Part shown: one piece after another, positions 1 to 33,353 of the stretch
Position numbering within the stretch: position 1 is the stretch's first letter
How the letters are laid out: every line of letters starts with the position of its first letter
Origin: Candidatus Nezhaarchaeota archaeon WYZ-LMO8
GTDB taxonomy: Archaea; Thermoproteota; Methanomethylicia; Nezhaarchaeales; WYZ-LMO8
Direction of reading: 5' to 3'
DNA length: 33,353 nt
NCBI GenBank assembly: GCA_004347965.1
Contig: QNVF01000012.1
Coordinates: forward strand, 1 to 33,353
Translations under genes and position numbers: made by a program
The notes under the pieces: generated by a model
Told to the model about the DNA's origin: nothing
Database searches by the model: none
What the model saw: only the letters and a program-made list of their open reading frames with translations

Positions 1-2
1 AG

Positions 3-614
3 TGTTGCGCCAAACTCTCCCAACGCTTTAGCCCAAGATATGAGGGCTGCTCCAAGAATGCCTCGCTTAGCAGCTGGCAACGTTACATATAGGAAAGTCT
101 CCAACTCCGTGTATCCAAATGTCCGAGCAACTCTTTCATAGCGAGCAGGTACTCCATCGAAAGTCTCTTTTAGGAGCTTTATTGTTAAAGCGCTTATTAC
201 AGCTAATTGGGCTACGATGATCCCCGGGACCTCGAAGACAATCCTTACAACACTTTCATTTATGAACATACCTAGAGGATTTCTCGCGAAGAAAATAAGT
301 AGCATAACTCCTAGTGCGACTGGAGGAACTGCTATAGGTACGTCTAGGAAGCCTTCAATCACGGTTTTCCCCCGAAATTCGAGACGAGATAGAGCGTAAG
401 CTACTGGAATGCCGATGACTAGGGAGATTAAAGTTGAACATGTAGCGGTAAAGATTGAGAGGGAGAGAGCGAACCTTACTTCATCGGAGATAAAAGCATA
501 TGCGAGCTGCCAAGGATCAACAAAGATTGCTGGCGATGTAAAGACGCATATGAAGAATATCAAAATGAGTATTAAGAAGGAGAACACTACGACTCTGAAC
601 ACATTGGGCTTCAT
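3..614 (-). CDS. modB: Molybdate/tungstate ABC transporter permease (3' end runs off the window)
   Basis: Not in the ORF track. Manual translation from ATG at 614 gives MKPNVFRVVVFSFLILIL...IGIPVAYALSRLEFRGKTVIEGFLDVPIAVPPVALG...WAKALGEFGAT, with ModB/CysT permease motifs. Starts 1 nt after the modA stop. Confidence 0.9.
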   Translation of the reverse strand, partial: MKPNVFRVVVFSFLILILIFFICVFTSPAIFVDPWQLAYAFISDEVRFALSLSIFTATCSTLISLVIGIPVAYALSRLEFRGKTVIEGFLDVPIAVPPVALGVMLLIFFARNPLGMFINESVVRIVFEVPGIIVAQLAVISALTIKLLKETFDGVPARYERVARTFGYTELETFLYVTLPAAKRGILGAALISWAKALGEFGAT

Positions 615-615
615 G

Positions 616-1479
616 CTACCCAAGCTCCTCAATTATTGCATTTGGAGCATAGGCTCTAGCTTCCTCTAATGTCGAGAAGTATCCATACTTTGCCCAAACG
701 CCATGCATGTCCTGTGAAGTTAAGAAGTCTAGAAACTTCTCGGCAAGAACTTTATTTTTACTATATGTTGACACTGCTCCAGCTATGTAGCCTATCTTCG
801 GGATCTTATTTGGTTCGATCCACACGATGTCAGCCTTCTCGGGGTTCCAATAATGGAAAACGTGCCACCCGATTACGGCATCCACAGTACCAATGTAGAT
901 TAGCTGAGCCGTCGCCTCGCAGCTAGCCGCGTAAACAGCAATATTCTTACTAACAGCTTCCCAAAGCCCATTTATCTCTAAAAGCTCCTTAGCGTAAAGA
1001 CCGACACAAACAGATTTAGGATCAGCTATTCCAACATGGATTCCAGGTTTTGCAAGATCCTCGATTGACGTGATGTTCTTCGGATTTCCTTTCTGAACAA
1101 TGATTACTGGAACTAGATAAGCAAGTATTTTTGCTGGGTGCTCAGTAAGGTTAACAACATTCCTCTCATTTGCCAAAATAAGATATTCTGGCGAACCCGG
1201 AATATAGACGTCGCCTGTTCTTGCAATTTCCATAGACGACAGCAAACTCCCTGAGCCACCAAGCTTCAACTCAACTTTAATGCCATACTTCGATTCAAAA
1301 ATGCCAGCAGCTTCCCTATAAACGGGAGCGGCGGCTGCACCAGCGAATACGACGATCGATTGATCTGCTGGGTTGCTACCATAGAACGTATAAATGACTA
1401 CTCCAAGTGCAACTAATATGAGACCAATCAAAGGAGATATGCTCAAAAGTCTCAAATGAGACCTGCTTGGCTTCATCAA
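616..1479 (-). CDS. modA: Molybdate/tungstate ABC transporter substrate-binding protein
   Basis: N-terminal TM anchor; VFAGAA, GGSGSL, DVYIPGS, KGNPKNI and IADPKSVCVG motifs of the ModA family; adjacent to the permease. Confidence 0.9.
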   Translation of the reverse strand: MMKPSRSHLRLLSISPLIGLILVALGVVIYTFYGSNPADQSIVVFAGAAAAPVYREAAGIFESKYGIKVELKLGGSGSLLSSMEIARTGDVYIPGSPEYLILANERNVVNLTEHPAKILAYLVPVIIVQKGNPKNITSIEDLAKPGIHVGIADPKSVCVGLYAKELLEINGLWEAVSKNIAVYAASCEATAQLIYIGTVDAVIGWHVFHYWNPEKADIVWIEPNKIPKIGYIAGAVSTYSKNKVLAEKFLDFLTSQDMHGVWAKYGYFSTLEEARAYAPNAIIEELG

Positions 1480-1509
1480 TTATCGTCCTCTTATTGCTGA
1501 GAAGAGATG

Positions 1510-1551
1510 GTTATATCTTCAACCTTATAAGACCTACTGAAAACTAGTTTT
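1510..1551. promoter_or_regulatory. Divergent modA / ECF promoter region with dyad elements
   Basis: TTATA-N10-TATAA dyad at 1511-1530 overlaps a TATA-like box about 46 nt upstream of modA. Perfect 12-bp palindrome AAAACTAGTTTT at 1540-1551. Confidence 0.35.
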
Positions 1552-1676
1552 AACTTTCTATAGTTAACAATTTAATTTAAATTCATAGTAATGGCGTAGA
1601 GCTTATGGTTTCTGGAGTAATGTTTATAAGCAAATTCATATCATTAGTGTTACGAACTGATAGTTAAGGTGTTACC

Positions 1677-2315
1677 ATGCATATACCAGATGGTTTTCTA
1701 GATTTTACCACAGCTACCTTAACATATCTCGTAACCATCGGCTATGGCTATGTAGCTTGGAGGAGGTTCAAGGTCTCCTTTGCTCCTGAAAGAGTATCGC
1801 TTCTAGTTATCCTCTCAGTAGCAATATTTGTGGCTCAAATGTTGAATTGGCCTTTACCTGGAGGTACTAGCCTGCACTTTGTTGGTGGAGCATTAGCTGG
1901 AATGCTGCTTGGCCCTTTACTTGGCTTCATATCGTTAACGCTAGTTGTTGGTGTTCAATGCATCATCTTCCATGACGGTGGAATAACTACGCTTGGAGCC
2001 AACCTCTTAAACATGGCGATAATCGCGGTACTAGTAGGCTATGCAACATTCAAGTTTACCATCAAGCTCATAGGAGATAAGCGAAGCTCAAGAGCTATAG
2101 GTGCATTTGTAGGTGGATGGCTGAGTATCGTGCTAGCAGGTCTTGCGTGTGGTCTTGAGATAGGTTTGTCACCAGCATTTGGCTTTTACATTGACGTCAC
2201 AGTCCCAGTAATGGTTGGATGGCATGCAATACTAGGTGTAGTGGAAGGTGTGACAACTTCTCTCGTGATCGACTTCATTTACATGAGATTACCTATGGTG
2301 ATCTATAAGGGGTAG
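1677..2315 (+). CDS. cbiM: Ni/Co ECF transporter S component CbiM/NikM
   Basis: Signature N-terminus MHIPDG; GTSLHFVGG and HDGGITTLGAN motifs. Confidence 0.93.
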   Translation: MHIPDGFLDFTTATLTYLVTIGYGYVAWRRFKVSFAPERVSLLVILSVAIFVAQMLNWPLPGGTSLHFVGGALAGMLLGPLLGFISLTLVVGVQCIIFHDGGITTLGANLLNMAIIAVLVGYATFKFTIKLIGDKRSSRAIGAFVGGWLSIVLAGLACGLEIGLSPAFGFYIDVTVPVMVGWHAILGVVEGVTTSLVIDFIYMRLPMVIYKG

Positions 2316-2324
2316 GGATAAAAC

Positions 2325-2636
2325 ATGAGCACCCTCATTAAGAGCAAGAAGACTTGGATAACGGTAATAGTACTGTTAATTCTAAGCCCAATATTTGGTG
2401 TAGTACTAGCTGATATTGTTGGCTATCATGAGCCTCTCGATCTAGCAGCTGAAGCTATAGGTCTTCGTGATATAAGCGAGGAGATAACTTGGACTCCATT
2501 CTTTGACTACAGCGTTCCCGGCTTGCCAGCTGAGATCGGCTATGTCATTAGCGGAGCTATAGGGGTTATTGCTATCACGGTAATAGGTTATGGGATCTTG
2601 AAAATGGCTGAAAAGAGAGAAGGAAGAAAGGTGTAA
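2325..2636 (+). CDS. Ni/Co ECF accessory component (NikN / PDGLE-domain type)
   Basis: Two TM helices flanking EPLDLAAE...PFFDYSVPGL; lies between the M and Q genes. Confidence 0.8.
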   Translation: MSTLIKSKKTWITVIVLLILSPIFGVVLADIVGYHEPLDLAAEAIGLRDISEEITWTPFFDYSVPGLPAEIGYVISGAIGVIAITVIGYGILKMAEKREGRKV

Positions 2637-2639
2637 TCT

Positions 2640-3431
2640 TTGCCTAAGAGCCTCTTATCATCGTTTTTAAACGGCATAGCCGATGTATTAGAGGTCTTTT
2701 CGTTTGAGAGGAAAGAAGATGCAAAGCTCTTCGATGATAGGTCTATCTCTATTTCACTCTTAATGTTAGCTATTGCTGTATCTTTCTCTAAGACCATATA
2801 TTCTCCCCTAATATTGCTCTTACTAGTAGCTGTATTAACAAGACTCTTCAAGGTGAACGTTAGATACACGCTAAAAGTAGCAGGCGTAACAGCCATCTTC
2901 GTGATTGGAGTAACGCTCCCAATGGCTTTGTACCAAGCATACCTCAGCTGTGATGTTGAGGGGGGCTTGGGCGCAAACTTAATATCAATAGTAAGTGACG
3001 TTGCCATTCCACTAATTCTAAGAGCTGTTGCTGCAGCTACGGTCGTAACGCTCATGGCTCAATGCCTAGGGCTAACAAGATTAATGAAGGTGCTTAGAGG
3101 TCTAAGGTTCCCTCCAAAGCTACTCTTCATACTAATGCTATACATCAGGTACATACCCATAATGCTAAGGCAGTTAGTAAAATTGCTTTCAGCTCGTGAA
3201 GCACGCTTATTGAGCAAGAGCAAAGTGAAGAATTCTTGGTTTATGCTGTCAACGGTTACAGGAAGCTTACTCATAATTGGGTTTGAAAGAGCCTTTAGGC
3301 TACAAATGGCCCTTAAAGCTAGAGGGCTCCATTACGATTTAATTCCAACATATTCAGGCAAAATCAGCTTACCAGACTTAGTATTCATGACACTAATGCT
3401 TGGACTAGCTTTTGTGCTGGTGTTGATGTGA
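2640..3431 (+). CDS. cbiQ: ECF transporter T component CbiQ
   Basis: Hydrophobic protein with RYIP, AREAR and ALKARG coupling motifs; TTG start. Confidence 0.85.
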   Translation: MPKSLLSSFLNGIADVLEVFSFERKEDAKLFDDRSISISLLMLAIAVSFSKTIYSPLILLLLVAVLTRLFKVNVRYTLKVAGVTAIFVIGVTLPMALYQAYLSCDVEGGLGANLISIVSDVAIPLILRAVAAATVVTLMAQCLGLTRLMKVLRGLRFPPKLLFILMLYIRYIPIMLRQLVKLLSAREARLLSKSKVKNSWFMLSTVTGSLLIIGFERAFRLQMALKARGLHYDLIPTYSGKISLPDLVFMTLMLGLAFVLVLM

Positions 3432-3432
3432 A

Positions 3433-4284
3433 ATGGGTGGAAAGGAGACCCTAAAGCCACTAATAGAGCTTAAAGATGTGTCATACACGTACCCTGATGG
3501 AACCTGTGCGCTTAAGAGGGTTAGCATTAGAATACCAGAGAAAAGCATCATCGCGATAACTGGAGCTAATGGATCCGGTAAAAGCACCTTGCTCCTGATA
3601 ATGGCCGGTCTACTAGATCCTCAAGAGGGCTGCGTCAGGTTTAGAGGTATAGACATGAAGGAGCTTGGATGCAAAGTTAGGCACGAAATAGGAATAGTCT
3701 TTCAAGACCCGGATGATCAGCTCTTCGCACCAACAGTCTACGATGACATAGCCTTCGGCTTAAGGCTTCTGAAGTTAAGCGAGAAAGAAGTTAGAGCACG
3801 CGTCTATGAAGTAGCACGTGAGCTGGGCATAGAGAGTTTACTAAGTAGACCTCCACATAGACTTAGTGGCGGTGAAAAGCGTAGGGTGGCTCTCGCCACA
3901 ACTTTGGTCTTAAATCCACCAGTACTACTCCTTGACGAACCCTTCTCAGACTTAACTTCTTACGCAGCCGAGTATTTAATGAACTTAATTGTGAGACTCA
4001 GAGATTTTGGGAGGACAATAGTCTTTACGAGCCACGATGTAGACATCGTTGCTGAGTTATCCGATTACGTCTACATCTTAGCTAAAGGCCAGTTAGTAGC
4101 TCAAGGAAAGCCTAACGAGGTTCTATGCAACGACGAACTGTTGAGCAAAGCCGAGCTTAGACCTCCAACACCAACAATTATATATAGAGAGCTTATGGGC
4201 TACGGTGATAAATGTCCCATTAAGATGTCAGAGCTTCTGTCGATACTAAACAAGGTTACAGCCCTTCATTCACATAATGAGTAA
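3433..4284 (+). CDS. cbiO: ECF transporter ATPase CbiO
   Basis: Walker A GANGSGKST, VFQDPDDQLF Q-loop, LSGGEKRR signature, LLLDEP Walker B. Confidence 0.93.
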   Translation: MGGKETLKPLIELKDVSYTYPDGTCALKRVSIRIPEKSIIAITGANGSGKSTLLLIMAGLLDPQEGCVRFRGIDMKELGCKVRHEIGIVFQDPDDQLFAPTVYDDIAFGLRLLKLSEKEVRARVYEVARELGIESLLSRPPHRLSGGEKRRVALATTLVLNPPVLLLDEPFSDLTSYAAEYLMNLIVRLRDFGRTIVFTSHDVDIVAELSDYVYILAKGQLVAQGKPNEVLCNDELLSKAELRPPTPTIIYRELMGYGDKCPIKMSELLSILNKVTALHSHNE

Positions 4285-4321
4285 TAACTCCTAAACTTTA
4301 GTTAAACAGATGAATTGTCTA

Positions 4322-4515
4322 CTATGAGGTCTTATTCTCAAGCTCGTAGCTAATTATCTCAAGGACCCAATTCTTCCAGTAACCCTCTTAGCCTTTGAGA
4401 CCTTTATCCTCATCTTAAAGGTCAGTTCATCAATCACGAAGGTGTGGTACTCTCCTCTTTCACTGCACAAGTCGAAGCCTTTGAACTATCGAAGTTCTGT
4501 CAAGTTCTTTATGAA
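4322..4515 (-). pseudogene. C-terminal remnant of a diphthine-ammonia ligase / DUF71 PP-loop ATPase (Dph6-like)
   Basis: Minus frame reads FIKNLTELR*FKGFDLCSERGEYHTFVIDELTFKMRIKVSKAKR, resembling the family C-terminal motif D-x-C-G-E-x-G-E-Y-H-T-F-V-x-D-G-P-x-F-K. It has an internal stop, no N-terminal part and an apparent frameshift near the end. Confidence 0.65.
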
Positions 4516-4899
4516 GCTTCCAAGCCCTATCAATAACGATATCTGCTATCCTCTCATTTACGCCAAGTGGTTTTGTATAGATTGTCTCTACCTCTACGCC
4601 ATTCACCTCTTTATTGTAGTGCCTAGCTCCTCTAGGTACCTTAAGTGTGTTGGGTATGCTCCTCACAATGTGAGAACCTTCAGAAACGACGACTGAAATT
4701 GTAACAACCTTCCTACAACTCTTCTCAACGATTTTGTGAAGTATGTCACTTAGCTTGGACTAGTTCACCCTTATGAATGCGTAAAACGCCTCTTCAAATG
4801 CACCTTTGCTCTTAATTATCCTTGCAAGACCTTCTAAACCTCCTTCTGTGAGAGGTTTGTGCTTCCATGTTCTATTAGTAACGCTGCTACATTCTTCAT
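4460..4899 (-). pseudogene. Sirohydrochlorin chelatase (CbiX-short / CfbA family) pseudogene
   Basis: MKNVAALLIEHGSTNLSQKEV, then a 1-nt frameshift at ~4834-4838, then LEGLARIIKSKGAFEEAFYAFIRVN*SKLSDILHKIVEKSCRKVVTISVVVSEGSHIVRSIP...IYTKPLGVNERIADIVIDRA. HGS, GxHxxxxIP and PLGxxxxIAD motifs are present; in-frame TAG at 4760-4762. Confidence 0.8.
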
Positions 4900-5016
4900 A
4901 AGCATCGTATACTGAGATTTAACTGATAACAATTTGAAACTTTCCCCGATCTACCAGCTCTTCTTCTACCTTCACTCTAGTCTCCTTCTAACTCGAGACT
5001 TCATGATCACTTGACA

Positions 5017-5625
5017 TCAACAATGAATTAATCTTATGACTTGGCTTAACGGCTTTCTTTTAGGCATCCCCGGCTTCTCAGCTGGATAACCCACTTCTAC
5101 TATTGCTTGTGGTTCGTAGTCTTCTGGCAGCTTCAAAACCTCTTTAACCTCTTCTTGAGCAAATAATGGAGCGCATCTCCAGCATCCAGCTAATCCTAGG
5201 GCGTGTAGTGCCAATAAGAAGTTCTGTATTGCAGCTGCCACACTTTGAATTCCCATTATCCACTCAGCTCTCGATCTCGCTTCATCTGGATACTTTTCTA
5301 AGTCCTCCTTAGCTAAGCAGAACAGCACTAGTATAGGGGCTTTCATGAACCTCTCAGTTGAGCTTAGAATGATGTTTTCAGCTTCATCGCGTGGTACTCC
5401 ATCATTCAACAGATCCCTCATGAACTTCTCGGACATGACGTTAATAAGTCTCTTTCTAACCTCACCCTTCCCGATAACTATGAACCTCCAAGGTTGAGAG
5501 TTGTGAGCTGATGGAGCCCAAGTAGCAGCCTCAAGAGCTCTAACCACTAGAGAAGTAGGGACATCGCGATCTTCAAAAACTCGAACGGTTCTTCTGGTCC
5601 TCAACAACTCAAATAAGCTCTCCAC
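5017..5625 (-). CDS. Nitroreductase family protein, FbiB C-terminal / FbiE-like (putative dehydro-F420 reductase)
   Basis: RRTVRVF, APSAHNSQPWRF and SVAAAIQNFLLALHALGLAGCW motifs, plus the RDLLNDG...YPDEARSRAE segment typical of the FbiB-C subfamily. Confidence 0.8.
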   Translation of the reverse strand: MESLFELLRTRRTVRVFEDRDVPTSLVVRALEAATWAPSAHNSQPWRFIVIGKGEVRKRLINVMSEKFMRDLLNDGVPRDEAENIILSSTERFMKAPILVLFCLAKEDLEKYPDEARSRAEWIMGIQSVAAAIQNFLLALHALGLAGCWRCAPLFAQEEVKEVLKLPEDYEPQAIVEVGYPAEKPGMPKRKPLSQVIRLIHC

Positions 5626-5728
5626 TCCCCGTACACCATAATTTCTTAATAAAGCCCTAAGATTCTAGCTTTCCCCTCTCACTAAGTCATTCTCTCAAAT
5701 GTGGCGTCGTGTTGATCCATTAGGCTAT

Positions 5729-6418
5729 CTAGGTCTCAACAAGTGATGTAATGTCCTTCTTTTGAGCTATGACTATGATGTGAGGGGCTGCTGAGGTACT
5801 TAATTCCCCTATCTCTTCTATGATAACTGGGATCGACGGTAATTCGATGGGAGGATGAGACACCCCGTAAACTCCTAATACTTCAAAGCCAACTTCAATT
5901 AATGTCGATCTTAGACTTTGAGGGTTAAAGCCTTGTGCCTCATGTGCCTCAATGAAGTAGCTACCAGTGCGTAAAGTTCCTATGATCGGTGTCGCAAGCT
6001 TCAATTGATCAGCTATAAAACGACTTGCACACCCCATGGTGTTCGGCGTCTCAATCATGATGATTCCTCCTCTCTTCAAAACCCTGAAGGCCTCTCTAAG
6101 CATGTGTTTGGGGTTGTTGAGGTGCTCTATCACCTCGAAGGCCGTAACCAAATCAAAGCTATCGTTGTTAAAGGGTAAAGGAGCTTCATCCAAGTTGCAC
6201 TTCAAAGTCTTTACGCCTTTCCTGCTTGCTCTAGCTAAGGCGCCTTCATCAACGTCTACACCGTAAACCTTCGAAGCTTCTATTATGTCGGCTACCTTCA
6301 TTGTTAAGTCGCCATCTCCACAACCTAAGTCTAAATAGCTCGGCTTGGAAGGCAGTAGCTCCCTTACCTTCTCAACTATAGCTCTTGGAACCCAAGACCC
6401 TAAGACCTCTGATATCAT
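5729..6418 (-). CDS. Class I SAM-dependent methyltransferase
   Basis: LDLGCGDG, YGVDVD, SFDLVTAFEVIEHL and RVLKRGG motifs. Confidence 0.88.
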   Translation of the reverse strand: MISEVLGSWVPRAIVEKVRELLPSKPSYLDLGCGDGDLTMKVADIIEASKVYGVDVDEGALARASRKGVKTLKCNLDEAPLPFNNDSFDLVTAFEVIEHLNNPKHMLREAFRVLKRGGIIMIETPNTMGCASRFIADQLKLATPIIGTLRTGSYFIEAHEAQGFNPQSLRSTLIEVGFEVLGVYGVSHPPIELPSIPVIIEEIGELSTSAAPHIIVIAQKKDITSLVET

Positions 6419-6426
6419 AATTAATG

Positions 6427-7833
6427 CTAACCCTCAACCCTCTTAACTCTTATCAATTGCTCGTCTTCTCTAAGTCCATAAGCTAAAATTACAAGGTCTC
6501 CAAGCTTAATTTCATTTATTTTCTTGAGGAACTTGAATGTCTCCTCTAGACCTTCATCGTAGTTAGATGCTTTAACTAAGTATCCTTTAACCCCCCATAG
6601 GACATTTAATTGCTTCAAAACCTTGAGATTCGGTGTTCCGACATAGAGGTCAACTGATGGTCTTAGTAGTGATGCTAGCCTTGCTGTATTACCGTGAATG
6701 CTATATATAATCAACTTGGCGCCCAAATCCTCTGCAAGAGATACTACTCCCTTAGTGAAGCTTGCCCATAAGCCTTTAACAGCTCGACGTCCAATCGTAC
6801 GTACGTCTTCTTCAGCAGCCTTGATTATTCTCTTAAGCCACTTAACAGCTTCAACCGGATATTTACCGATGGCAGTTTCCCCGGTCAACATCAATGCATC
6901 AACGCCCTCAGAAACAGCTAAGCTCACGTCGACAACCTCAGCCCTCGTTGGTACAGGGTTTTCCGTCATGGACTCTAAGAGTTGAGTTGCTATTATTACA
7001 GGTCTCTCCATGTCCATTGCTTTGTCGACTATGAGTTGTTGGAAGTGTGGGATCTTCTCTAAACCAATTACCATCCCCAAGTCTCCACGAGCTACCAGAA
7101 CAGCATCAGATGCCTCAATTATTCCTTCCAAGTTGTCTATAGCGGTCTTGGTCTCTATCTTAGCTATTATCTTGACGTCCTCGTAATTCCACCTCTTCAA
7201 TAAGCTCCTCAAGGACTCTACATCCAGCGAAGTCCTTACACAGCTCAATCCAACGTAATCGACCTTATGCTCTAAAGCGAACTTTAGGTCCTCCAAGTCC
7301 TTGCTAGTTAATGATGGGATATTGAAATCCTTGCCGGGAATCGCTAGGGCCTTTCTGGACTTTATGACGACGTCTGTGAGAGCCATCAGCTCCACATGGT
7401 TTGACGTTGCGTCGATTACCTCAAGCTTAACCCTACCGTCATCCATGACTATTAAGTCTCCAACTTCTAAGGAATCATATACCTCTTTAAGTGGTAGTGG
7501 TACCTCGCGTTTCTCCGCTTCGCCTCTATCACTTAAGATAAGCTTTACCCTCTCTCCCTTCTTAACTTGAATAACTCCATTAATATCTCCCAGTCTAATC
7601 GAGGGGCCACGTAAGTCACCTATTAATGTTAATGGTCTCTTCAAGGTCTCTTCGACCTTTACGAGGGAGTCTATTAATGACGACCAGAAGAAGTGATCCC
7701 CATGAGCAAAGTTTATCCTGAAGCCCGAGGCACCTGCTTCAGCCATTCCATATATGATTTCAAAGCTGCTTGAAGAGGGTCCTAAAGAGGCTATGATCTT
7801 AGTTCTAACATCTCTAGTCATGGTGTTTATCAT
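6427..7833 (-). CDS. pyk: Pyruvate kinase
   Basis: RTKIIASLGPSS, RINFAHG, IAKIET, VARGDLG, ATQLLESM, PTRAEVVD and LTGETAIG motifs. Confidence 0.96.
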   Translation of the reverse strand: MINTMTRDVRTKIIASLGPSSSSFEIIYGMAEAGASGFRINFAHGDHFFWSSLIDSLVKVEETLKRPLTLIGDLRGPSIRLGDINGVIQVKKGERVKLILSDRGEAEKREVPLPLKEVYDSLEVGDLIVMDDGRVKLEVIDATSNHVELMALTDVVIKSRKALAIPGKDFNIPSLTSKDLEDLKFALEHKVDYVGLSCVRTSLDVESLRSLLKRWNYEDVKIIAKIETKTAIDNLEGIIEASDAVLVARGDLGMVIGLEKIPHFQQLIVDKAMDMERPVIIATQLLESMTENPVPTRAEVVDVSLAVSEGVDALMLTGETAIGKYPVEAVKWLKRIIKAAEEDVRTIGRRAVKGLWASFTKGVVSLAEDLGAKLIIYSIHGNTARLASLLRPSVDLYVGTPNLKVLKQLNVLWGVKGYLVKASNYDEGLEETFKFLKKINEIKLGDLVILAYGLREDEQLIRVKRVEG

Positions 7834-7907
7834 GAATTACTAAGATTGACTATACTATAAGTGTTCTCCAAAGCTTTCCGGACCTTCATCTTACGAAATT
7901 GATTAGA

Positions 7908-7925
7908 GAAAAGTTTATTTTAAAA
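7908..7925 (+). promoter_or_regulatory. BRE/TATA promoter for yhhQ-queC
   Basis: GAAAAG followed by TTTATTTTAAAA; predicts a TSS at about 7942-7948, just before the GC-rich leader. Confidence 0.6.
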
Positions 7926-7942
7926 CTCAAAGTGAGCTCGTA

Positions 7943-8053
7943 GCGTTACCGGCGGGCTGAGCTCCGCCGTTACTCCAGATGCGGCGAAGCCTCGATGAGG
8001 GCTAGCCAAGGGAGAAATCAACCTCTCCCACGGAGTTGTGGGAGGTTGTCTGG
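7943..8053 (+). ncRNA. Structured 5' leader, candidate riboswitch upstream of yhhQ-queC
   Basis: GC-rich stretch in AT-rich flanks. Hairpins: CGGCGG 7950-55/CCGCCG 7964-69; GGC..AGCCT 7983-92/GGGCT.GCC 7999-8007; competing GGGAGA 8010-15/TCTCCC 8024-29 versus CAACC..TCCCAC 8019-31/GTGGGAGGTTG 8038-48, which buries the TTG start. Confidence 0.55.
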
Positions 8054-8702
8054 TGAAGGTACTCGAATAATACTGGTATCAGTATTTACAGCATCTCTAA
8101 TAGTAGCCAATATAACAGCATCGAAGATCATACAGCTTTGGTGGTTAACGTTTCCAGCCGGCACTTTAGCTTACTGCATCACATTTCTTTGTACAGACCT
8201 GTACACTGAGTTCTTTGGGAAACGTGAAACTGAACTTGTTGTTCTTGCAGGCTTCGTTGCCAACATCCTCATGGTTGTCTTAGTTCAAGCAGCCATAATG
8301 GCTCCCATAGCCCCCTTCCAAGAGGGTTATCAAGAGATTTATGCAAATGTCTTGGCTCCTACGTGGCGCATCGTACTAGCCAGTATGGTAGCTTACATAA
8401 TATCACAGAGCCATGACGTCTGGGCCTTTCACTTTTGGGGTAAACTGACTAGAGGCAAGCACTTATGGATACGTAACAACGCCTCAACGATGGTTAGCCA
8501 AGCCATAGACACGCTAATCTTCACGTTCATAGCATTTTGGGGTGCCATCGATTTAGTCAACATATTGAACATGATGGCTACTCTCTATGTAATTAAGTGG
8601 GTCATAGCCGCACTTGACACCCCCTTCTGCTACCTAGGTGTACATCTAATACGCAAGATCACCAACTTAAAGCCCATATGGCTCAGAGGAGATGAGGTTT
8701 GA
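8046..8702 (+). CDS. yhhQ: Queuosine/archaeosine precursor (preQ0/preQ1) transporter, YhhQ/VUT family
   Basis: ANITASK, FLCTDLYTEFFG, RIVLASMVAYIISQSHDV, LWIRNNASTMVSQAIDT and DTPF motifs. The track start at 7995 adds 17 non-family-like residues, so TTG at 8046 is the more likely start. Confidence 0.9.
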   Translation: MSGEGTRIILVSVFTASLIVANITASKIIQLWWLTFPAGTLAYCITFLCTDLYTEFFGKRETELVVLAGFVANILMVVLVQAAIMAPIAPFQEGYQEIYANVLAPTWRIVLASMVAYIISQSHDVWAFHFWGKLTRGKHLWIRNNASTMVSQAIDTLIFTFIAFWGAIDLVNILNMMATLYVIKWVIAALDTPFCYLGVHLIRKITNLKPIWLRGDEV

Positions 8703-9439
8703 GGAAAGCAGTATCAATAGTTAGTGGAGGGCCTGATAGCATAAGCTATGCAGCTACGTGGAAAACTAGAGGTTACGTGATTTACCCGATCATATTCGAT
8801 TACGGTCAAAAGGGGCGCAAAGAGATTGAGGTAGCAAAGAATATTAGCAAGATCTTAGGGTTCGAAGAGCCTCTTGTCCTAGACATCTCATCGATCAAGA
8901 ACATATGGTTTGGAACACAGCTTTTAGATGAACGAGTGAGCGTTGAGAAGGACTATAGCCCTACCGTGGTAGTACCTATGAGGAATGTGATCTTCATAGT
9001 CATCGCTTGTGCCTATGCCTTAACCATTGGAGCTGAGGTTGTGATTTATGGAGCCCACCTTGACGACGTTGCTGCTCGAATAGATACAGGTGAACCACTC
9101 TACCCTGATTGTCATCCAAACATCGCCCTAATACTTGAGGAAGTAGTGAAAATGGCTCACTTCCCAGTGGGAGCTAAGAAGCTGGAGGTATGGAGCCCAG
9201 CAAGAGAGGGGCTTACTAAAGCTCAGAACCTAAGGAAGGGCTATGAGCTTCTAGGAGACTTGATATATGAGAGTTGGAGCTGTTACCTTAGTGACTCAGT
9301 TCACTGTGGTGCTTGTGAGTCTTGCTTCAATAGGCATAAAGCCTTCGTTGAAGCAGGAATTCAAGATAAGACTAGTTACCGAGAGCATCCTAGAGTTCAT
9401 GAAAAGTGTTTTAACAAGAGTTGTGGTGTGGATTTCTAG
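8699..9439 (+). CDS. queC: 7-cyano-7-deazaguanine (preQ0) synthase
   Basis: PP-loop SGGPDS, FDYGQK, VVPMRN, YPDC and the Zn site SCY-x6-CGACESC; overlaps the yhhQ stop. Confidence 0.93.
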   Translation: MRKAVSIVSGGPDSISYAATWKTRGYVIYPIIFDYGQKGRKEIEVAKNISKILGFEEPLVLDISSIKNIWFGTQLLDERVSVEKDYSPTVVVPMRNVIFIVIACAYALTIGAEVVIYGAHLDDVAARIDTGEPLYPDCHPNIALILEEVVKMAHFPVGAKKLEVWSPAREGLTKAQNLRKGYELLGDLIYESWSCYLSDSVHCGACESCFNRHKAFVEAGIQDKTSYREHPRVHEKCFNKSCGVDF

Positions 9440-10599
9440 CCAACTTTCCTCTTAGCTTTCCTTCTTGTCCTCTCCCTCTCTTCTACAACCTCCTCACCAG
9501 CTACGATGCCTACGCCCATAAGTCTCTTAAATGCTGAGTCTAGAAACTTTATGTAAGAACCTCTTTGACCAACAAAGGCTCCGAACTCTTCCTTCACCTT
9601 CACCATCAAATTCGGTCCAGCAAAGTCAACGTCAGTTATGTGTTTGTGAATCCACGAAACTGGATGTATAGCTCTCACGATTTCCGTGAAGTTCAACGTT
9701 AGCTCTACAGCTCTTAGCTTAAGTTGAGCATCCTGCTCAATCTTGTTTATCCTCTCACCACCTTTACCTATCAATCTAGCTAAGTAGCCCTCCTTGACTA
9801 TTACGAGGGCGTCTGGTACATGCTCGGCGGTTATATCGAAAGCCCTCTTATCGTCCATTAAATCCAGGACAGTTATGACGTCAGCGTCTGGTGCATGTAT
9901 TTTGGCGGAGTCCACAACACTTCTTTCAACGCTGCTTAAAGCCCTCTTTCTCATCTTCATTTCGAGAAGGAGTTTTATGCCTCTTTTCGCTCCGGGTCTA
10001 ACTATGTCCTTTAACCCTAAGTCCACTACTTTAGCATTGTCCTCGCCTAATAGAACTTCTCTTAACGCTACTATCCCACTGGAACCCATGCCTAAGACGC
10101 TTTGTAAGACAGGATCCCCGGCAATTATGAGTTTGCTATTACGGCCAATCCTCATGAAGGCCTCTATAGCGCTTTCTGGCATTACTGCTTGAGCATCATC
10201 GACAAATATCACGGTTTCATCGAATGTCCTACCTCTTAAGTAGTGTGTGTCAGCGAAGAGAAGCTTACCATCTCTAATCAACTCCTCTACTTCTTGCCAC
10301 TCTATCAAGCCTGTAAAAATGTCTTTGAGGTAAGCTGAAGCTAAGTCATAGTAGAGCTCTCCAGCATCGATGGTTGTAACCTCTCTTCCAGTCACGACAT
10401 CTACAACAGGTCTAGCTATCACAAACCTCTTGTACTTTCCTCCCACAACACCATCAATACCATAAGAAGCACTCAACAAGCTCTTACCAGTGCCCGTAGG
10501 ACCGAAAACTCCGACTACTTCGTAGGTATCGTCTTTAAGTGCTTGAAGTAACTCCTCCTGCCCAGGACTCATGGGCTTTATCTTTTCCAAAAGACCCAT
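9436..10599 (-). CDS. PhoH-family ATPase fused to two KH-type RNA-binding domains
   Basis: GPTGTGKS, IARP, YLRGRTF, VDDAQ and IAGDPVLQ (PhoH); C-terminal LIGKGGERI and FVGQRGSYI GxxG loops. Confidence 0.85.
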   Translation of the reverse strand: MGLLEKIKPMSPGQEELLQALKDDTYEVVGVFGPTGTGKSLLSASYGIDGVVGGKYKRFVIARPVVDVVTGREVTTIDAGELYYDLASAYLKDIFTGLIEWQEVEELIRDGKLLFADTHYLRGRTFDETVIFVDDAQAVMPESAIEAFMRIGRNSKLIIAGDPVLQSVLGMGSSGIVALREVLLGEDNAKVVDLGLKDIVRPGAKRGIKLLLEMKMRKRALSSVERSVVDSAKIHAPDADVITVLDLMDDKRAFDITAEHVPDALVIVKEGYLARLIGKGGERINKIEQDAQLKLRAVELTLNFTEIVRAIHPVSWIHKHITDVDFAGPNLMVKVKEEFGAFVGQRGSYIKFLDSAFKRLMGVGIVAGEEVVEERERTRRKAKRKVG

Positions 10600-10730
10600 A
10601 GCTAAACCCCTAGCTGCTAGCCTTACTTACACAAGAACCGACGCTTAAACTTACGTTACAGTAAGTGAAGGTTAGGTCTAAGGAGCAAGGTTTAGGTAGC
10701 TGATACTAGTTAGGTATCTATCAAGGAGCT

Positions 10731-11369
10731 ATGCCGATTATTACAATAGAGGTATCTGAGGAGACTTATAAGAAGCTAAAAGAGGATGCGCTATCCAGAG
10801 GTCTAACTGTAGATTTTTACGTGGCTTCATTGATTGAGGATCTCGTCGCTAGAAGTAGACCTGTTACTTCATTAAGTAAACCGAAACAGATGACAAAGAA
10901 GGGTATTCCAGACGATTTTTACAAAGCATTTAAGAAGTGGTGGCGGTTGAGAGATGAAATTTCGTTTGAAGAGTTCGTGAAGCAAGCCGTTCAAGAAGGC
11001 TTCGATGAAGGGGATGTTTACGAGTGGTCTTACAAGCTGTGGGATAAGTTTGAGGGGAAAGAATTAGAGATTGCAACTAAGTTGAGTGAGATGGTCAAGA
11101 GCTCTAAGGTACTGTTCTTAAGCGAGCTCAAGCCGAAGAACCCTAAAGAGTACGTGAGGATAGCTAAAAGCGCTGGTGTTAAGGTCTTAGAGGGGGTTAA
11201 GGACGTTGTTTTAGTTGAGAGCGACTTCTATAAGACGTTTCTTGAGAAGTTGAAGAAGTTATCGAGAGAAGTTAAGGGGTTGAGGGGGGCTGAAGAGAAG
11301 CTCCTGAAGTTCATGCAAGAGAATGGATTGGTGTACCTAGACGTCAATGGCCATTGGAAGCTCTGTTAA
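10731..11369 (+). CDS. Hypothetical protein with N-terminal RHH/CopG-like DNA-binding domain
   Basis: ITIEVSEETYKKLKEDALSRGLTVDFYVASLI fits a beta-alpha-alpha RHH; GGAG RBS; C-terminus resembles a winged helix. Confidence 0.65.
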   Translation: MPIITIEVSEETYKKLKEDALSRGLTVDFYVASLIEDLVARSRPVTSLSKPKQMTKKGIPDDFYKAFKKWWRLRDEISFEEFVKQAVQEGFDEGDVYEWSYKLWDKFEGKELEIATKLSEMVKSSKVLFLSELKPKNPKEYVRIAKSAGVKVLEGVKDVVLVESDFYKTFLEKLKKLSREVKGLRGAEEKLLKFMQENGLVYLDVNGHWKLC

Positions 11370-11411
11370 CTCAAAGCTTTAATATTATCCTAGTAGGAAT
11401 TTCTATAGAAG

Positions 11412-12812
11412 ATGGTTAAGAAATTTAAGAAGTTCGTAAAGGTAGTCAAGGCAAAAACTCCTTGGCTAGAGCACGTGATCGAGGAGTTTGAAGATGCTTG
11501 CGACTTGAATCAAGTGGACTTAGTCATCAGGGCTCCACCAGGAAGCCTGTGCGTTTATTGTAAGGGCTCTAAGATGCTTTGTGGCAAGGCTCAGTGTCCA
11601 ATACTCGTAAAAATCTACAGCATAGCAAGAGTTAGCTCGATCATAAGTTCATTAAACATCGTTGGTTCATCACCCCCAGCAATATTCATTGGTCGTCATG
11701 GATATCCATACGTTCAAGCAGGCCCTCTAGTACCACCTTTCACAGGAGACACAAGTATCCTTGACACACCGGAGCTCTGGCTCAAAGCAAGCATTCAAGA
11801 TATAGTGGACTTCAGGGTGAAGCTGATACGTGGAAAAACTAGGTTCCATGTCAAAGACGCCAATGAGCCTCCTAGAATCTTAAGTGAAGTTCAATTAATG
11901 GCTATGGGGTCGAAGCCCGTCGACTCTGAAATGATCCTATTAAAGAAGCCTAGCGCAAGTATACTGCTTGACGATGAAGTTCAACCTATGGGGCCGTCAG
12001 CTCCAATAAAGGAGCTCAAGATAGGGAACGTCAGCTCCAATAAGCTCATCGAAAAGGCTATTAGCGATACAGATTTGAAGGCTAGAGACGCGATCCTCGA
12101 GCTTTACGAAGAAGGAGTCCCTGTATCACAAATCCAGAGAGTATTGAGTGCAGGCCTTCTTGGAGTTAAGGGTGTGAGGAAGCTTGTGCCTACAAGATGG
12201 AGTATAACCGCTGTAGACAGCACGATATCCAGGGTTTTGAGGGATGAGAAGGTTAAGGAAATGCCTGAGATAGATGAATATAGGGTCTACAGCCTTAACT
12301 TCATGGATAATAGATTCGTGATACTAATGTTTCCTGGGAAGTGGAGCTACGAATCCATAGAGGCTTGGTTCCCTGGAACCGCATGGAATCCCGGTGGGGA
12401 GTCCATAGCCTTCTGCGGTGATTGGGAGGGCTATTGGGGTAGAACAACTTACGCCAGCATGGGAGGATGCTACTACGCTGCAAGACTTGCTGTCACCGAG
12501 CATCTCGTTAAGATAGGTAAGCAAGCATCGGCTCTAGTACTTCGAGAGGCACATCCAGGCTACATAATGCCGGTTGGAGTCTGGATTGTTAGGGAGTGTG
12601 TCAGGAAGGCTCTTAATCAAGGGTATGAGAAGAGCAATGACTTAAAGGATGCCTTGAATATAGCCTTCAGCAAGTTATCGATAAGCTCAAGTATCTGGAT
12701 GCAGGTAAGCAAGCTCCTCAATCACTACGTTAAGCAAGAGAGGTTGACAAAGTTTATTGATCATAGATTGAAAACGACGCCTTCAAACTTTGATGAGAGT
12801 CTCAATAGGTAA
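11412..12812 (+). CDS. nreA: Nre family DNA repair protein (PCNA-interacting)
   Basis: CxxCKG-x3-CG-x3-CP, GSSPPAIFIG, LVPTRWSITAVD, GGCYYAARL and PVGVW motifs; PIP box QERLTKF at 12735-12755. Confidence 0.9.
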   Translation: MVKKFKKFVKVVKAKTPWLEHVIEEFEDACDLNQVDLVIRAPPGSLCVYCKGSKMLCGKAQCPILVKIYSIARVSSIISSLNIVGSSPPAIFIGRHGYPYVQAGPLVPPFTGDTSILDTPELWLKASIQDIVDFRVKLIRGKTRFHVKDANEPPRILSEVQLMAMGSKPVDSEMILLKKPSASILLDDEVQPMGPSAPIKELKIGNVSSNKLIEKAISDTDLKARDAILELYEEGVPVSQIQRVLSAGLLGVKGVRKLVPTRWSITAVDSTISRVLRDEKVKEMPEIDEYRVYSLNFMDNRFVILMFPGKWSYESIEAWFPGTAWNPGGESIAFCGDWEGYWGRTTYASMGGCYYAARLAVTEHLVKIGKQASALVLREAHPGYIMPVGVWIVRECVRKALNQGYEKSNDLKDALNIAFSKLSISSSIWMQVSKLLNHYVKQERLTKFIDHRLKTTPSNFDESLNR

Positions 12813-12868
12813 TGAATTTTGTAGCAACCCCTTTAAGCAACAGTGTGGAACTAATATTGTGAGTAAAG

Positions 12869-13291
12869 ATGTCCTATCGAGTTTCAGTAGTCAGTATCGA
12901 GAGGTGTATTGGCTGCTATAGCTGCATGTTTGCTTGCTCGCGATTTAGGTTTGGCGAGGTTAGCTTAGCTAAGAGCGCGATCCAGGTTAAGTCTGCTGGA
13001 GGCATAGAGAGGGGCTTCGTTATCGTGGTTTGTAGAGCCTGTGTAGATCCTCCCTGCGTTAAAAGCTGCCCAACTGGAGCCTTAACTCCCCGTCCAGGTG
13101 GAGGGGTAATATTTAATGAAGCTAAGTGCAACTCTTGCAAAAGCTGTTATGAGGCTTGCATAGTGAGAGCCGTTGTTTGGGATGAAGAGAAGGACAAGCC
13201 GATAATATGTAGATACTGTGGCTTTTGCACAAAGTTCTGCCCGCATAACGTGATAGTATTTGAGCCTATGGGGAGGGAACTATTGGTATGA
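12869..13291 (+). CDS. 4Fe-4S dicluster protein, small subunit of AOR/WOR
   Basis: Four Cys motifs (CIGCYSC..C, CRACVDPPCVKSCP, CNSCKSCYEAC, CRYCGFCTKFCP); 4-nt overlap with aor. Confidence 0.88.
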   Translation: MSYRVSVVSIERCIGCYSCMFACSRFRFGEVSLAKSAIQVKSAGGIERGFVIVVCRACVDPPCVKSCPTGALTPRPGGGVIFNEAKCNSCKSCYEACIVRAVVWDEEKDKPIICRYCGFCTKFCPHNVIVFEPMGRELLV

Positions 13292-15063
13292 TTAATTCAA
13301 GCTTGTATAATGTTTTGTACATAGACTTAACCGAGAGGAAGTATGAAGTTCAAGAGAGGAGAGACCTCTTTGAAAAGTACTTGGGAGGAGCGGGGGTTGC
13401 AGTAAAGCTTCTTGAAGAAGAATGTCCCAAGGGCGTTGATCCCTTCTCACCTGATAATCCAATAATACTTGCTGTAGGCCCCTTGACTGGACTTTATCCA
13501 CTAGCATCTAAGACTGTTGCTATGTTTAAGTCGCCTTTGACAGGAAATCTTGGCGAAAGCCATGCAGGCGGTAGATCAGCCGTAGCTATAAGGCTTGCAG
13601 GTTATGGAGCAATAGTCATTAAGGGTTCTTCGAGAACTCCGGTCTACATATCGATATTCAATGATCAGGTTAGGATAAAGGATGCTACCACTCTATGGGG
13701 CATGAGGTCTAGTTATGCTGTTGGTAGAGTGTTGAGAGAAATTGAGCCTGGTGCAGGTAAGAGAACCATAATGAGAATAGGGATTGCTGGAGAGAATCTT
13801 GTGAGATACGCTAACGTAGTGGTCGAAAGCTATAGGCACTTCGGTAGACTCGGGCTTGGAGCCGTCTTTGGAAGCAAGAAGCTAAAAGCAATAGTAATTG
13901 CCGGTACGAGAGGTGTAAAGGTCTATGACCTTAAGGCTTACATGAAGGTTTACGAGGAGATATTTAGAAGCATTACTGAAACAGGGGTCATGAGCAAGTA
14001 CCATGTGCTTGGAACAGCTGAAAATGTCTTACCCCTAAACGCGATGGGTGCTCTCCCAACAAGAAACCTCATGCAAACGAGATTTGAACTCGCTGAAAAC
14101 ATATCAGGTGAGACTTTAGCGGAGAAGTATTTGGTAAGGAAGATTGCGTGTACTCACTGCCCAATAGGATGTATACATTTGGCATCACTGAGGATAGCGT
14201 TTGCTCCAGGATATGAGTATGAGACCCTCGTAATACCCTACGACTACGAGCCGATATACTCCTTGGGGTCAATGCTGGGGATAGGATCAGCTGAGGGGCT
14301 GCTTAGGTTGATAGAGAAGGTTGAGGGACTGGGGCTTGATGCTATAAGTGTTGGAGTCGCAATGGCATGGGCGACTGAAGCTTATCAGAGAGGTCTAGTA
14401 ACTGACAAGGAGACTATGGGGCTAAGGCCTAACTGGGGTGAAGACGTTGAGGTCTACATAAGAATGGCAGAGAAGATAGCTAGGAGAGCTAATGAATTTT
14501 ATAGCGCTCTAGCCGATGGAGTTGAAGTCGCAGCATCAAAGTACGGGGGCTTGGACTTCGCATTAACGTGCGGAGGCAATGAAGTTCCTGGCTACCACAC
14601 TGGACCAGCTGCTATAGTGGGCTTTTTAACCGGTCCGAGACATTCTCACCTTGACAGTGCTGGCTACAGCATAGATCAAAAGGCTTTGAGGGGCCCGATG
14701 ATCGAGGAGGAAATGGTAAAGCAGATAGTTGAAGAAGAGAAGTTTCGAAATGTTCTAACAAGCCTCGTCATATGCTTATTTGCTAGAGGTGAGTATAAAC
14801 TAGAGAAAGTGGTTAGAGCACTTGAGCCATTAGGGATAAGGACGAGCCCTGAAGAGCTCATGAAACTTGGAGCCGAGATCCAGAGGGCAAAGGCTTCGTT
14901 TAAAGCAAGAGAGGGCTTTAATCCATATAATATGAGGATAGCTAAGAGGTTCCTTGAAACACCAACACCTCTTGGTAAGCTGAGTGAAGAGAGGTTAAGG
15001 GACATGATAAGGATGTACATCGAAATGGCAGGTTTAAAGAGCGTTTACGCGACATTAGATTGA
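13288..15063 (+). CDS. aor: Tungsten-dependent aldehyde:ferredoxin oxidoreductase family protein
   Basis: KSPLTG, GRLGLGAVFGSKKLKA, LPTRN, CTHCPIGC, EGLGLDAIS and SLVICLF motifs. Confidence 0.92.
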   Translation: MINSSLYNVLYIDLTERKYEVQERRDLFEKYLGGAGVAVKLLEEECPKGVDPFSPDNPIILAVGPLTGLYPLASKTVAMFKSPLTGNLGESHAGGRSAVAIRLAGYGAIVIKGSSRTPVYISIFNDQVRIKDATTLWGMRSSYAVGRVLREIEPGAGKRTIMRIGIAGENLVRYANVVVESYRHFGRLGLGAVFGSKKLKAIVIAGTRGVKVYDLKAYMKVYEEIFRSITETGVMSKYHVLGTAENVLPLNAMGALPTRNLMQTRFELAENISGETLAEKYLVRKIACTHCPIGCIHLASLRIAFAPGYEYETLVIPYDYEPIYSLGSMLGIGSAEGLLRLIEKVEGLGLDAISVGVAMAWATEAYQRGLVTDKETMGLRPNWGEDVEVYIRMAEKIARRANEFYSALADGVEVAASKYGGLDFALTCGGNEVPGYHTGPAAIVGFLTGPRHSHLDSAGYSIDQKALRGPMIEEEMVKQIVEEEKFRNVLTSLVICLFARGEYKLEKVVRALEPLGIRTSPEELMKLGAEIQRAKASFKAREGFNPYNMRIAKRFLETPTPLGKLSEERLRDMIRMYIEMAGLKSVYATLD

Positions 15064-15094
15064 CTTAGCTTTCCACGGTAGGTTTCCTTTCTAA

Positions 15095-16138
15095 CTAAAC
15101 CCTCAGCTTCTCAACTATTTTTCGAAGATCATCAGCGACTTTTTCAGGTGGTGTTGTATTGATATATGCATTAGTAGTAAGCTCAAAGCCGCCGAGTTTC
15201 GCTGTTCTCGGATAAACCTCTATGTGCCAGTGATAGCTTTCACCCTTCCACTGTAAGGGAGCTACGTGAAAACCTAGGTTGTATGGAGGGTCATTTAAAA
15301 CCTTCCTTAATGCTAGCAATGTTGTCTTAAGAACCCTAGATAAAGCCTTCCTCTCCTTCGGGTGAGTGTTTATGAATGATGGTTCGTGTCGCCTAGGTAT
15401 TATCCAGAACTCGTAGGGAAGTATGCTGGCCCAAGGAGCTATAACCACGTAATATTCATCAGCGTAAACTAGCCTTGGCGAACCAACTTCAAACTCTATC
15501 ATATCGCAGTACATGCATCCACCTCGATCCCTATTATATTTTTGTGCGGCCCTCACTTCTCTTCTCACTATTGGAGGGACTATCGGCAAAGCTATTACTT
15601 GACTATGTGGATGGGATATTGAGGCACCAGCTTCAAGCTTATAGTTTCTGAAGAGACACACATACTTCACATTCTTCTCATAGGATAGCTTAGTCATCAC
15701 GTCAAAGTAAGCTTCCACTACAAGCTCAAGATCCTTTACACTATTGTTATGTGGATGAGCATTGTGATCTGGAGATTCGACTATAACCTCGTGATAGCCG
15801 AATCCACTGTACGACGTGGTAGTAAAGAAGCCTTCATCAAACTTCTCTTCAAAAGGTAAATCGCTCTTAAGGGCCGGGAACATGTTTGGGAAGCATCTGA
15901 CAAGCCAGTTTCTAACCTTCTCATTTTCTCCATCAGCCAGCTTAACAAGCTTGCTTCCTACGCGAGAGTAGACAAGCCATGCGGGAGGAGTCATATGTTC
16001 ATTTCCTGGACAAAAAGGGCACTGACTTAATGGGCTCTTCCCCTCTCTAGGTCTCTTCATTCTACAAGAAGCTATAATCACCCAGCGATTAGTGGTCTCT
16101 TCATGTCTAATCTCCGGTTCTTCCAAGATGCTTTCCAT
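15095..16138 (-). CDS. galT: Galactose-1-phosphate uridylyltransferase family (GalT/HIT)
   Basis: CPFCPGNE, GYHEVIVESP, GASISHPHSQ and YHWHIE motifs; ATG at 16138 is preferred over the track TTG at 16174. Confidence 0.9.
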   Translation of the reverse strand: MESILEEPEIRHEETTNRWVIIASCRMKRPREGKSPLSQCPFCPGNEHMTPPAWLVYSRVGSKLVKLADGENEKVRNWLVRCFPNMFPALKSDLPFEEKFDEGFFTTTSYSGFGYHEVIVESPDHNAHPHNNSVKDLELVVEAYFDVMTKLSYEKNVKYVCLFRNYKLEAGASISHPHSQVIALPIVPPIVRREVRAAQKYNRDRGGCMYCDMIEFEVGSPRLVYADEYYVVIAPWASILPYEFWIIPRRHEPSFINTHPKERKALSRVLKTTLLALRKVLNDPPYNLGFHVAPLQWKGESYHWHIEVYPRTAKLGGFELTTNAYINTTPPEKVADDLRKIVEKLRV

Positions 16139-16384
16139 CCTCCTCCATACATAAACCTTTATAGTTAATACCAAAAAGCTCCTCTGCTCTTGCTTCTACA
16201 TCGAAAAGTAGCATCTCTCTTTCCTCTATATATTGAGCCTTCTTCAGTTTAAGTCTCAATTTCACCGTTCCCAAGCTTCACCAAAGTAAGTTTTACGATT
16301 CTCCTCTTAATAAATGCTCTAGACTTATTAGCAGGCTCTATGTTTATAGCTAAAGACTCTAGACTCTATAACCTGGTGGCTTGC

Positions 16385-16879
16385 ATGCTGATAGGGCTAA
16401 TATCAGATACCCACGACAACTTGCCGGCGATAGTTAAGGCTGTCAAGACCTTCAACTCCTATAAAGTAGGTCTTGTTCTCCATGCAGGTGATTACGTGGC
16501 TCCTTTCACGTTCAAAGCTTATTCAGAGCTTAGTTGTAAGCTTATAGGAGTTTACGGTAACGTCGATGGGGATAGAAGTCTCCTACGTGAAAGATTCTCA
16601 AGCCTAGGCTTTAAGGTGGAGAGTGAGTTCGAAGAAGTTGAAGTTGAGGGGATTAGAATAGCACTACTTCATGGAGTTCATTCACAAATAGTTGATGCAT
16701 TAGCTTTAAGTGGAAAGTACGACGTGGTGGTTCATGGCCACACGCACCTCAGGAGAAACCAGAGAATTGGAAAAACTCTGGTGGTGAACCCGGGTGAGAC
16801 TTGTGGATACCTTTATGAAATTAAGTCAATAGCATTGCTCGATACAGCAACACTTAAAGTAGAGTTCATAAACTTGTGA
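16385..16879 (+). CDS. YfcE/MJ0936-family metallophosphoesterase
   Basis: SDTHDN, HAGD, GNVD, LLHG, HGHTH and NPG motifs; ATG at 16385 follows GGTGG. Confidence 0.9.
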   Translation: MLIGLISDTHDNLPAIVKAVKTFNSYKVGLVLHAGDYVAPFTFKAYSELSCKLIGVYGNVDGDRSLLRERFSSLGFKVESEFEEVEVEGIRIALLHGVHSQIVDALALSGKYDVVVHGHTHLRRNQRIGKTLVVNPGETCGYLYEIKSIALLDTATLKVEFINL

Positions 16880-17289
16880 GTGATGGGGTGCAAGAGATGA
16901 GTAATGAGGACATATGGTTGCAGATGAAGAAGCTTGAACTTCAGCGAAAGCTCTTGGCTATGACGGCTAAGAGGGCTGAAGAGAAGGAACAGAAAGCTAA
17001 GCCTAAAGATCCCTATGAATTAATAAGACCTTTACTAGAAGATAGGGCTGATGAAGTCCTTGAAGCTGCTAAAGCTCAGTTTCCAAGAGTTGCAAATGCC
17101 GTCATTGCTGAGCTGGCAAAACTAGTAGAAGCTGGTGCGATAAAGAGAATTACAGGACCATGGCTTATGGACCTCTTTACGAGGCTAGGCTATAGACCTA
17201 AACTTGAAACGAAGATATCAGTAGTCTCTGATGGCAAGATCTTAGACATAAAAGATAAGATAGCCAAATCTCTTCGAGAGGAGGAGTAG
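16876..17289 (+). CDS. PDCD5-like double-stranded DNA-binding protein
   Basis: Charged N-terminal helix, then LEDRADEVLEAAKAQFPRVANAVIAELAKLVEAGAI, resembling the PDCD5/MTH1615 core. Confidence 0.6.
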   Translation: MSDGVQEMSNEDIWLQMKKLELQRKLLAMTAKRAEEKEQKAKPKDPYELIRPLLEDRADEVLEAAKAQFPRVANAVIAELAKLVEAGAIKRITGPWLMDLFTRLGYRPKLETKISVVSDGKILDIKDKIAKSLREEE

Positions 17290-17318
17290 AAGCTTCGTTA
17301 AGGAAGATCTCTGTAAAT

Positions 17319-18758
17319 TTATGCTAGCTCATTAACCTTCTTCAATCCCCATTCAAGTAATCTCTTAGTTAGCTCTGGCTTCTCTGATTCAGCGTAAACT
17401 CTAATTACAGGCTCAGTTCCCGATGGTCTTATGAGGAGCCAGCCTTTCTCCGTTATGAACTTCACGCCATCTATCTTACTAATTCTCTCAACGTGAAGGC
17501 CCTCTATGCTATCTGGCTCGAGCCCATCTAAGGCGTCTTTAAGCACTTGAAGTCTACGTTCATCGACGATACGAACCTTCCCCCTCAGACTATGCATTAA
17601 TTTATGTTCTTTGCCAATCTCATCAATTAAGTCCTCAAGTCTTCTCTTTCCAGATAAAGCTAAAGCTTCAATTATGTAGAGACACGTTAATACTCCATCT
17701 TTCTCAGGAATATGCCACTTGTAGCCGAAGCCGCCGCTCTCCTCACCACCCATAATTGCTTCTCCCATCAGTAAGTAGGGTGCTATGTTTTTGAATCCTA
17801 CAGGTACTTCATAAGTCTTCAAGCCATTCTTAGTAGCTACTTCATCGATCATATGAGTTGTAGCAACAGTCCTGACTACTCCCCCTCTAATTCCTTTTGT
17901 TAGCATGGACTTAAGTAATATGGGGAATAGCGTGTTGGGCGATATGTATGTTTTAGAGTAAGCTGAAGCTCTATCTCCATCACCATCAGTTGCTAAACCG
18001 ACATTCACATCCTGCATGAAGAATATCATGTCGTCGATCATTTCGGGTAACGTCGGGTCCGGCGTTTTACCACCAAAGAAGTAGTCCTTCTCGCACCTCA
18101 TACGCTTGACTTCGCACCCAGCTCTTACCAAAGCTTCATCCAAGAAGCCTATTGTGGAGCCATGAAGGGGGTTGACTAGAACTTTAAGATTAGCTCTCCT
18201 AATCGCATCCACATCTATTAACGATAGAATCCAGCCGATATACTCCTCCTTAAAGTCCACGTATGCTATTAAGCCTTTCTTGTCAGCATCACTAATACTG
18301 ATAGAACTTACCTTCACCCTCGAAATCTGCTCTTCGATCTCTTGAGTTATCTCAGTCGAGGCTGGACCACCATAGTGCGGTATGAACTTTATCCCATTGT
18401 ACTCAGGCGGATTATGGGATGCAGTGATCATGATGGCTCCCCCGGCTCTTAGTTTAACGGTCGCGAAAGCAACTACTGGTGTTGGCGTATCACGAGTCAT
18501 CACGTATGCAGGGATACAGTTTCCAGCAAGAACTTCCACGCATGCTTTAGCATACTGCTCAGAGCCTTTTCGAGAATCATATCCAATAACTATGCCATAC
18601 CTAGCAAGCCCCCTACTAATGACATACTCAGCAATTGCTTGAGCAACCATCTTGACCCTATCGATTGTGAAGTCCTTATCCATTACCCCCCTCCAACCAT
18701 CAGTGCCAAACCTTATGGTCAAGCCGGTCACCACACGAAGTTGACAACAAGAGTTCAA
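17319..18758 (-). CDS. Phosphoglucomutase/phosphomannomutase
   Basis: FGTDGWRG, TASHNP, DGDGDR, GEESGG and RPSGTEP motifs; true start is probably ~25-40 nt downstream of the track start. Confidence 0.93.
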   Translation of the reverse strand: MNSCCQLRVVTGLTIRFGTDGWRGVMDKDFTIDRVKMVAQAIAEYVISRGLARYGIVIGYDSRKGSEQYAKACVEVLAGNCIPAYVMTRDTPTPVVAFATVKLRAGGAIMITASHNPPEYNGIKFIPHYGGPASTEITQEIEEQISRVKVSSISISDADKKGLIAYVDFKEEYIGWILSLIDVDAIRRANLKVLVNPLHGSTIGFLDEALVRAGCEVKRMRCEKDYFFGGKTPDPTLPEMIDDMIFFMQDVNVGLATDGDGDRASAYSKTYISPNTLFPILLKSMLTKGIRGGVVRTVATTHMIDEVATKNGLKTYEVPVGFKNIAPYLLMGEAIMGGEESGGFGYKWHIPEKDGVLTCLYIIEALALSGKRRLEDLIDEIGKEHKLMHSLRGKVRIVDERRLQVLKDALDGLEPDSIEGLHVERISKIDGVKFITEKGWLLIRPSGTEPVIRVYAESEKPELTKRLLEWGLKKVNELA

Positions 18759-19015
18759 TGAGTAATTGAGATTTATGAGGGTATAAAAAGTAATTTGTAG
18801 TGGATCTTGAAAGTAAAGTGAATAATAACATCAAATATTCAAACCTCATCACGATGTTTGATGCTCGGTAACTCTTAAAGGGGTCTCTTAAGGGGGCTAG
18901 GAAATCTTCGTTCTTAAACAGGGGGCGATAAGATAAGTAACGCCGAGAGCTTAACCTCCGTAGTCAATTATTATATATGAAGATTTCTAAAATTAGTTAT
19001 TACTATCTGTGACCA

Positions 19016-19294
19016 TCAATATTCCTTAATTCTACTTCTCCACGTACTTTTTAGCTCACTAACTTTATCTACAAACCAGACACTTCTTCCACTTATTACT
19101 CTATGATGAAACTCGCTCTTGAAGCGCATGATTTCATTCTTGTATTCATCAAACCTCTTGAAGACTCTAACCTCGGTTTCTCTTCTCCGAACTTTATTCT
19201 TGCATATTGGACATTGATATATCTTAGTTAAAGTGAAGAACTTTGAACCGCAGTTGCCACAGTTGTATTCGTGGATTTTTATGACGTAGTTCAC
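19016..19294 (-). CDS. Small zinc-ribbon protein, hypothetical
   Basis: CGNC-x12-CPIC motif; GTG at 19294 with GGTGG upstream, in frame with the track ORF. Confidence 0.6.
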   Translation of the reverse strand: MNYVIKIHEYNCGNCGSKFFTLTKIYQCPICKNKVRRRETEVRVFKRFDEYKNEIMRFKSEFHHRVISGRSVWFVDKVSELKSTWRSRIKEY

Positions 19295-19336
19295 GGTACC
19301 ACCTTGATCGAGGTAGTACACCTGAATGAAACTTAG

Positions 19337-19470
19337 TAATGAGAGGTTTTTGGCTTTGCGTGAAAACTTCATTTAAAAACTTCAAAAGGTTTGCAACCGG
19401 TTTTCTCAATAAACTCTGCAATCGTCGAAAAATAGTTATTGAGAGAACCTTATTGAGAAGATAATGAGAA
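19337..19470. repeat. Clustered TATTGAGA/TAATGAGA repeats including a 14-bp inverted repeat
   Basis: GGTTTTCTCAATAA 19399-19412 / TTATTGAGAGAACC 19436-19449 (1 mismatch); further copies at 19450-19459, 19462-19470 and 19337-19344. Confidence 0.6.
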
Positions 19471-19634
19471 TTCACGAACTCCAGCAGAAAGCTATTTTTA
19501 AGATTCTTAGTTCTGCCGGAAATCGCAGAGTGAATCGTAATAAGCTAAAAAATTTACGTCTCTTAGAGATAGCTTCTTACTCAATTGCTTTGCGTATCGA
19601 CATTTTGACCTTCATTACAGTACTAGCTAATATA

Positions 19635-19847
19635 TTAGCTTCGTTTCCTCAATGAAGTTCTCGAGCGAAGTCGCATTAAGCTATGGAAGTTCATGTCCTC
19701 TATTGACTCACGATGAACCTCCTTTTTTAAGAGCTCCCGTAAAGCGGTCCTTATCACCTCGCTTCTTGACGGATAAATCCCTGCTTTGACGAGATCATCT
19801 AATTCTCTAAGGTATGCTTCAGGTATCTTAACTGTTATTATCCTCAT
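19635..19847 (-). CDS. Ribbon-helix-helix regulator, aCcr1/CdrS-like
   Basis: MRIITVKIPEAYLRELDDLVKAGIYPSRSEVIRTALRELL matches the small archaeal RHH cell-division regulator pattern; GGTGA RBS. Confidence 0.85.
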   Translation of the reverse strand: MRIITVKIPEAYLRELDDLVKAGIYPSRSEVIRTALRELLKKEVHRESIEDMNFHSLMRLRSRTSLRKRS

Positions 19848-19913
19848 CTAATCACCCATAACGTAGAAGTAGATCGCCAAATAAAAGGATAAGTTAAATT
19901 CTCGACTTACATA

Positions 19914-19994
19914 TCAATGATCATTCTTAAAGCCGGCTTTAAACAATCCTCACAATGGAGAGGTCAATGATTATCGTCGAAGTCATGTGATCAC
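19914..19994. promoter_or_regulatory. Palindromic operator candidates between the RHH gene and tes
   Basis: Perfect 16-bp palindrome TTAAAGCCGGCTTTAA at 19927-19942; AATGATCATT at 19916-19925; GTGATCAC at 19987-19994; TCAATGAT repeated at 19914 and ~19964. Confidence 0.45.
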
Positions 19995-20132
19995 GCACTA
20001 ACAAATTATTAGAATCTTAAACTGGTTATTTAAGAGACTCCGAAACAGAGACTACCCAAGATCATTTATCATTATTTTCTCAGATAAGCTTATAATGAGC
20101 TAAGAGTTGTGTTAGGCTAGTCTCGGTGAAAT

Positions 20133-21605
20133 TTGTTGAGACCTATAAAGAAGACTAAGAGCTTGTGTCCCGAGTGCCTTCAAGTAATAGAGGCTCTTGT
20201 GTATGAGGAGAATAATTGTGTGTACATCTCTAAATCATGTCCTCAACATGGTGATTACGTGGACATTTACTGGAGCGACTATGAGCTTTATCGTAGATCT
20301 GAGAAATGGAATATTGTAGGCAGTGGAGTATTGAATTTCCAAAAGAAGAGGGAGAAGGGATGCCCCTATGATTGTGGATTATGTGAGAACCATAAGACTT
20401 GCACCGTACTGGGCATAATAGACGTTACGAACCGTTGCAATCTTAACTGCCCCATATGCTTCGCTCATGCAGGAGCAGTTGGTTACCTCTACGAACCCAG
20501 TAAGGACCAGATAAGGCATATGTTGAGGAATCTTAGAGAATTAAAACCCATACCACCAACAGCTCTTCAATACTCTGGCGGAGAGCCAACCGTTAGAAGA
20601 GATTTACCTGAACTTGTCGCCATGGCGAAGGAGGAGGGATTTAGGCACGTAGAGGTTAACAGCAATGGCATTCTATTGGCTAAAGACCTAGAATTCTACA
20701 AGAGCTTGCTTGACGCGGGCATGTCAACCATATACCTACAATTTGATGGTCTAACCGACGACATTTACATAAAGACGAGGGGGGTCCCGCTTTTAGATGT
20801 AAAAATGAGGGTTATAGAGAATGCTAGGAAATTAAAGCATGACTCCGTAGTCCTCGTGGTAACCTTAGTGAGAGGGGTAAACGATCATCAAATTGGTGAC
20901 ATAATAAGGTTTGCAGCTAAGAACTGCGATGTTGTTAGGGGGATTAATGTCCAGCCAGTCTCAATAACTGGTAGGATCAATAGAGCGGAGAGGGAGAGAA
21001 TGAGGATAACCATCCCAGACTTCATGAAGTTATGTGAGGAGCAGACGAATGGAGCCATTAAGATCTCAGACTTTAGGCCAGTGCCATGGCCAGTAGCCTT
21101 AGCTAGAGCTGTTGGCTTGCTTAAAGGTAAGGGCTATCCAGAGTTCACAGCTCACCCACACTGTGGAGTTGCTACATTCTTCCTAGTTGAGGACGATGAT
21201 ATAGTACCGATCACAAGGTACGCTGATGTCGACAAGTTAGAGGAAGATTTTTGGGAAGTCTATAAGCTTGCATCCAGCGGTAAGAAGTTTAAAGCATATC
21301 TAAAATTGATTAGAGCTAGTGGTCGCGTAAGAGGTAAGCTCAGGAGATACTTGTTAAGCGTTCTGATTAGAGGGTCTTACAGCGCATTAGGAGAGCTTAT
21401 GAGGAGAATGGTGTTACTGGGCTGCATGCACTTCATGGATCCCTACAACTTCGATCTTGAGAGAGTTGAGAGATGCTGCATCCACTATGCCCTACCTGAT
21501 GGAACCATAAGACCTTTCTGCTCTTACAACAGCATTCATAGGCAAACGGTAGAGAGAGCTTTAAGCATACCTTATCCAATTAAGGTTGAAAGCCGAGCCG
21601 TTTAA
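20133..21605 (+). CDS. tes: Tetraether lipid synthase (GDGT-MAS, MJ0619-family radical SAM)
   Basis: N-terminal SLCPEC...CPQHG; CPYDCGLCxxH; CNLNCPICFA radical SAM motif; HPHCG; C-terminal FMDPYNFDLERVERCCIHY...PFC. Confidence 0.9.
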   Translation: MLRPIKKTKSLCPECLQVIEALVYEENNCVYISKSCPQHGDYVDIYWSDYELYRRSEKWNIVGSGVLNFQKKREKGCPYDCGLCENHKTCTVLGIIDVTNRCNLNCPICFAHAGAVGYLYEPSKDQIRHMLRNLRELKPIPPTALQYSGGEPTVRRDLPELVAMAKEEGFRHVEVNSNGILLAKDLEFYKSLLDAGMSTIYLQFDGLTDDIYIKTRGVPLLDVKMRVIENARKLKHDSVVLVVTLVRGVNDHQIGDIIRFAAKNCDVVRGINVQPVSITGRINRAERERMRITIPDFMKLCEEQTNGAIKISDFRPVPWPVALARAVGLLKGKGYPEFTAHPHCGVATFFLVEDDDIVPITRYADVDKLEEDFWEVYKLASSGKKFKAYLKLIRASGRVRGKLRRYLLSVLIRGSYSALGELMRRMVLLGCMHFMDPYNFDLERVERCCIHYALPDGTIRPFCSYNSIHRQTVERALSIPYPIKVESRAV

Positions 21606-22491
21606 CATGACTAAGAGAAGCTTGCTGCAAGAGTTAGCCAAGAATTTTGTACCACCAAACTTATTAAACCTAGTACCCAAGGGCTTCGAAGTAATAGGAG
21701 GCATCGCCATCTTAAACCTACCAAGAGAGTTAGAGGAGCATAAGTTTGAGATAGCTGAAGCACTTCTCAATTACTTAAAGCCTAGAATTAGACTTGTCGT
21801 TAGAAGAAGTTCTCCAGCAAGAGACCCTGAAAGAGTCCATAGCTACGAGGTCTTAGCTGGATCCGGCGGCTTCGAGACGCTTCACAGAGAGAGCGGGTGC
21901 ACCTTCAAAGTTGACGTATCAAAGGTATTCTTCACCTCTAGGCTTCAATACGAGAGGTTAAGAATAGCGAACCTCGTTAAGCCGGGTGAAACCATAATTA
22001 ACATGTTCGCGGGAGTTGGCCCCTTCTCAATAGTGATTGCGAAGAAGGTTCCTGGAGTAAAGGTGTATTCAATAGACATAAACCCTGAGGCTTACAAGCT
22101 CATGGTGGAGAACGTGAAGTTAAATAAAGTAGAGGATAAAGTCATACCTCTATTGGGGGACGCAGGAGAAGTTATAGATCAATATGATCTTAAAGGCATA
22201 GCAGATAGAGTTTTAATGCCTTCTCCAGAACACGCCATCAACTACTTAAGCAAAGCCGTCGAAGCCTTGAAAGTTAAAGGTGTTGTACATTACTATGATG
22301 TAGCTTGTCAAGTGAAAAGTCTCAACGATCACCTTACGAGTAGGATTTCATCGATTCTTAATGGTGCGGGCATTAAATGGGAGGTGAGGACCATCAGAGT
22401 AATAAGATCCGTGGCTCCTTTAAAGATCTATTTATGTGCTGATGTACACCTAGATAAAGGGCTCAAGTTGATAGCTAAACAGCCCTTTTAG
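21586..22491 (+). CDS. Trm5/Tyw2 (Met-10+) family tRNA methyltransferase
   Basis: FEVIGGIAI, HRESGCTFKVD, FFTSRLQYER, NMFAGVGPF, IDINP and DRVLMPSP motifs. Confidence 0.88.
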   Translation: MKAEPFNMTKRSLLQELAKNFVPPNLLNLVPKGFEVIGGIAILNLPRELEEHKFEIAEALLNYLKPRIRLVVRRSSPARDPERVHSYEVLAGSGGFETLHRESGCTFKVDVSKVFFTSRLQYERLRIANLVKPGETIINMFAGVGPFSIVIAKKVPGVKVYSIDINPEAYKLMVENVKLNKVEDKVIPLLGDAGEVIDQYDLKGIADRVLMPSPEHAINYLSKAVEALKVKGVVHYYDVACQVKSLNDHLTSRISSILNGAGIKWEVRTIRVIRSVAPLKIYLCADVHLDKGLKLIAKQPF

Positions 22492-22747
22492 TTTTGTAAA
22501 CTGTAACTTGATCGATGCTCCTTATAGCTGCACTATTTTGGGATATTATTCTAACTACTTCATCAAAGTCTATGTTGGTGCCCACTATGGTTATTTTGAC
22601 GGTCTCAGTCTTTGCATCGACCTCCGTCACGATAACGTCAACTTCTTTAACCCCCTTAGCTGCACATATAGCCTTCGATAATTCAGTTATTGGTACCTCC
22701 CTTGGCTTTAGAGCATCTATCAGAACCTTCCTTATCGATATGGACAT
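22475..22747 (-). CDS. DUF211 family protein
   Basis: IRKVLIDALKP...EVDAKTE...AIRSIDQV pattern; typically paired with the adjacent membrane gene. Confidence 0.8.
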   Translation of the reverse strand: MSISIRKVLIDALKPREVPITELSKAICAAKGVKEVDVIVTEVDAKTETVKITIVGTNIDFDEVVRIISQNSAAIRSIDQVTVYKTKRAV

Positions 22748-22762
22748 GGTCCATCCCCAACA

Positions 22763-23446
22763 CTATATGTATGCTCCTAACAGAACTATAACAATTGCTG
22801 ATGTCACGCCAGCGAGCATCATGTACAACATGTATCCTAAAGGTCTCTTCTTAGCTATCCTGCCCAAGAAGAAGCCTAACAGGCCTAAAACGATTATACC
22901 CACCAATAGTGAGACGAGAGACGCTACGGTGAAACTAAAATTAAACAATTGGGAGAGCATTAAGGGGACGCTAAGTGCAATGCAAGCTATCAATGGTGAA
23001 ATACCGTCAATAATTGAGACCACCAGAACAGCTAACTTCGACAACCGTTCATAGAGGGATCCCTTCATGTCTTGAAACATAGCCTCTTCAAGCTCACGAA
23101 TTTTCCTCTCCCTCTCAGCTTTTTCGGTCAGATACGCTCCCAGCGACCCCGAAAAGAACATTGCTAAGCCGGCTGCAAGAACAGTCTTAATGGCTACTCT
23201 CGGATCATCTACACCTGAAACCCACATACCAATTATTACTCCCAGAGCTGCTAAAGTGCCATCAAACATATTCATGACGAAGTACCTTCTACATATTTCA
23301 GCAACGCCACTTATAGTCAACATGTTCTTGATGCTAGTGCCACTAAATTTACGACGTAGTAGCCGAATTGGTAGGGTGATACTGAGGAATTTTGACTTTA
23401 CATTTAACGCTTTAATAACTAACCTATCCTTCCCATCTTCATTCAT
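22763..23446 (-). CDS. VIT1/CCC1-like membrane protein (TIGR00267 type)
   Basis: RRYFVMNMFDG, SGSLGAYLTEKAER and IDGISP motifs with multiple TM helices. Confidence 0.82.
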   Translation of the reverse strand: MNEDGKDRLVIKALNVKSKFLSITLPIRLLRRKFSGTSIKNMLTISGVAEICRRYFVMNMFDGTLAALGVIIGMWVSGVDDPRVAIKTVLAAGLAMFFSGSLGAYLTEKAERERKIRELEEAMFQDMKGSLYERLSKLAVLVVSIIDGISPLIACIALSVPLMLSQLFNFSFTVASLVSLLVGIIVLGLLGFFLGRIAKKRPLGYMLYMMLAGVTSAIVIVLLGAYI

Positions 23447-23555
23447 ACGTAATAGCGCGAGATCATCTTACGCAAGGACTTTTAAGCTTTTCCTGACACA
23501 TTGTCAGCTAAAATATCAGAAAATTTATTAGCCTTTAAGTGAAAAAGGTGTAGGC

Positions 23556-25160
23556 TTGTGGAGGTTCAGCGTATGGGTGGTCGTCAAATCAAAGTTTATT
23601 GAAATTTACGATACAACACTTAGAGACGGAGCTCAAGGAATGAGAGTGAACTTCTCGCTTCAAGACAAAATAAGCTTAACTTTAAAGCTTGACGAGTTTG
23701 GAATTCCCTTCATTGAAGGAGGTTGGCCCTTTTCCAATCCGAAGGATGAAGAGTACTTCAAGGCTATGAAGGAATATCCTTTAAGGCAAGCAAAGATAGT
23801 TGCTTTTGGAAGCACAAGGAGGAAGAATGTAAAGGCTGAGAACGACGAGAACCTCAACGCCATAATAAAATGCGACGTTGAGTATGCGGCGATAGTAGGC
23901 AAGTCGTGGATACTTCACGTTAAAGAAGTCTTGAGAGCTAAGCGTCGCGAAAACCTAGATATGATTTACGATTCAATAAGCTACTTGAGGTCTCATGGGA
24001 TAAAAGTAATTTTCGATGCTGAGCACTTCTACGATGGCTACAAAGAGGATCCAGAATACGCAGTTAAAGTCCTAGAAGCTGCTAGAGAAGCTGGAGCTGA
24101 GAGATTAGTTCTATGTGACACCAATGGAGGAGCCTTAACTCACGAGATCTACGAAATAACCAAGAAGATACGTGAAAAATTTGGAGATATCATAGGAGTA
24201 CACTGTCACAACGACTCTGGCTTAGCTGTAGCTAACAGCTTAATGGCAGTGATGGCAGGGGCCATGCATGTTCAGGGAACATTTAACGGTATTGGAGAAA
24301 GATGTGGAAATGCAGACCTATGCCAGATAATACCTGCTCTAGAGATCAAAATGGGCTATAAGGCCTTGAATTCCACATCTAACAGCCTCAAGGATCTCAA
24401 GAGACTATCAACCTTCGTGTATAACCTAATGGGGATGGAGCCTAACCCTTACCAACCATATACTGGGCAGTACGCGTTCGCCCATAAAGCTGGTCTTCAC
24501 AGCGATGGAGTAATGAAGGTGTCAAGAGCGTACGAACATATCGATCCAGAGCTTGTAGGCAACGAGAGGTTCATAGCTGTATCGGAAGTCTCAGGTAGAT
24601 CTGCTATCGCTTATAGAGCTAAGAAGCTAGGTCTAAGCTTAGATGAAAATGACGCTATTGTTCTTAAGGTATTGAGGATGGTTAAGGAGCTCGAAGCTGC
24701 AGGCAAGATATTTGATGAAGCTGATGGCTCGCTTTACCTATTGATCTTGAAGACGATGAATAAATACAAGCCACACTTTGAAGTGCTATCCTGGATCGTG
24801 ACCAGTAGAGCAAGCAAGGCTGGTGTAAGATCCATATGCGATGTGAAGCTCAAGGTTAAAGATAAGATTGTTACCAGTATAGCTGAAGGAGTAGGGCCAG
24901 TGCACGCACAAGACTTAGCGTTAATTAAAGCGTTAAAGTCAGAGTATCCAGATCTTGAGAAGATTAGCTTAATAAACTATAGGGTATCGATAGTTGGTAA
25001 AAGCATGGGGACGGCCTCTGTCGTTAGAGTGCTCATAGAGTTCAAAGGAGATGGGGAGTATTGGACAACGATAGGATCTTCAGCTAACATACTCGAAGCA
25101 AGCATGGAAGCTTTAACAGAAGGATACGAGTACTACCTTCATAGACGTGAGACTTCGTGA
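23556..25160 (+). CDS. cimA: Citramalate synthase (DRE-TIM family)
   Basis: DTTLRDGAQ, EGGWPFSNPKD, AFGSTRR, FDAEHFYDGY, HCHND, GERCGNAD and FAHKAGLH motifs; exact start uncertain. Confidence 0.88.
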   Translation: MWRFSVWVVVKSKFIEIYDTTLRDGAQGMRVNFSLQDKISLTLKLDEFGIPFIEGGWPFSNPKDEEYFKAMKEYPLRQAKIVAFGSTRRKNVKAENDENLNAIIKCDVEYAAIVGKSWILHVKEVLRAKRRENLDMIYDSISYLRSHGIKVIFDAEHFYDGYKEDPEYAVKVLEAAREAGAERLVLCDTNGGALTHEIYEITKKIREKFGDIIGVHCHNDSGLAVANSLMAVMAGAMHVQGTFNGIGERCGNADLCQIIPALEIKMGYKALNSTSNSLKDLKRLSTFVYNLMGMEPNPYQPYTGQYAFAHKAGLHSDGVMKVSRAYEHIDPELVGNERFIAVSEVSGRSAIAYRAKKLGLSLDENDAIVLKVLRMVKELEAAGKIFDEADGSLYLLILKTMNKYKPHFEVLSWIVTSRASKAGVRSICDVKLKVKDKIVTSIAEGVGPVHAQDLALIKALKSEYPDLEKISLINYRVSIVGKSMGTASVVRVLIEFKGDGEYWTTIGSSANILEASMEALTEGYEYYLHRRETS

Positions 25161-25234
25161 AGTAATGTAAGCAAACCCCACCTTTAATCGGCGGTCTTAA
25201 GGTTTATAAGTTGTAGGCTATCTAATAACAAACT

Positions 25235-25651
25235 TTGGATGCACCTTGTTTCGAGAGCCTAAAAACTCTTAGGATTAAGGCTCTCACAGAGAAGATGTCT
25301 GTAGAGGACGTGATGCGATGTCTCTTAGGTTTAAGTAGAGATGAAGTGAAGACATACTTCATGCTCCTCAACAACTCCATGACTATTGACGAAATAGCTG
25401 AAGTTCTCGGTAAAAGCAAGCCTACTGCTTACAGGATAGCCGTTAAGCTTACTAAAATGGGGCTATTGGTGAGAAAGCCTCACATAATGGAGAAGGGAGG
25501 CTACTACTACAAGTATGAAGCAGTAGAGCCTGAAACGATTAAGAGGGGGATTCAAGAAGTACTAAATGTAGTATGCAAGAAGGTCTTAGAGGCTTTAAGC
25601 CAAGACTTTGCAGAAGTTAAGAGAAAACTTCACGAATCAACAAGTAGGTAA
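25235..25651 (+). CDS. TrmB-like winged-helix transcriptional regulator (COG3355 type)
   Basis: MRCLLGLS, TIDEIAEVLGKSKPTAYR...L.KMGLL.R and GGYYYKY motifs; directly upstream of the fwd/hdr cluster. Confidence 0.8.
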   Translation: MDAPCFESLKTLRIKALTEKMSVEDVMRCLLGLSRDEVKTYFMLLNNSMTIDEIAEVLGKSKPTAYRIAVKLTKMGLLVRKPHIMEKGGYYYKYEAVEPETIKRGIQEVLNVVCKKVLEALSQDFAEVKRKLHESTSR

Positions 25652-25728
25652 TTGTAGATAGTTTGAGGCTCGACAAACACTTAACTAGTTGTCTGATAAG
25701 TTGCTAAAGAGCTAGTGGGAGATAGGCT

Positions 25729-26196
25729 TTGTCGAGTAGGATTTCTCCTCTACAAGTCTACAAATTCCTGCCGGGACTAAATTGCAAGAAGTGTGGCACG
25801 ACGTGCATGGGCTTTGCGGTCAAGCTAATAAGCCGACAAGCAAAAATTGAAGACTGTCCTCCACTGGTTAACGATCCTAAGTACTCCGATAAACTTACTA
25901 AGTTGAGGGACCTATTAGCTCCATTAACTTCAGCTACTGAAACATTAGTTCAAATAGATTCCGATAAGTGTATTGGATGCGGTAACTGCATCGTGGCTTG
26001 TCCCGAGAACATCATTTTAGATCCTCCATCAGCTAGAGGCTGTAATTCTAAGAGTCCCAATGCTTTATGGACCGTGGAAGATGGAAAGATAAAAGTCTTG
26101 CATCTAGAGAAGTGTAGGCGTTACCCACCCTCAAGAATGAACTGTAACGTCTGCGAAATAGTTTGCTATAGTGGAGCGATTAAGGTTGTGGCTTAA
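25729..26196 (+). CDS. fwdG: FwdG-like ferredoxin with N-terminal Fe-S (CdhE/RnfB-type) domain
   Basis: LPGLNCKKCGTTCMGFA...CP domain, then CIGCGNCIVACPEN...VEDGKI...CNVCEIVC typical of FwdG. Confidence 0.75.
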   Translation: MSSRISPLQVYKFLPGLNCKKCGTTCMGFAVKLISRQAKIEDCPPLVNDPKYSDKLTKLRDLLAPLTSATETLVQIDSDKCIGCGNCIVACPENIILDPPSARGCNSKSPNALWTVEDGKIKVLHLEKCRRYPPSRMNCNVCEIVCYSGAIKVVA

Positions 26197-26198
26197 AG

Positions 26199-27434
26199 AT
26201 GATGATTGAGAATATTGTTTGTACAGGATGCTCACTGTTATGCAATGACGTTGACGTTGAGGTCCAAGCTTCTTCAATAAAAAGAACTAGAGGAGCTTGT
26301 AGCCATGGAGATTCTAGGCTTAAAGGCTTCCAACAGAATAGACTTCGAAGACCTTTAATTGATGGCACTCCAACCGACATTGACAAAGCCATTGAGGCTA
26401 CTACTGAGAGACTTAAGTCGGCTAAGGCGCCTCTAATTTATGGGGGTGAGTGCTCAAGCAACAGAACCATAGAGTTAGCATTGAAGCTGGCTGAAAGATT
26501 GGAGGCGTACTACGATGCTCCGCCATCAATATGCAGGGTTGTTATACCGATTCAAGAAGAGCTTGAAATTAAAAGTTTCAGCTTAGATGAGGTTCTAGAC
26601 GAAGCGGACTTCATAATATACTGGGGTGTGAGCGCTGCAGACACGCACTTACGACATGCTAGTCGGTATGCAGTCATGCCTAGAGGAAGCGTGGTAAAGA
26701 TGGGAAGGGAAAGCAGAATCGTGGCTACCATAGATGCCAGAGAATCCATGACCATGAAGATATCTCAACACAAGATATTGATTGATCCGTGCTTCGATAC
26801 TAGAATAGCGAAAGCCATAGCGGACTTAGTAGATGGATACAGTCCATCATTAGATGACGTTACGGCGAGGCAGATAGCTATCCTAGTATCAGATCTTAAG
26901 AGGGCCTCTTTCGTAGCCTTATTCCTAGGCTCTAACATTCTGAGATGTAATTATTGTGGAGAGACTGTTAGGGGGATCTTGGAGTCAGTGAGAAGGTTAA
27001 GCGCAAGGTATAAGTGCTCAGTTCACCCGATGGCTGAGAACGTTAACTCTTATGGTCAAGCAAAGATCATGTGGAAGACCTTGAAGACTTGCTCCCCCTA
27101 TAGCTTTAAGGAAAAGAAGTCAGCAGAGCCCCTCCACGTCTTAGTTGCACGTCAAGCTATCGACTTCGTCTTAGCGATTAATAGTGACGTCTTGACTCAA
27201 ATACCTCTTGAGGCCTCAAGAAGTCTTAGGATGAAGTTAGCCTGCACCACCGAGTTAAGGAGTATAACTCAAGAGAACTCAGTGATTGCAATGCCGATTA
27301 AAATCCTAGGAGTTGAAGCAGGAGGTGTCGTAACCAGAACAGATGGTGTGAATGTAGATCTTAAACCGTTCATAACTAATGACGAAGTCCCTAGCGAGGA
27401 GGAAGTCTTAAGTCGCTTACTAGCCAGTATTTGA
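26199..27434 (+). CDS. fwdB: Formylmethanofuran dehydrogenase subunit B-like protein, divergent active site
   Basis: CTGCSLLCND...C [4Fe-4S] motif, PLIYG, ADFIIYWG...H.RH.SRY and GVEAGG...R.DGV; has SICR and PMAENVNS in place of SVCH and PMRGHYNV. Confidence 0.82.
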   Translation: MMIENIVCTGCSLLCNDVDVEVQASSIKRTRGACSHGDSRLKGFQQNRLRRPLIDGTPTDIDKAIEATTERLKSAKAPLIYGGECSSNRTIELALKLAERLEAYYDAPPSICRVVIPIQEELEIKSFSLDEVLDEADFIIYWGVSAADTHLRHASRYAVMPRGSVVKMGRESRIVATIDARESMTMKISQHKILIDPCFDTRIAKAIADLVDGYSPSLDDVTARQIAILVSDLKRASFVALFLGSNILRCNYCGETVRGILESVRRLSARYKCSVHPMAENVNSYGQAKIMWKTLKTCSPYSFKEKKSAEPLHVLVARQAIDFVLAINSDVLTQIPLEASRSLRMKLACTTELRSITQENSVIAMPIKILGVEAGGVVTRTDGVNVDLKPFITNDEVPSEEEVLSRLLASI

Positions 27435-27444
27435 GGGACTAAAA

Positions 27445-29835
27445 TTGATTCAATGCGATGAAGGTGTATCAAATCAAAGGAGCTTAGGAAAGGATAAGGT
27501 ACTACTCTTTGTATGTAGATGTGGTACGAACATAGCTGGGACTGTGAACATAGATGACGTGCTTAAGCACTTTTCTGGTAGAGAAGGAGTTGTTGTTAAA
27601 GAACATGAACATTGCTGCAGCGATGATGGGATTAAGAAGATAAGGGACTCTATAAGGGAAGTAGGAGCATTAAGGTTAGTAATAGCATGCTGCACTCCAT
27701 CACTCCATGGAGAACTCTTTAAGAAAGTTGCTGAAGAAGCTGGCTTAAATCGAGGTTTTGTAGAGATAGTAAATATACGAGAGCAATGCTCATGGGTCCA
27801 CTACCATGATCCTGAAAGAGCTACGAATAAAGCCATAGATCTCATAGAGATGGGCTTAGCTGCTATTCCCCATGCATTACCAGCTAAGCTGGTTAAAGTG
27901 CCTATTGAAAGGTCTGTTCTAGTGCTAGGTGGAGGTGTTGCTGGAGTAACTGTAGCTCTACTACTAGCAGAAATGGGCATAAAGGTGTACTTAGTAGAGA
28001 GGGAGGGCTTTATCGGAGGTCACATGGCTAAGTGGGATAAGGTGTATCCAACACTGGATTGTAGCATATGCGTCTTAGGTCCACAGCTCTCAAAAGTGTA
28101 CAATCATCCAAACATAAAAGTCTTCACGCTCAGTGAGGTCAAGTCAGTAAGGGGAATTCTAGGCAATTACGAAGTTGAAATAGTGAAAAGGGCTAGGTAC
28201 GTAGATGAGGGGTTATGCAATGGATGTAATAAGTGCCTTGATGTGTGCCCCATACAGCTTCCAAACGAATACAATTATGGCATTGGCTTCAGGTCCGCGA
28301 TAGTTAAGCCATCACCAGAAGCCGTTCCGCCTGCACCTTACATAGATTTAAAGCATTGTATTGGTTGTTACTGCTGCGTCGGCGTTTGCGATCCTAAAGC
28401 AATAAACTTTAATGATGAGGACAAAACCATCAAACTCAAAGTTGGTGCAATAGTAGTTGCCACCGGCTTTAAGCCCTTCGATCCTCGAATACTTGAGGAG
28501 TATGGTTACGGAAGAATACCTGACGTAATCATCAGTGCTGAGTATGAAAGGATATTAAATAGCTCAGGACCAACTAAAGGGAAGATAATTAGGATATCTG
28601 ATGGAAGAGAGCCTAGAAAGATCGCTTTCATACAATGCGTTGGCAGTAGAAGCGATAGATTGGGTCGTAGATATTGTAGTAGGGTCTGTTGTAACAACGC
28701 CATAAAGCAAGCTATTCAAACGAAGCTCATGATCCCAGATAGCGATATTAAGATTTTCTATGTTGATGTAAGGGCGACAGGAAAGCTGAGCGAAGAAGCT
28801 TATAGGCGAGCAATGGATATGGGCATCAGTTTTGTGAAAGCTAGAGTGAGCGAACTGAAGAAGACTAAGGATGGCAAAATAAGAATGTTTTATGAGGACG
28901 TCTTAAGCCAAGAGTTTGTGGAAGAAGACTTCGATCTAGTAGTCTTAAGCATTGGAATGGAACCTCCTGAAGGTATTAGAGATCTAGCTTCAATGCTTGG
29001 TATCCCTCTAAGTGAAGATGGCTTTCTTGCAGAGTATCATCTTAAGCTTAATCCAGCTGATACCTTCTGTAGAGGGATATACCTAGCTGGTGCTTGCTCT
29101 GGTCCTAAGGACATAACTGAGACCGTAACTCAAGCTGGACTAGCTGCTTCAAGAGTTGCAGAACTCTTAAGAAAAGGGGAGGTAGAGGTGGAGCTTCATG
29201 CTCCAGTGATTGACAAGTCTAAATGCATGTTGTGCTTAAATTGCGTTAGAGCATGCCCCTTCGGAACGTTGAAAGTAGGCGAGAAAGGCGTCGTCATTGA
29301 TGAGGTTGCTTGTAGAGGTTGTGGAGCATGCATAGCAGCATGCCCATCAGGAGCCATATCTCCCTCAAGCTTCTTAAGCGATCACCAAATACTAGCCATG
29401 CTCAAAGCGTTACTTTCAAGGAAGAGCGAGTATCCTTTGATAGTTGCCTTTATGTGTATGTGGTGCGGCTATGCTGCAGCTGATAATGCTGGGTTAAATA
29501 AGGTGGTCTATCCAACGAACATCAGAATCATAAGGATCCCTTGTGCTGTTAGAGTTCCTCCAAATCACGTGCTAGAAGCCTTTAAGCTTGGAGCTGATGG
29601 AGTAATGATTTTGGGCTGCTACGAACAGGATTGCCACTATAGGTTCGGAAGAATTAAGGCAAACGAAAGAGTTGAGGTTCTCAAGGAGCTCTTAAAGGAG
29701 ATCGGAGTGAATCCTGAGAGACTCGTAATCGATGGTGTTGCTGCATCTGAAGGTAAAAAGGTAGCTGAACTTGTAAGCTCCTTCGTTGAGAAAGTGGCTA
29801 AGCTTGGACCAATAGGCTCAGAGTTTGGAGCGTGA
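27445..29835 (+). CDS. hdrA: Heterodisulfide reductase subunit A fused to C-terminal MvhD
   Basis: CRCGTNI, NIREQCSWVH, GGGVAG, DKVYPTLDCSIC, QCVGSR, CSRVCC and GPKDI motifs; MvhD part FMCMWCGYAAAD...PC...GC...CHY. Confidence 0.95.
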   Translation: MIQCDEGVSNQRSLGKDKVLLFVCRCGTNIAGTVNIDDVLKHFSGREGVVVKEHEHCCSDDGIKKIRDSIREVGALRLVIACCTPSLHGELFKKVAEEAGLNRGFVEIVNIREQCSWVHYHDPERATNKAIDLIEMGLAAIPHALPAKLVKVPIERSVLVLGGGVAGVTVALLLAEMGIKVYLVEREGFIGGHMAKWDKVYPTLDCSICVLGPQLSKVYNHPNIKVFTLSEVKSVRGILGNYEVEIVKRARYVDEGLCNGCNKCLDVCPIQLPNEYNYGIGFRSAIVKPSPEAVPPAPYIDLKHCIGCYCCVGVCDPKAINFNDEDKTIKLKVGAIVVATGFKPFDPRILEEYGYGRIPDVIISAEYERILNSSGPTKGKIIRISDGREPRKIAFIQCVGSRSDRLGRRYCSRVCCNNAIKQAIQTKLMIPDSDIKIFYVDVRATGKLSEEAYRRAMDMGISFVKARVSELKKTKDGKIRMFYEDVLSQEFVEEDFDLVVLSIGMEPPEGIRDLASMLGIPLSEDGFLAEYHLKLNPADTFCRGIYLAGACSGPKDITETVTQAGLAASRVAELLRKGEVEVELHAPVIDKSKCMLCLNCVRACPFGTLKVGEKGVVIDEVACRGCGACIAACPSGAISPSSFLSDHQILAMLKALLSRKSEYPLIVAFMCMWCGYAAADNAGLNKVVYPTNIRIIRIPCAVRVPPNHVLEAFKLGADGVMILGCYEQDCHYRFGRIKANERVEVLKELLKEIGVNPERLVIDGVAASEGKKVAELVSSFVEKVAKLGPIGSEFGA

Positions 29836-31138
29836 GAGAGCATTGCAGTCACTAAAACCAACTCTTGAAGTTGAAGTGGAGGAGAAGGCTCTAAACTATA
29901 GGTGGAGAGGACCAGTCCTAGAGAAGAAGCTTGTATACGACCTTGACAAGTGCTTTGGTTGTGGTCTATGTGAGATTGTGTGTCCAGTGAAAGCGATATC
30001 CATGGGGCCAATTAAGGAGATAGCCTCTGGTAGAATCAGCGCACCTTACATAATAATCGATGAGACGAGATGTGTAGTTTGCCCGCTCTGCTCATCGATT
30101 TGCCCTTCAGGAGCTCTAAAGCTCGAGCTACAATCAGACTTTGAGCACCCGAGAGTTAAAGGCCGCATAGAGGTAGACAAGAGTGAGTGCATTCCGTGTC
30201 TGCTATGCGAGAAGGTGTGCCCTAGAAAAGCCATCAAAGCTGAAGTCTCAGTTAAAAAGAAGAGTGAGCTCGTCAAGTACCTTGAGGAAGGTAATGCTTG
30301 GGGTAGAGGAAGAATAAGTATAGATGTTGACAAATGCTGTTTTTGCGGCTTATGTGAGCTTTTGTGCGATGCAGTGAAAATAGAATGGATTAACCCTCAA
30401 CCACCAGACTTCAAGCTTGGAGTATCGATAAGAGTTAATGAAGAGAAGTGTGATTATTGTGGTCTATGCGAAAAGATATGTCCAGTAAGAGCAATCAAAG
30501 TTGAGTGCGTAGAATCTGCTCCTAGGGAAATCAAGGAACCAGTTATTGAGGGATCAATTAAGATAAGTGAAGACTGCATTTGGTGTGGGCTCTGTAGTAG
30601 CCTTTGCCCGGTAAAAGCGATCAAGGTCGAAAAGCCATTTGAAGGAGACGTCTACATGATCGAGCCAAACGATTGCGATCCTTCAGGGTGTAAAAACTGT
30701 ATTAACATATGTCCTGCGAAGATAGTTTACGTGGCCAGACCTCCATCAAAGGAGAAAATGCTTTTCACGAAGAACTATTGTATATTTTGCGGTTCATGTG
30801 AAAGAGCATGCCCAGTTGATGCCATTAGAGTTGCTAGAAAAAGCATGAGAGTTGAAAGCTCAAAGTCTCCTTGGATGGATATGAGCAACGAGCAATTTAG
30901 AAAGGTGCTATATGGCTACAAGCACCCGAGACCAAGCATTTATCATAGAGTTGTAAAGTTAGAGGAAGCACCTATAGCGCTTCCACAGCCTCTAACTACA
31001 CCACCAACACCTAAAGGCTTTAGCAGAGTCGTTGAGGGGATCGAGAGGGTCGAGAAGCTATTGTCGAGTGTGCTGGGAAGAGTCCTCTTTGAGCGACGTG
31101 AGGTCAGAAGATTGCTATCTAATTTAAGAGGTGAATAA
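29825..31138 (+). CDS. fwdF: FwdF-type polyferredoxin (8 x [4Fe-4S])
   Basis: Eight CxxCxxCxxxC-type motifs including CDPSGCKNCINICP; N-terminal KKLVYDLDKC. Confidence 0.85.
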   Translation: MERERALQSLKPTLEVEVEEKALNYRWRGPVLEKKLVYDLDKCFGCGLCEIVCPVKAISMGPIKEIASGRISAPYIIIDETRCVVCPLCSSICPSGALKLELQSDFEHPRVKGRIEVDKSECIPCLLCEKVCPRKAIKAEVSVKKKSELVKYLEEGNAWGRGRISIDVDKCCFCGLCELLCDAVKIEWINPQPPDFKLGVSIRVNEEKCDYCGLCEKICPVRAIKVECVESAPREIKEPVIEGSIKISEDCIWCGLCSSLCPVKAIKVEKPFEGDVYMIEPNDCDPSGCKNCINICPAKIVYVARPPSKEKMLFTKNYCIFCGSCERACPVDAIRVARKSMRVESSKSPWMDMSNEQFRKVLYGYKHPRPSIYHRVVKLEEAPIALPQPLTTPPTPKGFSRVVEGIERVEKLLSSVLGRVLFERREVRRLLSNLRGE

Positions 31139-31483
31139 AGTGGTTAAACTTGTGGGTTCTCCACTAGACTTAGAAACTGTTACTTTAATTATGGAAGGAT
31201 GCTCATCGAGTCCTAAGAGGGCCATGGAGTATGGTGAAGGGGGCATGAAGGCTAGGCCCCTCCTAACGTCGCTTCTAACTCTTGCTCTAACCTTCACTGA
31301 ACCATGCTTAGAGGATACTTCAACGATGTCGCCGTCCGATACTCCAAGAATCGAAGAATCCTCTTGGCTTAAGTATATGGTCGCTGATTCTCTACAATAT
31401 TCATTGCTTAAAGAGCCTAAGCGTTTTGCCTTCTCGAAATCGTGTAAACCCTCAATCAGTAAGTTAAGCTCTAGTCTCATCAT
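31124..31483 (-). CDS. fwdD: FwdD-like molybdopterin dinucleotide-binding domain protein, inverted relative to the cluster
   Basis: EYCRESATIYLSQEDSSILGVSDGDIVEVSSKHGSVKVRA...GLAFMPPSPYS matches the FwdD fold. Confidence 0.85.
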   Translation of the reverse strand: MMRLELNLLIEGLHDFEKAKRLGSLSNEYCRESATIYLSQEDSSILGVSDGDIVEVSSKHGSVKVRARVRSDVRRGLAFMPPSPYSMALLGLDEHPSIIKVTVSKSSGEPTSLTTLFTS

Positions 31484-31500
31484 AGTCTCATAAGGGGTGA

Positions 31501-31980
31501 GTGATAATAAATACGTTTTCCTCTGATGTCAATAAGTGCATTCAGTGTGGAAGCTGTACATCAGCTTGCCCCGTTTCTAGAGCTACTAAGAGGTTTAACC
31601 CTCGATTAATAGTGCTTACTTTCAAGAGAAAAGCACCGCTTAAAAGCGAAGACCTGTGGTTATGCTTAAACTGCCATGTATGTGAGGCTCGATGCCCTAA
31701 CGATGTTAAGGTCTCAAAGATGATTCTTGAAGAGAGGGGTAAGGCCTTAGAAGCTCATGGTGAGGATAGAGTCTTCGAGTTCTACTCAACCTGGATTAGA
31801 GCTCTACTTGATAGCGGCGTCATAGCTTTCGCAACCAACACTAAGGTAGAAGACTTCAAGGCTGAGAGTGGACTCAACATTCCAACGCTTACAGAGAGTG
31901 TAAAGCTTGAGCTTCGTAACTTTCTGAGAAGTATAAGCTTAGAAGCGAGGTTAAGGGAGGTAATGGGCTTTGAGAGGTAA
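31501..31980 (+). CDS. hdrC: Heterodisulfide reductase subunit C
   Basis: CIQCGSCTSACP, FNPR and LWLCLNCHVCEARCP motifs; GGGGTGA RBS. Confidence 0.88.
   Translation: MIINTFSSDVNKCIQCGSCTSACPVSRATKRFNPRLIVLTFKRKAPLKSEDLWLCLNCHVCEARCPNDVKVSKMILEERGKALEAHGEDRVFEFYSTWIRALLDSGVIAFATNTKVEDFKAESGLNIPTLTESVKLELRNFLRSISLEARLREVMGFER
31505..31521 (-). promoter_or_regulatory. Putative antisense BRE/TATA promoter for fwdD inside the hdrC 5' end
   Basis: Minus strand reads GGAAAA-CG-TATTTATTA, ending 22-25 nt before the fwdD ATGs (31483/31480), the spacing of a leaderless archaeal transcript. Confidence 0.5.
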
Positions 31981-32827
31981 AGATAAGGGAGGAGTTATAC
32001 TTTATCCTGGCTGCGTCTCCCTTAATAAGTATCCTGGAATAGTTAGGTCAGCTATTGAAGTATTGAAGTTTCTAGGAGTAGAGTTTAGATTCCCCACTAA
32101 CATGCTTTGTTGCTCACGTCCACTTGAGAGAATCGGAGTTTTAAAGGAAGAGTACACCAACGCTCTCGCCTACTTCAATTTAACTAGGCTCATGGATAAT
32201 CCGAGCAGCGTCATTGTTGTGTGTAATGGATGTTATCTATCTTTCCGTAGAGCCTTAGAAGTTAACGAGCTTAGAAGCAGTTATGGAGTTGAAGCTGAGT
32301 GCTCTCACATAGCTGAGGTTATATGGCGGAATAGGCATGAGCTTGCCAGTCAAGCTAAGGTTAAGCTTAATAAGCTAAGAGTTGCTGTCCACGTTGGCTG
32401 TCACTACCTCTACTATCCGCATGGCGACATAATCAAGAGCGAGGATGGAGAAGACATTTTAGAAGACATAGCCTTAACGCTTAATGCTGAAGTGGTAGAT
32501 TATGGAGAGAAGCGAACTTGTTGCGGAGGGACCATGGTCAAATGGTTTAGGAATGTAACCTTTGCGATAGCTCGAGAAAAGCTGAAGAGTATTGTAGAGA
32601 GCGATGCCAACGTTATTTTAACAATGTGCCCTTACTGCCTGAGAACTTTTAACAGAGCTCAGCAAAGGCTGAGAGGTCTTAAGGAAATCGAAAGAGTCAT
32701 ACCTGTAATACACGTATCTCAACTAGTCGCCCTAGCCTTAGGTTTTGACCCGGTGAAGATTGCAGGGTTGCATATGCAAATGCCAAATCAAGAGCTTGAG
32801 AGACTTTGTCAAGCTTTAACCTCCTAA
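31970..32827 (+). CDS. hdrB: Heterodisulfide reductase subunit B
   Basis: Two CCG domains: YPGC...CCS...CNGC and HVGCH...CCGG...CPYC; C-terminal IPVIHVSQLVALALG. Confidence 0.9.
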   Translation: MRGKDKGGVILYPGCVSLNKYPGIVRSAIEVLKFLGVEFRFPTNMLCCSRPLERIGVLKEEYTNALAYFNLTRLMDNPSSVIVVCNGCYLSFRRALEVNELRSSYGVEAECSHIAEVIWRNRHELASQAKVKLNKLRVAVHVGCHYLYYPHGDIIKSEDGEDILEDIALTLNAEVVDYGEKRTCCGGTMVKWFRNVTFAIAREKLKSIVESDANVILTMCPYCLRTFNRAQQRLRGLKEIERVIPVIHVSQLVALALGFDPVKIAGLHMQMPNQELERLCQALTS

Positions 32828-33351
32828 TCACTTTCACCTACTTGCTCCTCAACTTCTGATTGAAGTAGTGATGACAAGGCTATTATGGCGCTTGAAGCAG
32901 CGAAGTCCGTTGCTATCGTAACTCCAGGGCATAAGTCAACAACTGCTGAAGCATATCTAAAAACGCCCTTCGGTATTCCCTCTCTTGAGCCTACCAGGAT
33001 GTTAACTCTCTTACCACTTAACAATAGCGATTTAAGCCTATCACTCATAGAGCCTATATAGTTCCCCTCAGGCTCAAAGACTATTATCACTTCATTAGAC
33101 CTTTCCCTCACTAACTGAAAGAGATCCTGGACTAAGACTGGGACCTTATAGACCTCTCTACCATAAACTCTACGTTGCACCTCATACCTCGTCTTAATTC
33201 CTTCGTAGACTCCGTCTATGAAGTTGCGAAGTTGCTTAGCGTTCACAGATCCTATGATTGCTATGACTAGCTCACCGACCTCAAATGTTTGTACTGCTCG
33301 ACCAATCCTTAGTCCCATAGTTTTAGAGGCTTCCTCATCTCCAAGATATGG
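32824..33351 (-). CDS. SPOUT-family RNA methyltransferase (AF2226-like), 5' part outside the window
   Basis: Frame stays open to the window edge (PYLGDEEASKTMGLRIGRAVQ); knot motifs FEPEG, VGSREGIPKG and VDLCPGVTIAT. Confidence 0.75.
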   Translation of the reverse strand, partial: PYLGDEEASKTMGLRIGRAVQTFEVGELVIAIIGSVNAKQLRNFIDGVYEGIKTRYEVQRRVYGREVYKVPVLVQDLFQLVRERSNEVIIVFEPEGNYIGSMSDRLKSLLLSGKRVNILVGSREGIPKGVFRYASAVVDLCPGVTIATDFAASSAIIALSSLLQSEVEEQVGESD

Positions 33352-33353
33352 TA

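Follow-up and report, generated by a model that had tools for sequence, protein, structure and literature searches.

A candidate preQ0-sensing riboswitch class in the leaders of 7-deazaguanine precursor genes of Thermoproteota-type archaea

The yhhQ-queC operon of Candidatus Nezhaarchaeota archaeon WYZ-LMO8 is preceded by some 105 nt of GC-rich sequence (7943-8048) whose 3' end is an in-frame TTG (8046), raising the question of whether this stretch is a regulatory RNA and, if so, what it might sense. In the window, by which we mean the entire stretch of 33,353 nucleotides analysed, a divergent pyruvate kinase gene on the minus strand (start 7833) lies upstream of an AT-rich spacer, inside which there is a BRE/TATA-like promoter box at 7908-7925 that reads gaaaagTTTATTTTaaaa. 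A first-pass annotation of the sequence had interpreted the leader as a candidate preQ0/preQ1 riboswitch, and its coordinates for the box, the GC-rich leader and the TTG proved exact. The hairpins that it had drawn at 7950-7969 (CGGCGG/CCGCCG) and 7983-8007 (GGC..AGCC/GGCU..GCC), the pairing of GGGAGA (8010-8015) with UCUCCC (8024-8029), and the strand CAACC/UCCCAC (8019-8031) facing GUGGGAGGUUG (8038-8048) are likewise present with canonical pairs, as are all the leader pairs in the following list.

7908..7925, + strand, BRE/TATA-like box gaaaagtttattttaaaa, read from the sequence
7943-8048, + strand, leader, between the BRE/TATA-like box and the yhhQ-queC TTG start
7950..7969, + strand, P1 hairpin, CGGCGG (7950-55) paired with CCGCCG (7964-69) around an 8-nt loop GCUGAGCU (7956-63)
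7970..7972, + strand, linker UUA between P1 and Pa, UYA in relatives
7973..7976, + strand, 5' strand of Pa, CUCC, with its partner GGAG at 8011-8014, from covariation
7977..7981, + strand, conserved 5-nt bulge AGAUG (RRAUG)
7982, + strand, C7982, paired with G8010 as an extra pair linking Pa to P2, from mutual information
7983..8007, + strand, P2 hairpin with outer stem GGC/GCC, inner stem AGCC/GGCU and apical loop UCGAUGAG containing a conserved RAUGR
8008..8009, + strand, 2-nt AA bulge, GA in some relatives, from alignments
8010..8014, + strand, GGGAG, of which G8010 pairs to C7982 and GGAG is the 3' strand of Pa
8015..8023, + strand, conserved single-stranded tail AAAUCAACC
8024..8048, + strand, expression platform, consisting of the anti-SD strand UCUCCCAC (8024-31), a loop (8032-37), GUGGGAGG (8038-45) and UUG (8046-48)
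8046..8702, + strand, yhhQ (Vut_1 family, 7-deazaguanine precursor transporter), Pfam PF02592, E = 4.5e-53
8699..9439, + strand, queC (7-cyano-7-deazaguanine synthase), Pfam PF06508, E = 4.1e-41, its start overlapping the yhhQ end

The aptamer part thus delimited spans about 75 nt (7950-8023) and comprises P1, the UUA linker, Pa-P2 with the RRAUG and AA bulges, and the AAAUCAACC tail. Most related loci carry a similar A-rich/TTTAT-type box about 35-50 nt upstream of P1. The usual archaeal spacing between the TATA box and the start of transcription would place the latter at about 7943-7946. Four metatranscriptome runs yielded neither reads nor contigs for the leader; zero reads were obtained from about 3-5% of each of the runs X2-X4, and the run X1 gave a single 626-nt contig, lying over queC with 16 differences.

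Taken alone, the + strand of the leader folds no better than its shuffles (MFE -48.4 kcal/mol, z = -0.73; 43 of 200 shuffles match it). Hence, pairings seen in this single sequence are no proof of structure and, the fold of a lone sequence being uninformative, the case was built on comparison with relatives. The MFE structure also contains a long-range CCAGAU:GUCUGG helix, which was rejected as it is absent from the conservation seen in the relatives. A search of the whole window with Rfam 15 at gathering thresholds returned no matches, and cmscan at E<=10 on positions 7850-8120 (271 nt) returned only two, both at chance level: mir-718 (19.7 bits vs a threshold of 55) and a Tetrahymena snoRNA (13.9 bits). 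When 15 diverse loci bearing the motif described below were scanned at E<=5, one chance-level miRNA match was all that appeared. The models for preQ1-I (RF00522), preQ1-II (RF01054) and preQ1-III (RF02680) gave no match at any threshold used, and the loose likeness to preQ1-II proposed in the first-pass annotation finds no echo in the cmscan results at E<=10. That annotation had also raised an H/ACA sRNA or a TnpB omega-RNA remnant as other identities of the leader; neither has an Rfam match in the window or in the 15 loci, and there is no TnpB-like gene near the window's copy. By eye, GAUGA and AAAUC might recall a kink-turn/L7Ae site or mimicry of a tRNA D-arm or T-loop; the former was discarded since the required tandem G-A arrangement is missing, and the latter is without a model match.

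A protein search with YhhQ in 41 related genomes gave matches in 11, of which five were close. Across these five the YhhQ identity ranges from 67-100%, and the leader has a mean column identity of 91% with long invariant runs; the leader is thus conserved far better than the protein encoded downstream of it. The order yhhQ followed by queC is kept in relatives, and the yhhQ start (TTG in six loci and GTG in one) occupies an identical aligned position throughout. From the leaders of the five close genomes we built a covariance model (R1), which, when run against 62 genomes of the same class, recovered the motif in 10, with exactly one copy in each. Given that it is also single-copy in the window's own genome, the motif there is not a repeat or a mobile element. 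Five of the ten R1-positive genomes have no close YhhQ match, and in these the motif precedes a different small membrane protein, identified as QueT with Pfam.

To delineate how widely the motif occurs we used patterns as well as the model. A loose GC-rich pattern run over genome contigs hit at least 120 loci, nearly all of them chance matches in high-GC bacteria. Model scoring took in 80 of these and found two to be real, from a Candidatus Nezhaarchaeales archaeon and a Candidatus Hecatellales archaeon; the loci left out of the scoring (L103-L142) bear 39 bacterial titles and one of Haloquadratum. A specific pattern run over metagenome contigs recovered 33 loci. This pattern fixes GAGCUCCGCC, AUG (two AUG-flanking positions) and AAAUCAACC, and the invariance of these elements in the 33 loci is therefore circular. 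The whole-genome copies are free of that constraint: among the 16 type-1 copies found by the model with the tail free to vary (10 from the class of the window and 6 from a second archaeal class), AAAUCAACC is present in 14, the exceptions being G041 and G196. On rescoring with R1 all 44 loci matched, representing 34 distinct sequences. An even sample of the phylum showed the motif in 3 of 151 genomes, and the second archaeal class, that of G101, in 4 of 151, with two genomes having two copies each; sampling of genomes in the neighborhoods of G196, G101 and G213 added no members to those already known. QueT is present in 199 of 401 sampled phylum genomes and most of its genes lack the motif, which weighs against the preQ0 model set out below. 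The motif is thus rare, and it was seen solely in Thermoproteota-type archaea among the genomes searched, which cover bacteria only unsystematically.

The helices other than P1 covary, with compensatory changes in Pa, P2 and the hairpin that sequesters the SD and the start codon. In a MAFFT alignment of 33 sequences (A3), 96.6% of the cells pair as against 32-53% in slid controls, both partners vary in 6 of 17 pairs, and the covariation score was reached by none of 500 shuffles. In a second alignment of the 34 distinct sequences (A2), which was fitted to the covariance model, 94.0% of the cells pair and both partners vary in 16 of 31 pairs; slid controls for the two alignments span 32-55%. As many of the 34 sequences are close kin, such shuffle statistics overstate their independence. 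At the level of individual pairs, 28 sequences have UA and 6 have CG at the Pa pair 40:89, with the same trend in the MAFFT alignment; 42:87 is CG in 27, UG in 3, AU in 1, UA in 1 and broken in 2; and 49:85, corresponding to C7982:G8010 and detected through mutual information, is CG in 26, UA in 8 and broken in none of the 34. In P2, 6 of 8 pairs are changed on both sides with up to four pair types, and in the SD/start hairpin 7 of 12, with 87% of the cells paired. Helices 3 and 4 are paired in 99.0% and 96.5% of the cells, the former rising to 99.3% on addition of the pair 49:85. P1 is paired in 99% of the cells of the 34 sequences and is almost invariant; because it hardly varies, it is backed by only two compensatory variants, both from outside A2, namely L176, where the helix closes with A-U, and the type-2 copy of G441, which reads GCCGG/CCGGC. 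Among the unpaired elements, the A, U and G of the AGAUG bulge are invariant in both alignments A3 and A4, making 7977..7981 a candidate site for the ligand or a tertiary contact. The U and A of the UYA linker are similarly invariant, with U or C in the middle, and the columns of the AA bulge (8008..8009) differ by lineage. The conservation and covariation whose absence the first-pass annotation had named as a refutation are thus present in the relatives, both in the identity of the leader and in helices that covary across 34 distinct sequences. One pairing that it had proposed has to be redrawn: it had two copies of CUCC, at 7962-65 and 7973-76, as potential partners of a GGAG in a pseudoknot. 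Both copies exist, and covariation joins 7973-76 to GGAG 8011-14, leaving out 7962-65; the result is a nested helix around the second hairpin and not a pseudoknot.

These observations bear on whether the stretch could be something other than a regulatory RNA, such as an independent small RNA gene, a segment that is GC-rich by chance, or an N-terminal extension of the coding sequence beginning at ATG 7995. In the window this ATG is in frame with yhhQ, and the minus strand of the leader folds somewhat better than its shuffles (z = -2.36). Against this, the ATG, which the first-pass annotation had itself named as a rival start, is in frame and open in just 6 of 31 distinct sequences and is thus no conserved start codon; in L016, from the same genus, the frame stops after 4 codons. 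The G-U pairs, for example at 56:75 (GU in 16 and AU in 14), fit the gene's + strand only. Furthermore, the start codon of the gene itself lies within the 3' hairpin, the orientation of the gene is always kept, and the genome has one copy. We accordingly consider a non-regulatory origin to be scarcely credible. In contrast, a 5' UTR structure that is conserved and covaries is what is seen in riboswitches, and we hold with high confidence that the leader is a conserved cis-regulatory structured RNA dedicated to 7-deazaguanine precursor genes.

The genes that follow the motif are uniform in function. When the downstream frames of all copies with enough sequence were compared with Pfam, 39 of 39 scored above the curated cut-off, Vut_1/YhhQ accounting for 15 and QueT for 24; this count includes some near-identical fragments from two collections, and two further loci were too short. 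YhhQ/Vut_1 and QueT are both transporters of 7-deazaguanine precursors, from two families unrelated to each other. Every whole-genome model match sits immediately 5' of one or the other, and in all copies the element has the orientation of the gene. In 8 loci queC lies downstream, after yhhQ in six and after queT in two, and three loci have an ABC-type ATPase after queT, the third of which was judged from its sequence. That an RNA tracks two non-homologous transporters together with queC is classically the mark of a leader that senses a metabolite: the gene set is coherent across lineages, and the element lies upstream of queT, yhhQ or que genes as do the preQ1 classes.

To look for more divergent versions, the best 30 QueT loci of the phylum sample were scored with the model with filters off. 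This recovered the two known copies and two weak matches (16.8 and 15.6 bits) directly upstream of QueT, in which the internal loop reads (A/G)UGCG...CAAG. These define a second architecture, type 2, which has in common with type 1 the P1 hairpin, GUUACUCC, an (A/G)UGCG...YAAG internal loop and GGAGAAAU. It differs in that the P1 loop has 14 nt (ACGAGGNAGGNAUC) and an additional helix separates Pa from the internal loop, giving an aptamer of about 115 nt; its tail is AAAU only, followed directly by the anti-SD strand. A type-2 pattern was found in 4 of 401 genomes and its reversed control in none. The three complete copies precede QueT, and their alignment has 13 pairs changed on both sides; AUGCG is found in two of them and GUGCG in the third. 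The fourth, in G482, is a 5' half, cut by a 422-aa ORF with a Cas12f1-like TNB domain (a TnpB-like element).

The recurrence of the RNA in two forms is relevant to the possibility that it is bound by a protein or a tRNA, for instance an archaeosine regulator, ArcTGT binding the leader as a substrate mimic, or unmodified tRNA sensed in the manner of a T-box. The strong conservation of the P1 helix and of the loops is also typical of protein-binding sites, and the genome encodes an archaeosine-type enzyme of the TGT family (a 541-codon open frame). However, the operons have no RNA-binding regulator in common, their shared partners being transporters, queC and the ABC ATPase; neither a tRNA-like feature nor an Rfam match was found; and the retention of the same bulges and junctions in distant lineages and in two architectures is usual for small-molecule aptamers. 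We regard recognition by a protein or tRNA as quite unlikely, and favor the binding of a small molecule.

How such binding might be coupled to expression is suggested by the competition for the 3' strand of Pa, as GGGAG with A8015 can alternatively pair with UCUCCC at 8024-29. With ligand bound, GGGAG (8010-14) would be held in Pa and in C7982:G8010, and the freed anti-SD strand UCUCCCAC would pair with GUGGGAGG and the UUG start, blocking initiation on yhhQ-queC. With the ligand absent, GGGAGA would pair with UCUCCC and leave the ribosome-binding region open. Pa would then be the state stabilized by the ligand, and control would act on translation; an OFF switch working by sequestration of the SD and the start is the direction favored by these sequences. 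By nearest-neighbor values, the OFF state (P1, Pa, P2 and the sequestering hairpin) has energies of -41.7, -11.8 and -3.9 kcal/mol at 37, 75 and 85 C, and the ON state (P1, P2 and GGGAGA:UCUCCC) -32.4, -9.7 and -3.7 kcal/mol. Given that the two converge at high temperature, a ligand could tip the balance in a hot-spring organism. At moderate temperature the sequestering hairpin is thermodynamically favored with or without Pa.

Several features of the platform support this scheme and others qualify it. The SD/start hairpin is conserved and covaries, and in the window's clade it is lengthened by CAACC 8019-23 pairing with GGUUG 8044-48. Where GGGG or UGGG replaces GGAG in the 3' strand of Pa, the 5' strand carries matching changes, whereas the alternative pairing tolerates the replacement via wobble only, which argues for Pa as the helix under selection. 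The mutually exclusive pairing of GGGAGA with UCUCCC, put forward in the first-pass annotation, holds in part: it is strong in the window's clade (-11.4 kcal/mol), and in type 2 the competition of Pa with the hairpin recurs in a different sequence, GGAGGA-GAAA-UUCUCC, but in divergent members it shrinks to 3-5 bp (-3.5 to -7.3 kcal/mol). This weakness makes the switching logic insecure. Moreover, in the yhhQ loci of the window's clade GGAGG directly abuts the TTG/GTG start with zero spacer, an unusual Shine-Dalgarno arrangement that counts against the preQ0 model; the loop of the hairpin carries GGAG/GAGG 8-11 nt ahead of the start, and this may be the real ribosome-binding site.

The same energies could be read as those of an RNA thermometer, or of a generic stable 5' UTR in which the upstream hairpins merely stabilize the mRNA. 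The SD/start hairpin is stable, its predicted stability drops steeply between 37 and 85 C, and the run labels point to hot-spring metagenomes as the origin of the relatives. Such a device would have no need of conserved bulges, junctions and an upstream tail, and an exclusive tie to two unrelated transporter families (39/39) would be unexpected of it. We therefore take it to be very improbable and retain the ligand-dependent switch.

Given the genes involved, the most likely ligand would be preQ0 (7-cyano-7-deazaguanine), the free base for archaeosine. As described in the sections of PMC5372724 drawn on here, preQ0 is the product of QueC, a substrate of E. coli YhhQ and the archaeal base for archaeosine in tRNA. 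Excerpts of PMC5372724 and PMC11625349 describe YhhQ and QueT in bacteria as tied to the salvage of queuosine precursors, and the yhhQ, queT and queC operons as known targets of preQ1 riboswitches. The archaeosine-type TGT encoded in the genome likewise speaks for preQ0. In the window's genome, which is 93% complete, no QueD/PTPS or QueT was found, and salvage may therefore matter here. By the same token an earlier intermediate of the pathway may be the ligand, as QueC uses 7-carboxy-7-deazaguanine and salvage of an earlier intermediate is conceivable where QueD/PTPS is not found. This is one form of a reading in which the cis-regulatory RNA is the same but binds another ligand (preQ1, 7-carboxy-7-deazaguanine, archaeosine base or guanine) or follows the opposite, ON logic. 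In an ON variant the anti-SD strand might be captured by a pseudoknot with the P1 loop: the type-2 P1 loop (GAGGGAG, L184) is complementary to the anti-SD CUCCCUC, and this pairing would free the SD. A related pairing is conceivable in type 1, where the P1 loop G-N-N-G-A faces U-C-A-A-C in the tail, and G041 and G196 change both sides. Against this, those loop bases that vary show no covariation with the invariant tail in either type, so that a pseudoknot of the P1 loop with the tail is unsupported and is speculation only. Moreover, the bacterial preQ1 classes as a rule act on the same families through feedback repression by the product, according to the portions of PMC11625349 consulted, and those of PMC5372724 do not describe preQ1 among archaeal intermediates. 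Another ligand or the ON logic thus appears unlikely.

Returning to preQ0 and the OFF logic, the leader is probably a preQ0-sensing, translation-OFF riboswitch of a new class, with preQ0, repression and a transcription start near 7943-7946 as its predicted particulars. The tests that could be run went in favor of the riboswitch for yhhQ-queC, possibly of a new class, that was initially suggested: the same RNA precedes yhhQ and queT in several lineages, with queC and the ABC ATPase in the operons. That interpretation is supported at the level of sequence comparison, and the binding of a ligand is its prediction. On balance we lean towards a wider proposal as well, that of a first riboswitch class confined to archaea, with a GC-rich, thermostable preQ0 fold in two forms (type 1 of about 75 nt and type 2 of about 115 nt), governing the supply of the archaeosine precursor. 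It would govern import through YhhQ or QueT-ECF as well as synthesis through QueC, and would do so in Nezhaarchaeales-like lineages, Bathyarchaeia and other Thermoproteota. The logic of such a regulon supports preQ0-type compounds as the cargo of archaeal YhhQ and QueT. If correct, the proposal would add a fourth solution to the problem of 7-deazaguanine recognition and show how the supply of the archaeosine precursor is controlled. It would also provide a small ligand-responsive element for gene control at high temperature in thermophilic archaea and an RNA of about 75 nt for studies of binding and structure.

In full-text searches (excluding subscription-only papers and supplements) we found no published description of an archaeal preQ0 riboswitch or of a preQ1-IV class, and the result listings of literature searches on riboswitches in these lineages, or with queT and preQ0, held nothing relevant. 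A review of the preQ1 family from 2024 (PMC11625349) sets out three classes, all bacterial, and does not contain the word "archaea". The element thus looks like a previously undescribed class of riboswitch, and its relationship to the known ones can be outlined from that review. Closest in arrangement is preQ1-II (RF01054; Bacillota, queT), which like the leader lies in a queT 5' UTR and controls translation via pairing of the SD (PMC11625349). In both, a hairpin is flanked by a 5' stem and, on its 3' side, by a purine-rich strand, and both sense 7-deazaguanines, presumably so in the case of the leader. However, U-A-U triples form the floor of the preQ1-II/III pocket (PMC11625349), whereas the leader has no U-rich tract to supply them and its stems are GC-rich; in addition, preQ1-II, from Bacillota, is an HLout pseudoknot (P1-P4) with the SD inside the aptamer (P3), and the archaeal leader has it in a separate hairpin. 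The preQ1-III class (RF02680; Ruminococcaceae) is about 100 nt long, controls queT and, like the leader, has its aptamer apart from a downstream anti-SD:SD helix (PMC11625349). It differs in having the HLout pseudoknot plus a helix P5 of the P4 loop with the SD, while the helices of the leader are nested, with no demonstrable HLout pseudoknot, and other nucleotides are conserved. The preQ1-I class (RF00522) controls yhhQ, queT and queC operons and also binds preQ0, but is a simple H-type pseudoknot with an A-rich tail, of about half the size of class II (PMC11625349), in contrast to the two hairpins and about 75 or 115 nt of the leader. For archaea, in which riboswitch classes are reported to be very few, the consulted part of McCown et al. 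2017 (PMC5473149) names only TPP and fluoride and, occasionally, FMN, Mg2+-I and guanidine-II. These archaeal TPP, fluoride and other elements are cis-acting 5' leaders like the one described here, but they belong to classes common to archaea and bacteria (PMC5473149).

The genome of the window carries a gene of the TGT family (contig C13, 4697-5656), and neither QueD/PTPS (PF01242) nor the transporter QueT (PF06177) was found in its assembly, which is 93% complete. Given this combination, the yhhQ-queC pair behind the candidate riboswitch may serve precursor salvage rather than de novo synthesis. On its 3' side queC faces a convergent gene:

window 9436-10599, - strand: PhoH-like ATPase fused to a KH domain (PF02562 and PF07650)

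The form of the motif itself varies among the copies detected in other archaeal genomes. In three loci (L003-L005, from genomes G004, G013 and G014) an additional small GC hairpin follows the TATA-like box and precedes P1, the first hairpin of the motif. The copy in the window has no such additional hairpin, and the 5' end of the leader therefore differs in length. A divergent copy upstream of QueT (L179, contig C1 of genome G196, 1501-1611), which attained a weak score of 30.6 bits, retains P1, the GUUAC and GAUGAU elements and GGGAAAUC, and departs from the other copies in its P1 loop and in a rearranged middle part. It may constitute a third variant of the motif.

Several loci with the motif contain incomplete or duplicated genes. 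At L015 (contig C8 of genome G013, 1753-1938) and likewise at L173, the sole ORF downstream of yhhQ encodes 62 aa, with a likeness by eye to the C-terminal end of QueC and no match in a Pfam search; in G013 it may be the remnant of a truncated queC. Two genomes, G233 and G213, each possess two copies of the motif (second copies: L180/L181 and L157), with a yhhQ paralogue behind each copy. From the upstream stop as far as the conserved N-terminal region, the frame of the second paralogue is devoid of ATG, GTG and TTG codons, which suggests that translation starts at an atypical codon or that the assembly is in error here. On a metagenome contig (L169, 829-1256) the yhhQ behind the motif is in two pieces, namely a 50-aa ORF followed by a Vut_1-matching piece in a different frame, and P1 of this copy has a G-to-A mismatch; decay of the locus or an error in sequencing could account for this.

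A further interruption affects a copy of the larger, type-2 form of the motif (L214, contig C7 of genome G482, 1501-2896), into which a 422-aa ORF breaks 3' of the 5' half, with the QueT gene lying about 1.5 kb farther downstream. The product of the ORF contains a Cas12f1-like TNB domain and is TnpB-like, and the arrangement looks like an IS inserted into the candidate riboswitch.
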